Of a DNA stretch of 64,000 nt, positions 1 to 64,000 are shown one piece after another. A program made the translations under genes and the position numbers. The DNA comes from Anaerohalosphaeraceae bacterium (GTDB taxonomy: Bacteria; Planctomycetota; Phycisphaerae; Sedimentisphaerales; Anaerohalosphaeraceae). The notes under the pieces are model-generated. The model had not been told where the DNA came from. It worked only from the letters and a program-made list of their open reading frames with translations, and ran no database searches. The stretch is taken from positions 8,323-72,322 of the forward strand of contig CAXXSL010000002.1 in assembly GCA_963675525.2 (NCBI GenBank). The letters are read 5' to 3'. Positions within the stretch are counted from its first letter, which is position 1, and every line of letters starts with the position of its first letter.

Positions 1-84
1 AAACAAAGCGCTGATGAAATCATCGGTTTCAATACTGAGAATGCGGTTGTCCGGTATATTGAAAGCGCGGTTTCTGTTCCGTAA
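1..84 (+). CDS. 3' end of a gene truncated by the window edge
   Basis: Frame 1 is open from base 1 to TAA at 82-84 (KQSADEIIGFNTENAVVRYIESAVSVP*), followed by AT-rich intergenic DNA. Confidence 0.45.
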   Translation, partial: KQSADEIIGFNTENAVVRYIESAVSVP

Positions 85-371
85 ATTTTCATACCATCCG
101 TTTTGAAATTCATCACGCCCAAGAAGGGCTGCATTTACGGATTCTTATTCCCCGATTGTATTAAATTCTTCTGTGTGAAACGTATTTACAAAAACAATAA
201 AAATTAATCTACATTGGCTCTAATTGCCGAAAGCTATGCAATTAGGTGTTTGGGCATCGGTCCGATAAGTTAAAAAAAAAGATAACCCAAAAGGTTAAGC
301 ACTTGATGCCAGTTTTCGAAAAACCCTATATTGGTATCTGGTAAACTCAGTGTAAATGTAAGGAAGAAAAA

Positions 372-2684
372 ATGCGGAGTCAAGACGGAAGCACATTTGA
401 TTTTAGAAAACGACTCTGTTTTCTATTTCCACTGTTATGTGTATCGTGGGTTGCGCTGGCCCAAACGTCATCGGCGACTTCCCCCGAAACCTCCGAACTC
501 CTCCGGCGGATTGAGGAGCTTGAACAGCAAACACAACGCCTTGAGTTAGAAAAGCAGCAATTGGTTCAACAGCTTCAGGATGCTCAGGAGGAAAAAACGC
601 AACTGGAGTCAGAGACCTCTTCTTTGGGCTATTTTGAATTATCGCTGGAAGACTTGATGGATGTGGAACTGACCGGTGGTTTAACCAAGACGACCCGGCG
701 AAAAATGCCGTCGACGATGACGATTGTCGAACAGGAGGACATTCGCCATTCCGGTGCACGGAATCTGCTTGAATTGCTGGAAATCTATGTGCCGGGTTTC
801 CAATGGAATTATTCATCCATTTTCCCGCGTCATATGGGATTGCGGGGTATCAATGATAGCCGGGATGATAAATATTTGCTGTTGGTCAATGGCCGGCAGA
901 TGAACGAAAAGACCAACTTCGGGGCGTTTACCGAGCGTGATCTGCCGATGCTTGGCGATCTGCAGCGGGTTGAGGTGGTTCGCGGTCCGGGTTCAGCCCT
1001 GTATGGCCCCGGTGCTTTAGCGATGGTCATCAACCTGATTACGGATACGCCTAGAACATTTGAAGGTTCGGAGGTCAATTTACGGACGGGCATCGTGGAG
1101 GAATACTATTCTACGGAATTCAAATGGGGCAAAATGTTCTCCGAAGATGAAGGGTTGTTCGTCTATGGCGGCGGCACGATGTATCCCGGTGCCGATCAGG
1201 AGTATTCCAATGTACGTTTCGCTGCACAACGAGCCACGAAGTATGGGACGCCGTATTACATCGATGAATATTTTGACGGTAGAATGAAAAATTACAATGA
1301 AGCTTACCGGGGACTTCCGAAGCTGAAATTTCACGTACATTACCTAAATGACAACCTGGATATCTGGGCCCGCTATACGCAGGGGGGCGAATATGTTGAA
1401 CAGGCTGAATGGGGCGTTCGTGATATTCTTTATGGGATGGGGTATCGTCAGTCCACGATTGCCGCTGAATATAAACAGGAAATCTCTGATGATTTCAGCT
1501 TGAATTACCGTCTGAGTTATGACCGAACGCAGATCGAAACCTCTCCTCACCTTCAAGTTCGATACCTGCAATATCGTGAAGATAAGTATCAGGCTCGTGT
1601 TCAGGCGAACTGGACCCTCAACGATCACCACCTGTTTGCATTTGGCGGTGAATTAAGTTATGACGAATACGGCCTTGACGGTGACGGTCAGGACCTGGCG
1701 GCGAACTATCGCTTCGATGCTACATTTGGTGATCCGGCTGGGACGGAGATGCCCCGGTGGAATACGAGTATGCGTTCATTATTCGGCGAATATCAATGGA
1801 TTGTTAATGACAAGTGGACGTCATTCGTCAGTGCGCGTCTGGACGATCACACCTACGTTGAACGGTTGTTCTCACCTCGCTGGGCGCTGGTTTATACGCC
1901 GACCGACAGAAGTACATGGAAATTTATGGCCTCTCGTTCATCGCGAACCAACGTTGCCCAGGAAATGAAAATTGATGTCATGAAAGGCAAAAACAACAGT
2001 GATCCTGAAACGCTGCGGGCTTATGAGTTGCGTTACGAGCAACGCCCGACCAAGCAGTGGTCTTGGGCACTGGCCGGTTTTTGGCATGACCACGATGTTG
2101 TAGCCTGGAATTATACGACAGCGAGTACCGGGCCGGTCGGAAACTTTAAATCCTTCGGCCTTGAATTCGAGACCGGTTACAAGACGGACAAAAAGAAAGT
2201 CCTGTTTTCTCATGCTTTTACCAAACTTGCCAAGGCCAAGCTTGCTGAGGGCGTTAATTCGACGGAGTTAACCGCGGCTGTGGGGTCGAACAGCAGGGGA
2301 ACGGATTTTGCGAACTGGAGCAATCATCAGAGCAAGTTGGTTTATGAGGCGCAGTTGGACGATCGATGGCTGTTGACGAGTTCGGGGATTGTTTACTGGG
2401 GTTATCCGGGCGGTGATGACTATGCATGGCAGGTGGACGCCAGCGACTGGGCTCGGTACGACAAAGACGGAGCGGATGCCTTTTTTGAGCCGAGTATTTT
2501 CTGGAACATGGGGCTTGAATGCATGTACAGTGAAAATACCACGCTTCGGTTTGACGCCTATAATATTCTGGGGTGGTTTGAAAAAGACGCCGGCAAACGT
2601 AAGTTTATCTATTCGGCGGCTATTCCGGCCATGTATCGGTGTCAACCGCCGGCGTTCGGTGTTCAGTTGACGCATAAATTCTAA
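372..2684 (+). CDS. TonB-dependent outer-membrane receptor with N-terminal coiled-coil extension
   Basis: Signal peptide, FELSLEDLMDVE, plug motifs (LLLVNG, RVEVVRGPGSALYGPGALAMVINLIT), beta-barrel alternation, C-terminal Phe (QLTHKF). Confidence 0.92.
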   Translation: MRSQDGSTFDFRKRLCFLFPLLCVSWVALAQTSSATSPETSELLRRIEELEQQTQRLELEKQQLVQQLQDAQEEKTQLESETSSLGYFELSLEDLMDVELTGGLTKTTRRKMPSTMTIVEQEDIRHSGARNLLELLEIYVPGFQWNYSSIFPRHMGLRGINDSRDDKYLLLVNGRQMNEKTNFGAFTERDLPMLGDLQRVEVVRGPGSALYGPGALAMVINLITDTPRTFEGSEVNLRTGIVEEYYSTEFKWGKMFSEDEGLFVYGGGTMYPGADQEYSNVRFAAQRATKYGTPYYIDEYFDGRMKNYNEAYRGLPKLKFHVHYLNDNLDIWARYTQGGEYVEQAEWGVRDILYGMGYRQSTIAAEYKQEISDDFSLNYRLSYDRTQIETSPHLQVRYLQYREDKYQARVQANWTLNDHHLFAFGGELSYDEYGLDGDGQDLAANYRFDATFGDPAGTEMPRWNTSMRSLFGEYQWIVNDKWTSFVSARLDDHTYVERLFSPRWALVYTPTDRSTWKFMASRSSRTNVAQEMKIDVMKGKNNSDPETLRAYELRYEQRPTKQWSWALAGFWHDHDVVAWNYTTASTGPVGNFKSFGLEFETGYKTDKKKVLFSHAFTKLAKAKLAEGVNSTELTAAVGSNSRGTDFANWSNHQSKLVYEAQLDDRWLLTSSGIVYWGYPGGDDYAWQVDASDWARYDKDGADAFFEPSIFWNMGLECMYSENTTLRFDAYNILGWFEKDAGKRKFIYSAAIPAMYRCQPPAFGVQLTHKF

Positions 2685-2704
2685 ATTAGACCACACGATT
2701 TTCC

Positions 2705-2741
2705 AAAGGCCGGATTGCTTCGTGTGATCCGGCCTTTTTTT
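2705..2741 (+). terminator. Intrinsic terminator between convergent genes
   Basis: AAAGGCCGGAT-loop-ATCCGGCCTTT stem followed by a T run. Confidence 0.85.
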
Positions 2742-2751
2742 ATTGCGCTGT

Positions 2752-3840
2752 TTACGATGTTGCCCGGTATTGCCGCAGGTTGTCGAGGAGGTTTTGCATA
2801 TCGTCCGGCAGGGGGGCTTCGAACGCCATACGTTCGTTGGTGGCGGGGTGGGTAATTTCCAGTTTCCATGCATGCAGGGCGCAGCGGGCCATCAGGGGTT
2901 CTTCGGGGGCGGCGTCTCTGTCTTCGATCTGCCAGGGATAGACGACTTTACCGCCGTACATGTCATCGGCGACAATCGGGTGTTTCAAATAGGACAGATG
3001 CACACGAATCTGGTGTGTTCGACCGGTCTTAAGATCGAGCTGCAGGAGCGAATAGCCGCGAAATGCCTCGAGCACTTCGTAGAAGGTGACCGATTCTTTG
3101 CCGATATCGTGACGGATGGCGTATTTCTCTCGTTTTGTCGGATGAACGCCCAGCGGCAGATTGATCACATCGGCGTCCAGTTCCGGGGTACCGTGCGCGA
3201 TGGCGATATAGGTTTTTTTCGTGGTACGGTCGGCAAACTGGCGGGACAGTTTCCAGTGGGATGTATCATCTTTGGCGACAACCAGACAGCCGGTTGTATT
3301 GCGGTCCAACCGATGGACGATGCCGGGGCGAAAGTCTTCCGCACAGGCGGACAGTTTCTGGAAATGATAGACCAATCCATTGACGAGTGTGCCGTGTTTG
3401 TACCCACGGGCAGGGTGGACGATCAGATTGGATTGTTTGTTGATGACGACGATATGCTCGTCCTCATACAGCACGTTAACCGGGATGTCTTCCGGGATCA
3501 GTTCACGCAGTTGGCGAACAGGAAGGATCAGGTCGATCTGGTCGCCGGGCTGAAGCTTATGGCTGGGCTTGGCAGGTTGGCCGTTGACATTGACGCCCTG
3601 TTCCTTGATGAGCTGCTGGAGCTTGGTCCGGCTGAAACAACTGAATCGTCCGCCGAGATATTTATCCAGCCGATTAAATTTGAGATTGTTCCCCACGCGA
3701 AAACGCACCTCCTGACCGGCCAGTTCATCGGCCTCGTCAGCGGTCAGCGTTTTGTCCAAGTCGATGATATCCGGCTCATCCGAGAGGATTGTTTCAATTA
3801 CCTCTGTGGCAGGGGGAATTGGTTTTTTGGCTTCAGGCAT
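2752..3840 (-). CDS. rluD: RluA/RluD-family 23S rRNA pseudouridine synthase
   Basis: S4 domain (RLDKYL...SRTKLQQLI), INKQSNLIVHP, catalytic IVHRLDRNTTG, LKTGRTHQIRVH, LHAWKL. Confidence 0.9.
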   Translation of the reverse strand: MPEAKKPIPPATEVIETILSDEPDIIDLDKTLTADEADELAGQEVRFRVGNNLKFNRLDKYLGGRFSCFSRTKLQQLIKEQGVNVNGQPAKPSHKLQPGDQIDLILPVRQLRELIPEDIPVNVLYEDEHIVVINKQSNLIVHPARGYKHGTLVNGLVYHFQKLSACAEDFRPGIVHRLDRNTTGCLVVAKDDTSHWKLSRQFADRTTKKTYIAIAHGTPELDADVINLPLGVHPTKREKYAIRHDIGKESVTFYEVLEAFRGYSLLQLDLKTGRTHQIRVHLSYLKHPIVADDMYGGKVVYPWQIEDRDAAPEEPLMARCALHAWKLEITHPATNERMAFEAPLPDDMQNLLDNLRQYRATS

Positions 3841-3846
3841 ACGCGA

Positions 3847-4668
3847 TTAGTTTTCAGCGTTTTCCGGCGCAGTTTCCGTGTCCGTCGTTTCGGGCATTTC
3901 AGTTACTGCGGCAGGGCTGTCCTGAACAACGGGTGCGGCTTCGATTTGCATCGGTGAGACGACCGCTTCTTCAACGGCCGATACGGGAGCTGGAACAAAT
4001 TTGAACGGCTCGGCATTGTCCGCCAGCTCGTCCAGCCGCATTTGGGCCTGTTTCGGGAAGAGGGTGGACGCAAAGCTTTCATCATTAACGATTTCGGTGT
4101 AGATGTCAGATGCCTGTTGTGTCTGGCCCCGCTCTTCGGCGCAAAGCCCCAACCCGAATTTAGCCATGGCTTTCATGGTCGGGATCACCGCCAGGCCCTC
4201 GGCTTTTTCGTAGGCTTCCTGAGCTTTCTGGGTTTGCGTGTCAATGAGTTCTTCGCTGACCACTTCTTTTTTCAAATGCAGTTCGGTTCGAATGGCCTGT
4301 GCGGCTTTAATATAGGCCAGCGCTGCCAGGTTCGGGTTGTCTGTCTGGTCTGTCATCTTCATCAACGCATCGGCACTGACCAGAATGGTATCCAGTGCGG
4401 GGCTTAACTGGGCCTGATCGTTCTGGTAACCCCCAATCGCTCTTCTGACGTCCTGGCTTAGTAGCTGGATCGATTGAGCGACCTTGCTTTGTTCAGCGAT
4501 TGCCTTTTCCCGGCCCATTTTGCTGAACAGCGGCCACGTGATCACGGCAACAAGAATCAGCGTGATGCCGATGATCGTATTGAGATTCTTTTTCAGAAAC
4601 TGCGGAAAATGAGTCAGCAAATCAGCCAATTCATTCGTTTTTAATTCATGGCGGTGTTCAGAATCCAT
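3847..4668 (-). CDS. Single-pass membrane protein with TPR-like helices (YfgM-like)
   Basis: N-terminal RHELKTNELA, one TM segment, helical repeats (AKFGLGLCAEERG), low-complexity tail. Confidence 0.6.
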   Translation of the reverse strand: MDSEHRHELKTNELADLLTHFPQFLKKNLNTIIGITLILVAVITWPLFSKMGREKAIAEQSKVAQSIQLLSQDVRRAIGGYQNDQAQLSPALDTILVSADALMKMTDQTDNPNLAALAYIKAAQAIRTELHLKKEVVSEELIDTQTQKAQEAYEKAEGLAVIPTMKAMAKFGLGLCAEERGQTQQASDIYTEIVNDESFASTLFPKQAQMRLDELADNAEPFKFVPAPVSAVEEAVVSPMQIEAAPVVQDSPAAVTEMPETTDTETAPENAEN

Positions 4669-4766
4669 TTTTTACCTCTTTCTATAGTGTTTTATTTTTT
4701 ACACAAATTCATATTATCCTGAACTACTTGTTGAGTTCGGCACCTTTCTCGGATGATAAAAGAGGC

Positions 4767-4813
4767 ATTATAGAAAAATTGCCTTTGACATGCAATAATT
4801 GTTTGGCGATACT
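4767..4813. promoter_or_regulatory. Overlapping divergent sigma70-type promoters
   Basis: Minus strand TTGCAT(4795-4790)-17-TATAAT(4772-4767); plus strand TTGACA(4785-4790)-17-GATACT(4808-4813). Confidence 0.55.
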
Positions 4814-4864
4814 TAAGATTTAGCCAAAAGAATATAAACCATTAAAAAAACAGGGATCTGCTCT

Positions 4865-6652
4865 ATGAAAAAATGCAGGCATACATTGTTTTGTCGTTTT
4901 GTTTTGGTATTTCTCGCTCTTTTTTATGCAAAACAAGCCATTGCGGCACTGGATGTCACGAAATATATTCCGATTGGTGAAGTCCGGGCAGATATGGAGG
5001 CGTACTGCCTGACGGTTTTTGCCGGGACCCGGATCGAACGGTTTGATCTGAAGGTTCTGAGTGTGATTCGTGGAGTCAAGCCGGGACAGGATATGATCCT
5101 TGTGATTGGGACCGATGAGCGGTTTCAACACGCCGGAACGGTTCACGGATGCAGCGGTTCGCCGGTATTTATCGACGGGCGACTGGCGGGAGCATTGGCC
5201 GCCGGTTGGGACGGTTCATTGGATCCCCTGTATATGGTTCGTCCCATCGAGAACATGCTGCAGGTTGGAAGCGTTGAGGCAGTTCAGGGCGGCCAACCTA
5301 AAACAGTATTTCGCTTTGATTTTTCTCAACCGCTGAATTTGGCCGATATTTATCAACAGTCGATGGATCAGCTTCAGACGATGCAGACCGAACAGGGGAC
5401 GCTGATCCCGTTGAGCAGTTCATTGCCGGCCGGTGCGTGGAAATCGGTAGAAGGGCCGCTGCGTCAGATGGGCTTTGTTCCTGTTAGCACCCCGGCGGCA
5501 TTACCGACCGTTGCCGAAGCGACGGAATTGGTTCCCGGCGGTACTCTGGCGGTGGTTCTGTGCGGGGGGGACATTTCTCTGTCGGCGGTCGGAACGGTGA
5601 CCGAGGTTATCGGTGACCAGGTTTATGGATTCGGCCACAGTTTCAAAGGGCAGGGTCAGACGAATCTGCCGATAGCGGCGGGGATCGTTCACACGGTGAT
5701 AGCAAGCAGGAGTAATTCGTTTAAGCTTTCATCGCCGGGGCCGATTTTGGGGACATTGCAGTTTGATCAGTTTTCGGCGGTTCGTGGTACGATCGGGGTA
5801 ATGCCGGAAACGATTCCCTTGACGATTCGTGTCAATCGCGACAACGACCCGGAAACCAGGACATATAACTGCTATCTTGCCACTGATCGGGTTTATACGC
5901 CGATGATACTGCAGATCGCCCTTAACGGCGCGGCACTGCTGCAAGGGCCGCTTCCCTCGGAGCATACGGTACGGTATAAAGCTGTGGTTCGCGTTAAGGG
6001 GCAGGAACCGCTTGTGATTAATAATATTTCTTCCGGTCGAAGCACTGCGGAAATGGAGCGGAATCTCTATTCCGTCGTTATGACCCTGCTCAATAATCCT
6101 TTCGAGAAACTTACGATCGAATCAATCGATGCGGATGTTAACATCGTTTCTGTTGACAGCACAGCGGATATCTGGGCGGTGGATGTTTCGCAAACCCGCG
6201 TCAAGCCGGGCCAGACGATTTCAGCGACCGTGACCCTTAAATCATTTCGGTCAGGAGAGTCAACGGCCAATATTGAATTTACGGTTCCGGGAACGGCGGC
6301 TCCGGGCAAATACAATCTGCAGATATTGGGCGACAGTGAATATCAGCGTTTTGTAAGCCAAATGACGCCGCAGCGATTTCAGGCATTTGATCTTGAAACG
6401 ATGATGCAGGCCTTCGGCCGGATAACCCAATTCCGGAACGATCATCTTCATGCGGTCATGCCGATCGCTTCGTCCGGGATTGTTTTTCGTCAGCACGAGT
6501 TACCCCAGCTTCCACCGACCAAAATGCTGTTGATGCTGGATTCCAAACGTCTGCAGCCGGCAGAGCCGTACAAGGCGTGGTCGGAAAACAAAATACAACT
6601 CGATAAGATCGTTTCGGGAGCAGCCGAGATCGAAATAATAGTAGAACGATAA
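4865..6652 (+). CDS. Secreted SpoIVB peptidase S55-domain protein
   Basis: Signal peptide, TVFAGTRIERF, GCSGSPVFIDGRLAGA (cf. GMSGSP), GTVT...YGFGHSF, C-terminal Ig-like region. Confidence 0.8.
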   Translation: MKKCRHTLFCRFVLVFLALFYAKQAIAALDVTKYIPIGEVRADMEAYCLTVFAGTRIERFDLKVLSVIRGVKPGQDMILVIGTDERFQHAGTVHGCSGSPVFIDGRLAGALAAGWDGSLDPLYMVRPIENMLQVGSVEAVQGGQPKTVFRFDFSQPLNLADIYQQSMDQLQTMQTEQGTLIPLSSSLPAGAWKSVEGPLRQMGFVPVSTPAALPTVAEATELVPGGTLAVVLCGGDISLSAVGTVTEVIGDQVYGFGHSFKGQGQTNLPIAAGIVHTVIASRSNSFKLSSPGPILGTLQFDQFSAVRGTIGVMPETIPLTIRVNRDNDPETRTYNCYLATDRVYTPMILQIALNGAALLQGPLPSEHTVRYKAVVRVKGQEPLVINNISSGRSTAEMERNLYSVVMTLLNNPFEKLTIESIDADVNIVSVDSTADIWAVDVSQTRVKPGQTISATVTLKSFRSGESTANIEFTVPGTAAPGKYNLQILGDSEYQRFVSQMTPQRFQAFDLETMMQAFGRITQFRNDHLHAVMPIASSGIVFRQHELPQLPPTKMLLMLDSKRLQPAEPYKAWSENKIQLDKIVSGAAEIEIIVER

Positions 6653-6674
6653 TTCTTAGACAAGGAACACATGA

Positions 6675-8882
6675 ATGAAAGCGAAGCCTTATTTAACAGC
6701 GGTGTTATGTTTTTCTCTGACGATGGCAGCGATCGGCCCGGCTGTAACCTCGGTCATCACACGTCATAACAGCAGTGGGGATTTTCTCAAGGGAAAGACT
6801 GAGGGTGTTATCATCCGCTCGACAGGGACAATCACGTTGGCGCCAAGAACCGAGACCGTTGAGACGGGCGATTTCCTGAAAGATGTCTGGTCGATCCACA
6901 CGATGCTGACCGATGCCGAAGGCGGCGTCTATCTGGGGACGGGGCCGGATGCCAACGTTTTCCGCTATGCTGACGGCGTAGTAACACAGGTGTATCCTGT
7001 TACGGCGACCGGCGATCAGGCGGATGATTCGAGCATGCGCAATCAGCATGTGTTCGCGATGGCCAAAGATCTGGCGGGGCGTTTACTCATCGGCGTTAGC
7101 GGTGAAAAAGGGCAGTTAATTCGGCTGGCAAACGGGCCGGAAGTTGTTTTTGAAGACGAAAAGGTTCAGTATATTTTTGCGGTGGCGCTGGATGAACAAA
7201 ATAATATCTATCTTGGAACCGGTCCGAATGGGTTGATTTATCGACTGGATCCGTTTTGCCAGAATGCAGAGCGGGTCTATGAGGCGCGTGACAAAAATAT
7301 TCTTTCGCTATTGGTTAAAGACGGCGTGGTTTATGCGGGCAGTGACCAGCGGGGTCTTATTTATAAGATCGACCCGGAACAAAAACGGGCCCAGGTGCTT
7401 TTTGATACTGAGCAAAATGAGGTCGCTGATCTGCTGATGGATGCGGACGGTAACCTTTTTGCTGCCGGAACCAATGCGGCGGCGGCGATGCTGCAGTTAA
7501 AGGCTTCAAGGGCCTCATTGAAGCATGCTCCGGGCCGGCCCGACAATGATGAAGAGGGCGATGGTGGTGAAGGCGAAGAAGAATTGTCTTCGAATACGGC
7601 GGGGTCGCTCAATACGGCTAACGGGGATGACAAAACTGACAAGAAGGAACCGACCAAACCTGAGCCGCAAGCCCCCAGACCGCCGGCGGCTAAAGTGGCC
7701 GGGCATATTTACAAGATCAGTCCGGACGGTTTCGTTACCGATATTTTCGACGAAATGGCCGTGTTTTATTCGCTGCTGGAGTTTGACGGCAAGTTATGGC
7801 TGGGGACCGGCAATAAGGCGCAGCTTTATACGGTCGATCCGGCAACGGAAGAAAAGGCCGTTTATTATGAAGATGAAACATCGTCACAAATCACCTCGCT
7901 GCTGGCGGTCGGCGATGTGTTATATATGGGCCTGTCCAATCCGGCCCGGCTGGTGCGTCTGGAAAAAGGGACGGTTGCCGAGGGTGTTTATGAATCCGAA
8001 TTGATCGATGCGGGGCAACCCGCTCGTTGGGGCAAGCTTCAGCTTGAAGCGGACATTCCAAGCGGCTGCGAAGTTCTTTTGGCCAGTCGAAGCGGCAATG
8101 TCAAGGAGCCGAACGACCCGACCTTTTCGGATTGGTCCGCGGACGCGGTAGTAACACGGGCGACCGATCTGGATTGTTCGCAAGGACGTTTTTGCCAATA
8201 TCGGCTGACGCTGAAAAGTGCGAACCGGACATCGTCGCCGGAGATTCGCGAAGTCGCTGCGGCGTTTGTGACCCCGAATCTGGCGCCGAAAGTCAAAGCG
8301 ATCAAGATTCAGCGAAACCGGGATAAAGGTAAGCCGACTATTTATGATATTAGTTTTGCCGCTTTGGATTCCAATAAAGATTCGCTGGAATTTACGCTGG
8401 AGTTCCGCAAGTTGGGTCGTACCGGCTGGATTCTGCTGAAGGAAGAGTTGGATCGCTCGCCGTTTGAGTGGGACAGCCGAACGGTTGAAGACGGCCGGTA
8501 CGAAGTTCGTGTAACAGCCAATGACCGTAAAAGCAATACGGTTTCGACAGAGATGACCGGTTCACGCATCAGCGATCCGGTTGTTATCGATAATACCGCA
8601 CCTGAAATCCGGGAGTCCGCCGTGAGGGTCGACGGCAATTCGGCACAATTGGTGTTGTTGGTCGAGGATGCTTATACTGTTGTGGGCAAGGTTGAATACA
8701 CGGTTGACAGCAACGACAAGTGGATGGGAACCTTGCCGGACGACAAAGTTTATGATACACTGGCCGAAGGCATTACGATCCAGATCGACGACTTAACGTC
8801 CGGCGAACATGTGATCGCGGTAGCGGTCAGCGACGACCTGGAAAACACACGGTATAAAACGTTTGAGGTGACGATTCCGTAA
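6675..8882 (+). CDS. Secreted beta-propeller protein with C-terminal Ig/FN3-like domains
   Basis: Signal peptide, repeated blades (YLGTGP, YAGSD, WLGTGN), acidic/Pro linker, WDSRTVEDGRYEVRVTAND, DNTAP. Confidence 0.7.
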   Translation: MKAKPYLTAVLCFSLTMAAIGPAVTSVITRHNSSGDFLKGKTEGVIIRSTGTITLAPRTETVETGDFLKDVWSIHTMLTDAEGGVYLGTGPDANVFRYADGVVTQVYPVTATGDQADDSSMRNQHVFAMAKDLAGRLLIGVSGEKGQLIRLANGPEVVFEDEKVQYIFAVALDEQNNIYLGTGPNGLIYRLDPFCQNAERVYEARDKNILSLLVKDGVVYAGSDQRGLIYKIDPEQKRAQVLFDTEQNEVADLLMDADGNLFAAGTNAAAAMLQLKASRASLKHAPGRPDNDEEGDGGEGEEELSSNTAGSLNTANGDDKTDKKEPTKPEPQAPRPPAAKVAGHIYKISPDGFVTDIFDEMAVFYSLLEFDGKLWLGTGNKAQLYTVDPATEEKAVYYEDETSSQITSLLAVGDVLYMGLSNPARLVRLEKGTVAEGVYESELIDAGQPARWGKLQLEADIPSGCEVLLASRSGNVKEPNDPTFSDWSADAVVTRATDLDCSQGRFCQYRLTLKSANRTSSPEIREVAAAFVTPNLAPKVKAIKIQRNRDKGKPTIYDISFAALDSNKDSLEFTLEFRKLGRTGWILLKEELDRSPFEWDSRTVEDGRYEVRVTANDRKSNTVSTEMTGSRISDPVVIDNTAPEIRESAVRVDGNSAQLVLLVEDAYTVVGKVEYTVDSNDKWMGTLPDDKVYDTLAEGITIQIDDLTSGEHVIAVAVSDDLENTRYKTFEVTIP

Positions 8883-9745
8883 TGCGAACATTCCAGTACA
8901 TACAAATTGTTGAGCCTGTAAAGCAGCTCTGTATTGAGTGCGGGTATGAACTGCCTGTTGATGTTTTAGCCGCGTTGCAGAATGCCGAGAAGACGGAAAG
9001 CAACCCGCGCGCCAAACGCATTCTGGGGCAATTGATCGAAAACGCACGAATTGCCAACACCGAGCGCATTCCGCTGTGTCAGGATACGGGGCTGGCGGTA
9101 GTGTTTGTCGAGCAGGGGGCCAATACGGTAATCGCTTCGCCGACGGAAAACCCGGCCGCGACGATTATTGATGCCATTCAGGACGGGATTGCCGCGGGGT
9201 ATGAAATGGGCCTGCTGCGAAAAAGCGTGGTGGCCGAGCCGCTCAATGAACGGAGGAATACGCAGACCAACACCCCGGCGATCATTCATCATGCAGTGGT
9301 GCCGGGGTCGGGTATTAAGATATCCATCATGACCAAGGGTGGCGGCTGTGAGAACAAAAGTCAGTTCAAAATGTTCAACCCTACGGATTCCAAAGAGAGC
9401 GTGATGCACTGGGTTGTGGAGGTTGTCAAGAATGCCGGAGCGAATGCCTGCCCGCCGTTTGTAGTAGGCGTCGGGATAGGCGGCGATTTTGAACTGTCGT
9501 GTCTGCTGAGCAAAAAATCACTGCTGCGCGATATGGATGAATCCAACGCTGACCCGTTTTATAAAGACATGGAAGATAAACTGCTGGCGGCGGTCAATGC
9601 CACCGGCGTCGGACCACAGGGCCTCGGCGGTGACACTACGGCGCTGAAGGTCTGCATTGAAACCGCCCCGTGCCACATTGCCTCGCTGCCGGTTGCCGTC
9701 AACATCGAATGCCACAGCCACCGGCACAAAAGCGTGGTTCTTTGA
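8882..9745 (+). CDS. Fe-S fumarate/tartrate hydro-lyase alpha subunit
   Basis: PLCQDTG, KGGGCENKS, ACPPFVVGVGIGG, GPQGLGG, CHIASLPVAVNIECH. Confidence 0.92.
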   Translation: MRTFQYIQIVEPVKQLCIECGYELPVDVLAALQNAEKTESNPRAKRILGQLIENARIANTERIPLCQDTGLAVVFVEQGANTVIASPTENPAATIIDAIQDGIAAGYEMGLLRKSVVAEPLNERRNTQTNTPAIIHHAVVPGSGIKISIMTKGGGCENKSQFKMFNPTDSKESVMHWVVEVVKNAGANACPPFVVGVGIGGDFELSCLLSKKSLLRDMDESNADPFYKDMEDKLLAAVNATGVGPQGLGGDTTALKVCIETAPCHIASLPVAVNIECHSHRHKSVVL

Positions 9746-9753
9746 ACCAGTCC

Positions 9754-12066
9754 TTAAAATTTAAAGTGGTAACGAACACCGAAGACGGTCGGTTCTTCGA
9801 TCCAACTGGTTTTATCCGGATAAGTCTTTTTGTATCCGGATGAATAAGAGTATCGTTTGTTGTCGCCAAGGACGGGGATGTTCTGAACAAAGAATGTCAA
9901 GTCTGCCGACGGATTGATGTGACAGGTCAGCGAGACATTGGCTTTTATTTCGGTGTCGAAGGCGCCTTTGCTGCGGGTATCTGCAATCACGCCCGCATCG
10001 CCTCCGGCATCGGACAGGGCATTCAGACCATCCTCACTCCCTTCGAATCCCCAGAAGATCTGCATGTTCCCATGGAAACTCAGCTTGCCCTCGAGCAAGT
10101 CCATATTTGTATACAGTTTGGAAGCGTGGTTGGCCCAGTTACTCAAATCATTTCCATTTGAGTTTATCACAACACCGCCGCCGGCATCGTAATAATAGTC
10201 GGAATAACTGATGCCGGAAGAAGTGGGGGCGTCATCGGACAGTTCCCAACTCTGCTGCTTGACAAACGAATGATTTAAACCAAAGTTGAAACCCTCTTTC
10301 TGGTATTTGGTTTCCAGTTCCAATCCCAATGTTTTGAGCGTTCCCAGTGGTGCACTGCGGGAACCGTCCCAGGCGATGACTTCATTGCGATTATAGAAAC
10401 CGGATGCCTGAAATGATAACCGCTCGGCGAGCTTAGTCGAGTAGATTAGTTCAAACGTGTCCAGCTTTTCCGGGTCATTATCCTCGTTCATCTCATGGTT
10501 CATGTATAATTCTTCCTGCGTGTTCATCCGGACAGAGCGCTGGGCGATGAATTTCAGGTATTCGTCTTTATCCATTTCATAGATCCATGCAAATCGCGGC
10601 GAAAACATGTAATCCGTATAGCAGTGTTTATCCAGGCGGGCTGACCAGATGGTCGTTACCTTTGGGCTGAACGTATAGTTCAACTCACCCAAAAACGCAT
10701 AGCTGTAAGTTTCCCATCCGTTTCCGACCGGGAAGTACTCTGAATCGGCCGCGTCATATTGGTTGTATCCGATTCCATAGGCGCCGGAAGTCGGCCCGCT
10801 CATAATGCCCTTTGCAAGCCGCAATCCGTCATCTTTGTTCTTACCCCAGCCCGGGCGGATAGTATCGTAACTGAACTCAAACCCCAACCCGGCCCTGAGG
10901 TTTCCTTCGTCCGGTTTGTAATTCAACATGAATTGGGTGAAGTATTCATTTTCTGACCAGATCCCGCCAATATTCTGCAGGTTATCTTTGTCGTTGTAGG
11001 TGATAGCGCTGTTGAATTTTTGTATATCATGCACATCGGTAGAACTTACGGCAAACAAAGATTTCAGGTTGAAATCTTCATTCAGCGGCACTTTGTTTTC
11101 CAGAGCTATCTGGACATACCGATATCGTGACAGTCGAAAATCTTTATAGATATCATCGTCGCCAGGATCATATTGTGTGGCGTTATTCGATATCACTGAG
11201 GAGGAAGAATTGCCATAACGTGCCCAGAAACGCCAGTTATCTTTGAATTTAACATCCACATGCGCTTTAATCTGGGGTTCATTATAATAATCAGTCATAT
11301 AGCTGGCGGCGGGATTTGGATAGTAAGGGCCGCCCGGAGATCCTAAATACCCGCTGGTGGTGCTGTTACGGACACTGAATAAATCCGGCGACACGCCGTC
11401 GGTGTGTACAACGCTTAAGTAACTGTAAATGTCCAGCTTGTCAGTTTTTTGGCCGTAGCTGACATAGTTACCGATGCTGTTATACTTGTTCCAGAAGGCG
11501 CCTCCCATTTGAAGGCCGGGGGCCTGGTCACTTTTTTTTGTGAAGATATTGATCACTCCGCCGATCGCTCCCGGGCCGTAAGTAACCGATCCCGGGCCCC
11601 GAACGATTTCAATGCGCTGAACGTCGTTCAGGTCCCAGTTCAACAATTCCAGACGGGCTCCATAGAAAGCTTTGATATTGACATTGATCCCGTTGATGTT
11701 GACCAGGAACTTATAGGGGCGGTCAGCGATAATCCCGCGAATTCCCATTGCCGGGCCGACACTGTGATTCACGTAGAGAGCTCCTGGAACATAGATTTCG
11801 ATCAAATCCAACAGGTTGCGTGCCGGTGTTCTGGCAATATCCTCAGCGGAAATGACCGTGACACTGGCGGGTGTCTTGAGGGGATTTTTTTCCGTGAGGG
11901 TGGCGGGAACATAGATTTCGACGTCCATCAATTGGTCCAAAGACATGTCGAAAAGATTTTCCGGCTTAGTAATTTCGTTTGCGGGGGCACTGAACGACAC
12001 ACTCAACAACAGTCCCAGAGAGATCAAAACAAATAAGGCTTTGTCAGAGAAATCGTTTTTATTCAT
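9754..12066 (-). CDS. TonB-dependent outer-membrane receptor
   Basis: Signal peptide, LFDMSLDQLMDVEI, RIEIVRGPGSVTYGPGAIGGVINIFT, C-terminal YHFKF; paralog of 372..2684. Confidence 0.92.
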   Translation of the reverse strand: MNKNDFSDKALFVLISLGLLLSVSFSAPANEITKPENLFDMSLDQLMDVEIYVPATLTEKNPLKTPASVTVISAEDIARTPARNLLDLIEIYVPGALYVNHSVGPAMGIRGIIADRPYKFLVNINGINVNIKAFYGARLELLNWDLNDVQRIEIVRGPGSVTYGPGAIGGVINIFTKKSDQAPGLQMGGAFWNKYNSIGNYVSYGQKTDKLDIYSYLSVVHTDGVSPDLFSVRNSTTSGYLGSPGGPYYPNPAASYMTDYYNEPQIKAHVDVKFKDNWRFWARYGNSSSSVISNNATQYDPGDDDIYKDFRLSRYRYVQIALENKVPLNEDFNLKSLFAVSSTDVHDIQKFNSAITYNDKDNLQNIGGIWSENEYFTQFMLNYKPDEGNLRAGLGFEFSYDTIRPGWGKNKDDGLRLAKGIMSGPTSGAYGIGYNQYDAADSEYFPVGNGWETYSYAFLGELNYTFSPKVTTIWSARLDKHCYTDYMFSPRFAWIYEMDKDEYLKFIAQRSVRMNTQEELYMNHEMNEDNDPEKLDTFELIYSTKLAERLSFQASGFYNRNEVIAWDGSRSAPLGTLKTLGLELETKYQKEGFNFGLNHSFVKQQSWELSDDAPTSSGISYSDYYYDAGGGVVINSNGNDLSNWANHASKLYTNMDLLEGKLSFHGNMQIFWGFEGSEDGLNALSDAGGDAGVIADTRSKGAFDTEIKANVSLTCHINPSADLTFFVQNIPVLGDNKRYSYSSGYKKTYPDKTSWIEEPTVFGVRYHFKF

Positions 12067-12256
12067 TGGTTTTTTCCTCTTTTAAAGAAAAAATACAGGG
12101 CATATCCACTTAATAAGCCTGCGTTTATATCGGTGATATTGAATCGAGTGTTAAGGACTTGCTTTAGGAAAATTTTAAATTTTTTTCAGCGGACTTGAAG
12201 GTACTTAGAATGTCCTATTAATGCCCGACAGTCGCATTGTGTTGTGACGATGAGGA

Positions 12257-13144
12257 TTATTTTCGGACCTGTTCGTAGCAGAGGTTGGCGATGGCGATGT
12301 ATTGGATGGGGGTGATTTCTTCCGGGCGTTTGTGGGGATCGACGAAAGCTTCATCGAAAATCAGGTTCCAGTGGCGTACTTTTTCCAGATTATTCTGTGC
12401 AAATTTCACACAGGCCTTGAGCATCTTGCGACGGTGTCCCATCAAAAGCTGAATTACTTCCTTGAACGTCTGCATGTCGTGTATTTCTTTGAGTTTGATT
12501 GGGTTGCGTTCATAGCTGACCATTGCCGAATTCACCTGCGGCCGCGGCCAGAACACACTTGGCGGCAATTTTCGCAGAACATGCACGTGTCCGGTTGCGG
12601 CCATCAAAATACTGAGGGTACCGTAGTCATCATGGCCGGGCATCGCGGCCATGCGGTCGGCGACTTCCTTCTGCACGGTAACGTACATTCCATCGGCATT
12701 GACCGGCCCGGTGATCAGGTTGGCCATGACACAGGAACCGACATTATACGGCAGGTTGGCGACCAGCAAAAACCGGCCGGGATATGTTTGCCGGGCTTTC
12801 TGCACGGCATCCAGCACGTCCTGATGAATGGCGTTTTTGTTTTCCAGCACATCCCGATTAAACTGGGTGACATTATTGAATTGTTCGAGCTGCCTTTTGG
12901 CGATCCCGTAGAGCGCATCGTCGTATTCGACGGTGACAACATGGCCACAGCGTTCAGCGATACCTTCGGTGAACGATCCGGTGCCCGTGCCGACTTCCAT
13001 CGCCACATCCTGATCGGTGATGGTGGCGGTGTCGATCAAAAAGCGCATCAGGTTCAGGTCGATCAAAAAGTTTTGACCGAGCCGGCGGTTTGGCGTGGTG
13101 CCCGCACCCGCTAACAATTTTTCAATGTCCTGTTTGGTTTGCAT
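12257..13144 (-). CDS. rsmA: 16S rRNA m6,2A dimethyltransferase RsmA/KsgA
   Basis: LGQNFLID, EVGTGTG, VANLPYN, VQKEVADR, FWPRPQVNS. Confidence 0.96.
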   Translation of the reverse strand: MQTKQDIEKLLAGAGTTPNRRLGQNFLIDLNLMRFLIDTATITDQDVAMEVGTGTGSFTEGIAERCGHVVTVEYDDALYGIAKRQLEQFNNVTQFNRDVLENKNAIHQDVLDAVQKARQTYPGRFLLVANLPYNVGSCVMANLITGPVNADGMYVTVQKEVADRMAAMPGHDDYGTLSILMAATGHVHVLRKLPPSVFWPRPQVNSAMVSYERNPIKLKEIHDMQTFKEVIQLLMGHRRKMLKACVKFAQNNLEKVRHWNLIFDEAFVDPHKRPEEITPIQYIAIANLCYEQVRK

Positions 13145-14189
13145 GTTTTTTTGTCTGTAAGTTCAACGTGCGTTTTGCCGTCGCCATTTGCACGGCGACG
13201 CGAATGGCTTCTTTCATGCTGTTTTCATTGGCGATACCTTTGCCGGCGATGTCAAATGCTGTCCCGTGTCCCGGCGAGGTTCGAATGATCGGCAGACCGA
13301 TGGTGACGTTGACAGCCCGGTCAAAGGCGACCATTTTAACCGGGATCAGTCCCTGGTCATGGTACATGGCGACGACGCCGTCGTATTGTCCCTGTGCGGC
13401 ATGGTAGAACAGCGTGTCGGCCGGGAAGGGGCCAATAGCGTTGATGCCCATTTCCTGTGCCAGCAGAATGGCCGGACTGATGATGCGTTTTTCCTCGTCG
13501 CCGAACTGGCCGTCTTCGCCGGCATGGGGATTGAGACCCGCTACCGCGATCCGAGGTTTTTTAATTCCGAAATAATCTTTCAATGCGTCATTCAATAAAT
13601 CGATCGATGTGAAAATACAACCAATCGTAAATTTATGCCGAATGTCGAATAAGCCTTCATGGATCGTCGCCAGCGCCAGCTTTAGCGGTCCGGCGACAAA
13701 CATCATGACCTTTCGCGGCGACTTGCATTGTTCGGCGAGCATTTCGGTATGCCCGGCCCATGTTCCGCCTGCCAGTTTCCAACTGGTTTTGCAGATGGGG
13801 GCGGTGACGACGGCATCGATGATGCCCGCCAGTGCGGCGTCGATGGCATCCGTACAGAACCGCATCGACGCTTCTCCGGCAATGCGGTTGGATGTGTGAA
13901 CACCAATAGGAGCGGCGTACTCGTCATAATCGGCGACGACAACCTGCCGGGGGTAATCCCGGCTGAGTTTTTCATGCGGATGCCGCAGCCAGAACGGCTC
14001 GACCTCGATCAGGTCGGCGGCGTATTCAAGCTGTTCGTCCAGCCCGAAAATAATAAACTTGGCCAGCCGCCGGATCATCGGGTCGGACAGTGCCTTGACG
14101 ACGATCTCCGGGCCGATGCCGCCGGGGTCGCCCATCGTGATCCCGATGACAAGGTCGTTGCCTGCCGGATTGTTAAAACCACTGTTCAT
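13122..14189 (-). CDS. pdxA: 4-hydroxythreonine-4-phosphate dehydrogenase
   Basis: ITMGDPGGIGPE, GHTE, GLNPHAGE, AMYHDQG, IRTSPGHGTAFDIAG; start placed at ATG 14189; pdxA-rsmA synteny. Confidence 0.95.
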   Translation of the reverse strand: MNSGFNNPAGNDLVIGITMGDPGGIGPEIVVKALSDPMIRRLAKFIIFGLDEQLEYAADLIEVEPFWLRHPHEKLSRDYPRQVVVADYDEYAAPIGVHTSNRIAGEASMRFCTDAIDAALAGIIDAVVTAPICKTSWKLAGGTWAGHTEMLAEQCKSPRKVMMFVAGPLKLALATIHEGLFDIRHKFTIGCIFTSIDLLNDALKDYFGIKKPRIAVAGLNPHAGEDGQFGDEEKRIISPAILLAQEMGINAIGPFPADTLFYHAAQGQYDGVVAMYHDQGLIPVKMVAFDRAVNVTIGLPIIRTSPGHGTAFDIAGKGIANENSMKEAIRVAVQMATAKRTLNLQTKKHANQTGH

Positions 14190-14209
14190 ATATAGTAGGT
14201 CATACACTT

Positions 14210-14812
14210 TCAATAAACAGAAAAGTGAGTCGGAAGAATGCTCAGTTCCCGAAGCTCCTCGATCATCTCAAGAATCCCGATCATCCAGATAAACCATAAG
14301 GCGCTGAAAATATGCTTTTTAAATGTTTTCGGTGTTACGACATATTCGGCCGGTTCAGTCAACAGCGACCACTTCGGCCAAAATTGCGGCACCGTCTGAA
14401 AATAGGTCTTGTATTCTTTTCCATGGAGAGCTTTTAATTTGTTTTCCTCAAATCGAATCACAAATGGATAATAGAGGACAAACGCAACCAGAATCAGGGC
14501 CGGAATCGTCAGCGTTTCCGTTGCCAGTCCGACCCCCAGCCCGCCGATCATGCTGAAGAAATATAACGGATTTCGACTAATAGAGTACGGTCCGACAGTC
14601 ACTAGACTTTTTGTTTTATATCCTGCAATATAAAGCGAACACCACAGTCGTCCCAGCGAGGCAATGCCCGCCAAGAAACAACCTGCCAGAAACAAAACGG
14701 CGCTGACCATCGGAGATTCTGTTTCCCATTTGCTGCCGGAAATCAACAACAGAACGACTAACGCTCCAATAAAAACACGAGTTATATATAAACGAACCTG
14801 TTGATACATCAT
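14210..14812 (-). CDS. ICMT/PEMT-family membrane methyltransferase
   Basis: LVTVGPYSISRNPLY, IRFEENKL, multiple TM helices. Confidence 0.85.
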   Translation of the reverse strand: MMYQQVRLYITRVFIGALVVLLLISGSKWETESPMVSAVLFLAGCFLAGIASLGRLWCSLYIAGYKTKSLVTVGPYSISRNPLYFFSMIGGLGVGLATETLTIPALILVAFVLYYPFVIRFEENKLKALHGKEYKTYFQTVPQFWPKWSLLTEPAEYVVTPKTFKKHIFSALWFIWMIGILEMIEELRELSILPTHFSVY

Positions 14813-14931
14813 TTCAAATCCTTGATCAATTAAGGTTGTATTCGAGCTAAAAACCCTTAAAGCCGCTATTGTCTATCATATCCTTTTTGGGAGATATCTC
14901 AAATGAAAAAGTAAAAGCTTCTCCGGGGGCA

Positions 14932-16446
14932 TTAAGGAACGGGCTGTGGGTCACAGATCAGAAGCCACCGGTCGTATTTCAAAGATACCTCTTCGATTGC
15001 CCAGCCTGTTTCGAATAATGTATTTTTAATCAAAGGCAGATACTTTTTCCCCTGAATGAGAAATAAATGCCGATAGTTATCCTGAGCCATATCGCCTATC
15101 TCGCTTTCGAAATTTTCTGTCGGAATAAATGTCGGATAGGGATTGGGGCGGCGGGTAATATTTTCCACCTCCTGTGCGCCGTAGAACCAAAGACCGCTGG
15201 CCCGTTCATCAACCGTTACAATTTCGTATTGCCCGGCGGACAAATGAGGTTTCAGTTCATCCCAGAGCAGCCGACTGTCATGTGTCGTGGGGATAACCCC
15301 AAGAACGACCCGAGCGAGCAGCAAGGCACCGACCCAGATTAACACGAAAGATGTTTTAGGCGGCTGTAATATGGCAATTGTTGATTCCGGATTTTGAGGA
15401 CGATAGAAAAGTCGAACGGTTGCCAGTGCCAGTGCCGGAAATATCGGCAGAGCATACAGCCCCAGTTTCGAACTGGCAAGACAGAGAACAATCAGGGGGA
15501 TTAAAATCCAGCAGGCCAACAGTGTTTTCGAGGGGTCCGCAAAGATATCTTTCCACGTCCGGCGATGAAAAAATGTTCGCAGACCATAATAGTTGCCATA
15601 CCAAAGCACACTCCACGGCATGGTTCCCAACAGAACCACTGGCAGATAAAGCAATGCGAAAATGGCTTTTGGATTGCGTAGATATTTTCCGGAAACCAGA
15701 CGGCCCCAGACCATGTTATCGAAGAAATAGGCGCCGGCGTCAGGCAATTTCCATGAGATATAGACATACCAGCTTAAGCCTACGGCCGCAAACATCACCG
15801 CCGCCGCAACGATCCACGGATTCAAAAAGAATCGTCTCATCTGCTTTTGTATCAGCAGATAAACAAACATGGCTCCGCAGGGAATCAAGGCCGCAGGCCC
15901 TTTCGTCAAAACCCCAAGGCCGACAGCCATCCCCAATAAGACGGTCCAAAGACCGGTTCTGGTTCCATTTGGCCGGATACTCTGCCAGAAACATAACATC
16001 GATAACGTGGTAAACAACGTCAGCGGTGTGTCCGGCGTAACAAAATTTCCCGAGATGAAGGGAATCACCATCGTTGCGTAAACAATAGCGACCCAGAAGG
16101 CTTTGTCAAACCGCCCCGACATCGAAAGCTCAAGGGTGAGAACAGTCAATATTGTTAGGGCGAAGCATAAGCCCGTAAAAAACCGCGCCGCGAATTCGCT
16201 ATGCCCGAAGAGTTTCAATCCGCCTAAAATTCCCCAATAAAGCACCGGCGGCTTATCCAAAAAAACTTCTTCGCCCAACGTCGGCATCAGGTAATTTTGC
16301 GCGGCCTCCATTGAAACAGCCGACCCAACGTAATATCCCTCATCCGGATCCCAGATGCCGCGAACGCCTTGAAAGCTGAAGGCCAGCACGAACACCAAAA
16401 GCAACAACATCAGGATCGCGGTGGATTTGTGATGCGACAGGTTCAT
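14932..16446 (-). CDS. ArnT/PMT-family (GT83/GT39) membrane glycosyltransferase
   Basis: WDPDEGYY, FLDKPPVLYW, SEFAARF, LTKGP, SKLGLYALP; many TM helices. Confidence 0.88.
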   Translation of the reverse strand: MNLSHHKSTAILMLLLLVFVLAFSFQGVRGIWDPDEGYYVGSAVSMEAAQNYLMPTLGEEVFLDKPPVLYWGILGGLKLFGHSEFAARFFTGLCFALTILTVLTLELSMSGRFDKAFWVAIVYATMVIPFISGNFVTPDTPLTLFTTLSMLCFWQSIRPNGTRTGLWTVLLGMAVGLGVLTKGPAALIPCGAMFVYLLIQKQMRRFFLNPWIVAAAVMFAAVGLSWYVYISWKLPDAGAYFFDNMVWGRLVSGKYLRNPKAIFALLYLPVVLLGTMPWSVLWYGNYYGLRTFFHRRTWKDIFADPSKTLLACWILIPLIVLCLASSKLGLYALPIFPALALATVRLFYRPQNPESTIAILQPPKTSFVLIWVGALLLARVVLGVIPTTHDSRLLWDELKPHLSAGQYEIVTVDERASGLWFYGAQEVENITRRPNPYPTFIPTENFESEIGDMAQDNYRHLFLIQGKKYLPLIKNTLFETGWAIEEVSLKYDRWLLICDPQPVP

Positions 16447-16447
16447 C

Positions 16448-17086
16448 TTAGAAGCCGTATTCTTTCAATTTGTTCGGGTTTAGTCCGCCGGCGGGTAGAA
16501 TTTTCTCAAGCTGTTTTTTGACGACTTTGATGAGGATGTCGGTTTCGATGTTAACTGTATCACCGGTTTTGGCATGTTGCCAAGTCGTTTCCTGCAGGGT
16601 GGTGGGGATGAGCGAGATTTCGAAGCCGGTGCTGTCGAGTTTGGAAACGGTCAGGCTGATGCCGTCGACGGCGACCGAGCCTTTCAGGACTATCTGGTCC
16701 AGCAGGTCTGCGGGGGCTTCAATGCGGAACATCGCAAAGTCGGCCTGCTTGCGAATGGCAGCGATGCGTCCGGTTCCGTCGACATGGCCCTGTACGATAT
16801 GCCCGCCGAAGCGGCCGTCGGCACTCATGGCCCGTTCGAGATTGACCTTCGCCCCGGGACGGAGTGTTTTCAGGCCGGACCTGGCGACGGTTTCGGCGCT
16901 GACATTGAAAACTGCCTCGGTGCCGTTCAGTTTAGAAACGGTCAGGCACACGCCGCTGACGGCGATGCTGTCACCGAGTTTGACGCCGTCGGCGATGCGG
17001 TTTAAATCGACGGTGATCTGCATGGTACCGCCCCTGGGCAACACCTGCCGAACGGTCCCAACGGTTTCAATAATGCCGGTAAACAT
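16448..17086 (-). CDS. ribE: Riboflavin synthase (alpha chain)
   Basis: Diagnostic MFTGIIE start at 17086; GDSIAVSGVCLTV, VNLERA, GGHIVQGHVD. Confidence 0.96.
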   Translation of the reverse strand: MFTGIIETVGTVRQVLPRGGTMQITVDLNRIADGVKLGDSIAVSGVCLTVSKLNGTEAVFNVSAETVARSGLKTLRPGAKVNLERAMSADGRFGGHIVQGHVDGTGRIAAIRKQADFAMFRIEAPADLLDQIVLKGSVAVDGISLTVSKLDSTGFEISLIPTTLQETTWQHAKTGDTVNIETDILIKVVKKQLEKILPAGGLNPNKLKEYGF

Positions 17087-17136
17087 AATCCTGACCCCTG
17101 TTTTCACCAAATCGCTGTTAATCCAATATTAACAGC

Positions 17137-17165
17137 ATCTTATGCCGTAGATGCCAAAAAGTCAA
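17137..17165 (-). promoter_or_regulatory. Sigma70-type promoter for the ribE-arnT unit
   Basis: TTGACT-17-TAAGAT on the minus strand. Confidence 0.5.
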
Positions 17166-17178
17166 TAATTGGTTTTTG

Positions 17179-18603
17179 TCAATGACCGCTATGAATTGGG
17201 AGGGCTATGACGAAACTTGTCCCATTTTGGGGGTTTGATTCAACAGTAATATTTCCCGAGTGAAGCATTGCGATTTCTTTAGCAATGGCCAGACCCAACC
17301 CGCTTCCTCCCGAATTTCGGTCGCGTGCCTTACTGACACGATAAAAACGGTCGAATAGACGGGAGCATTCGTCTTCGGGAATCCCGCCCCCCTCATCATG
17401 AACGACAATAACCGCCATTTCGTCATCAATTTTTACAGAGAGTGTAATCGTTGTTTTGGGAGGGGCATACTTAACCGCATTATCGATCAAATTAAGCATC
17501 AATTGCCTGATTTGATGTTGGTTTCCCCGAATTTCAGCCGGACATAACTGCGTGTTTAATCGAAATCCCTTCTCGTTTAACAGCGGTTCGTATTGTTCAA
17601 CAATGTCCTCAATGAGGTCATTGATGTTGACAACCTCCCATTCGCGCAGATTATCTGCATTTTCCAGGCGAGATAATTCCAATAATTGCTCGATCAAAGC
17701 ATTTAACCTCTCGATATCTTCCAATGCGCGGGCGACAGTTTCTTCGTGAAATTCCACGGAACGTTTTCTTGATTGTGCCAGTTGCAGCGTACTTTTGATA
17801 ATTGCCAGAGGTGTTCTCAGTTCATGGGCGGCATCGGAGGTAAATCGTTTTTGCTCTTGCATTGCATGAGCAAGTTTATTCAACATTTCTTCCCATGATT
17901 TTACAAATGGATGCAATTCTTTCGGCGCCTTCGGATAACCGCGCGTCATCTCACTGAGATTGCTTCCCGAAATATCGCTCATTCGATGGGCCAGCGAGTC
18001 AATCGGTTTAAGACCCCATTTTAAGATTCCCTGTATTAACATGAGTGTTATCCACAGAATAATACCGCCTAAGATAAATAACATTTTCGTAAATTCAGCA
18101 ATTTCATGGTATGCGTATGCACTGCTTGTCGCCAGGGCGACATTCAAACATTGCGGCAGGTCTGCGGGACGATTGGGAAGAGGATAGCGTGCCCAGATGA
18201 CGCGATAGGTTTTCTCATCCCGGGTCATATTCAGCATTATAAATTCATCTCGTTCCGGCGGCGGTGTTTGTTGTTTTTGCAGGATACCATAAATATCCAT
18301 TGAGGTGAGGCTTTTCATTACATTTTCATCGCCTTCAAACCATATTTGATAACCGGCGTCCTGCGTCTCTTTTTGAGGGTTTAAAAAAGCACGAACTTCT
18401 TTTTGTGTTTCGGGGGAAAATATATCCTTTGTAAACAAAAGGTATCTTACGGTGCTTAAATCCGATTGGAGTGTTGAATCCAGGCCGCCCAAAAGCGATT
18501 CCTGAAACTCCTGATAGGCGATAATGGAAATGATCGTTACCACAAAAAACACCAGCACGGCGATACAAATACCAACTCTTCCTTTTAAAGAAAATGACGT
18601 CAT
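17179..18603 (-). CDS. Sensor histidine kinase (2 TM, HAMP, HisKA, HATPase)
   Basis: FTSDAAHELRTPL, NLIDNAVKY, DEGGGIP, GGSGLGLAI. Confidence 0.95.
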   Translation of the reverse strand: MTSFSLKGRVGICIAVLVFFVVTIISIIAYQEFQESLLGGLDSTLQSDLSTVRYLLFTKDIFSPETQKEVRAFLNPQKETQDAGYQIWFEGDENVMKSLTSMDIYGILQKQQTPPPERDEFIMLNMTRDEKTYRVIWARYPLPNRPADLPQCLNVALATSSAYAYHEIAEFTKMLFILGGIILWITLMLIQGILKWGLKPIDSLAHRMSDISGSNLSEMTRGYPKAPKELHPFVKSWEEMLNKLAHAMQEQKRFTSDAAHELRTPLAIIKSTLQLAQSRKRSVEFHEETVARALEDIERLNALIEQLLELSRLENADNLREWEVVNINDLIEDIVEQYEPLLNEKGFRLNTQLCPAEIRGNQHQIRQLMLNLIDNAVKYAPPKTTITLSVKIDDEMAVIVVHDEGGGIPEDECSRLFDRFYRVSKARDRNSGGSGLGLAIAKEIAMLHSGNITVESNPQNGTSFVIALPIHSGH

Positions 18604-18606
18604 GTT

Positions 18607-19278
18607 TTATCCTTCTAAAATATACCCCTGTCCTCGGTGTGTTTTTATGAAAGGATGAGTTTTCTCAGGGTCAATTTTTCTCCTTAATGAGGAAATATAA
18701 ACTTCGATCACATTGGAAAACCGCTCCCAGTTAAAATCATAAAGATGCTCTAATAATTCTTCTTTGGAAACAACCTGCCCGCTGCGCATCGCCAGATAAA
18801 CCAACGTATGGTACTCCATCGGAGTCAGGATGACCGGGATTCCTTCCATGGTTACTTTGCGTGCGGTGGTATTGATGCTTAAGTCTCCGATGGTGATAAG
18901 CGGGTCAGCAATGCCGTAAGACCGTCTGATAAGAGCCTTGCATCGCGCGACAAGTTCGCCCATGTCAAAGGGCTTTGTCAGGTAATCATCGCCGCCGGCA
19001 TCAAGTCCCTTAATGATATCCGATGATGTGTCGCAGGCGGTCAGAATCAAAACGGCAGTCCGGCTGCCCTCTGCCCGGATCTCACGGAGAATATCCAGTC
19101 CATGCATTCCGGGAAGCATCAAATCCAGAATGACCAGGTCGTAAGGATTTGTCCGGCTTAGATGTAATCCATCGACGCCGTCGTATGAAACATCAATCGC
19201 GTAATTTTCCTTCTCGGTTAGAATTTGTGAGATATTTTTCGCAAGTCGAGCTTCATCCTCTACAATCAGCACTCTCAT
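18607..19278 (-). CDS. OmpR-family response regulator
   Basis: MRVLIVED (start 19278), LDLMLP, DDYLTKPF, winged helix (SNVIEVYISSLRRK, HRGQGY). Confidence 0.95.
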   Translation of the reverse strand: MRVLIVEDEARLAKNISQILTEKENYAIDVSYDGVDGLHLSRTNPYDLVILDLMLPGMHGLDILREIRAEGSRTAVLILTACDTSSDIIKGLDAGGDDYLTKPFDMGELVARCKALIRRSYGIADPLITIGDLSINTTARKVTMEGIPVILTPMEYHTLVYLAMRSGQVVSKEELLEHLYDFNWERFSNVIEVYISSLRRKIDPEKTHPFIKTHRGQGYILEG

Positions 19279-19376
19279 TAAAAGCCTTTCATGAGATAGT
19301 TTCAAATGCATTTATGATGCTTCACTATACTAAACTAAACACCATCTCGAAAACAACCAATAAAAAACTTTTTCTT

Positions 19377-19409
19377 CTTCAGGTTATCTTAAGGTTCACT
19401 CTGTATTAT
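19377..19409 (+). promoter_or_regulatory. PmrA/QseB-like direct-repeat box with downstream -10
   Basis: CTTCAG-N5-CTTAAG (19377-19393), then TATTAT (19404-19409). Confidence 0.5.
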
Positions 19410-19456
19410 GAGGAGTACTCAAGGTAACGATATTTTTACTTTTTGAGGTAAAAAAG

Positions 19457-19897
19457 ATGAATTCAAAAAGAGGTATGTTGGTAATTAAAAGCTTGGCAGT
19501 CCTTCTTGTTCTTGTTCTTTCCGGATGCGGAGCGACGATTTTTGAGGCGGGCCATTGTGCGTATAATCATATTCGCGGAGACCTTCTGGGGATTGTTCCG
19601 TATCAGGTCGAGCAGGTTTCTCCCGCGGCAGTCAATGTCATCAAGGAGCTCGAAGGATATGATTTGGCGGAACAAAAATCCAATTTTCTAAATACTCAGA
19701 TTGTTGCTTACGACAAACGATCCCGAAAAGTACAAATCGATCTGTCCAGGACGGATGAGAATCAAACAAAAATACAAATACGAATCGGTGCGATTGGCGA
19801 CAAGCTCGAATCCTCGATGATTTTTAATTACGTGGTGAATAAACTCTCTAAAGAAGAGCCGTTAAAGCATTCCTATTCGAAGAAAAACGGAGGATAG
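19457..19897 (+). CDS. Lipoprotein, DUF3568-like
   Basis: Lipobox LSGC; YNHIRGDL and TKIQIRIGAIGD resemble DUF3568. Confidence 0.65.
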   Translation: MNSKRGMLVIKSLAVLLVLVLSGCGATIFEAGHCAYNHIRGDLLGIVPYQVEQVSPAAVNVIKELEGYDLAEQKSNFLNTQIVAYDKRSRKVQIDLSRTDENQTKIQIRIGAIGDKLESSMIFNYVVNKLSKEEPLKHSYSKKNGG

Positions 19898-19903
19898 CAT
19901 CTT

Positions 19904-21097
19904 ATGCAAAAAGCAGGTTCAAGGGAAAGTTCTACGGATAAATCAAGCCTGACAAAAAAGCTTCGTTCTTTATGGCCGTTTGCGTTTATCCCGTTGGCGA
20001 TAATATATGTCTATGTCACGTCCTATTTCGGATTTGATTGGCTTTGCGCTAAAAGTTTTCATGAACCCCTTGCCCTTCCGATTGTCGGCATGTCCGTTTT
20101 AAGCTTCTTTTGGCTTGCGTGTAAGACAAGGAATGAGTTGACCGTTGCGATGACACTTCTGAATGTTGCATTTTTCTGCAGAGAGTGGCACTTTGCCGGA
20201 ACTGACAGGGGAATCTATATTGCGATCAGTCTTTTTGCCGGGTGGTTTGTTTATCGCAGAGAACAGATAGAAGAAATGATTACGGGGAAAAAGATCAAAA
20301 TATGGTTGTTCGCGACAGCGTCCTGCTATCTATTTTCTCAGATTCTGGCCCGGCGTGTTTTTTCGGTAAACCATTTGGGACTATTGCCACGGGAAGGGGA
20401 GTATTTTATCTCGTTCGAAGAGACGATGGAAGGGACGGCGCATGTGCTGATGTTCATCACCAGCATGATTGCATGGGCAACATTTTATTTTAACCGAAAA
20501 AAGACGGATTCAATTCAGCCAAAACAGCAGTCCAAAGGAATCTTGGGTTATACAAAACCCGCATTGTCGGCATTGGTTGTGTTTTTGATTGTGGGCGGAT
20601 CTGTTTGGTATCACAAGACTCGGCCGTATCATTTTAGAGTCGTAACGCCTGGAATTTTGTACCGCAGTGGCTGGATGGAACCCGCCGACACAAACAAAAT
20701 AATAAGTAAGTACGGCATTCGAACAGTGGTTAATCTGTGTATGCCGGAGGAGTCTACATATCTTGAAAATTACACGGACGAGCAGCGCATTTGTCAAAAA
20801 AACGATGTGACGATTATCAATATTCCAATGCCAGGTAACACTCCGCCGACCGAGCAACAAGCGGCCCTGTGGCTGAACGTGCTGAACGATAAAAAAAGAC
20901 AGCCTATTCTTGTCCATTGTGCTCAGGGAGCCACCAGAACCGCGGCAATGGTAGCTGTTTACCAAATGGAGTTTTTGGGTAAAGATGGCCGCGAAGCACT
21001 GAAAGGCCTGCATACCTTTGGGCATAAACTAAACGAGCCTAAACGTAAAAAAATATATGACTTTATATCCAATTACGACGCTGAGAAAGGTTCTTAG
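19904..21097 (+). CDS. Membrane protein fused to a tyrosine/dual-specificity phosphatase domain
   Basis: Multi-TM N-terminal half; C-terminal LYRSG, IRTVVNL, VHCAQGATRT (CX5R). Confidence 0.8.
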   Translation: MQKAGSRESSTDKSSLTKKLRSLWPFAFIPLAIIYVYVTSYFGFDWLCAKSFHEPLALPIVGMSVLSFFWLACKTRNELTVAMTLLNVAFFCREWHFAGTDRGIYIAISLFAGWFVYRREQIEEMITGKKIKIWLFATASCYLFSQILARRVFSVNHLGLLPREGEYFISFEETMEGTAHVLMFITSMIAWATFYFNRKKTDSIQPKQQSKGILGYTKPALSALVVFLIVGGSVWYHKTRPYHFRVVTPGILYRSGWMEPADTNKIISKYGIRTVVNLCMPEESTYLENYTDEQRICQKNDVTIINIPMPGNTPPTEQQAALWLNVLNDKKRQPILVHCAQGATRTAAMVAVYQMEFLGKDGREALKGLHTFGHKLNEPKRKKIYDFISNYDAEKGS

Positions 21098-21179
21098 TTT
21101 ATCATTACAGTGGGTTTGATCAGGATCAGCAGTCGTTGTTTTTCTTCGGAACCGGCATTCTCATCTTTTTGTTTGGTTT

Positions 21180-22229
21180 TCAGTCCTCAGGCAACGGCGG
21201 GTATAATTTTTTCAGACAATCCATAATTATTTTACCGTCGACATCGATGACTTTGCCGTCCTGAAAGATAAATGTTTCGCTGGGAGGAAGGGCGCGAAAC
21301 CAAACCTGGGTCCCGTTGGGGATATCATCCGGCAGAAAAGAGCCAAGTTTCTCATGATCCGGATCAAGAATGATCTGGGTGAAAGAAATTTCGCATTCCT
21401 CGTTTGTGTGAATATCATTTGAATGACTGACACGTTTCATTTTAGAGGTTTTCGGCAGCCATACTTCACCGACTTTTTCAAATTCCACCACTTCAAACAG
21501 CCCTTTTGCAGTTGCATTTTCTCTGAGAACATCGTCATAAATACGATCTCCGGATTTTCGCTGAACCCTGATACGCGCAATGTGAAAATCATGAACCGGA
21601 TCGATCCAGACCGTATACTCGCCTCTGCCCGGCACAGTTGCTTCTAGGACATAACAATCTACTCCGCGAACATTGTTTCTTTTTTCCCGCAGTTGAAGCG
21701 TAGCAAACGTCTGCAAAAAAAGCTCATTGATCGGAACATCATCACCCCAATGGTATCCCATGATTTCCCCGAAATGCGTATGTTTGAAGGATTCTGAACA
21801 GACTTTTTCATGATCGCCCGGATCACTTTTTTTTGAGATGATGACGTTGCCGGACGCTTTATTATGTCTATCAAATATGTAACCTGTTTGACCATCCCAT
21901 AAATCGCTGTGATAGTCCGCATCTTCCTCTTTGACATCCCTGTCCCGTATACTGATATCTCCCCATAGGTACGTAATATTCTTACAGTGCTGTCCGTCAA
22001 AGCGCCATTCATGCTTTCTATACCCGGTCCCCGTCCCCTTAAATCCAGTATAGATATAAGTGCTTTTTTCATAAGATTTTACGATGAAAGAGCTTAAATT
22101 TTTCCGAGATTTGGCAAATTGCGCCAGCACCTGACGGGCATTGCTGAAATCCGGGGATTCGTCTCCCCCTGCTAAAAGGGAAAGGATCAGCAGGTAAATA
22201 ACAGGCACAAATTTGAGCGGTGTCTTCAT
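21180..22229 (-). CDS. Secreted hypothetical protein, paralog 3 (possible LolA/MucB-like fold)
   Basis: Signal peptide; shares CYVLEA, YTVWIDP and DPDH..LG.F motifs with 27079..28119 and 28142..29164. Confidence 0.7.
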   Translation of the reverse strand: MKTPLKFVPVIYLLILSLLAGGDESPDFSNARQVLAQFAKSRKNLSSFIVKSYEKSTYIYTGFKGTGTGYRKHEWRFDGQHCKNITYLWGDISIRDRDVKEEDADYHSDLWDGQTGYIFDRHNKASGNVIISKKSDPGDHEKVCSESFKHTHFGEIMGYHWGDDVPINELFLQTFATLQLREKRNNVRGVDCYVLEATVPGRGEYTVWIDPVHDFHIARIRVQRKSGDRIYDDVLRENATAKGLFEVVEFEKVGEVWLPKTSKMKRVSHSNDIHTNEECEISFTQIILDPDHEKLGSFLPDDIPNGTQVWFRALPPSETFIFQDGKVIDVDGKIIMDCLKKLYPPLPED

Positions 22230-22232
22230 TTT

Positions 22233-25200
22233 CTATTTTTCCTTATTTTCGGGCTGTTCCGGTGCGATGCCTCCCATGCCGCCACCGTAGCCACCACCCA
22301 TCATACCGGCGCCGCCCATCCTGCCGCCTGCGGGGATCGACGGGGCTTCCTGTTCCTGTTGTTCGATGACGGTTGGTTTGATGAGAATCAGCAGGCGCTG
22401 TTTTTGTTTTGAAACAGTTTCGGCGTCTTTTTGTTCGGTTGTCAGTTCCGGGCCGATGATCAAAATGGTTCCTTTGCTTTCGACGGTTGTATAGATGGGG
22501 ATTTCCGTCACCTGCATGTAGGGGATGTCATAGCTCTTGTCGTTGTGCTGTTGGGTTCGGGTTTCGAGGATGTCTGAAATCATGGCATGGACTTTGAGCA
22601 GGACTTCTTTGCCGTCATTTTGAATGACCGGCAGGATGTCGAGCGTGACGCCTTTGTTGATATCTTTTTCTTTGTCATCCATGTTGAGATAACGGGTTTC
22701 CGTTTGAACCTGTATTACAGCGGATTCGTTATTCAAGACCGCAACTTTTGGAGCGGTTAATGTTTTTGCGTTTTTATGTTGCTGGGTTGCTTTGATGAGA
22801 GAACTTGTCTGCAAGTCATCCAGCACATTAAAGTTGTCAAACGGCAGGATTCGTTCGGTCAGTGGTTTTGGTTCGAGTGCGGCTTTAATCGCGTCAGAAT
22901 TGGCGGGGCCTTCGATGACCTGTCCGACGATCTGGCGTGGGTCATTGATGCCGATGCCGACGTCTTCGAGGAACTTATCATCGACCATAATAAACCGGGC
23001 TTCGATGGCGATTTGGTATTTGTATAAATCGTCTCGGACTTTCTGCAAAAATTGTTGTATCTTTTCATGCATCTCGGGCGTCTGCCAGATGATCAGCTTG
23101 CTGTTGTCGTACGAATCAATTTTGCCTTCGCCGCCGTTGTCGAACCAGGTTGAGGGCACGACGGACTGGACGATGGTTTGTTTCAGCTCTTCGAGTTTTT
23201 CGGCAGGCTGTTTGGCATCTTGTTGACCGGTATTAAAATCGCCCGGCTGTACGATAAGATCAGTGACATCATAGATCTGGGTGCGGCAGGGGGTCGGCAG
23301 GGAGGCTTTGGTGGCGACGGTGATGATACCTTCTTCGATGACAAAATCCAGAGGTATCAACCCGTCTGAAATTGTATGCAGAATGGTCTTGAGCCCGAGA
23401 TCCAGGGTCATGGTGCTCAGGCCTTCAATGCCGATGGGGGTGGTTTTGTCAATGGCGGCATTGTCCTTCAGGTCGTCCCACAAGATGATGATTTTCAGCG
23501 GCGAGGTCGTACTGTTGCGGATATGGTCGATGGCTTCGGCCAACGTTGTGTTCGAGGTCAGCGGGGAAAAGTCGATTTTGGTAGCGAGTAATTGTGCCTT
23601 TTTCAGGCGTTCCGCTTCCAGGGCTTGTGGCGTATTCATCTTTTCCGCATGTCTTCGAGCAAATTCGGCCGTATTGGTAGGGTAAGGTATATTATCAACC
23701 GTCAAAAACTCACTTAATTGTTCTTTTTTGACAAATACAACATGGCCATCCGCAAAGAGCAATGTCGTGCCGTCCTGATTTTTTAAAAGTGAATTATCAT
23801 AGGCGATCATGGTCGTTGCGGTATTCGAAATATTGGTTCTGTCTTTCATCCCTAACAGAAGGACGTTGTCGAGAATCCAGTAATAGATTTCTTTGTCCAG
23901 ATAGGGTTTAAGGTCTTGTAGTTCAGATGGTGGCTTCTTGTCATTATTATCCATAAACATATAATACGTGATACCCAGTTGGCGCAGGTGATTCATGCTT
24001 TCCAGGCGGGCGGTGTGTAAATCCAATGGCTGTTTGCTGTCGGATTGCGATGGACTCTGGATTTTTTCTTCCTGCTGTTTAACAATCGCGTCCCATTTTT
24101 GGGGAAATTGGACTGATTCTTCGGGCGTGCCGCCGAACCCGCCGCCCATGCCACCACCGAAACCACCACCGCCCATCCTGGCCGGAGGTGATTTTGCTGC
24201 GTCTTTTAAAGAATCTTTTTTTTTCAAAATCGTCGGCTGGATCAGCAGCAGTTCCATACCTTCTCCGGTTTCGTACCCGCCGACAGCGAATGCATATCCC
24301 GGAAGGAAAGTCACCTTCGATGTGATGCTTTGCATTGTGACACTGTCCTGACCCGCACTGATCGACCGTTGAAAATCAATTTTCGTTCGTATACTCTTGC
24401 CGTCCGGGGCGATGTGATTATTGACTTTGAGTTTGATGTGCTCAGGACCAATTTTAACCTCTGCATCTTTATTGTCTAAAGATAATATTCTGGGATTGGC
24501 AATGATTTTGGCTTTGGGATTATGTTTAATAGTGCTGAGAAAGACTTCAAGTTTTTCAGGCGAAATCATGATCGCTTCGGACTTGTCCTGCGGAACGATC
24601 TCTTTCAGTATAGGCATATCCGCCGGAACACTGACAAGATATGCTGTTGTGAGCATCTGCGGCCGCGCATCATCTGTTGATTCCTCTGGTGTAATTGGCA
24701 AAACACCAATCTCCATGACGGTTCTATTGTGTTTGTCGATTTCAAATACCAGGCCTTTATCCTCGTAGCTAAGAACGTCTTTATACGCCGTTTCCTTAAG
24801 ACGAAAATCATTGCCAAAGGCTTGTTCGACCTTCTGCTCGGAATCACCGATTCCCAAACCACTGGCGAATCTGTAAAAAGGACTAATCGCAGTCATCTCT
24901 TTGACGGAATCGTCCTGTATCCTGAAGGAAATATGATCAAAAGATATGTAGTATTTTGCCGGAAGATTCTCAAGCGTGTATCTTTGTTCCCCGTAGAAAA
25001 CTAAATTCGGTTTTCCCAGACTTTCTAACACATCATCCTTGGTCATACTAAATGTGTATTTGCCAACACGCTCCCCCGGCACGATTATCTTGTCGGTGAT
25101 GTTGCTATGTCCGCCTCCATAACCATCATCCGAATCGGCGTATTGGTCAGCCGGAGAGTTATTGCTATCGACTAAATCGGTTCTGGAGCGATATAAATTC

Positions 25201-27062
25201 GACAGGTTTTCTTTGAGTTCCTTATCTTGTTCCGCCGTCAATGAGGTCAGATCGGGCAACCTCTCACGCAGGGTTTTGATTGCTGCCGGGCTAAATTTGT
25301 TTGCCGAAAGAATCTTTAACGTAAGAAATGTCTTTGCCTCATGCAAAAAGTTTAGTCCGTCATCCGTGAAATTGCCGCATACGGTTACATAGTGCAGTTG
25401 TTTCATGTTTGCAAGAGAAGGAAGACAGTTATCTGTTAAATAGAGACTCCGGCAGTAAATTTCTGTTAAATTATCCAAATCTTTCAAATAAGCAATTCCG
25501 GCGTCCGTAACCATGGAACTCTTTTTGCCGCCGCCAATGACTAATTGTTTTAGATTTTTCAGTTTCTTTAAACAGACTAAATCTTTGTCATAAATAGGAG
25601 CATCAAACCTGAGCAAGAGTTCCTCAAGTTTAGTTAAACCAGAAATATCGAGGCCTGAATCGTCTTGTATTATGCCGAAGTCGACTTGTAATTTTGATAG
25701 ATTATGTAACGCATTCAGATGAGATAAACCTGAGATCGTGATATTTTGGCAACTACTTATATCAAGTTTTTCCAATAACTTCAGTGTTTTCAGCCTGGCC
25801 AATCCTTCGTTTGTAATCGACTCAACATATACGAGATTAAGTTCTTTCAAATTGGTTAGCTTTGCAAGGTCATCCATTCCGATATCAGTGAACCTTATTC
25901 CGCCGATCAACAGGTATTCCAGGGATTGAAGCTTCGATACATGCTTTAGAGCGGTATTGGTGAGCGGACTGTTTGAGCTGCCGCAAACCCAAAGATGTTT
26001 CAGGTTTTTTAACGTTGCAATGTGTGCAAGACCTTTATCCGTTATGCCATTGTTGGGGAGATCCAGGTATTCTAATGAACCGATCTGACCCAAATGCACC
26101 ATCCCGGCATCTGTAATTTGTCCCTTCTGGCCCCTTTTGCCAATGTTCAGTTTCTTTAAAGACCGCATCGATGTTAAATGTGCCAACCCGCCGTCTGTCA
26201 CCTCTGTATTGAAAAGGCTTAAATCTTCCAGCCCCTTAAGGCTTGATAAATAACGCAATCCTTTGTCTGTGATCGGCAGATGATTCAGGTCGAGGGCCTT
26301 TAATGTGGTGATATTTTTCAGATGGTATAATCCCGCATCGTGAAGTTTCCGCTGTTAAGACTCAGGTCACGCAGCAAGGGTAAATCTTTCAGGCATTCTA
26401 ACCCGGCATCGGTCATGCTGCCGCTATATAAACCCAACTCTTCCAGATTCGTCAACCTGGGAAGACAGTGCTTCAATCCTGCATCGCTCACCTTGTTTTC
26501 AGCCACATATAATCTTTTCAAAGCCTTCAGTTGTGCGACATAAGATAAGCCCTTATTTGTCAATTCTTTTGGCGGTACTAACAGTTCGAGTGTTTGCAGT
26601 TTTGTGATGTGTTTCATACTTTCCGTTGTCGTTGTTGCTTGAGAAAGCCATAGACTTTTTAAGCCGGTAAGATGTGTGATCTGTTCCATATCTTTATCGG
26701 AAAGCAGATGATTTTTTTTCTCCAGTCCATCGGCATAAATGACAACAGATATACATCATCCGGCTTGAGATTTAACAATGGTGAAAAATCTTTAAAGGTA
26801 TTTTCATATAGAAAGAGGCCCCACGATTTGACCGGCTGGTACTGTAACATCACCTTTCGCCTCCTGGTAATCAGGTTGCCCGTACCAACTTTGGAAATCA
26901 TCGAGTTTCTCTTTCCCGCCGGCATCCTGAACCATGATTCTGCCCAGCGCCCGGTCTTTGGGGAAATGCAGGACACGCTGGGGTGTTGATGTCTCGGTTT
27001 CGGCGGCCATTACCGGCGAGGCCATCAAAACAGAGGATTGTGCACATCAGATATTTTGGCAT
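22233..27062 (-). CDS. Frameshifted secreted LRR protein with H-X9-DG and secretin-like modules
   Basis: ATG 27062 (MPKYLMCTIL) joins ORF pieces 26804..27028, 26659..26976, 26318..26689 and 22233..26258 through about 4 frameshifts; LRRs, FADGHV, STN-like region, LTAPKVAVLNN. Confidence 0.7.
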
Positions 27063-27078
27063 TTTGTTTTCCTTCTAT

Positions 27079-28119
27079 TTAGTTTTCGGCTTTTCTCAGG
27101 CAATCCATGACTGTCTTGCCGTCGGCGTCGATGAACTTTTCCGTCCTGCCAAATAAACTCTTTATCAGGAGGAAAAGCTCCCAGTAAAGCCTTCGTTCCA
27201 TCAGGAATATCATCCGGAAGAAAAGGCCCAAGGGCATCATGGTCCGGATTAAGGATTATCCTGGAAAAAGAAATTTCTTTTTCCTCGGTTGCATGATAAT
27301 CATTCGGTTGATTGGCCTGTTTTATTTTACAGGTTTTGGGAAACCATACATCTTCTATTTTTTGAAACTCCAGCACCTCAAAGAGTTCTTTGTGCGTTTC
27401 ATTTTCCTGGACAACCTGATTCCAAATACGATCCCCTGTCTTTCGCCGAACCTGTACACGAGCGATATGGAAATCATGAACCGGATCAATCCAGACGGTG
27501 TATTTTCCCCTTGCCCGGCACATCCGCTTCGATGACATAACAATCCACCCCGCCAATATTGCTTTTTTTATCTCGGCAACCGAAGTGTTGCGGCAGATTG
27601 TAAAAACAACTCTCCAATTCGAACATCATCGCCCCAATGATACCCCATGATTTCTCCGACAGGCGTTCTTTTAAAGGCTTCCGAACAGACACCCTTTTTG
27701 TCACCACGATCGATTTTTACTCCGGAAACACGCTTGCCCACAAAAGGGTTTTTTCCATAACTGTAAATATAGGCTGTTTGCCCATCCCATAGACTGCTTT
27801 GATAATCTGCGTCTTTCTCTTTGACATCCCTGACCTTTATATTGATATCGCCCCAGAGATACCAAATACTCTTATATCGATTCCCGTCAAATCGCCATTC
27901 AAATTTACTATAGTTTATCCCTGTCCCCTTAAACCCAGGGTAAGTGTAGGTGCTTTTTTCATGGGCCTTTACGATATAAGAATTTAGGTTTTTCCGAGAT
28001 TCTGCAAATTTATTCAGTAACTCCACCGCCGTAGACGTATCAGCTGCCGTAGACGTATCAGCGAAGACTGTACAGGGTAAAAAGGCCAAAACGAAGATTA
28101 CAACCGTTATTTTATCCAT
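27079..28119 (-). pseudogene. Frameshifted secreted hypothetical protein, paralog 2
   Basis: Pieces 27568..28119, 27486..27707 and 27047..27556 are collinear with 21180..22229; three shifts; reconstructed end VIDADGKTVMDCLRKAEN* at 27079. May be sequencing error. Confidence 0.7.
28028..28062. repeat. 18-bp in-frame tandem duplication
   Basis: GCCGTAGACGTATCAGC(T) x2, encoding ADTSTA twice. Confidence 0.85.
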
Positions 28120-28141
28120 GCTTATCTGCTTTCTATCGTGT

Positions 28142-29164
28142 TCATTTTATTCTCCGGCCCCCCTCGACAATTTTGCCGTCCTGCCAATAATAGTTAATTT
28201 TGGAAACACCGCTTTTGTCTATCAATCTGAACCAAGCCCCATTTTGAACATCTTCGGAGTCAAACGAGCCGATGGCATCATGGTCCGGGTTGAATTTGTA
28301 TTCACTGGCTTTGTACTGGATGGTTTCACGGTAGTTGTATTTGCCGGGAATTTTCCAGTCATAGAGAATCCTGGCTTCGACGGGAACCCATGTGCCGTCG
28401 ATTTGCTCAAATTTGACATTGTCCAGGCAGGTGTAATATTGTTCGTTTTTTTCCACGTTTTTTTCGCCGCCCAGCATGTCGCCTTCTTTGCAGAGATATT
28501 TTGCTTTGGCCAGATTGCAGCCGTGGTCCGGGTCGATCCAGAGTGTGAACTTGCCTCTATCGGTAACCGCTTCAATGACATAACACTGATAATCACCAAC
28601 CGTCTGCATTTGATCGTGAACACGTATATTATCCGCATTCCGCAACAACTCATCGATGCGCTCATCATTTGCATAAAGATACCCCAGGGCCTCATGTCCC
28701 TTAAAAGCGCGGCTTAACGCCATCGCAGTTCTTTGAACGGGGTCATAATCATGTAATTTGCTGAAAGTCCCGTGTCCCGGGTCGGATGTCATATTGGGTC
28801 TGCCGTACCACCTGTCAACCTCATGGCCAATAACCAGGCTACTTCTGTACATGGGATTGTCCTTGGGTACGTTCCGAATCGCCAGGCTGAGATCGCCGTA
28901 CATAACTTCCCGCCTATTGACCCGCATCTTGTCCCGGTCAAATCGAAAATCGTGCAGACTGTTGCTGTCACAATGGCCGCCGGGGAATTGCGGACTGAGT
29001 GATTTTATCGTATATTGTCCTGAGGTTTGTGTTTTGGCGGTAAAAGAGTTAAAGACCTCCTGTGTTTTGGCGAACTTATCAAGGAGTTCTTTGGCAGTCG
29101 GCGTCTCATTTGAAAATGCAGACACGTTCAATAAGCAGACGATAATGCTGATACCGGCCTTCAT
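28142..29164 (-). CDS. Secreted hypothetical protein, paralog 1
   Basis: Signal peptide, AKELLDKFA, CYVIEA, FTLWIDP, NPDHDAIGSF, WQDGKIV; start overlaps the M56 gene stop. Confidence 0.75.
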   Translation of the reverse strand: MKAGISIIVCLLNVSAFSNETPTAKELLDKFAKTQEVFNSFTAKTQTSGQYTIKSLSPQFPGGHCDSNSLHDFRFDRDKMRVNRREVMYGDLSLAIRNVPKDNPMYRSSLVIGHEVDRWYGRPNMTSDPGHGTFSKLHDYDPVQRTAMALSRAFKGHEALGYLYANDERIDELLRNADNIRVHDQMQTVGDYQCYVIEAVTDRGKFTLWIDPDHGCNLAKAKYLCKEGDMLGGEKNVEKNEQYYTCLDNVKFEQIDGTWVPVEARILYDWKIPGKYNYRETIQYKASEYKFNPDHDAIGSFDSEDVQNGAWFRLIDKSGVSKINYYWQDGKIVEGGRRIK

Positions 29165-32100
29165 GGATTCGGCTCCTCTTTTGGGGTGCCTGGGGGTTGG
29201 TCATAGGAGACTCCGCCGCCGTAACCGCCCATGCCGCCACCGAAACCTCCTCCCACACCGCGGCCGCTGAAGCCGCCTCCCATCCCACCGCGTACAGGGA
29301 TAGATGGAGCTTCCTGTTCTTGTTGTTCGATGATGGTGGGTTTGATGAAGACCAGCAGACGCTGTTTTTGTTTGGAAACAGTTTCGCCGTCTTTTTGTTC
29401 GGTTGTCAGTTCCGGGCCTTCAATCAGCATTGTTCCTGAGCTTTCAACCATCGCGTAAATCGGAATATTGGCGACCTGCATCATGGGGATGTCATCCGGC
29501 GTTTCAGGGTCATTTTCGAGAATATCGGAATATTGAATGTATCCCCTGAGCAGTACTTCTTTGCCATCGTTTTGAATAATCGGCAGGATGTCCAGTGCGA
29601 CACCCTCGCCGGCATTTTTTTCTTGGCCATCAATGTCAATGTATGGCCAATCCTTGAAAACTCGCATCGTGGCGGATTCTCCATTCAAGACGCAGACTTT
29701 CGGGGCGGTGAGTACTTTGACGTTTCGATACGCTTGTGTGGCTCGAAGCATGGATTTGGTTTGCAGATCGTCCAGCGTTTGCTTTTTTTGCAAGGGCATT
29801 TCTTTTTCCGGCAGCGGTTTTGATTTCAGTGCAGCGAGGATTTCTTCCGAATTAGCCGGGCCGACAACAATGCTCCCAACGCTGCCTGCGTTATCATCCA
29901 AACTCAAAGAGGCATCTGCTCCAATGTTTTCCATGATACCGTCCGTAACCAACATGATGCGGGTTTCGATGGCGATTTGATATTTGAACAAATCCTCTCT
30001 TAATTTGCTGAAGTAATTTCGTAGTGTCTCATGTACCTGCGGTGTTTGCCAGATAATCAGTTTGCTGTTGGCGTATGAATCCATTTTTCCTTCGCCGCCG
30101 TTTTCAAACCAGCTTTTCCAGGCAATGGTTTGGATAATTGTCTGTTTTAAAAGTTCGAGCTTTTCGGCCGGGTTTTTTGTTTGCCCAGGATAACTTAAAA
30201 TATCTGCGACGTCGTAGATTTCCGTCCGCATTGCGTTGGGATCTGCTGAACCCGGATTTGCCGTATTTTCGTCGCGCTGTTGGACGATTTCGTCCCAGTT
30301 TTTGGGGAATTGGATTGAATCGTCATCCGGGACACTGCTTCCGCGGGCGCTGCTGAAACCACCCATGCTGCCGGCGGCTGGAGCCGATGGGACCTGGGGC
30401 GTTGTCATCTCAATTTTCACATCACTTTTTTTGCCGGGATACAGAGAGACATTTTTGAAGATAACTGTTTGGGTGGGCATGGTTTGAAAGTGGAATTTAT
30501 CAATTTTTCGGAGTGATAAATCAAATTCGGCCTGGCAAATCTGATGTTCGGGAGATTTGTTTTCAGAGCTGCTGAACCAACGTAAAGACTTTGGCATGTG
30601 AACCTGGCCTTGCCTGTCCACTGCCACGAACCGCCATTCCCGGGCATGAGACAACAACGTTGCGGAAATGCTTGTCTTGCCCCATGTTCCCCTGGGTTTA
30701 TTGATGATGACCGTTCCTAATTTTGTCTCTACCGGGATTGAATATTCTGGTTTCCAATATGCACTTTTTGTGGCCAGTGTTTCCCATGGGCCTTGTCCGA
30801 TTGTCGCAAAGATGTCCACAGCCGGCTGTTCATCGTGCAGTGTAAATGAATAGCCGAAAAGATGGCATAGATTTTGCTCGCCCTTTTTAACGCAGAAAAA
30901 TTCGGGCCATGACTCCGGCGGAGAGGAATCGTTATGAATATTGATGCTTATTAACGGAGCTAAATCAGAGTCAGGTGCTGATTCCAGACCATTTATTCGA
31001 AAGACCATTTGCCGGGTTTCTAAGGGTTCTTCATATCTCTTTGTGGTTCCATCCCAAAATACATCTTTAACAGGGCTTCCATCCGGACTCCACCAATGCC
31101 CACCATCTGCCGGTATATAGGCTATTCCCAACAGTTCAACAGTAATGCCATTGGGTAAAGTAGCTTTAAAGTCATTGTTTATTGCATTCGGTTGATTTTT
31201 AATCGATCCAATTTCTATGATGCCGGAGCCTGTATTGGTCACCTCTATACGTTGGTCTACTTTAATCATGGCGTTACCGATTTGAATTGTGGCGTTGCGA
31301 TCAAAGTATCCCGTTCCATTGGGGCCAAGCAATATTTTGTTCTCTGTTTTGTCGGTGTTTATTTCAACAATGTCAGAACCAATGTTTATTGCTTCTATAC
31401 GTTTGTCGACGTTAATCATGAGCTGGCCGATTTGAATCGTGGCGTTGCGGTCAAAGTACCCTGTTCCGTTAGGACCCAGCAAGATCGTGTCATTTTTCGA
31501 TTGTGCCGGTGCGGTCGCGGGCGGATTTTTTGTGGATTCGATGACAGCCGGCCTGTATCCGGCGATCCAGTTAATTTTCCATACATTGTCTTCTTTGACA
31601 AAATCAATGGTCCATTGTGTATTATCACAGGCTGCCTGTAATTTCAGCGTGCCGTTGTCTGTGAAAGCCTTGAGGGGTTTAAGTTTCAGGAAATCCTCTT
31701 TTTCCCATACAAAGCCCGAATCCAGCGGGTGTGTTGGCTCCATCTGTTTTTCAAACGCCTCGAACCCGCGCCTTTGGTATTCACACTTTTGATAGTCTTC
31801 GGAAAACAGTTCCCATGCATCGGCATACTGTTTGTTGCGGATGTAGTCCTGAATCATAGTGAGCGTTTTAGAGGTTTCCTCAAATTGGGATGTTGTAACA
31901 GGATGCAATGTTTGCGGGATTTGACGTTTCGGCAGAATCATCCCTCTGTAAGACTGTTGAAAATAACGTTCGGCGAATGGCTGTTCGTAATCGTAATTGG
32001 CTTCGCTGGCCGGGTTGTAATATTTGACGCGTACATAAGTGTTTTCCGTGACCGGTCCCTGGATTTTATAGATAAACCGTACGCGTTTGGTTTCACCGGG

Positions 32101-33708
32101 CTGAAGTTCTTCGAAGAAGACCGTTCCCCAGCCGATACCGTCCGGGCCGTAATCGGGCGAGCGGGTGTAAATATGTACACCGAGAAGTTGTTCGGTGTCC
32201 GACGTGTTTTTCACCGTTGCATAAAGCGTATTGTTTCCCTGTGCAACGGGCTCCAGTTCGGTGTTAATGACTTCGATATGGTTTAACGGGCTGGATAAAT
32301 CGCCGCCGTAATCCTTAAGTTTATCTTTTTTGCTGAATTCGACATGGCCGTCGGCGAAGACGACAGTGGTGCCGTCCTGTGTGTCCGGCAAGGTTTTGTC
32401 ATAGGCGACAGGTGTCGTGGCGGTTTCGGCCGGGGTGATGTTTTTTGGGGCGTCTAACAGGACAATATTTTCGGCAACCCAATCAAAGGTTTCCTCGTCC
32501 ATATAGGGTTTGAGGTCTTCAATATCACTGGGAGATTTACCTCCGTTCTCGTCTCTGAACAGGCAGTGAGCCAAACCCAGCTGTCGCAGGTTGCTCATGC
32601 GTTGCACGCGGCTATCGTCTACCGTTTTGTCAGCGGGTTCATTTGGTGTTTGTGCTGTAAATGCGACTGTGGAAATCAGTGCGATTATCAGTGCGAAAGT
32701 GACCACGGTGGGTATCCAGCCGGATTTTGGGTGTTGGGGGGTGCTTTTGTCGACGAGGCGGCTGATGCGGTGCGGCAGGTATCCGCCGTTTGCGGCGACG
32801 GCGAGGTCGTGTTGTTTGGTGCGGATGGCTTCCATGCTGAACAACGCTTTGGCGTATTCTTTGCGATTTTGCAGCAGTCCGATTGCGATGTCGTCGCAGG
32901 CGTTTTCGCGTTCGATGCGAATTTGTGTGGACATCCACCAGACGGCGGGGTGATAGAAGCCGAGAATCTCAATGACGGTCTGGGCGATATTGACGAGATA
33001 ATCGCATCGTTTGATATGCGCCAGTTCGTGAGCAATCATGGCCTTGAGCTGGATTTCGTCCAGTCCGGTCAGGGCTGTGGCGGGCAGTAAAATAACGGGT
33101 TTGAGCCAGCCGATGACAGCGGGAACCTGCACCAGCGCCGATTCGGCGATATGGACGGCCCGTTTGACGCCCAGCCGGGATGCCAGTTCAGATGTTTTTT
33201 CGATGACTGCGTCCGAAACGGCTTTTGTGCCAATCCGGCGGAGCCTTTGCAGTTGGCACCAGCCGCCGAGATACCAGAGGCTCAACGCCGCAACGCCGCC
33301 GATCCAGCCGATGACGCAAAAGGGCAGAGCCGCTTCGAGTTTGGCGGTGAAAGTGTCCAGCAGCGATTTTTCGGGTAATGCCGGTTCGTCATAAGAGATA
33401 ACGATGTTTTGTGTTTGGGCAGGCGGCGGAGTGGTTGAAACTGCCGGAATTTGAACAGGTGCGATTTCGCCGGCAGCGGCGGGGGTGTGATTGTCCAGCA
33501 TCATAAAAGTCACCACCGGGGCCAGAACCATCAGGCTAAGTCCGATGCAGGCGGTTAGGTAGCGTGTGTTTGATGATGTTTTGCTAAGTGTCTTCAGTGC
33601 GCACCCCATTAAGGCCATGATGACGCAGCCCTGCCAGAGGAAATGTACCAGTACCCAGCCGATGCGCTGGACGGTTTGTTCGGATAAAAATGCTGTGAGT
33701 GTGTCCAT
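29161..33708 (-). CDS. BlaR1/MecR1 (peptidase M56) sensor with H-X9-DG and secretin-like C-terminal modules
   Basis: LVHFLWQG, AHELAHIKRCD (HEXXH), YHPAVWW, ERENACD; then FADGHV, an NTF2-like segment and a secretin-like end. Confidence 0.9.
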   Translation of the reverse strand: MDTLTAFLSEQTVQRIGWVLVHFLWQGCVIMALMGCALKTLSKTSSNTRYLTACIGLSLMVLAPVVTFMMLDNHTPAAAGEIAPVQIPAVSTTPPPAQTQNIVISYDEPALPEKSLLDTFTAKLEAALPFCVIGWIGGVAALSLWYLGGWCQLQRLRRIGTKAVSDAVIEKTSELASRLGVKRAVHIAESALVQVPAVIGWLKPVILLPATALTGLDEIQLKAMIAHELAHIKRCDYLVNIAQTVIEILGFYHPAVWWMSTQIRIERENACDDIAIGLLQNRKEYAKALFSMEAIRTKQHDLAVAANGGYLPHRISRLVDKSTPQHPKSGWIPTVVTFALIIALISTVAFTAQTPNEPADKTVDDSRVQRMSNLRQLGLAHCLFRDENGGKSPSDIEDLKPYMDEETFDWVAENIVLLDAPKNITPAETATTPVAYDKTLPDTQDGTTVVFADGHVEFSKKDKLKDYGGDLSSPLNHIEVINTELEPVAQGNNTLYATVKNTSDTEQLLGVHIYTRSPDYGPDGIGWGTVFFEELQPGETKRVRFIYKIQGPVTENTYVRVKYYNPASEANYDYEQPFAERYFQQSYRGMILPKRQIPQTLHPVTTSQFEETSKTLTMIQDYIRNKQYADAWELFSEDYQKCEYQRRGFEAFEKQMEPTHPLDSGFVWEKEDFLKLKPLKAFTDNGTLKLQAACDNTQWTIDFVKEDNVWKINWIAGYRPAVIESTKNPPATAPAQSKNDTILLGPNGTGYFDRNATIQIGQLMINVDKRIEAINIGSDIVEINTDKTENKILLGPNGTGYFDRNATIQIGNAMIKVDQRIEVTNTGSGIIEIGSIKNQPNAINNDFKATLPNGITVELLGIAYIPADGGHWWSPDGSPVKDVFWDGTTKRYEEPLETRQMVFRINGLESAPDSDLAPLISINIHNDSSPPESWPEFFCVKKGEQNLCHLFGYSFTLHDEQPAVDIFATIGQGPWETLATKSAYWKPEYSIPVETKLGTVIINKPRGTWGKTSISATLLSHAREWRFVAVDRQGQVHMPKSLRWFSSSENKSPEHQICQAEFDLSLRKIDKFHFQTMPTQTVIFKNVSLYPGKKSDVKIEMTTPQVPSAPAAGSMGGFSSARGSSVPDDDSIQFPKNWDEIVQQRDENTANPGSADPNAMRTEIYDVADILSYPGQTKNPAEKLELLKQTIIQTIAWKSWFENGGEGKMDSYANSKLIIWQTPQVHETLRNYFSKLREDLFKYQIAIETRIMLVTDGIMENIGADASLSLDDNAGSVGSIVVGPANSEEILAALKSKPLPEKEMPLQKKQTLDDLQTKSMLRATQAYRNVKVLTAPKVCVLNGESATMRVFKDWPYIDIDGQEKNAGEGVALDILPIIQNDGKEVLLRGYIQYSDILENDPETPDDIPMMQVANIPIYAMVESSGTMLIEGPELTTEQKDGETVSKQKQRLLVFIKPTIIEQQEQEAPSIPVRGGMGGGFSGRGVGGGFGGGMGGYGGGVSYDQPPGTPKEEPNP
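31204..31485 (-). repeat. Intragenic tandem repeat, 150-bp (50 aa) period, two copies
   Basis: ILLGPNGTGYFDRNATIQIG occurs twice, starting at 31485 and 31335. Confidence 0.9.
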
Positions 33709-33710
33709 TG

Positions 33711-34091
33711 TTATTCCTCCATCTTATCTAATAATTGGCGGATTTTCTTTAACTCTTCCGGGGAGACCTGTTTGGCTGACAGTGCCTGCATGACCAGTTT
33801 TCCCGCGGAACCGGCAAACACCTTGTCGAGCATGTTGACAACAATTTGTTTTTGGGTCTTTTCTTCGCTGATAGCGGGCTTATAGATGTGCTTGAAGGGG
33901 GCGTCGTCCCGAATCAGCAGGCCCTTTTCGGTCATGATCTGCATGAATTTCAGCGTGGTGGTATAGCCGGTTTTCTGTTCTTTGGCGATTTCATCGTTGA
34001 CCTGGCGGACGGTGGCCGGTCCGCTGGCCCAGAGCACCTTCAGGATTGCCAGTTCTTTTTCGGTGGGGTATTGTTTTTTTTCCCGTGCCAT
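33711..34091 (-). CDS. BlaI/MecI/CopY-family repressor
   Basis: TEKELAILKVLW, ATVRQV, YTTTLKFMQIMTEKG, FAGSAGKLV; immediately upstream of the M56 gene. Confidence 0.95.
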   Translation of the reverse strand: MAREKKQYPTEKELAILKVLWASGPATVRQVNDEIAKEQKTGYTTTLKFMQIMTEKGLLIRDDAPFKHIYKPAISEEKTQKQIVVNMLDKVFAGSAGKLVMQALSAKQVSPEELKKIRQLLDKMEE

Positions 34092-34158
34092 TTTATCTCC
34101 TTTTAAAAGCCTGTTTCTGTTGTTATGACGGTTTTAAAGCTAAAACGTTACACGAAAT

Positions 34159-34235
34159 TACGAAGAGTTTCGTATAAATATAAAAATACGAAGCTCTTCG
34201 TAGGTTGTCAATAAAAAACTACGAATTTTTTCGTA
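34159..34235. promoter_or_regulatory. Three TACGAA-N4-TTCGTA operators overlapping the blaI promoter
   Basis: Palindromes at 34159-34174, 34187-34202 and 34220-34235; minus-strand TTGACA(34211-34206)-17-TATTTT. Confidence 0.85.
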
Positions 34236-34355
34236 TTTCTTTAAGGAAGGCGTATTCGGGGTAAGATTTTCTTTCCGGCGTTGGGTTTTAGTGGTAAAAT
34301 GCTGTTTATTGGCTTTATTGATAACTTATTGGGGCTGTTTTTAGGGAGTGATTCA

Positions 34356-36068
34356 ATGTTGAACATAATGACGTGTCGTGGGCGGGGTATTTGTTTTTGT
34401 TTGGCCGCGTTCCTAATACTGGCTGTTTCTCCGGCATGGGGGTATGAAGACCGCGGCCGGAATCGCCGGGAAAAGGAAGAAAATCCCCGCAAAGAACAAC
34501 TGCGGCAGGAAGCGCAGGAATCGGTTTCCGAAGTGAAAGAACTGCTGACTCAAATTTTGCAAGCGGTCAATAAAAATCAACCACCCCAGCAGGAGTTGAT
34601 TTCGCAGGCCGTGACAATGATTGAGGAAAATAAGCATTTTGTGTTGGCTTATGAGGACGACCAGAAGGCCCAATACATGCTGCTTCAGGCATGGACGGAT
34701 TATTATCAAGGCAATCTACTCGATGCGATGAACTGGTCGCTGCGTGCCTGTAAGATGGACGCATCCAACGGTGATGCGTGGATCAGTCAGGCGGTGTTCT
34801 GCCAGTTAAACGGTAAACGTCCACTTGAACCGCGCATTCGAAAACCCGATTCTCACCGGAATCAGGAAAATGGCGGGGACCGCCAGCCGCGTCGTCGTCG
34901 AGAAAATGAGGCGCCGGATAATGACCGCTATGCGTCTGCGTCTGAGCCGTATGGCCGCAAGGGTACGCTGGATTTTAATTTGTCGGCATTACGCAAAGAG
35001 ATGCTGAAGGAACGATTCGGCCGTATTGAATATCGTGACCCGGCCGGGAAAACGATCGAGTACAAGCCCGGTGGGGATACACTCTGTATTTTTTTCTGGC
35101 AGATCGAGCCGATTGCTGCTGACGCCAACGACCTACCCGGCAAGCCGGCAACCGGACGTTTGGTAAATGATAATGAAATGATGAATGGCAATATCATTCC
35201 ATTAAATAACTCGCAGAATTTGAGTCTCAGCAATCAGGGACGGTATTTTGGCGATATTTATGAGGTTATTAAAGACCATCCGCAAATTACCTGTTTCTCG
35301 CTGAACACCAATGGCCGCCAGGATGCTGAACAAGTAGCCACAGGCATGGACGAAACGGTTGCTCTTGAAATGATGCGCACACCGGGGGTTTATGCGTCCG
35401 ACCCGGCATCTGGTGCAGGTTCGTACGTGGGACTGGAGGCCCAAGTTCCGTTTGTGCTGATTGCGGACAAAGAAGGTATTGTCCGGTATGCCGGTCCGGC
35501 GGCAGATTTTATGCCGGCGTTTGTCCTGACACACCTCACAGGCGTCGAGATTTCCCTGAATGCGTCAGAGCAATCTCAAGCCCAAAGTCCTGTTCGCGAG
35601 ATGAGAGAGGATTTTGGAGAGATGAATGAACTGCTGCTTCGCAGGGTGATTCCAGAAAGAAATCCCAACAAGCCGACGATGGACCCCAATGTTCCCATCG
35701 CAGATCCGAACGTGCTGGTTTCAAAGCCGAAGGTCGCCCAGCCGGTTGTTGCCAAGCCCAAGCCGGCTGTCGAGACCAAACCGGCCGCTGCCAAGCCGAA
35801 ACCGGCACCGGAAGAAACCGTCCAGTATCGCCAGCTGCCGTTGGAAGAAGATGTTCAGGCTCAAAAGGAATTAGTGGGCGCCGATACCTTTATGCAACTG
35901 GCAAAGAAACGCGGCCTGACTTATAAGCGCGGCGTGGACATGTGCCGGGCGATCATCAAAAAGTATCCCGGGACCCAATATGAACACGAGGCCCGGGAGT
36001 TACTAAAACAGGTTCCGGAGCATAAGCGCGGCACCTATAACATTACCGATGAAGAATTAGGACTGTAA
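34356..36068 (+). CDS. Secreted hypothetical protein with TPR-like and thioredoxin-like regions and a Pro/Lys linker
   Basis: ATG 34356 after AGGGAG; signal peptide; AWTDYYQG helix; VPFVLIADKEGIVRYAG; AKPKPA repeats. Confidence 0.6.
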   Translation: MLNIMTCRGRGICFCLAAFLILAVSPAWGYEDRGRNRREKEENPRKEQLRQEAQESVSEVKELLTQILQAVNKNQPPQQELISQAVTMIEENKHFVLAYEDDQKAQYMLLQAWTDYYQGNLLDAMNWSLRACKMDASNGDAWISQAVFCQLNGKRPLEPRIRKPDSHRNQENGGDRQPRRRRENEAPDNDRYASASEPYGRKGTLDFNLSALRKEMLKERFGRIEYRDPAGKTIEYKPGGDTLCIFFWQIEPIAADANDLPGKPATGRLVNDNEMMNGNIIPLNNSQNLSLSNQGRYFGDIYEVIKDHPQITCFSLNTNGRQDAEQVATGMDETVALEMMRTPGVYASDPASGAGSYVGLEAQVPFVLIADKEGIVRYAGPAADFMPAFVLTHLTGVEISLNASEQSQAQSPVREMREDFGEMNELLLRRVIPERNPNKPTMDPNVPIADPNVLVSKPKVAQPVVAKPKPAVETKPAAAKPKPAPEETVQYRQLPLEEDVQAQKELVGADTFMQLAKKRGLTYKRGVDMCRAIIKKYPGTQYEHEARELLKQVPEHKRGTYNITDEELGL

Positions 36069-36091
36069 ATTTTCAACACGGAGGAAAAGAC

Positions 36092-36979
36092 ATGGAATTA
36101 TCATTGACGGTTGCGGATGTGCCGACGATTAATGTAACGGCCGAATGTTTGCCCGAGGCATGGGAAAAAGCGGTCATTGCCGTCTGGCGACAGGGACTTA
36201 CGATCAAGACCCAGTACGATAAACCCGACGATCCGCCCAGCAAGGACGCGACGGTGATGATCACGGTGGCCAATCCGTTCAATGAGCCGCGAATCCACAA
36301 GAATTTCCCCGGGGGCCCGGAAGAACTGGAGGCCTATCGTCAGGAAGTGGTGGGAGGTATCCATGACCACTGGATCGATCCGGCGGCAGGCAAATGGACG
36401 TATACCTATCATGAGCGGGTGTTCGCCTATTCGCCCGTCGAAGATCTGCGAAATCCCAACAGTCCCAAGCCGTTTATCCCGGTCGATCAAATTCAATATA
36501 TCATTGATTCGCTTTCGGCATGCAGTCATACCCGCCGGGCTCAGGCGATTACGTGGATGCCGAGTTGTGACCCGAAGACCGAAGACCCGCCGTGTCTGCA
36601 GCGCATCTGGTGCCGGCTGGTACAGGACGAAGCAGGGTGTGTGCTGAACATGAACACGCACTGGCGCAGCCGGGATCTGTACAAGGCGTGGTTTATGAAT
36701 GCGTATGCATTGACGGATCTGCAGAAGATGATTGCGGAGAAGATTTCACTGAACATCGAGGCACCCGTCAGAGTAGGACGGTATGTGGACATCAGTGATT
36801 CGCTCCATATTTACGGGTCGTATTTTGACAATGCGGAAATCGAGATCGCCAAAATGGAAAGTACGCCGTTTACAGATCGTGCCTGGGAATCGTCGCATCC
36901 GGCGTTTGATATGATGACGACTGAGGCCCGTGAAAAACTGGCACAGGACCCGGACTGGTATGCGAAGGCCAGGGGCTAA
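36092..36979 (+). CDS. thyA: Thymidylate synthase-family protein, archaeal type
   Basis: YTYHER, DQI, TRRAQAITW, DPPCLQ (catalytic Cys), RSRD, WFMN, SLHIY. Confidence 0.8.
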   Translation: MELSLTVADVPTINVTAECLPEAWEKAVIAVWRQGLTIKTQYDKPDDPPSKDATVMITVANPFNEPRIHKNFPGGPEELEAYRQEVVGGIHDHWIDPAAGKWTYTYHERVFAYSPVEDLRNPNSPKPFIPVDQIQYIIDSLSACSHTRRAQAITWMPSCDPKTEDPPCLQRIWCRLVQDEAGCVLNMNTHWRSRDLYKAWFMNAYALTDLQKMIAEKISLNIEAPVRVGRYVDISDSLHIYGSYFDNAEIEIAKMESTPFTDRAWESSHPAFDMMTTEAREKLAQDPDWYAKARG

Positions 36980-36986
36980 AAACAAA

Positions 36987-38225
36987 ATGTTAAACATCAA
37001 ATATCGAATATATAAGGCAATAACAATATGCCTGGTGTCGGGTCTTTTGCTCTATGGTTTCGGCTGTTCGGCGGAGACGTTTTATTATCGTATGGCCGCA
37101 CCGCCGGAGGGAGAAGGGGGCATTTCATTTTATCGCGGGCCGGCATCGGACGTGATGCTGGTTAATCTGCCGGAAGCGGAAGTTCGCAATGTGATCGTCT
37201 GTATCGGCGACGGCATGGGGTTTAATCATGTGGCCCTGACGCGCCACTCTGCCGGACCAGCCGCCAAACTCTGGATGGAATTGTGCCCTGTCAAAGGCCA
37301 GGTCACGACCTATTCGGCCAACAAGGATGTGACGGATTCGGCGGCGGCGGGCACGGCGATGGCCTGCGGGATTAAAACCGACAACGGCGTGATCGGAATG
37401 ACACCGGATGGAACGGAATACAGCAGCGTGCTGGAACTGCTGGCGATGAAAGGATGGCGCACGGGACTGGTGGCCACGTCCCAGATCAGTCATGCGACGC
37501 CTGCGTCGTTTGCATCGCACGTGGATTCGCGCGGCGAGCAGAAAGAAATTGCGGTTCAGCTATTTGAGAATCGGGTGGCTGTTCTTTTGGGCGGCGGACG
37601 GAAATACTGGAAGGACCAGACACTTGCCCAAGCGGCCGCTGACGGCTATCAAGTGATTGACACGCGCCAGCAGATGGCGGCACTGAAGACCGGGCCGGTG
37701 ATTGGCCTGTTCGCCGATGAGGGAATGACGACGTTTGAGCCGGAGCCGATGCTGGCGGAAATGTCACAAACGGCAATTCGCTTGTTAAGTTCTCCGGGCA
37801 AGGAATGGTTTGCTCCGAAGCCGAAGTTCTTTTTGATGATCGAAGGCAGCCAGATCGACTGGGCGGCGCACGCCAATGATACCGACCGTGTCGTTCGCCA
37901 GACGTTGCTGTTTGATATGGCGGTGCATGAGGCGCTCGAGTTTGCGCGGCGCGACGGGCATACGCTGGTACTGGTGACGGCCGACCACGAAACCGGCGGC
38001 CTGTCGTTCAGTGTTGACTCCGATACAGGCGAGTTCAAATCCCAATGGTCAACCGGAAAGCACACGGCGGCGAATGTACCGATCTTTGCTTTCGGCCCGG
38101 GTGCGGAAAAGTTCGCCGGGACGATGGACAACACCGCCATTCCGAAACGCATTGCTGAATTGACGGGCATCAATGAGTTTCCGGTTGTGAAAGATTCGGT
38201 CGAACAAAAAGCAACTGCAAAATAG
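36987..38225 (+). CDS. phoA: Alkaline phosphatase (PhoA family)
   Basis: IGDGMG, TDSAAAGTA, HATPA, EGSQIDWAAHAND, TADHETGG; start placed at 36987. Confidence 0.92.
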   Translation: MLNIKYRIYKAITICLVSGLLLYGFGCSAETFYYRMAAPPEGEGGISFYRGPASDVMLVNLPEAEVRNVIVCIGDGMGFNHVALTRHSAGPAAKLWMELCPVKGQVTTYSANKDVTDSAAAGTAMACGIKTDNGVIGMTPDGTEYSSVLELLAMKGWRTGLVATSQISHATPASFASHVDSRGEQKEIAVQLFENRVAVLLGGGRKYWKDQTLAQAAADGYQVIDTRQQMAALKTGPVIGLFADEGMTTFEPEPMLAEMSQTAIRLLSSPGKEWFAPKPKFFLMIEGSQIDWAAHANDTDRVVRQTLLFDMAVHEALEFARRDGHTLVLVTADHETGGLSFSVDSDTGEFKSQWSTGKHTAANVPIFAFGPGAEKFAGTMDNTAIPKRIAELTGINEFPVVKDSVEQKATAK

Positions 38226-38227
38226 CG

Positions 38228-39706
38228 TTACGTTTTTTTCCATACAACGATTACACAAAACATACAAAGCCCCAATCCCGGCCCGTGGCCGAAGCGGGCG
38301 AAGAGGGTTTTGTTTTTGCGGACAGGCACGTCGGTGATGATGAAGCCGGGGCCGGAGTTGTAATGGTCGAGTTTGGCGAGGATTTGGCCGCGGGGTGAAA
38401 TGATCGTGCTGATGCCGCAGGCGGCACCGCGGGCGATGGGGTAGTTGCCTTCGATGGCGCGGGCACGGACGGCCTGCAGATGGGCATTTTTAATGGTCCA
38501 CCAGTCGGCGGTTGGGCACAGGACAATATCCGCCTTGAGATTACCATAATAACGAGTCAGCTTGCTGAAGTTGTCGTCCTGGCAAATCATCGCCCCGATG
38601 GTTAAGCGGCCCACCTCGATGGTTTTTAAGTCACCGGTTCCCTTCCGCCCCGGTTCCAGGGGCGTCAGGTAAGTCTTGGTGTATTCGTGAATGATCTCGC
38701 CGCTTGGCGACATGAAGAAGACGCGGTTTTGGTCATCGGTGACATTGAAGTAACCGACGATGAGCCAGAGGTTGTTTGCTTTGGCGATATTCGCGAATGG
38801 TGCAATACGTTCATCCCATTCGTGTCCTGCGATGTAAAAACCCATCTCGCCGGTGGTGAAGATGCGAGCGCCCAGTGCGGCTGCTTGTCTTGCCGGTGCG
38901 GAAAACCATGCTTCGAATCCGTCCGGTTCGTTCGGATTCAGCTCGCTGGTGCGGTCGTCAAAAACCCAGCCCGCGGCGGCGACTTTTAACGTGTCGGCCG
39001 GTTTTTCAATCCAGATGATTGTATTGATGATCATAAAGACAAAGACAATAATAGCAATCGTTATGACAACTCGGGCGGCACTGTTTCCCGGCGAAGCCGG
39101 AAGCAGTGGTTTGCTGAAATTCTTCCATCGCTTCGAGCTTCGCTCGGAAACGATGCCACCCAATATAAACTTTGTTTGCATGACGTAAACGATTATATAC
39201 GCGGCCAATCCGGACAGTGTGCCGATAACCAACAAGATGCCGCTGATGCCGGTGATGGAAATAAACTGAATGACGAATGGGTAGGCGGTCCAGCTTCGGG
39301 CGAATGACTGTGCCAGTCCCCAGATGGGGATGGCGGTGTAATTGACCCAGTCGAGGATGACCCAGACGGCGCCGACGGCCAGCGGGCCGAAAATGGGATG
39401 TTTGGGAAGAAAATACGCGATTGCCATGCAAAGCAGTGTCAGCAAAAGTGTCATCCAAATCAGCAGGATAGCGGTTACGGGTACAGGCATCCGCAGATAT
39501 GCCATTTGTGGAATGGTGTAGGCGATGCCCATATAGAAGCCGCATAGCGCCGCCGGGCCGATGCGGCGGTCTTTGAGAACCAGCAGCATCAACGGCACAA
39601 GCGCAACCAGTTGCAAAAGGCACGCCGGCCCCCAAAACTGCCCGGCCGCCAGCAACAATCCTCCAACAACTCCGGCCAATCGATAACGATGTAAATTCAT
39701 CTTCAT
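38228..39706 (-). CDS. Apolipoprotein N-acyltransferase-like (nitrilase superfamily) membrane protein
   Basis: ATG 39706 after GAAAGGAGG; TM N-terminal half; E-K-C triad (TGE, YTKTYL, ICQD). Confidence 0.8.
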   Translation of the reverse strand: MKMNLHRYRLAGVVGGLLLAAGQFWGPACLLQLVALVPLMLLVLKDRRIGPAALCGFYMGIAYTIPQMAYLRMPVPVTAILLIWMTLLLTLLCMAIAYFLPKHPIFGPLAVGAVWVILDWVNYTAIPIWGLAQSFARSWTAYPFVIQFISITGISGILLVIGTLSGLAAYIIVYVMQTKFILGGIVSERSSKRWKNFSKPLLPASPGNSAARVVITIAIIVFVFMIINTIIWIEKPADTLKVAAAGWVFDDRTSELNPNEPDGFEAWFSAPARQAAALGARIFTTGEMGFYIAGHEWDERIAPFANIAKANNLWLIVGYFNVTDDQNRVFFMSPSGEIIHEYTKTYLTPLEPGRKGTGDLKTIEVGRLTIGAMICQDDNFSKLTRYYGNLKADIVLCPTADWWTIKNAHLQAVRARAIEGNYPIARGAACGISTIISPRGQILAKLDHYNSGPGFIITDVPVRKNKTLFARFGHGPGLGLCMFCVIVVWKKT

Positions 39707-39731
39707 GGCAACCTCCTTTCTGTTTCTCAAT

Positions 39732-39758
39732 ATCATTCCGAGCGAAGTCGAGGAATCT
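39732..39758. repeat. Half REP-like palindromic element
   Basis: ATCATTCCGAGCGAAGTCGAGGAATCT resembles the left arm of the element at 59679. Confidence 0.6.
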
Positions 39759-39800
39759 ATTTCAACAGTTATCGCCGAAGGCGATTCCTTAATTTGTTTT

Positions 39801-40748
39801 TCAATTCGTATACACTCGAACCATCTCCTGCAGAAATAATCGGCGGATGGCATCAAAGCCACGCAGGTTCGGATCTTCCAGGTTATAGTAGTACCAAAAA
39901 TGTGGATCGTCTTTGTGATAATGTTTTCGCCAGAATTCATCGCAGTGAATACCGTGCCCCAGAAACTCCGAATGAATGTCGACCAGATGCACATTGGGGT
40001 ATTGCTCACAGAGTTCGGCGATTTTCTGATTAGTCAGCCCCAGCACTTTGACACAGGCCCTCCATCGCGGCAGGCCCATCGTTTGCGGGTCGCCCGCGCC
40101 GTCGGTCGGGTCGTAGATATTGGCGAAAAAGATATCACAGCCGCCGGGGAATTTTTGCATCACGCCTGTCAGCAGTGTATCCAGTCTATTCTTTAGTAAC
40201 TCGCACCATTCCTGCCCCTGCTTGTATGTGCAGCCGTACATGGCATCGTGTTGCGGTTCACTTCGGCCATAATCATGAATCAGGTCATTACCGCCTGAGG
40301 TGATGACGATGATGCCGTGAACGGTTTCGTCATATTGGGGCGTTTTCGCCAGCTGCCGGTCGATGTGTTCCTGTGAAACTGTGTAATCCTGTGCATAATT
40401 GCGGTATGATTGAATGGTCATAACGTGCGAGAGGTCTTTGCCGGCCATGTCAGGATAGAAGGCGTCGTCGTTATTTATCAATAGAGGGAAATATGTCAGG
40501 TACATGGGAGCACCGAGGCCGCGGGTAATGCTGTCTCCGATGCCGACAAAGACGACGGGTTTGTCCAGCCATTGTTCTTGGAAAGCTTCAGTAGCAATGG
40601 CCGGACCGGCTGGGCCGGTGCCCATCGGGCGAGTGCGGACGGCATTGTAAAGCCGACAGCCGAAATAACCGGCAAACAGGATGATGATGAGCAGGCACAG
40701 GAAAATCACCCGCAGTCGTAACTTGTACCATTTGGGCTTGGTTTTCAT
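39801..40748 (-). CDS. SGNH/GDSL hydrolase-family membrane-anchored protein
   Basis: GIGDSIT (block I), SGGND (block III), NIYDPTDG. Confidence 0.85.
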   Translation of the reverse strand: MKTKPKWYKLRLRVIFLCLLIIILFAGYFGCRLYNAVRTRPMGTGPAGPAIATEAFQEQWLDKPVVFVGIGDSITRGLGAPMYLTYFPLLINNDDAFYPDMAGKDLSHVMTIQSYRNYAQDYTVSQEHIDRQLAKTPQYDETVHGIIVITSGGNDLIHDYGRSEPQHDAMYGCTYKQGQEWCELLKNRLDTLLTGVMQKFPGGCDIFFANIYDPTDGAGDPQTMGLPRWRACVKVLGLTNQKIAELCEQYPNVHLVDIHSEFLGHGIHCDEFWRKHYHKDDPHFWYYYNLEDPNLRGFDAIRRLFLQEMVRVYTN

Positions 40749-40777
40749 GGCAATCTCCTTTCTGGCTACTAGTATAT

Positions 40778-40793
40778 AGTTTATATATTAACT
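40778..40793. promoter_or_regulatory. Putative MarR operator upstream of the SGNH gene
   Basis: AGTTTATATATTAACT, one mismatch from the palindrome at 41308. Confidence 0.7.
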
Positions 40794-40815
40794 GATTGTT
40801 CAAAAAAATTTTTCG

Positions 40816-41277
40816 TTACAGGTTTTTTCGGATTTTGCCGCAGGCTTTGATGAGCGTCTGCAGGTCGGTTTTGTTCAGCACGCCCATGACTTTCTGGACT
40901 TTTTTCGCATAGGCGGCGTCGGCTTTTTGGAGCAGTTTTTGCCCTTTTTGTGTCAATTGAATCATGTTGTAGCGGCGATCTTCGGCGGCCGTCCGCCGGA
41001 CGAAGCGGGCTTTTTCCAGACGGTCTATGAGGCCGGTGATGTTGGCGCGGTTGACGAGCATCATCTCCGACAGGCGTGCCTGGCTAAGTCCTTCGGTGCC
41101 GCCGTGGCAACTGAGCAGCAGCATCAGGTTGAACTGCACATCGGTCAATCCGTAAGGGGCGAAGAACTCGGCGGCGTGTTTTTTCAGGCAGATGGTGGTG
41201 TAGTACAGGTTGAGCAGGGCCTCATGCTCGACACTGACGAAATCCTTGCTCAGATTTAATTCTTCTTTCAGACCCAT
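40816..41277 (-). CDS. MarR-family regulator
   Basis: GLTDVQFNLM, LSQARLS, NITGLIDRLEK, EDRR, LTQKG. Confidence 0.93.
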   Translation of the reverse strand: MGLKEELNLSKDFVSVEHEALLNLYYTTICLKKHAAEFFAPYGLTDVQFNLMLLLSCHGGTEGLSQARLSEMMLVNRANITGLIDRLEKARFVRRTAAEDRRYNMIQLTQKGQKLLQKADAAYAKKVQKVMGVLNKTDLQTLIKACGKIRKNL

Positions 41278-41307
41278 GGAAAAACTCCATTTATTGACAT
41301 TAAAACA

Positions 41308-41349
41308 AGTTTATATATAAACTATACACCTATGTATCGGTTGTGTCAA
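41308..41349 (-). promoter_or_regulatory. marR promoter with overlapping palindromic operator
   Basis: TTGACA(41349-41344)-17-TATAGT(41326-41321); perfect palindrome AGTTTATATATAAACT at 41308-41323. Confidence 0.8.
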
Positions 41350-41381
41350 GGGGTTTTGTGAATTTATTCTGAAAAATATCC

Positions 41382-41399
41382 TGTCGCCCCTCCGGGGCT
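41382..41399. repeat. Single REP-like hairpin
   Basis: TGTCGCCCCTCCGGGGCT, a GC stem of REP type; one copy in the window. Confidence 0.45.
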
Positions 41400-41465
41400 T
41401 ATTGGGGTGTGATGGGAGACGGCTGTTTCTTTGTCCATATCGTCTCTTGGCAGAGGCTTAGGATT

Positions 41466-41570
41466 TTATGGACTTTTCTGTTTTTTGATGTCCATGTCGA
41501 GTTTCCAGATTTGTTTCTGGGTGCGGTAGATGACGACGGTGATGCCGAGCCGGAAGCCGATAACGATGTA
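41466..41570 (-). pseudogene. Diverged duplicate of the 3' end of the CDP-alcohol phosphatidyltransferase gene
   Basis: Translates YIVIGFRLGITVVIYRTQKQIWKLDMDIKKQKSP*, versus YIFIAFWLGIAIVIYRTQKRIWKLDMDIKQQENS* at 45915-46019. Confidence 0.9.
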
Positions 41571-41608
41571 AGTTCGTCTTCATAGTATGTTCCTTATTCT
41601 TCTATGAA

Positions 41609-43689
41609 TCAGTTTGTAATGACATCCACTTCGGCATAGCCGATGTTACTGTTGCCTTCCGTATTTCTCAAAGCGCGTAGCTTGATATAGCGGGCTTTTT
41701 CAGGCGCAAACTTTTTATTTTGCCACAAAGGATTGTTTTTAATGTTGGAGAATTCACCCTGGCTTACCAGTTTCCATTCAACATTGTCATTCGAAACGTA
41801 AAACTGATAATCCGTAATGATGCCGGGACCCCACAAGCCCTGGTCCGGGAAGTATCTGAAACCACACAGATATTGTTGCTTTCCCAAATCGATAACCAAA
41901 TCGATGGGCATTCTTTTGTTTTCGCCTTGATGCCATACCGTAGATGTGTTTCCGTCCAGGATCGCATAAGACTTTTTATTGTCAATTCCCACAATTTTCC
42001 AATCCTTTCGGGGCAGGTCGAATTGTTCGTGACATACAGGGCTGCTTTTGCCCGATGCCGGTTCGTATGCAATAGCGCTTACCTGGACTTTTGCCTTCGG
42101 TTTGAAAAGGACCGGTGTATGTTTTCGACTCCGGCGTCGGTATGCTTGCGTCCATGGAATAGTAAACAACCGATTCCCTGTCAGCCGGAGTGATGATGAT
42201 TTCACCGGATTGATTCCTGATGATGGAGGGAGACGTAAGGATTTGCGGTGCATTGTAAATCCCGATATTGGAAATGACCGGACAGCTCTTCGAATCGGTG
42301 ATACTGAAACGAAGCTGTGTTGCCTCGACCGTCGGAAAACGAAGGATACGCTTGTATCCGATCGTGGTTGCCTTTGCCAGTTCTTTCCAGCTTCCGTCAA
42401 CAAGGGCCTCAACCGTAAAAGCTTTCACGCGTTGTCCCAACCGGATATATTCCTGCGCCAGGAAACGGTTTAATGTGGTCGGTTTGCCGAAGTCGACGGT
42501 CAATGACGCTTTTGTTACGCCGTCGTCAGCAGCCCAATAGGTATCTTTGTTACCGTCGATGGCCCTGGCTGCTCCAAATTCATCTGCATTGCCGCGAACA
42601 TTCGACGCTGCAATCTCCGTTTTCTCGGCCAGGTTGACTGCAAATGATTCCTTCACGGCTTTGGCAAGATCAAGTACTGCTTTTTCGTCATTTTTATGGA
42701 TCAGGCCGTTTGGCATGATCGGGAAATTGAGAAGCAAGGTGCCGTTACGTCCAATGGAGTTGTAGTAAGTATCTATTAATTGAGGCAGCGTTTTGACCTT
42801 GGTATCTTCGCTCCGGTGGTAGAACCATTCCGGCCTGATGGACGTATTGACTTCGGCCGGCACCCACGAGTCCCCGTTTTCCACACCGTAATGCAGCATG
42901 TTATACGGGACTTCCCCCGTGGCGTTGAGCAAACTCCAGTTGGTTTCGCCAACCGATCCGCCTTCGGTTCCCACCCAGCGAAGATCGGCCCGGTCGCCCC
43001 CATCGTTCCATATCACGATATCGGGTTGTAGCTTGCGAATCATCTTGTAGGTATTGCTCCAGTCGTAATAGGTGCTACGGTCGATTTTTCGGTTTTCATC
43101 GGCTCCGCCATAATACCCCGTACCTCCGTTGGCCCCGTCAAACCACACTTCGAAAATGGGGCCGTAGTTAGTGAGCAGCTCAGTCAGTTGATTCCGAAAG
43201 TAGGTGATATATTCAGGTTTACCATAATCGGGGTGGTTCCTGTCCCAGGGGGACAAATAGATTCCCAGTTTTAAGCCGTATTCTTTACAAGCATCGGCCA
43301 TTTCGCGAACCACGTCCCCCTTGCCGTCGCGCCAGGGAGAGTTTTTTACGGAATACTCGGTGTATTCAGAAGGCCAAACGCAAAAACCGCAGTGATGTTT
43401 GGCGGTCAGGATGATGCCTTTCATCCCGGCTTCTTTGCAAATACGGGCCCACTGACGCAGTCCAATTCCGTTGGATTAAACAGATTGACATCTTCATTTC
43501 CATACCCCACGACTGATCCGTATAGGTATTCAATGAGAAATGGACGAAGGCATAGTATTCCATTTCCTGCCATCTCAATTGATTTTCCGAGGGAACAGGA
43601 CTACAAGGGGCGGGAGAGTTTGTCTGGGCAGAGCTAAAGCCGATTAAACAGACAGAGAGTATGATCCCGCATAAAAAATGTCTATTCAT
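41609..43689 (-). CDS. Alpha-L-fucosidase (GH29) with F5/8-type domains, frameshifted
   Basis: Start 43689; FVHFSLNTY, LTAKHHCGF, YLSPWD, EVWFDGANG, SIGRNGTLLLN; shifts near 43505, 43455 and 42085. Confidence 0.88.
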
Positions 43690-43690
43690 G

Positions 43691-45745
43691 TTATTCCTTT
43701 TCGTTGATTTCAATGAACTCCGGTTCATAGGGTGCAATCGTGATGCTGCCTTTGTAATCCTTTTCGTAAAGTATACTCTGAGAATTTCCGTTGGTTGGAA
43801 TTTCTTTTGGTTCATCGCTGACATTCAGATACAGGAAATGGGTTTTATCTATCTGTCTGGCCATAACGCCCGATGGGGCCGCAGGCCCTTTTTTGATCCT
43901 CAATTCATCGATCAGGTCGTCAAGCAAAGCGCCAAGCACCTCGCCTTTCGCGGGCAACCCAACGTAAATGGCCCGGCCTTTGCCATACTGGTTCGATGTC
44001 ATGGCGGGGATAATCTTTATCCAGGCTGGTAATGCGGCCAAGAACTTCAGCCCCTTTGGGGTCAACAATATCAAACCTTGTCGATTCCGTGTTGATGGTT
44101 TTTCCTTTGTAAGTAAGCTCAAGCTTTTTGCCCTTATAGGACTTCCTTGAAATTTCGTTCATGGCTTCTGTTTCTTCGAAGCCTCCCAGGCGTATGCCAA
44201 ACACATCGCTTAACATGCCCGGACGGGCAGACGAAAAGACTTGCCCGGTCGTATCCACGATGGCCGAATTACTGGTCATCACGACCGTACCGCCGTTTTT
44301 AACAAAATCACGAATCTTAGCGGCCGTTACTTCATCCATCACCGCGACACCGGGAACGAACAGTAATTTATAATCTAATGAACTGCGGGTGATTTCCACG
44401 ATGCGCGAATCCATGTTGCGCCAGTAAAACAGATCCCAGCAGGTTTGTAATTGGTTTTCATGCTGCTCCGGGAAATACTTACTGGCAATTTGGCTGGGAA
44501 ACGAAAAGGCCAGTCCCACTTCTGCCTTCAGTTGATAGGGAAAGAATTTTTCGATTTTCTTGAACTCCGTAGCGATTTGCTTGTATTCATCATACTTGCG
44601 GTTTGGAACACCGTCCCAGTCCACCATGCCGATCAAATATTGTTCCTCGCCGGCCCACATGCTCTGCCAGGTCCAGCCGCACACCATCTGGTTACCATAC
44701 ATCAATGATGCATAAGCCGATTTTCGGATGGAATTGGGTACGGCGGTCATGGTGGTAAATTCGCTGCACCAGAAAGGGTTGGTGCTTTCGAACTGGATAC
44801 GGAGATACCAAACGCGGCATTCATGACGCCCCAATTGGTCGTTAATGAAAGCCCGGGATAAAAACCACACCCTTCGCGTGTCATTTTTCCTGAATAAGCT
44901 ATTTGGGAATAGTCAAAATATTTCGATGCGCTGTAATACCAGGCATTGGTGTTGGTCAAGGCCTGAGGGGCATTGGTGTTGACGACATCGAGCACCTTAA
45001 AAAGAAGCTGATTGATTTCATCCGACACAAAACACCTGAAATCGAGCATCTTTTCCGGCATATCGTTACTATTTATCCCCGGGGGCAAGCCAATTTCATC
45101 CCATTGGTTAATCCTGCGCGACCAGCGCTGGGTTGCCCATGCCATGTTGAGCTTATCAATGGTTGAATATTTATTCTTCAACCATGCGATGAAACGCTGC
45201 CTGGCTGTTTCGGAATAGGAAATACGTCCATCACCTGATTCGTTATCGATACCAAAGGCCAGCAATGCCGGATGGTTGGCATAGTGTTGGGTTATCGCAT
45301 CGGCAAACCGCAAGGCATATTTCTGGTACATTGGGTCACCGATGTCTTCCATGTAGCGATGGTTTGGGTATTGTATGTCGCCGTTTTCATCAACAATATC
45401 AATGGAAGGATACTTGTGATGCAGCCAGATGGGTGCAGGCCGGATGGCGATATCCAGGATCACCTCAATTCCGGCCTCATGCATCATATCCATGACTTCA
45501 TCAAACCAATCGAAATTAAACTGCCCTTCAGCCGGTTCGTAGCTGTCCCATGCCAAATGGCCCATTCGAACCACATTGAACCCGGCGGCTTTCATCAATG
45601 CAATATCGGTTTTGATCTTTTCCATTTTCTTATTGTCATGAGGATGATAATTGGCACCGACATACAACCCTTGTGCCTGCAATAACACACTCAATTTGAA
45701 AAGAATCGCCATGGAAAACAGAATCGTGTATTTCTTTGTTTTCAT
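43691..45745 (-). CDS. Beta-galactosidase (GH42), frameshifted
   Basis: GANYHP, AGFNVVRMG, AWDSYEP, IDNE, trimerisation-like domain; three collinear pieces with shifts near 44805 and 44008. Confidence 0.85.
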
Positions 45746-45914
45746 AATTTCAACCTCAATACCAATGGATTCAATACAAGATTAATTAAAGGGAAGTATC
45801 TCTGGAGCACCCGGCTTGAGCAAACGCACATCATAAAGCCCTTGTACGTCTTCAAAAGCGTTGAGATAGATTAACATTTTCGTTTCGTTTTCGTTATTTT
45901 ACTGTTTACTTTTT

Positions 45915-46595
45915 TCATGAATTTTCCTGTTGTTTGATGTCCATGTCGAGTTTCCAGATTCGTTTTTGGGTGCGGTAGATGACAATGGCGATGCCGAGCC
46001 AGAAGGCGATGAAGATATAGGGCAGGCTCTTTTGGAGCCAGGTTGTGCCGAAGAAGGTAATCGCGGCGTTGAGGAGGATAAAGTACAGGCGCATTTCGGT
46101 GGGGCCGGTGGCGAGATACGCGATTTTAAACTCGTTGGTTGCGCCGAAGGACAGAAAGGCGTTGACCATCAGGCAGCCCATGCCCAGCGACATAAACCAC
46201 ATGAGTTTATTGTGAACACCGTCGAACAGGTACGCCCAGCCGATGAAGACTGAACACATGAAGACGAAGTCGAGGAAATGGTCCATGAAGAAGCCCCACT
46301 TAACGAGGCCGGTGTTTTTGTGGCGGCCGATGGCCCCGTCGAAACAATCGGTAAACCACTGCAGGAAAATCATCGCCGAAGACGCCCACAGCCAGTGCCG
46401 GTTTCCTGTTTTGCCTGCCAGGTACCCGAAAACAATCATCCCGATGCTCCACGGGACGGTCAGCATCGTCAACTGCCACGTTTCGACCCATGCGGGAAAC
46501 TTCGGCGTCAGCCACTGGATGAATCGTTTTTCCGGTGCTGACAGCAAAGTCTTCATCGGGGCTTTTTTATCACATCCTTGTGTGTCATTGCTCAT
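45915..46595 (-). CDS. CDP-alcohol phosphatidyltransferase-family protein
   Basis: TDCFDGAIGR...WGFFMDHFLD matches the DGxxAR...GxxxDxxxD signature. Confidence 0.9.
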   Translation of the reverse strand: MSNDTQGCDKKAPMKTLLSAPEKRFIQWLTPKFPAWVETWQLTMLTVPWSIGMIVFGYLAGKTGNRHWLWASSAMIFLQWFTDCFDGAIGRHKNTGLVKWGFFMDHFLDFVFMCSVFIGWAYLFDGVHNKLMWFMSLGMGCLMVNAFLSFGATNEFKIAYLATGPTEMRLYFILLNAAITFFGTTWLQKSLPYIFIAFWLGIAIVIYRTQKRIWKLDMDIKQQENS

Positions 46596-46598
46596 TGT

Positions 46599-47078
46599 TT
46601 ACCTCACAGGAGTCGATTGATGTGCATGCAGTATTTTCCAGCCGTCGGGCGTTAAGGTAAATATCGCCGTTTCGCAGAATGGGGTTGTAAATTCCCGCCC
46701 GTCATTCGTCTGCGCGGTCGACATTCCGGATGCCTTTAGCAGGACTTTATCCGGGGACAAAACCTCGATGACTTCCGGGTCAAATTGATATTCGAGTTTT
46801 GCGATGTTGACGAGTCCGTTTTTGGTATAGTTGAAGGCGTGCTGTCGGCTATGGTGAAACAGACCGTTCTGGATGATGACCCCTTCGTTATCAAGGATAT
46901 ATGAAAACATTGCTTCTACGTCCCTGTTTTCGGTGGCCCGGATCATCTGGTGCTGCACTTCGAGGACTTCTTGTTTGATTCGGCTGCGGTCTGTATCGGT
47001 CAATTTTTGGGATGGCAGACAGGACGACAGAAATACCAACGACAAACTCATTAAGACACAACAATATTTCGTTTTCAT
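46599..47078 (-). CDS. NTF2/SnoaL-like lipoprotein
   Basis: Lipobox LSSC; C-terminal DGWKILHAHQS. Confidence 0.8.
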   Translation of the reverse strand: MKTKYCCVLMSLSLVFLSSCLPSQKLTDTDRSRIKQEVLEVQHQMIRATENRDVEAMFSYILDNEGVIIQNGLFHHSRQHAFNYTKNGLVNIAKLEYQFDPEVIEVLSPDKVLLKASGMSTAQTNDGREFTTPFCETAIFTLTPDGWKILHAHQSTPVR

Positions 47079-47131
47079 ACGACTCCCATTCTAATTGTGA
47101 TATTAAATGTTCGTTCTCAATTTCTTGAAAA

Positions 47132-47734
47132 TTAATTGTTTCCTTTATCTTCAAAGTGCACAAAATCGATCAGAAAAACTGCGCCGAGGAGAACGGCTTT
47201 GGCCTCATTGGGCCAGTCGGCGGGAAAGGTGACGCCGAAATTATCCGCATCGGTAAAGCTTTCTTTGAGCAGGCCGGACCATTTTTTGGTGATCTTGCCG
47301 AGAATCTGCTGGCCCTGGCGGATTTCGAATGTCCAGGGGTGCAGAATCGGTCCGAACAGTTCAAGCAATTCATTTCCCTGCGCATCATAGACCGTATATT
47401 TGCGTCTGAGCAGGGTGAATCGCCGCTGGATGCGGCCGAGCATCTGCCCGGAAGGGGTCAGGATGTGCAGTTCGCGGAAATAAAACCGAAACGGGCTTTT
47501 CAGGTTCATCACCAGTTTATTGCCGGGATTGACAACGGCAATTTCGAACGGGCGCCATGCTTTTAGAAACATGCGAACCAGGAAATTGCCGCCGACTTCC
47601 GCGGCATAGTAAAGCTGTTGTCCGGCGGCATTATGGATGGCGTATCTGTTTTTGGTTTCAAAGCCCGTGAGAATCTCGCCCCATTCTTTGATTTGCTGAA
47701 TGACCAAAGAATCCGTTCCGGTTAGTGTCTCCAT
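47132..47734 (-). CDS. Phospholipid scramblase/LURP-one-like protein
   Basis: FETKNRYAI, GKITKKWSG, FTDADNFGVTFP, KAVLLGAVFLIDFVHFE; start placed at 47734. Confidence 0.85.
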   Translation of the reverse strand: METLTGTDSLVIQQIKEWGEILTGFETKNRYAIHNAAGQQLYYAAEVGGNFLVRMFLKAWRPFEIAVVNPGNKLVMNLKSPFRFYFRELHILTPSGQMLGRIQRRFTLLRRKYTVYDAQGNELLELFGPILHPWTFEIRQGQQILGKITKKWSGLLKESFTDADNFGVTFPADWPNEAKAVLLGAVFLIDFVHFEDKGNN

Positions 47735-47911
47735 TCTGCTGTCTCCTGTGAAAAAGGATCTAATTACATTTTCCATTTTCTATAATTTAAGATTATTCAC
47801 GAGAATTCTCAACAAAAAAGGGCACAGAGGCGAGAATTTATCGTTTATTGACGTAGGGCAGCCGGAGCAGTAAAATGACTGAAAAGCGGCCCTGAAAAGA
47901 AGGAAAATGCG

Positions 47912-48394
47912 ATGACAAAACAGATTTCCGAAGAACGTAAAAGCATGTACAACGCCGGGCTGGTGATGATGGTCATCGGCGGGTGTTTGTTCGCGCTGCC
48001 GTTTCTGGCGATACCAATCGTCATTATTGCCGGGATGCTCAATGTCGAGGGGGTTCTCAGCGACGGGCCGGGTAAGTGGGTGATTCTCGTCCCGGTAGCC
48101 TTTGTTGCGGCGTTTGTCGGCTTCGGTCTGATTGTCGCCGGCGGGGCGATGCGGGGTGTCGCGGCGCGGGGAACGGCGGGGTCGGGACTGGTGCTGGATC
48201 CGGAAAAGGCCCGCGAAGACCTGAAGCCGTGGACGGGTATGGCCGGGGGCATGGTCAAGGATGTGCTGGATGAGGCGGATATCGATTTGGGCGGTTCACA
48301 GCCGCAAAAAGTGGTGATGATCCGCTGTCAGGCCTGCAAAAAACTCAACGAGGAAGACTCGAAATTTTGCCAGGAATGTGGAAACCCCTTATAA
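47912..48394 (+). CDS. Membrane protein with C-terminal zinc ribbon
   Basis: Two TM segments; CQACKKLNEEDSKFCQECG. Confidence 0.8.
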   Translation: MTKQISEERKSMYNAGLVMMVIGGCLFALPFLAIPIVIIAGMLNVEGVLSDGPGKWVILVPVAFVAAFVGFGLIVAGGAMRGVAARGTAGSGLVLDPEKAREDLKPWTGMAGGMVKDVLDEADIDLGGSQPQKVVMIRCQACKKLNEEDSKFCQECGNPL

Positions 48395-48658
48395 TGAGGA
48401 AGGTTATTTCGTCCCATAAAGTATCGGGTGCTTAGCCGGATGCTAATTGCGGCGAAATTAACAAGGCCACTGTGTAGCCATAAGTCTTTTTTTTTAAACA
48501 ACTTGCAATTTTTTTTTAACTAAACATAAACATACAATGTCTTTTCCACAATAACCATAAAGTAGGAATTCCTTTTTTCCGATGATTTATGCAATGTGCA
48601 GAAATCCAATGTGGTCTACTTAGCATTTTACGATAGATTTCAGATAAAGGAGATTAAA

Positions 48659-49964
48659 ATGATTAATGCCAGATGTATTCGAGCCATCGTTTTTTTACTT
48701 TCGGTCGTTTCCTTCCTGATGTTGGCATCTCCGCTGCAGGCAGAACCGCTGCAAATGGCGCATGGCTGGAGCGTGAATCCCCAGGGAGGAAACGTTGCCG
48801 CTGATGAAGCGATTACGATGATGCTCAAAACAGTCAAAAAGCCGAGGTTTATCGTTCTCTATACGACAGCTGACTATGGCGAACAGGAGATCGTTCAGAC
48901 ATTACGCAATCGCTTCCCCGACGCAAAGTTGTTTGGAACCAACGTCTACAAGGGTGTTTTCTCATCGGATGGATTGCATATTGGCCAAAAGGGTTCGCTG
49001 GCGATCATGGGATTCGCCGGCGGCGATCTTCAATTCGGCGTCAGCGCAAGGAAAGTCGAAGAGGGCGCCGATGTTGTCGCTCTGACAAAGGACGCGATCG
49101 CGGATGCAGCAAAGGATGCAGGCAAATCGCCTGAAGATAAACCCTCTGTGATTCTTCTGGGAGCCACAAAGGGAAAGGAAGATGCGATTGTCACAGGAAT
49201 CAGCGATGCCTTTGCATGCGATATTCCGCTGATCGGCGGAACCCACTGCACCGACGTATTTGGACATGGGTATGTCATCGAAACCGACAACATGTATAAT
49301 CCGGGCCTGATTGTCGGGCTGATCTATTCAGAGGCTAAGATCGGCGCGTCTTTTTACGCCGGATTTATTGGAAGAAAGAAGTCCGGGACGATAACCGAAG
49401 GAGACGGACGCTTGCTCCAAAAAATCGATGATAAGCCCGCCCAGGACGTTTACAGGGAATGGGCCAACGGTCACTTTGACAACATTGACAGTTCCAAAGA
49501 AAGTGTCCTTGTCATGTCCAGCGCCGTGTGTCCATTGGCAAAAGCGATTACACTGCCCGGCGGCGAGATGCGATACATCCCCGTTCGTCCCTGGAGGTTC
49601 CATCCCGACGGTTCGCTGAACACGGGCCGGGGATATCCATCTTGGAGATACGATATACTACGTTGAGTGTGATAAAAAAGCACTCCAGAAAAGAGCCGGC
49701 ATTGTTGCCAGACATGCTTTAGTGGATGGCAGAATCAAGATGAAAGACATTGCGGGAGGACTCCATATTTACTGTGGCGGAGCAGCCAAGACCCTGGGCC
49801 TTGAGGCCGACGGCGAAACAGACAAAATGGTCAGAGAGATTAAAAAGGCAATGGGCGGAAAACCATTTATCGGCGGCTTCACCGCCGGAGAACAGGGCAA
49901 CATTCCCGGATATGGGTACTTCCATGGTAATTTAATGAGCTCCATGGTTATCTTTTCAGAATAG
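48659..49964 (+). CDS. FIST N/C-domain protein with signal peptide, frameshifted
   Basis: Start MINAR at 48659; PLIGG, IDDKPA, CPLA, YCGG, GGFTAGEQG; shifts near 49630 and 49720. Confidence 0.8.
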
Positions 49965-50009
49965 AAAAATCAAGTTACGTGTTCTCCGAATGCCTAAGGT
50001 AACGATAAG

Positions 50010-52124
50010 ATGAAGATAACCCTGAAAAGCCGGATATTCTTACTTGTATCGATACTTGTCTTATCATCGATGCTGGCACTGACCTTTGGGCTGCTGAATG
50101 GTCTGGGCAACAGACTCCGCAAGGATTTCAAAACAAGGGGTTCCGTCATCGTCAGCTACTTTGTCCGAAATTCGGCCGAGGGAATCATCATCGAAGATGC
50201 GGATGGACTGGCCCAAACCATCGAGAGTCTGTTTGAGATCGAGCATATTGTATACGCAATGATTTACGATGCCGAAGGAACACGCATTGCCGGCAGAGAG
50301 ACCTTGTATGTGGATCACATATTTTCGTTTGGAATGACGGATCATACCGACGAAATAGACATCAGGCAGATTATCGCCGGTAAGAATAACGATGTTCCGG
50401 TGCTGGATTTTAAGGCCCCGGTTATTGACGAGTTAGGTCGATACGTCGGAAGCGTACAAGTGGGGATCAGCCTTGCGAGCATTCAGGTTGAAATTCAAAA
50501 AATGGCAACTCGTGCGATGACACTGCTGGCAATATTTATCGCCATCGGTTTCGTCGCTTCTTTTCTTGTTGCCAACAGCATTGCAAGCCCGATTTCGAAA
50601 CTGGTTGCTGTAACAGGCTTCGTCGCCAAAGGGGATCTTTCTCAACGGGTGAACATTAGATCAAATGATGAAATCGGTGTCTTGGGGAAATCCTTTAATA
50701 GCATGACGGAGTATTTACAAAAAACAACGACATCTATAGAGAGTCTGAATACAGCCAACCAGCGATTAGAATCTGAAATCGCCGATCGCCAAAAACTCCA
50801 ATTGCGTGACAAGAGGCTGAACCAACTCCAGAAAAAGCTTTTAGAGTCGGGCACCCTGAACAGTAAAATGAATCTGATTACCGATGCATTAGTTCCGCTG
50901 GTGGGTGCTGATTTCGCTCGAATCTGGTTAATCGATAAAGGAGATCGGTGTGAAAACTGTTCGAATGCTGATGCAGCGGATGAACAGAATCGGTGCAAAT
51001 ATCGCGACAAATGCCTGCACCTTGTAGCAAGTTCCGGCAGATACACCCACATTGACGGCGACCATGCCAGGGTGCCATTCGGCTGTTATAAAATTGGACT
51101 TATTGCTTCCGGCGAAGAGGATAGGTTTCTGACGAACGAAGTTATGACAGATTCGCGTGTCCATAACAATCAATGGGCGGCTGAACTTGGGCTTGTCTCT
51201 TTTGCCGGGTATAAACTTTGTGACGCCAAAGGCCAAACGATTGGTGTGATGGCGATATTTGCCGATTACGAAATTGATCCTATGATAGATGATTTTCTTT
51301 ATAGTATATCCCACACCGCATCACAGGTGATCATCAGTAAGCAAGCCGAAAGATTGCTAAAGGCGGCAAAAAAGGAGGCCGAAGCAGCCAATATAGCCAA
51401 GAGCCAGTTTTTGGCTAATATGAGCCATGAGATTCGTACACCCATGAATTCTATAATTGGTTTCAACGAGTTGCTGACAGATGAAAACCTGTCCGATGAA
51501 CAACAAATGTATATTGATGTTGTGAATGATTCCAGCCATAATCTGCTCAGACTCATAGACGATATTTTGGATTTTTCCAAGATCGAAGCCGGTCAACTTG
51601 ACACTGAAATTGTTGAATTCTCATTGGCCAAGCTGCTCCACTCCATTGGGGCATTGATGGAACCGAAGGTCGTTGAAAAAGGGCTTAAATTTGAAGTTAT
51701 AATCAGCGGCTCTCTGCCTGCACAAATACGCTCTGATCCCTCTCGCCTGCGTCAATGCTTGCTTAATCTTGTTAATAACGCGATTAAATTTACGGAAAAA
51801 GGACATGTTTATTTAAATGTTTCACTCGAATATGGCTCTGAGAACGAACCGTTTATCAGATTCGACGTTGAGGATACCGGCATCGGTGTCGCGCCTGAAA
51901 AGCATGAATTGATATTTGAATCATTCACTCAGGCAGACGGAGACACGACTCGTAAGTATGGGGGGACAGGACTCGGATTGACCATTACCAAACAGCTCAC
52001 AGAGCTTATGGGCGGGACACTTACTTTAACAAGCGAAATTGGTCAAGGCTCTGTCTTCTCAATCGTTATACCCGCAGGCGTTGAGATAACAACGCATCCT
52101 TATGTTGGACAGGCAGATTGTTAA
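50010..52124 (+). CDS. Membrane histidine kinase (periplasmic domain, HAMP, GAF, HisKA, HATPase)
   Basis: [36 protein letters not shown]; no receiver domain. Confidence 0.92.
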
Positions 52125-52249
52125 TGGTCACGCGATGTTGTGAACCATGAGGCCCCCCTTTCAGCACCATATTCTCTCCAGATGACGATGAAAGGACGTT
52201 AAATTTAACCCAAACACATTATCTCTCAATAATAATACAAAAAGTTTTC

Positions 52250-52279
52250 TTGCAAAGTGCCCGATACCTCGTATATAAT
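52250..52279 (+). promoter_or_regulatory. leu operon promoter
   Basis: TTGCAA(52250-52255)-18-TATAAT(52274-52279). Confidence 0.65.
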
Positions 52280-52286
52280 AACACTC

Positions 52287-52367
52287 ATGAAGCAGGACAA
52301 TGAATATCGTGTTTTCAACTCAGCCGTTATCGCCGGCCTGCTGATTCTGCGCCCCTGCGGCGCATAA
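52287..52367 (+). CDS. Putative leu leader peptide (26 aa)
   Basis: MKQDNEYRVFNSAVIAGLLILRPCGA*, with a V/I/L cluster, upstream of leuA. Confidence 0.65.
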   Translation: MKQDNEYRVFNSAVIAGLLILRPCGA

Positions 52368-52529
52368 ACTACCCTACATACTCTAAATAGACCCTTTTTA
52401 AACTTTCCATTGGATTTTTGCGCCTTTTTTGCGCATAATAGGCCCCTTATTTTGCGGGTCAGGTCTGTCGAATTAATATCGGACAGAAACCGGCTTGTTT
52501 TTAGCTCTATATGAGCATAGGAGTTAGCG

Positions 52530-54107
52530 ATGTCTAAAGATAAAGTGATGATATTTGATACGACGCTGCGTGACGGCGAGCAGGCCGCGGGCAGTCGGCT
52601 TGGTGTACGTGAAAAGCTCGAAATTGCCCGTCAATTGGCCCGATTGGGCGTTGATGTTATCGAAGCGGGTTTTCCCATTTCGTCGCCGAAAGATTTTGAG
52701 GCGGTAGAATTAATCTCCAAAGAGATTAAAGGACCGGAGATTTGCGGGCTTTCGCGTGCGGTTTTGGCGGATATTGATGCCTGCGGCAAGGCGCTGGCCA
52801 CGGCCAAACGCAGCCGGATCCATACGGGTCTGGGTATTTCGGATATCCATATCGCTGGTAAGTTCGGTGATGAAAAATATGGCAAGACACTTGGTGAAAA
52901 AAAGGCCAAGGCGATCGAGATGGCGGTCGCGGCGGTTAAACACGCCCGTCAGTACACTGACTCAGTGGAGTTTTATACCGAAGATTCCGGACGGGCCGAA
53001 CCGGCGTATCTCTATGAGATACTGGAAGCGGTGATTGACGCCGGGGCGACTGTGTTGAATATTCCGGATACGACCGGCTATGCGATTCCATACGAGTTTG
53101 GAATGCTGATTCGGCAGATTCGAGAAAAAGTTCCGAATATCGACAAGGCGATTATTAGTGCGCATTGTCACGATGACCTGGGTTTGGCGGTTGCCAATTC
53201 ATTAGCTGCGGTGCGAAACGGTGCCCGGCAGGTGGAATGCACTATTAACGGCATTGGTGAGCGTGCCGGTAACGCAGCGATGGAAGAAGTGGTCATGGCG
53301 ATGCGGACCCGGCAGGATTTCTTCGACGTGGATACTAATATCGTTACGAGCGAGTTTTGCCGCACCAGCCGGATGGTGGCGGACATGCTGGGCTTTATGG
53401 TTCCGCCCAACAAAGCGGTGGTCGGCAGCAACGCCTTTGCGCACAGTTCCGGCATCCATGTGGACGGTGTGCTGAAAAAACGCGAGACCTACGAAATCAT
53501 GAAGCCTGAAGACGTGGGCGCGCATAAGACCAAGGTGGTGTTGACGGCTCGGACGGGCCGGCATGGTCTGCGGCATCGTCTTGAAGAGATGGGTTATTCG
53601 CTGTCGAAGGAAGAACTTGAGAATATTTATGAGCGATTCCTGGTGGTGGCGGATAAGAAACGGGAAGTTTTTGACGAGGATATCGCGGCACTGATCGGCG
53701 ACGAAGCCCGCATGGTCGACCAGGCGTATCATCTGGAGTACCTGAGTGTGACCAGCGGTACGGGTACGCTGCCGACCGGTGCGGTGAAGATTCGGTTGCC
53801 GGACGGGGAAATCCGTCAGGCGGCGGCCTGCGGTGACGGCCCGGTCGATGCGGCCTACGAGGCGATTCGTCAGGCGACGGGACAATCGCCCGTGCTGGAC
53901 AACTACAACATTCGGGCGATTACCGGCGGCAAAGAAGCGATGGGCGAAGCGACGGTGCGGATCGAGAACGAAGCGGGCCGGACGTTCATCGGACGCGGCG
54001 TTTCGACGGATATCATTGAAGCCAGCGCCAAAGCCTATGTGGATGCGATTAACCGGATGGTAGCGGTCAAGGGCGATAGCGACGAAGAAACAAAAATTGA
54101 GTTGTAA
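52530..54107 (+). CDS. leuA: 2-isopropylmalate synthase
   Basis: FDTTLRDGEQ, HCHDDLG, GERAGN, HSSGIHVDG, GDGPVDA regulatory domain. Confidence 0.96.
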   Translation: MSKDKVMIFDTTLRDGEQAAGSRLGVREKLEIARQLARLGVDVIEAGFPISSPKDFEAVELISKEIKGPEICGLSRAVLADIDACGKALATAKRSRIHTGLGISDIHIAGKFGDEKYGKTLGEKKAKAIEMAVAAVKHARQYTDSVEFYTEDSGRAEPAYLYEILEAVIDAGATVLNIPDTTGYAIPYEFGMLIRQIREKVPNIDKAIISAHCHDDLGLAVANSLAAVRNGARQVECTINGIGERAGNAAMEEVVMAMRTRQDFFDVDTNIVTSEFCRTSRMVADMLGFMVPPNKAVVGSNAFAHSSGIHVDGVLKKRETYEIMKPEDVGAHKTKVVLTARTGRHGLRHRLEEMGYSLSKEELENIYERFLVVADKKREVFDEDIAALIGDEARMVDQAYHLEYLSVTSGTGTLPTGAVKIRLPDGEIRQAAACGDGPVDAAYEAIRQATGQSPVLDNYNIRAITGGKEAMGEATVRIENEAGRTFIGRGVSTDIIEASAKAYVDAINRMVAVKGDSDEETKIEL

Positions 54108-54116
54108 ATAATATTT

Positions 54117-54189
54117 AACCATGAAGTACATGAAGCAAATGAAGAATTAATTTTATTTTTACTTTATGCTCTTCATGGCCTTCATGGTT
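54117..54189. repeat. Long hairpin built from 9-bp CATGAAG units
   Basis: AACCATGAAGTACATGAAGCAAATGAAG-AT-rich loop-CTTTATGCTCTTCATGGCCTTCATGGTT. Confidence 0.85.
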
Positions 54190-54223
54190 GATTTAAGTTG
54201 AAATGAAACGGAGATAGCAAACA

Positions 54224-55486
54224 ATGCCAATGACAATAACAGAAAAGATATTTGCACGTGCTGCCGGCAAGAGCAGCGTAAAGGCCGGTGACCTGGTCAA
54301 TGCCAAAGTGGACGGCATCATGTGTCACGATGTGACGACACCGCCGGCGATATCAATGCTGCAAGAAAAAGGCATCGACAAGGTCTTCGATGTGGAAAAG
54401 CTGTACGTGACGCCGGACCATTTTCAGCCGCCGAAAGATATTAAAAGTGCCGAACTGCATAAGCGGCTGGACAAATGGGCGCGGGAAAAGAAATTGCCGT
54501 ACTATTACCCGCTCGGCAAGGCGGGCGTTTGTCATGCGCTGCTGCCGGAGCAGGGACACATTCGTCCCGGCGAAGTAATCGTTGGCGGTGATTCACATAC
54601 GTGTACCTATGGGGCGTTCGGCTGTTTTTCTGCGGGGATCGGTTCGACTGATCTGGCGGCGGCGATCGCCACGGGCGAGTTGTGGTTTAAAGTCCCTGCC
54701 TCCATGCGGTTTACGCTGAACGGTTCGCTGCCGAAAGGCGTTTACAGTAAAGATGTGGTTCTTGAGGTGATCCGCCGTATCGGGACTGATGGTGCATTAT
54801 ATAAAGCCATCGAGTATGTCGGTCCTGCGCTTAAAGAAATGAGCATGGAAGCCCGGATGACAATTACGAACATGGCGATCGAGGCCGGCGGCAAGAATGC
54901 GATCATGGCCTGTGATGAGGTGACGGAAGACTACCTTAAGGGACGTCTTAAAGGCAAACAGGATTATACACCGGTCGAATCGGATGCTGACGCCGAGTAT
55001 GTGCATGAAGATACGATCGATTGCTCGAAACTGGAGCCCCTGGTGGCATTTCCGCATTTACCCAGTGACGGCCGGCCGATCAGCGAGTGTGCGGGTCACG
55101 AAATGGACCAGTGCTACCTCGGAAGCTGTACGAACGGACGCATCGAGGATTTCCGGATTGCTGCAAGTATTATGAAGGGCAAAACGGTTAAGATTCGCAC
55201 GTTGGTTGTGCCGACGACGCCGGAAGTCTGGAAGCAGGCGAACGATGAAGGCTTGTTTGATATCTTCTACGATGCCGGCTGTGTCATCAGTGCGCCGACG
55301 TGCGGGGCATGTCTCGGCGGATTCATGGGCGTGCTGGGTGCGGAGGAAAGATGCGTCAGTACAACCAACCGCAACTTCGTCGGTCGGATGGGACACCCGA
55401 CCAGCGAAGTGTATCTGTGTAACCCTGCAACGGCGGCCGCAAGTGCCGTTGAAGGCAAGCTTGCCGACCCGAGAAAGTATCTTTGA
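54224..55486 (+). CDS. leuC: 3-isopropylmalate dehydratase large subunit
   Basis: [39 protein letters not shown]. Confidence 0.95.
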
Positions 55487-55489
55487 GAG

Positions 55490-55963
55490 AAACTCTAAAT
55501 TCTAATCTCTAAACCCTAAACAAATACAAATGACAGAAACTCAAAATACAAAACAGTACGACCTTGAGGACAGGACGCTTGAATTTGCACGGTGCGTGAG
55601 GGGTTTTGTAAAGAGATTAGATCGAACGTTGGCGAACATAGAAGATGGCAAACAGCTTATAAGGTCTTCCGGGTCAGTTGGAGCAAACTACATCGAAGCT
55701 AATGAGGCTTTGAGCAAAAAGGATTTTTTAATGCGTGTCAAAATATGCCGCAAAGAAGCCAAAGAGAGTCGGTATTGGTTGAAACTGATAAATATAGACG
55801 GCAAAAAAGAGCTTGGACACGAAAGGGATGTCTTAGAAAACGAAGCCAGTGAACTTACAAATATTTTTGGTGCGATTGTAACCAAAAGTAAGTAGTTTTT
55901 TTGAAAATTTGCTGTTGGGATTTGGATATTGTTTAGGATTTAGAAATTAGAGATTAGAATTTT
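55490..55963. mobile_element. Four-helix-bundle cassette bounded by heptamer-based inverted repeats
   Basis: Left arm AAACTCT AAATTCT AATCTCT AAACCCT AAAC (from 55490); right arm 55920-55963 is its approximate reverse complement. Mobility is inferred. Confidence 0.65.
55530..55895 (+). CDS. Four helix bundle protein (23S IVP/bAvd-like)
   Basis: DLEDRT, QLIRSSGSVGANYIEA, SKKDF, KEAKESRYWL. Confidence 0.92.
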   Translation: MTETQNTKQYDLEDRTLEFARCVRGFVKRLDRTLANIEDGKQLIRSSGSVGANYIEANEALSKKDFLMRVKICRKEAKESRYWLKLINIDGKKELGHERDVLENEASELTNIFGAIVTKSK

Positions 55964-55976
55964 TTTGAGGTTTATA

Positions 55977-56459
55977 ATGGCAAAGGCACATGTTTATCAA
56001 CGGGACCACGTGAATACGGATGAGATTATTCCCGCGCGCTATTTGAATACGGATGATATCACGGAGTTGGCGAAGCATTGCATGGAAGATCTGGATGTGG
56101 ATTTCATGAAGAAATGTCAGCCGGGCGATGTGATTGTCTGCGGCGATGACTTTGGCTGCGGCAGCAGCCGGGAACACGCGGTCTGGGCGATCCAAGGAGC
56201 GAAGGTCGGTGCAGTGATCGCGCAGTCATTCGGGCGGATCTACTATCGCAACTGCATCAACTGCGGCTTCTACCCCATCGAACTGCACGGGGCGCTGGAG
56301 AAGATCAACGACGGCGACGAGCTGGTAATTGATTACAAAGCCGGAACGATCGACAACAAGACGCAGGGCACGACGATCGCGTTTACGCCGCTGCCGGAGT
56401 TTGCGCTGGAAATCGTCAACGACGGCGGCCTGCTCGATCATATTAAAAAGCGAAAATAA
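55977..56459 (+). CDS. leuD: 3-isopropylmalate dehydratase small subunit
   Basis: [31 protein letters not shown]; start 55977. Confidence 0.95.
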
Positions 56460-56503
56460 AAATGCAAAATCGCAGAAATTGAATAGAAAGGGAAGCAACG
56501 ATA

Positions 56504-57589
56504 ATGAAGACGTATAAGATTGGTGTGATGGGCGGGGATGGAACCGGCCCGGAAGTAACCGTCGAAGCGGTTAAGGTCATGGATGCGGCCTGTGCCAAGT
56601 TTGGCTTTAAAATAGAGCAGACCGAATATGACTTCGGCGGCGAACGCTATAAACGGACCGGTGAGATTCTGCCGGATGGCGCGGTTGACGAGCTGAAGAA
56701 GCAGGACGCTATCCTGCTGGGTGCCATCGGCCATCCGGACGTCAAGCCCGGTATCCTTGAAAAAGGGCTGCTGCTGCGGATGCGGTTTGAACTGGATCAA
56801 TATATTAACCTGCGTCCGGTGCGATTGTTCCCCGGCGTGGAAACGCCGCTGAAAGACAAAGGCCCCAAAGAGATCGATTACGTTGTCGTTCGTGAAAACT
56901 CCGGCGATATTTATACCGGCTCCGGCGGGCTGATGATGAAAGATACCCCGCACGAAGTGGCGACTCAGACGGCGGTCTATACCCGTTTCCAAGTGGATCG
57001 TGCCTTGAAGTATGCCTTTGAATATGCTCGCAAGCACGGCAAGAAGGCCCGCGGCGTCGGCGACGAAAACACGCTCGGCCTGGTCGGCAAGACCAACGTG
57101 CTGACATTTGTCTATGACCTGTGGGAACGGGCGTTTCATGAAATGGGCAAAAAGGACTATCCGGATATCCGACGGGATTACTACCATGTGGATGCGACGT
57201 GCATGTGGATGGTTAAGAGCCCGGAATGGTTTGATGTGCTGGTGACCGGTAACCTGTTCGGCGATATCATCACGGACTTGGGTGCGATTACGCAGGGCGG
57301 CATGGGCATCGCCGCCGGCGGTAACATCAACCCCGAAGGCGTCAGCATGTTTGAGCCGATCGGCGGGTCTGCGCCGAAGTATACCGGCATGGGCGTTATC
57401 AACCCGCTGGCCGCGATTTGTGCGATGCAGATGATGCTGGAGACGCTGGGCGAAGAGGCCGCGGCGAAAAAGATTGACGAGGCGGTTCGTTATGTGACGG
57501 CCAATAAGCTGAAATCACTGGCCGCTAAACAGATGGGCTATACCACCAGCCAGGTCGGCGACATGGTAGCGGAGTTAGTTGCACAGTAA
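56504..57589 (+). CDS. leuB: 3-isopropylmalate dehydrogenase
   Basis: GDGTGPEV, NLRP, VRENS, NLFGDIITD, FEPIGGSAP; position in the leu operon. Confidence 0.92.
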   Translation: MKTYKIGVMGGDGTGPEVTVEAVKVMDAACAKFGFKIEQTEYDFGGERYKRTGEILPDGAVDELKKQDAILLGAIGHPDVKPGILEKGLLLRMRFELDQYINLRPVRLFPGVETPLKDKGPKEIDYVVVRENSGDIYTGSGGLMMKDTPHEVATQTAVYTRFQVDRALKYAFEYARKHGKKARGVGDENTLGLVGKTNVLTFVYDLWERAFHEMGKKDYPDIRRDYYHVDATCMWMVKSPEWFDVLVTGNLFGDIITDLGAITQGGMGIAAGGNINPEGVSMFEPIGGSAPKYTGMGVINPLAAICAMQMMLETLGEEAAAKKIDEAVRYVTANKLKSLAAKQMGYTTSQVGDMVAELVAQ

Positions 57590-57615
57590 AGCACAAGTTT
57601 CTTTGAAAAGTTTAC

Positions 57616-57649
57616 AAACGCTGCCGGTTTACATCGGCGGCGTTTTTTT
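57616..57649 (+). terminator. leu operon intrinsic terminator
   Basis: AAACGCTGCCG-loop-CGGCGGCGTTT plus T run. Confidence 0.85.
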
Positions 57650-57677
57650 ATAGAATATATTGCCACCGATAATAATT

Positions 57678-57746
57678 TGTCATGCCGGGCTTGACCCGGC
57701 ATCCAGCGGGTGTCGCATGGATCCCGGCTCGGGGGCCGGGATGACA
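57678..57746. repeat. REP-like double-hairpin element with TGTCAT...ATGACA ends
   Basis: TGTCATGCCGGGCTTGACCCGGCATCCA...TGGATCCCGGCTCGGGGGCCGGGATGACA. Confidence 0.85.
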
Positions 57747-57791
57747 TGAAGAGAGCGGGATGATAAGTGAATTTGGAGTTTACCGAAGGTT

Positions 57792-58769
57792 ATGCCAGCG
57801 AATTTAACAGCGCAATATAAAAAGGCCGAGGAACGGTACAAGGCCGCCGGGACGGACGAGGAAAAACTTAGCGCCTTGGAGGAGATGTTGCGCGAGATTC
57901 CCAAGCACAAGGGAACCGAGCATTTGCAGGCGGATTTAAAAAAACGACGCAGCAAACTCAAAGAGGCGATTGAAGGCGGCAGCAAAAAGGGCGGCGTCAA
58001 ACATGTCGATATCTTTCATATTCCCAAAAGCGGCGCCGGACAGGTGGCATTGGTGGGAATGCCCAACTGCGGCAAGAGCGCGATTCTTGCGGCATTGACC
58101 AGTGCCCATGTGCATGTGGCTGATTTTCCGTTTGCGACGGATAAACCTGTTCCCGGCATGGCGCTGTATGAGGATGTGCCGATTCAGTTGGTTGATGCGC
58201 CGCCGATTACGGCCGATTTTGCCCCGCCGGGACTGGTCAATACCTACCGTGCTGCCGATTTGCTGGCGATTGTGATTGATTTGGCGGGGGCGGTACTGGA
58301 ACAGATGGAAGTCTGTACGGCGTACCTGGATTCGCATAAGCTGATTTTGACCGAAGGCGGCGATGCCCATCTGGGGCGAATGACATTTGTGATTGCGACC
58401 AAGACCGATGTTGCGCCGGAAGGGACACTGGCGACGCTGAAAGAACTGACGGAGCGACCGTTCGAGTATATCGAGATTTCCAGCGAGACAAAGGCCGGGC
58501 TGGATGATTTGATGCGGCGCATTTTCGAAATGCTGGATGTCGTGCGGGTGTATGCGAAAAAGCCGCACGAGGAACCGGACATGAAAGAACCGTTCACACT
58601 CAAGCGGGGCAGTAATGTGCATGACCTGGCGTATCATATTCATCGGGAGCTGGCGGATAAACTCAAGACCGCCCGCGCGTGGAACTCACCGAAGATACAC
58701 GACGGGCAAAACGTGCCGCGAGAACATGTGCTTAGTGATAAGGAAATAATTGAGCTGCACTTTAGTTAG
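57792..58769 (+). CDS. OBG/DRG-like GTPase with TGS domain
   Basis: IPKHKGTEHL, GMPNCGKS, FPFAT, TKTD, C-terminal TGS (HVLSDKEIIELH). Confidence 0.88.
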   Translation: MPANLTAQYKKAEERYKAAGTDEEKLSALEEMLREIPKHKGTEHLQADLKKRRSKLKEAIEGGSKKGGVKHVDIFHIPKSGAGQVALVGMPNCGKSAILAALTSAHVHVADFPFATDKPVPGMALYEDVPIQLVDAPPITADFAPPGLVNTYRAADLLAIVIDLAGAVLEQMEVCTAYLDSHKLILTEGGDAHLGRMTFVIATKTDVAPEGTLATLKELTERPFEYIEISSETKAGLDDLMRRIFEMLDVVRVYAKKPHEEPDMKEPFTLKRGSNVHDLAYHIHRELADKLKTARAWNSPKIHDGQNVPREHVLSDKEIIELHFS

Positions 58770-58783
58770 GGATTAAAAAACCA

Positions 58784-59401
58784 ATGGGACGTTATGCATA
58801 TGTTATTGAGCAGGCTTCTCTATATGGGCAAGATCGTCTTGCAGTATTTGAAATAGATGGCTATATTATTTTATTGCTTGCTGATGGAGCGGGAGGGGCT
58901 AAAGGAGCGGAACAAGTATCCGAAAAGTATATTGAGTTTATGATTGATCGACTTAGGAGCGATACAATATCGAGAGATTCAATGGTCGCAGAACAAATGA
59001 TGCGAGATGTAGATTTGAAATTATTTCCATTTTCGGACGGTTGCGAGTCAACCGCAATTGTTATTTTTATTAAAGGCAGTGAAGTCTGGGGTGCCAGCGT
59101 CGGGGATTCAAGGGCTTGGGTATTTAATGACGAATTCGAATATGAATTGACAAAAAATCAATATTGCAAACCGATGCTTGGAAGCGGACGCGCAATCCCC
59201 GTCGGCTTTGGTCCAATTTTGTTTGATGGCTTTGTCGTCGTGGGTTCCGATGGCTTATTTAATTATACGTCGATAAGTCACATAAAGGAAAAGTTAGATT
59301 CTGTAGAGCTTGTTGATATCCCAAAATCATTGGTTGATCTTGTTCGGTTAGCATCCGGAAATTTACAGGACGATTGTTCAGTTATTGTGTATAAAACATA
59401 A
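58784..59401 (+). CDS. PP2C-like phosphatase
   Basis: GQDR, LADGAGG, SVGDSRAW, GSDGL, QDDCS; AT-rich. Confidence 0.82.
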   Translation: MGRYAYVIEQASLYGQDRLAVFEIDGYIILLLADGAGGAKGAEQVSEKYIEFMIDRLRSDTISRDSMVAEQMMRDVDLKLFPFSDGCESTAIVIFIKGSEVWGASVGDSRAWVFNDEFEYELTKNQYCKPMLGSGRAIPVGFGPILFDGFVVVGSDGLFNYTSISHIKEKLDSVELVDIPKSLVDLVRLASGNLQDDCSVIVYKT

Positions 59402-59435
59402 GAGACAACTATTAGCGGTTTACTTGGAGATTTTT

Positions 59436-59630
59436 ATGGAGTGTAAAAAAGATAAGAATGTGAGTTTTTGTAATTGCAGTTATCCGGGTTGCGGCAAGAA
59501 GGGGGTTTGCTGTGAATGCCTGCAATACCATTTGAAGATGAAACAACTTCCCGGCTGCTGTTTCCCCGACGAAGTCGAGCGCACCTACGACCGCAGCTTC
59601 ACGGCATTCGCCAAGGCGTGGAAGCTGTAG
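59436..59630 (+). CDS. Small Cys-rich protein (DUF6485-like)
   Basis: ATG 59436 after GGAG; CNCSYPGCGKKGVCCECLQYH...LPGCCFP. Confidence 0.75.
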   Translation: MECKKDKNVSFCNCSYPGCGKKGVCCECLQYHLKMKQLPGCCFPDEVERTYDRSFTAFAKAWKL

Positions 59631-59632
59631 AA

Positions 59633-59667
59633 TTGTCGATTGTCGATTGACGAGGGACGATTGGAGA
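59633..59667. repeat. Degenerate heptamer tandem repeat
   Basis: TTGTCGA TTGTCGA TTGACGA GGGACGA TTGGAGA. Confidence 0.65.
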
Positions 59668-59678
59668 AAGTATTACGA

Positions 59679-59780
59679 TGTCATCCTGAACGCAGTGAAG
59701 GATCTCAACTGTTTTGATAACACGATCTGTAAGGTTGTGGTGAGATTCTTCGTCCCGATACGTCGGGACTCAGAATGACG
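59679..59780. repeat. REP-like inverted element with nested hairpin
   Basis: GTCATCCTGAACGCAGTGAAGGATCTC...GAGATTCTTCG[TCCCGATACGTCGGGA]CTCAGAATGAC. Confidence 0.8.
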
Positions 59781-59896
59781 TTTTCGAAGGAAACAATAGG
59801 GCAAACACCATGAAATCTACCTGTCCGACCCCCGCCGCGTTGCACCGGAAAAATTAAAAACCATTGTTCGCAGGCCGGTAAATAAAATATAAGAGA

Positions 59897-60337
59897 TTAT
59901 TTTGTTTTTTGGTCGAGCTTATGGATTAACTTAACAATGTCAGATTCATCAACTGTATCCAAGATTCTTTCAGCATCTATTTTCAGTAATGTCTCCAAAG
60001 CATCTTGAATTGCTCTTATTTGAGATGGTGTGAGATTATCCAATCTTCCTTCTGATTCTAAGTGAAAGATGAGTTGATCAATATAGTCGTCTTCAAAAGC
60101 AAGTCTTATCATGGCGGGAAGGTAATAAGTAAAGGCTTGATCGCCAGCAAAACAGATGGGATCCCAGCAGGGATTTCCAAGCTGGTCTATCGTAATAGTA
60201 TCGGGATTAAAATTAGACAAAGTTTGATTGTGTTCAATACACTCGTCACAATGACAGGTGCCACGAATAAAAACCGTTGGGCGTTTTATATCACGAAATG
60301 CTTTTTTAACAACATTGATAGCTTCAGATTTTGTCAT
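59897..60337 (-). CDS. Hypothetical protein (AT-rich)
   Basis: 146-aa ORF; CHCDECIEH, AFTYYLPAMIR; directly after the pheT stop. Confidence 0.65.
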   Translation of the reverse strand: MTKSEAINVVKKAFRDIKRPTVFIRGTCHCDECIEHNQTLSNFNPDTITIDQLGNPCWDPICFAGDQAFTYYLPAMIRLAFEDDYIDQLIFHLESEGRLDNLTPSQIRAIQDALETLLKIDAERILDTVDESDIVKLIHKLDQKTK

Positions 60338-60346
60338 AATAATATA

Positions 60347-62371
60347 TTATGCGGTTCTTAGTTCGGCCTTAAGGTTGGTGGTCAGAGCGTCAAGAATATC
60401 ACTCTGCCAGGTGTCGACGGTTTCGTGTCTTAGGGTTCCCTGTTCGTCGCGGAAGCGGAGTGAGACGGTGACGGACTTTTTGCCGTTGGGGATGGGCTTG
60501 CCGCGGTACAGGCCGGTGAAGTCAATCTGTTCCAGTTCGGCAGGGGCTTTGCCCTGCACGGTGGCGGTAATCTGGTCCCACTGCACGGGTTCATCGACGA
60601 TGAGTGACAAATCGCGGACGATTGCGGGAAATCGCGGAATGGGCTTAGCGGTCGGGATCGCCCCGGCTTTTTCCAGCAGCACTTCGAAGTTCAACTCCGC
60701 TGCGGTGACGTCCTGCTTTTCAATATCAAACTGGTTGGCAACCTCGGCCGTCAGCAGACCCGCGCAGCCCAATATGTCGCCGTCGAGCGTAATGTCAGCG
60801 GCGGCTTGCGCCCATTTTCGTTTGGCGGGGACAAAATCGAGTTTGCTGTCCGGGCAGAGCGCGGCGACCAGGCCTTCGATAACGCCGCGCAGTGTGCGGA
60901 AATCAGTATCGGCTACAAGGGCCAGCTTTGTATGTTCATCCGGTAGTTGACCCGGCTGATGATTTTCGTCCGGGATAAACGTGTCGGCCAGTTCAAACAG
61001 CCGGCAGGGTTTATTACCAACGTTGTAGTTGGACCGCAGAACCGATACCAGTGAGCCGATGAGGTTCTGACGCAGGCAATTGGTGCTTTTGAGCACTTCC
61101 TCGCGGATCGACATATGTTGCTCAGCGGTCTGGTCAGAAAACAGCTCGGCGGTCTTTTTATCCACGAACGTGACGTTGATGGATTCATAGAAACCTGCGC
61201 CGGTCAGGAACGCACGAATTTTTTGTACGGTTTTTTCACGCTTGTTCGGCGGCGCGACTTCGATATGAATTTTCGGTTCGACCGGGATGTTGTCATAGCC
61301 GTAGCATCGCGCGGCCTCTTCGATCAAGTCGGCCTCACGATACAGGTCATGTCGCCAGCTTGGCGGGGTGCAAACGAGCAGGTTGTCATTTTTCATCTCC
61401 GGCTTGAAACCCAGCGATGAAAAGATCTTCAGCACTTTCTCTTTTGAGATTTCAATTCCCAGCAAAGCATTCATACGGGATAGCCGCATAGCAATTGTGC
61501 CGCGCTCTTTCTTTTCGGGATACGCATCGACGATGCCGCTGGCGACGGTGCCGCCGGCGGTTTCAGCGATGAGCTGCGCGATACGCGCCGAGACCCATTC
61601 AATATTTTCCGTATCGACATGCCGTTCGAATCGGAACGATGCCTCCGATGGCAGGGTCAGCTTGCGGCTGGTGGTGCGAATCGTGACCGGCTCAAAATGG
61701 GCCGCCTCCAGCAGGACATTGGTGGTTGTTTCGGACACTTCCGTATTCAGTCCGCCCATGACACCGGCAATGGCTACGGGAATCTCTGCGTCGGCGATGA
61801 CCAGCATCGCATCCTTCAAATCGCATTTGGTTTCGTCGATGCTGACGAGCTGTTCGCCGTTGGCGGCTTTGCGGACGATAATTTTTTGTCCGCCGATCTT
61901 GTCATAATCAAAGGCATGTGTCGGCTGGCCGGTTTCCATCATCACATAGTTGGTGATATCGACAACATTATTAACGCAGCGCTGGCCGATGGTTTCCAGC
62001 CGTTTTTGCAGCCACGCCGGCGAAGGGCCGATCTTGACATTTTTAATGACGCGAGCGGTATACCGATTACACAGTGCCGGTTCGTGAATTTCAACCTTGA
62101 CCAGTCCGGCAGTTGTCTCTTCAGTTTCTTTCAGATCGATCGCCGGCAGTTTGAGTTCAGTGCCGACAGCCGCGGCCAGTTCCCGTGCGATGCCGATATG
62201 CCCCAGGCAATCGCCGCGGTTGCTGGTAATCTCGACATCGATCATTGTGTCGTCCCCGACGGTCTCAGTGCTTTCGATGGGAAAGCCCAAATTGCTGAGA
62301 ATATCGGAGATTTCTTCGGCAGAAAGGCTTGTATCCACGTAATCCCGCAACCAATCCAGTGAAATTTTCAT
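60347..62371 (-). CDS. pheT: Phenylalanine-tRNA ligase beta subunit (short form)
   Basis: MKISLDWL, ITSNRGDCL, NNVVDITNYVM, PSWRHDL, C-terminal FDX-ACB (RFPAIVRDLS). Confidence 0.96.
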   Translation of the reverse strand: MKISLDWLRDYVDTSLSAEEISDILSNLGFPIESTETVGDDTMIDVEITSNRGDCLGHIGIARELAAAVGTELKLPAIDLKETEETTAGLVKVEIHEPALCNRYTARVIKNVKIGPSPAWLQKRLETIGQRCVNNVVDITNYVMMETGQPTHAFDYDKIGGQKIIVRKAANGEQLVSIDETKCDLKDAMLVIADAEIPVAIAGVMGGLNTEVSETTTNVLLEAAHFEPVTIRTTSRKLTLPSEASFRFERHVDTENIEWVSARIAQLIAETAGGTVASGIVDAYPEKKERGTIAMRLSRMNALLGIEISKEKVLKIFSSLGFKPEMKNDNLLVCTPPSWRHDLYREADLIEEAARCYGYDNIPVEPKIHIEVAPPNKREKTVQKIRAFLTGAGFYESINVTFVDKKTAELFSDQTAEQHMSIREEVLKSTNCLRQNLIGSLVSVLRSNYNVGNKPCRLFELADTFIPDENHQPGQLPDEHTKLALVADTDFRTLRGVIEGLVAALCPDSKLDFVPAKRKWAQAAADITLDGDILGCAGLLTAEVANQFDIEKQDVTAAELNFEVLLEKAGAIPTAKPIPRFPAIVRDLSLIVDEPVQWDQITATVQGKAPAELEQIDFTGLYRGKPIPNGKKSVTVSLRFRDEQGTLRHETVDTWQSDILDALTTNLKAELRTA

Positions 62372-62440
62372 CGATTTTATCTTTCAGATTTATAAATTTT
62401 TGGCCCGCATTCAATCAAAATAGGCATTTAAAAGGACGCA

Positions 62441-62469
62441 AGAATAATCCAATAATGGCTTTCTGTCAA
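62441..62469 (-). promoter_or_regulatory. Sigma70-type promoter for pheT
   Basis: TTGACA(62469-62464)-17-TATTCT(62446-62441). Confidence 0.65.
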
Positions 62470-62751
62470 TTGTTTTAAGGGATTCCCATGAGCATAAGAC
62501 TTACAAGGTCTATTATTCTTATTTTACCCAGACATGAAATCTTGACTTTTGAACGAAAAACTAACATAACCGCCTTGCTTTTTCGGAAATTCAGTCGCTA
62601 CAATAGTTATCGGATGGAGGTGTGAGGAAAGGGACAGGGTGTCACTTCTTTTCTTCCCACCGCAATAATTGATTAGGGTAAAGGATTTTACCGGACGGAG
62701 TTTGTGCGCCCGACGCTAAAGTCAGGGGGTTGTTCTTCAACACGTTTTATT

Positions 62752-63811
62752 ATGGGCAGTGCCGATCGACGACAAGATTCGCAAAGGAATGCACCGAAAA
62801 ATGATAAGCCGAATGCAGATAAGAACGTCTCCGGACGTATCAGTGCTGCACAGAACGGACAGGGTGCCGACTCTACGCTCATTGGCGCTTCCGATGCGTT
62901 TGCAGCATTGCTTGAGATGATCCAATCGATCGCCCACCGCCGCTGCTGTGTGACGATCACCGGTGAAACCGGAACCGGTAAAGAAATGGTGGCCCGAAAA
63001 ATTCACGAACACAGTGACCGCTCTAATAATCCGTTTGTTCCCGTTGACTGTACGACCCTGACGGGACAGCTCTTTGAAAGCCAGTTGTTCGGTCATGTCA
63101 AAGGAGCGTTTACCGGGGCGATCCATGATACGCTGGGTTTTTTCCGTGCGGCTGACCGCGGGTACGATATTTCTGGATGAGATCAGCGAAATTCCACTGG
63201 AGCTTCAAGCCAAACTGCTGCGTGTGCTTCAGGAAGGGTCCGTTCACCCCGGTTGGTTCTACGCAGGCCCATCCGATTGACGTGCGTGTACTGTGTGCGA
63301 CAAACCGGGATCTGAAAAAAATGGTGGACGGCAAGGAATTCCGTGCGGACCTTTACTATCGCGTCAATGTGGTCAATCTGGAGATTCCGCCGCTTCGACA
63401 GCGGCCCGAAGATATTTTGCCTTTGGCGAACCATTTCCTGGCCAATATCGCGGATTTCTATGATGAAACGGCTAAGGTACTTTCGCAGCGCACTGAAGAG
63501 GATGCTGTTGAAGTATCACTGGCCGGGCAATGTGCGTGAGATGGCCAATGCCATGGAGCGGTGCCATGTGCTGACGAAAAGCGGGGTCATCGAGCCGGCG
63601 ACGCTGCCGGTGGAAGTCCTGATGTTCTCCTAACGCCGAGAAAAATGTCGACAGCCCCTTGCCCACACTGGATGCGGCGAAAGAGCGGCTGATCACCGAG
63701 GCGCTGAAAGTGACCGGCGGACGAAAAGTTGCAGCCGCAAGAATTCTTGGGATCGACCGAAGAAAACTGTCCCGGCTGATCGAACGGCTCAATATCACCA
63801 TCCCCAAGTAG
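62752..63811 (+). CDS. Sigma54-dependent enhancer-binding protein (AAA+ and Fis HTH), frameshifted
   Basis: [53 protein letters not shown]; about 4 shifts (near 63160, 63240, 63500, 63630); stop at 63811. Confidence 0.88.
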
Positions 63812-64000
63812 AATAGAATTTTGGTTTTCAGGTCTCAGCTTGTAATATCGCGTCTACCCCCGCGCTTTTATTATATTATTTTAGTGAATTTATTTGTGAT
63901 TCCTCGCTATTCTTTGGTGCAATACGATCAATAAAGTTGAAAATTGCACGATGGCCCTCCGGCAATTGGTTGTTCACGAAATACTGCGCGATGTTCAGCG

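Follow-up and report, generated by a model that had tools for sequence, protein, structure and literature searches.

What might a BlaI/M56 switch sense and control when it is accompanied by neither a penicillin-binding sensor nor a β-lactamase? The question is raised by an operon of an Anaerohalosphaeraceae bacterium (Planctomycetota; order Sedimentisphaerales), lying in a stretch of 64,000 nucleotides of contig CAXXSL010000002.1 that was analysed as a whole (the window). In the BlaR1-BlaI and MecR1-MecI systems of S. aureus, as presented in PMC9834060, a BlaI repressor is paired with an M56 zinc protease carrying HEXXH and EXXXD motifs, and palindromes lie over the system's own promoter; BlaR1 cleaves BlaI directly. 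The window operon shares the repressor, the protease with its motifs, and the palindromes, but its protease carries a modular arm of 1160 aa, and the genes it regulates encode exported arm modules and predicted LolA-fold proteins.

The operon runs along one strand in the order three operators, blaI, M56 fusion, X1, X2, LRR fusion, and X3 (Table 1), with intergenic gaps of 2, -4, 22, 16, and 3 nt after removal of assembly errors. This agrees with a preliminary description, which had given the same order on one strand, three operators, gaps of at most 22 bp, and an X gene behind each of the two giant proteins. The repressor, of the BlaI/MecI/CopY type and 73-85% identical to its orthologs within the genus, adjoins the M56 gene (2-nt gap). 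The protease motifs are intact (HELAH at 227-231 for HEXXH, E268-D272 for EXXXD), and long hydrophobic segments were found at 16-38, 50-73, 124-148, and 328-354, with a weaker one at 190-213. The domain search found no transpeptidase domain in the M56 fusion, and NF000326 matched it at 95.6 bits against a cut-off of 400, within the protease only. The palindrome TACGAA-N4-TTCGTA has three exact copies in the 4.12-Mb genome, all at this operon (0.27 expected), where they overlap its predicted promoter, and the motif was seen 5' of blaI in 6/6 genus orthologs examined when up to two mismatches were permitted. By analogy with S. aureus BlaR1/BlaI, the palindromes are predicted sites of BlaI binding, and the operon likely represses itself; no minus-strand terminator was found at its end. 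With a repressor adjoining an M56 protein, zinc-protease motifs, and palindromic operators over its own promoter, the locus is of the BlaIR type, and the BlaI control, M56 switch, and predicted sensing role proposed earlier are supported.

Table 1. Features of the BlaI/M56 operon in the window (module boundaries in residues).
Feature	Position	Strand	Remarks
Operator 1, TACGAA-N4-TTCGTA	34220..34235	.	exact palindrome
Operator 2	34187..34202	.	inside promoter spacer, overlaps -10 box
Operator 3	34159..34174	.	downstream of -10 box
Sigma70-type promoter-like site, TTGACA-17-TATTTT	34183..34211	-	10/12, consensus match only
blaI-family repressor, 126 aa	33711..34091	-	PF03965 E 5e-25
M56 protease fusion, 1515 aa	29161..33708	-	M56 PF05569 E 6e-32
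M56 fusion modules, first part			membrane helices, H-X9-DG-like 366-467, Ig/CARDB-like + helical module 471-730
M56 fusion modules, second part			short repeat 735-845, unnamed module 845-1100
M56 fusion modules, end			N3 + trimmed secretin 1157-1471, Gly-rich tail
X1, exported, 340 aa, distant subfamily	28142..29164	-	LolA/RseB fold inferred from X3 model
X2, 345 aa in organism	27079..28119	-	errors corrected
Detached ectodomain / LRR protein, 1608 aa in organism	22233..27062	-	errors corrected
LRR protein modules, start			signal peptide, cap, LRR solenoid, BamE/CAP-assoc-like module, mini-secretin
LRR protein modules, end			H-X9-DG-like, STN/N0, N3, trimmed secretin, Gly-rich tail
X3, exported, predicted LolA/RseB fold, 349 aa	21180..22229	-	model pLDDT 89
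X2 assembly-error indels	27575, 27507, 27134		run X1 comparison
LRR-gene assembly-error indels	27027, 26819, 26712, 26338		run X1 comparison
Interval swapped for ~1 kb of diverged DNA in sister haplotype	26200..32920	-	one contig, run X2

As read from the window, X2 is interrupted by three frameshifting indels and the LRR gene by four, all between 26338 and 27575. The short-read contigs of sequencing run X1 (a run label, not the protein) differ from the window in this interval by exactly these seven indels and by no substitution, and two of the seven are also evident from run X3. Because they are absent from the short-read contigs, the indels are assembly errors, and the view that the two genes are pseudogenes was rejected, since all seven corrections restore frame. 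In other parts of the assembly, none of 31 orthologous genes showed a frame change (0/31), so the errors cluster where a sister haplotype diverges. That haplotype is seen in a contig of run X2 from the same sample (4849 nt, depth 4.2), in which the M56 gene is joined in frame to the LRR gene, as judged from phases and length (1943 codons, 451 joining letters not displayed); this is one contig from one run, and an in-frame join had a prior chance of one in three. A sister strain apparently carries a different arm, giving two arm variants in one sample.

The ectodomain of the M56 locus has been replaced over time: orthologs with 56-71% identical M56 parts bear different arms, of 1112, 1479, 1620, and >1127 aa. 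In the window's M56 fusion, residues 470-730 had no Atlas match at 0.9 or above. The LRR protein has a signal peptide and no membrane helix, and since every one of its modules (cap, LRR, BamE-like, mini-secretin, H-X9-DG, STN, and secretin) is also found elsewhere within an M56 fusion, it is an M56 ectodomain set free. One protein, P0181 (2142 aa), combines M56, LRR, and two modules of the window's M56 arm, and M56::LRR fusions make up four of the best 30 LRR-cap loci; matches of the LRR to internalin and XopL models were weak, far below cut-off, and reflect the repeat only. The free and tethered arms have just two modules in common, the H-X9-DG-like domain (46% identity over 102 aa) and the secretin-derived C-terminus (56% over 326 aa), and therefore need not bind the same thing. 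A recent duplication of the secretin tails was rejected, as the two share only 67% of nucleotides across 975 nt and no identical stretch exceeds 31 nt.

We tentatively favor, with considerable reserve, a reading of the operon as "sense and sponge," a BlaI/M56 switch with an exchangeable tethered arm, free arm modules, and X proteins. The periplasmic arm would bind an envelope ligand, upon which the M56 protease, as predicted from S. aureus BlaR1/BlaI, would cut BlaI; the untethered arm modules and the exported LolA/RseB-fold X proteins would then be induced, and by binding ligand of that kind they are predicted to shut the signal off. Judging by the origins of the modules, the ligand would most likely be unassembled secretin/pilin subunits or mislocalised lipoprotein/lipid.

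The X proteins are, as far as modeling indicates, an unnamed family of LolA/RseB fold. The X3 model aligned with LolA3 9tp6 (Z 15.0, rmsd 3.7, 202 residues aligned) and with 4z48 (Z 14.9), and Foldseek matched it to RseB 3m4w (E 9e-8) and MucB (E 5e-6) at TM 0.24-0.26. Sequence searches of the PDB gave no useful match, PF17131 was detected in 4/31 X members (best E 1e-4), and Atlas returned only unnamed clusters plus PF17131 at 0.89. The family comprises 868 representatives at 50% identity and occurs in 122/401 genomes of the order. Where 6 kb of upstream DNA was present, X lay behind or was fused to an ECF-sigma or BlaI/M56 switch at 17/43 loci, against 2/43 on the opposite strand and 90/1924 for long ORFs in the window's genome, and among 134 loci it was fused to ECF in four and to M56 in three; this favors sense and sponge. 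Speaking against that reading, no switch was detected upstream in 26/43 loci, so that X is not confined to switch operons, and X was found in just 2/14 other genus genomes. The orthologous switches of three of these genomes (G002, G007, and G008) are not followed by an X gene; the switch therefore works without X. The preliminary description had called X triplicated, which is strictly wrong: X1 is 26-29% identical to X2 and X3, which are 60% identical to each other, and for each of the three a closer relative exists in another genome. Growth by cassette duplication is likewise unsupported in its in-place form, as a single X1-X3 clade was rejected (p-AU 8e-50, from a quick tree with 26 of 59 rows; a larger tree was also quick). 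The data fit cassettes accreted and exchanged from an order-wide pool that ECF sigma switches share.

Might X instead act on the input side? RseB/MucB-like co-sensors would bind the switch at its disordered Gly-rich tail or elsewhere, hold it off, and release it once lipid enters their cavity. The LolA-fold cavity of MucB binds lipid according to PMC7400510, and RseA-RseB and MucA-MucB, as depicted there, likewise place a LolA-fold periplasmic protein behind an envelope switch with a disordered periplasmic tail. Besides the fold matches to RseB and MucB, this reading draws on the ECF sigma factors that head X arrays, which consist of sigma, a membrane helix, and a mostly 130-170 aa disordered tail, resembling RseA. 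A Gly-rich tail is carried by 12/52 genes directly upstream of X versus 2/43 downstream and 7/1924 genome-wide, and both window giants are so tailed with X behind each. Against this, X lacks the second domain of RseB/MucB, neither of which is among the 50 VIA matches listed, and is nearer to the single-domain LolA3/DUF1329 type; it occurs in arrays and fusions, and its binding is only predicted. The tail motif is missed by 7/18 switch genes upstream of X, and a single tail does not easily account for arrays with several divergent X genes. The M56 fusion of G002 has a Gly-rich tail and no X behind it. We consider the co-sensor role unlikely.

It is equally doubtful that the operon is a largely neutral scrapyard, in which a duplicating switch, by insertion at or recombination with arrays of exported genes, captures these as C-terminal extensions under a common promoter with no common job. 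Such capture is described in PMC7671368 for planctomycete ECF sigma factors, which likewise join a switch head to variable C-terminal modules, and neutral shuffling, by the same account, would likewise yield promiscuous fusions. X and LRR modules also follow, or fuse to, planctomycete ECFs, but the window differs from the systems of that account in that its head is a (predicted) repressor-cleaving protease and that one kit serves both switch types and also exists free with a signal peptide. Patchiness is extreme, with X in the 122 genomes given above and the LRR-cap in 109/401; at 16 loci the gene next to one GT4 gene is an ECF in eight, BlaI in two, and a switchless X/LRR array in six. On the other hand, the genes are intact and tightly coupled and keep their signal peptides, the order X1-X2-LRR recurs in another locus (L103; identities 60/42/55%), the operators are conserved despite turnover of the arm, and loss of the secretin loop, described below, is uniform.

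The preliminary description was right that the C-termini of the giants are secretin-like and mutually similar: both match Secretin PF00263, the best 29 Foldseek matches listed are secretins only, and modeling, the check it had proposed, gave an STN-N3-secretin fold (pLDDT 84, Z 11.6 to GspD) as in the type II/IV secretins GspD, PilQ, and BfpB. Unlike these, the window secretin lacks the amphipathic loop, which according to PMC6532946 is present in all solved secretins and is thought to begin membrane insertion. A polar stretch takes its place in the alignment, two more segments fall ~20 aa short of their counterparts in the parent secretins of ~1000 aa, and the loop motif was found in 0/12 fusions versus 55/57 other secretins, by a pattern that was loosened after the misses of a stricter version were seen and that 3/8 other secretin matches in the same genome also miss. 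The H-X9-DG-like domain reported earlier is present in both giants but falls below the TIGR04294 cut-off (15.1 and 12.3 versus 19); it resembles DUF1559/H-X9-DG pilin-like proteins in its FADGH motif and matches DUF1559 weakly (PF07596 E 0.29), but it is internal and without a prepilin N-terminus. Nor is a role of X as dedicated partner of the secretin domain supported, since the co-occurrence search suggested earlier found a secretin fusion upstream of X at only 2/134 loci, and 0/3 genus orthologs ending in secretin have X behind them. Because both secretin folds lack the membrane-inserting loop, an export channel is unlikely, and the earlier proposal of a trans-envelope sensing or export conduit, in which the two secretin domains would assemble into a ring in the outer membrane and be linked to the protease of the inner membrane, is very improbable despite the true secretin fold and other secretins in the genome as possible partners, given that many M56 arms lack a secretin, orthologs at the same locus bear other ectodomains, and the operon has no export genes.

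A wider, though rather improbable, picture is one in which Sedimentisphaerales diversify periplasmic surveillance: the unrelated ECF sigma and BlaI/M56 heads would share one pool of binding cassettes, including disarmed secretin/pilin mimics, swapped between strains by recombination. A tethered cassette would serve as receptor, and a free one as decoy or as immunity protein, its targets being, for instance, toxin or phage proteins that attack the pilus machinery of the cell itself.

In the comparison given with the atypical BlaIR systems CenIR (10.64898/2026.04.08.717257) and PvmSR (10.64898/2026.08.03.742534), which resemble the window operon in having an M56 protein with a non-β-lactam C-terminus, 254 architectures are distinguished among ~15,000 M56 proteins, ~6% of which are β-lactam-binding. 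The available portions of these preprints describe no secretin, LRR, or LolA-fold modules or free regulon arm copies, unlike the window operon, and no Planctomycetota ("Planctomy" has no match in the CenIR text). Our literature search found nothing on M56 with BlaI in Planctomycetes, on Planctomycetes BlaR1 with secretin, or on leucine-rich repeats in Sedimentisphaerales, and no paper on this operon type. As the CenIR preprint puts it, ~94% of BlaR-like proteins are without a known signal (10.64898/2026.04.08.717257). The present locus offers a handle on such signals, with three unique operators that delimit the regulon, controlled genes that encode free versions of sensor modules, and apparently two arm variants in one sample; and the X proteins, a large unannotated family of predicted LolA/RseB fold, are now named and tied to envelope switches.

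The operon itself is real. As read in the window, the stretch between X1 and the LRR ORF is broken, and three-frame translation placed there X2 and the actual 5′ portion of the LRR gene, both frame-shifted. Logan contigs of sequencing run X1 (runs X1, X2, and X3 are distinct from the proteins X1-X3) cross this stretch and differ from the window by just seven indels, without any substitution; two of the indels were also seen in run X3. A frame change was found in 0 of 31 orthologous genes elsewhere in the assembly, which marks the breaks as local errors of assembly. With the indels applied, X2 has 345 aa and the LRR protein 1608 aa with a signal peptide, and the intergenic gaps are 2, -4, 22, 16, and 3 nt, bearing out the spacing of at most 22 bp given in the preliminary description.

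Features of the operon, its surroundings, and related loci in the same genome (G000)
Feature	Position	Strand	Remark
blaI	33711-34091	minus	
M56 fusion	29161-33708	minus	1515 aa
X1	28142-29164	minus	
LRR ORF	22233-26258	minus	1341 aa as read in window
X3	21180-22229	minus	
Indels in broken stretch	26338, 26712, 26819, 27027, 27134, 27507, 27575		run X1 contigs
Divergent gene beside blaI	34281-36068	plus	595 aa
Identical run in both secretin tails	29388-29418 and 22424-22454		31 nt
Second BlaI-M56 pair	L001:6919-12843 (G000:C13)		M56 protein of 1231 aa
Fourth X paralogue	L002:8016-8843 (G000:C19)		
Probable parent secretin	G000:C13:2-2158 (L004)		cut by contig end
Stand-alone mini-secretin	G000:C11:484258-485040		261-aa frame

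BlaI and the M56 protein both have Pfam matches, and the protease motifs HELAH and EXXXD are intact in the M56 fusion, in which no penicillin-binding domain was found. The genome has just three exact copies of the palindrome TACGAA-N4-TTCGTA (0.27 expected), all of them here, flanking and overlapping a TTGACA-17-TATTTT site. A palindrome with at most two mismatches lies 5′ of blaI in all six genus orthologues, whereas the five unrelated blaI genes examined yielded only single degenerate copies, at two of them. Because BlaI is cut directly by BlaR1 in S. aureus (PMC9834060, in part), we infer by analogy that the operon is self-repressed and is the whole or main regulon. The product of the divergent gene is exported and belongs to no family; the gene is conserved next to blaI in three related genomes (G001, G002, and G011; 36-55%). 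The operators lie in its intergenic region, and it might be regulated together with the operon. At the second BlaI-M56 pair (M56 24% identical), the operator-like palindromes differ; behind this pair lies a free gene of 608 aa with an H-X9-DG-like domain at its end.

The M56 part is 56-71% identical in the orthologues of six genus genomes (a seventh has a fragment), three of which have the window's upstream neighbours in common. The ectodomains, or arms, of the assembled orthologues are all different. Of the four compared, one is an STN-secretin arm of 1112 aa; a second, of 1479 aa, has two H-X9-DG domains and a mini-secretin, and behind it lies a free gene of 685 aa (H-X9-DG-STN-secretin); a third, of 1620 aa, combines three H-X9-DG domains with a secretin; and the fourth has more than 1127 aa, a lower bound. 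No X was found behind these four. All modules that make up the LRR protein are also met with in M56 fusions at other loci. In P0181, a protein of 2142 aa, M56 is joined directly to the LRR cap, and two modules of the window's M56 arm are present as well. Judging from these sequences, the M56 arm can be exchanged, and the "LRR fusion" is such an arm in detached form. The 30 best LRR-cap loci of the order, found with a profile built from X-neighbouring LRRs and so biased towards X, include four BlaI-M56::LRR fusions, three loci behind an ECF gene, and ten behind or fused to X. Nine of 13 further loci, a pick biased by long frames or kinship, were M56 fusions. At L220, L221, L223, L225, L092, and L027, BlaI-M56 pairs or M56 genes stand in tandem, their arms differing and reaching up to 2677 aa; tandem ECF fusions with different arms occur at L086 (ECF.X, ECF.X, ECF.LRR, ECF.carboxypeptidase-regulatory repeats, and a short ECF).

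In run X2, which comes from the same sample as run X1, one 4849-nt contig of depth 4.2, a candidate sister haplotype, leads from the M56 gene across 451 letters of other sequence to the LRR gene. Its M56 piece corresponds to window 32920-32776 with 14 differences and its LRR piece to 26676-26439 with 42, identity to the window begins at ~26200, and all three pieces are in one reading phase, with a predicted join of 1943 codons. In run X1, a variant of 26324-26439 is present at depth 4.5, and contigs break at both ends of the interval. The divergence of the flanks, seen at low depth, speaks for an exchange of alleles and against a recent deletion.

The X3 model (pLDDT 89) has LolA-superfamily proteins as its best VIA matches (Z 15.0, 14.9, and 14.4), and RseB and MucB are among its Foldseek matches. 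It belongs to a large family without a name (868 representatives), which is present in 122 of the order's 401 genomes and two of 14 others in the genus. After removal of near-duplicates, 134 of 146 collected loci remained; 44 have several X genes, 23 an LRR-cap gene, and seven an X fused to a switch (ECF in four, M56 in three). Co-occurrence of X with secretin fusions elsewhere, as the preliminary description would require, is not supported, a secretin fusion lying upstream in two of the 134. Where 6 kb of upstream DNA was available (43 loci), 17 have a switch on the same strand, either upstream of X or in fusion with it (14 ECF, three BlaI/M56), and two have one on the other strand, compared with 90/1924 for the control in the window genome; because related genomes are not independent, this is an enrichment and not a test. 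The closest relatives of X1, X2, and X3 lie elsewhere (60, 66, and 75%, respectively) and a single clade was rejected in a quick tree, so that growth by in-place duplication is not upheld. X1-X2-LRR looks like an imported cassette, because L103 has X1-like, X2-like, and LRR genes in the same order (60, 42, and 55%) without a secretin. Other X relatives adjoin C39/rhodanese/MauE genes; at L009, L012, L050, L053, L135, and L147 they lie beside or fused to peptidase C39 and rhodanese, with MauE and TPR genes near, a second conserved context. The fourth paralogue is solitary, without a switch, and has one frameshift near its 3′ end in the assembly. The site following a GT4 glycosyltransferase gene (L031, L038, L042, L044, L045, L048, L054, L057, L061, L073, L087, L094, L110, L114, L157, and L163) is a hotspot of switch-type swapping: eight of the 16 loci have ECF, two BlaI-M56, and six a bare X/LRR array.

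Our model has its observed basis in anatomy, operators, folds, and module interchange. In the canonical system, a penicillin-binding fold is common to the sensor and the induced effector. Because this logic fits the operon, we tentatively favour "sense and sponge", at a little short of an even chance. Ligand bound by the tethered arm would activate the protease, BlaI would be cut, and the operon would yield more sensor, free arm, and three LolA-fold proteins. Our guess at the ligand, from where the modules originate, is unassembled secretin or pilin or a stray lipoprotein. An RseB-like role of the X proteins, which draws on MucB (PMC7400510, in part) and on the disordered Gly-rich tails of the ECF switches and of both giants (the M56 and LRR fusions), is unlikely; the related genome G002 carries such a tail without X. 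Neutral capture of modules, a published model for planctomycete ECFs (PMC7671368, in part), is also rather improbable here.

The secretin-like C-termini of the preliminary description have that fold: with the model of LRR ORF residues 886-1310 (pLDDT 84), the top 29 Foldseek matches listed are secretins throughout, and VIA aligned it to GspD (Z 11.6, rmsd 4.8, 199 aligned). These domains are real but trimmed. Compared with their nearest free relatives, ~1000-aa secretins of the same group, the window copies are without the amphipathic helical loop and two further segments are ~20 aa shorter. The loop pattern, loosened after a first, stricter version had been run, was found in 0/12 M56/LRR fusions versus 55/57 other matches of the same search. 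The loop is reported for all solved secretins and is thought to start membrane insertion (PMC6532946, in part). Because it is missing from the window copies, pore formation is unlikely, and a secretin-based channel for trans-envelope sensing or export is very improbable. The H-X9-DG-like domains described for both giants were recovered, in internal positions, but at scores below the cut-off. The probable parent secretin has an STN 48% identical to that of the LRR protein, and the mini-secretin is without the loop pattern. The identical run in the two tails, within a stretch ~87% alike, is a possible recombination point able to delete X1-X2-LRR.

In a literature search that covered few subscription journals, none of the papers dealt with these operons of planctomycetes; large planctomycete genome surveys may list such architectures. 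Diverse M56 C-termini are already known (CenIR preprint; PvmSR preprint; both in part), and the accessible part of PMC7826278 held nothing specific. Three things are new: a module kit that serves both types of switch and exists fused as well as free; the X family together with its fold; and what looks like an exchange of arms inside a single sample.
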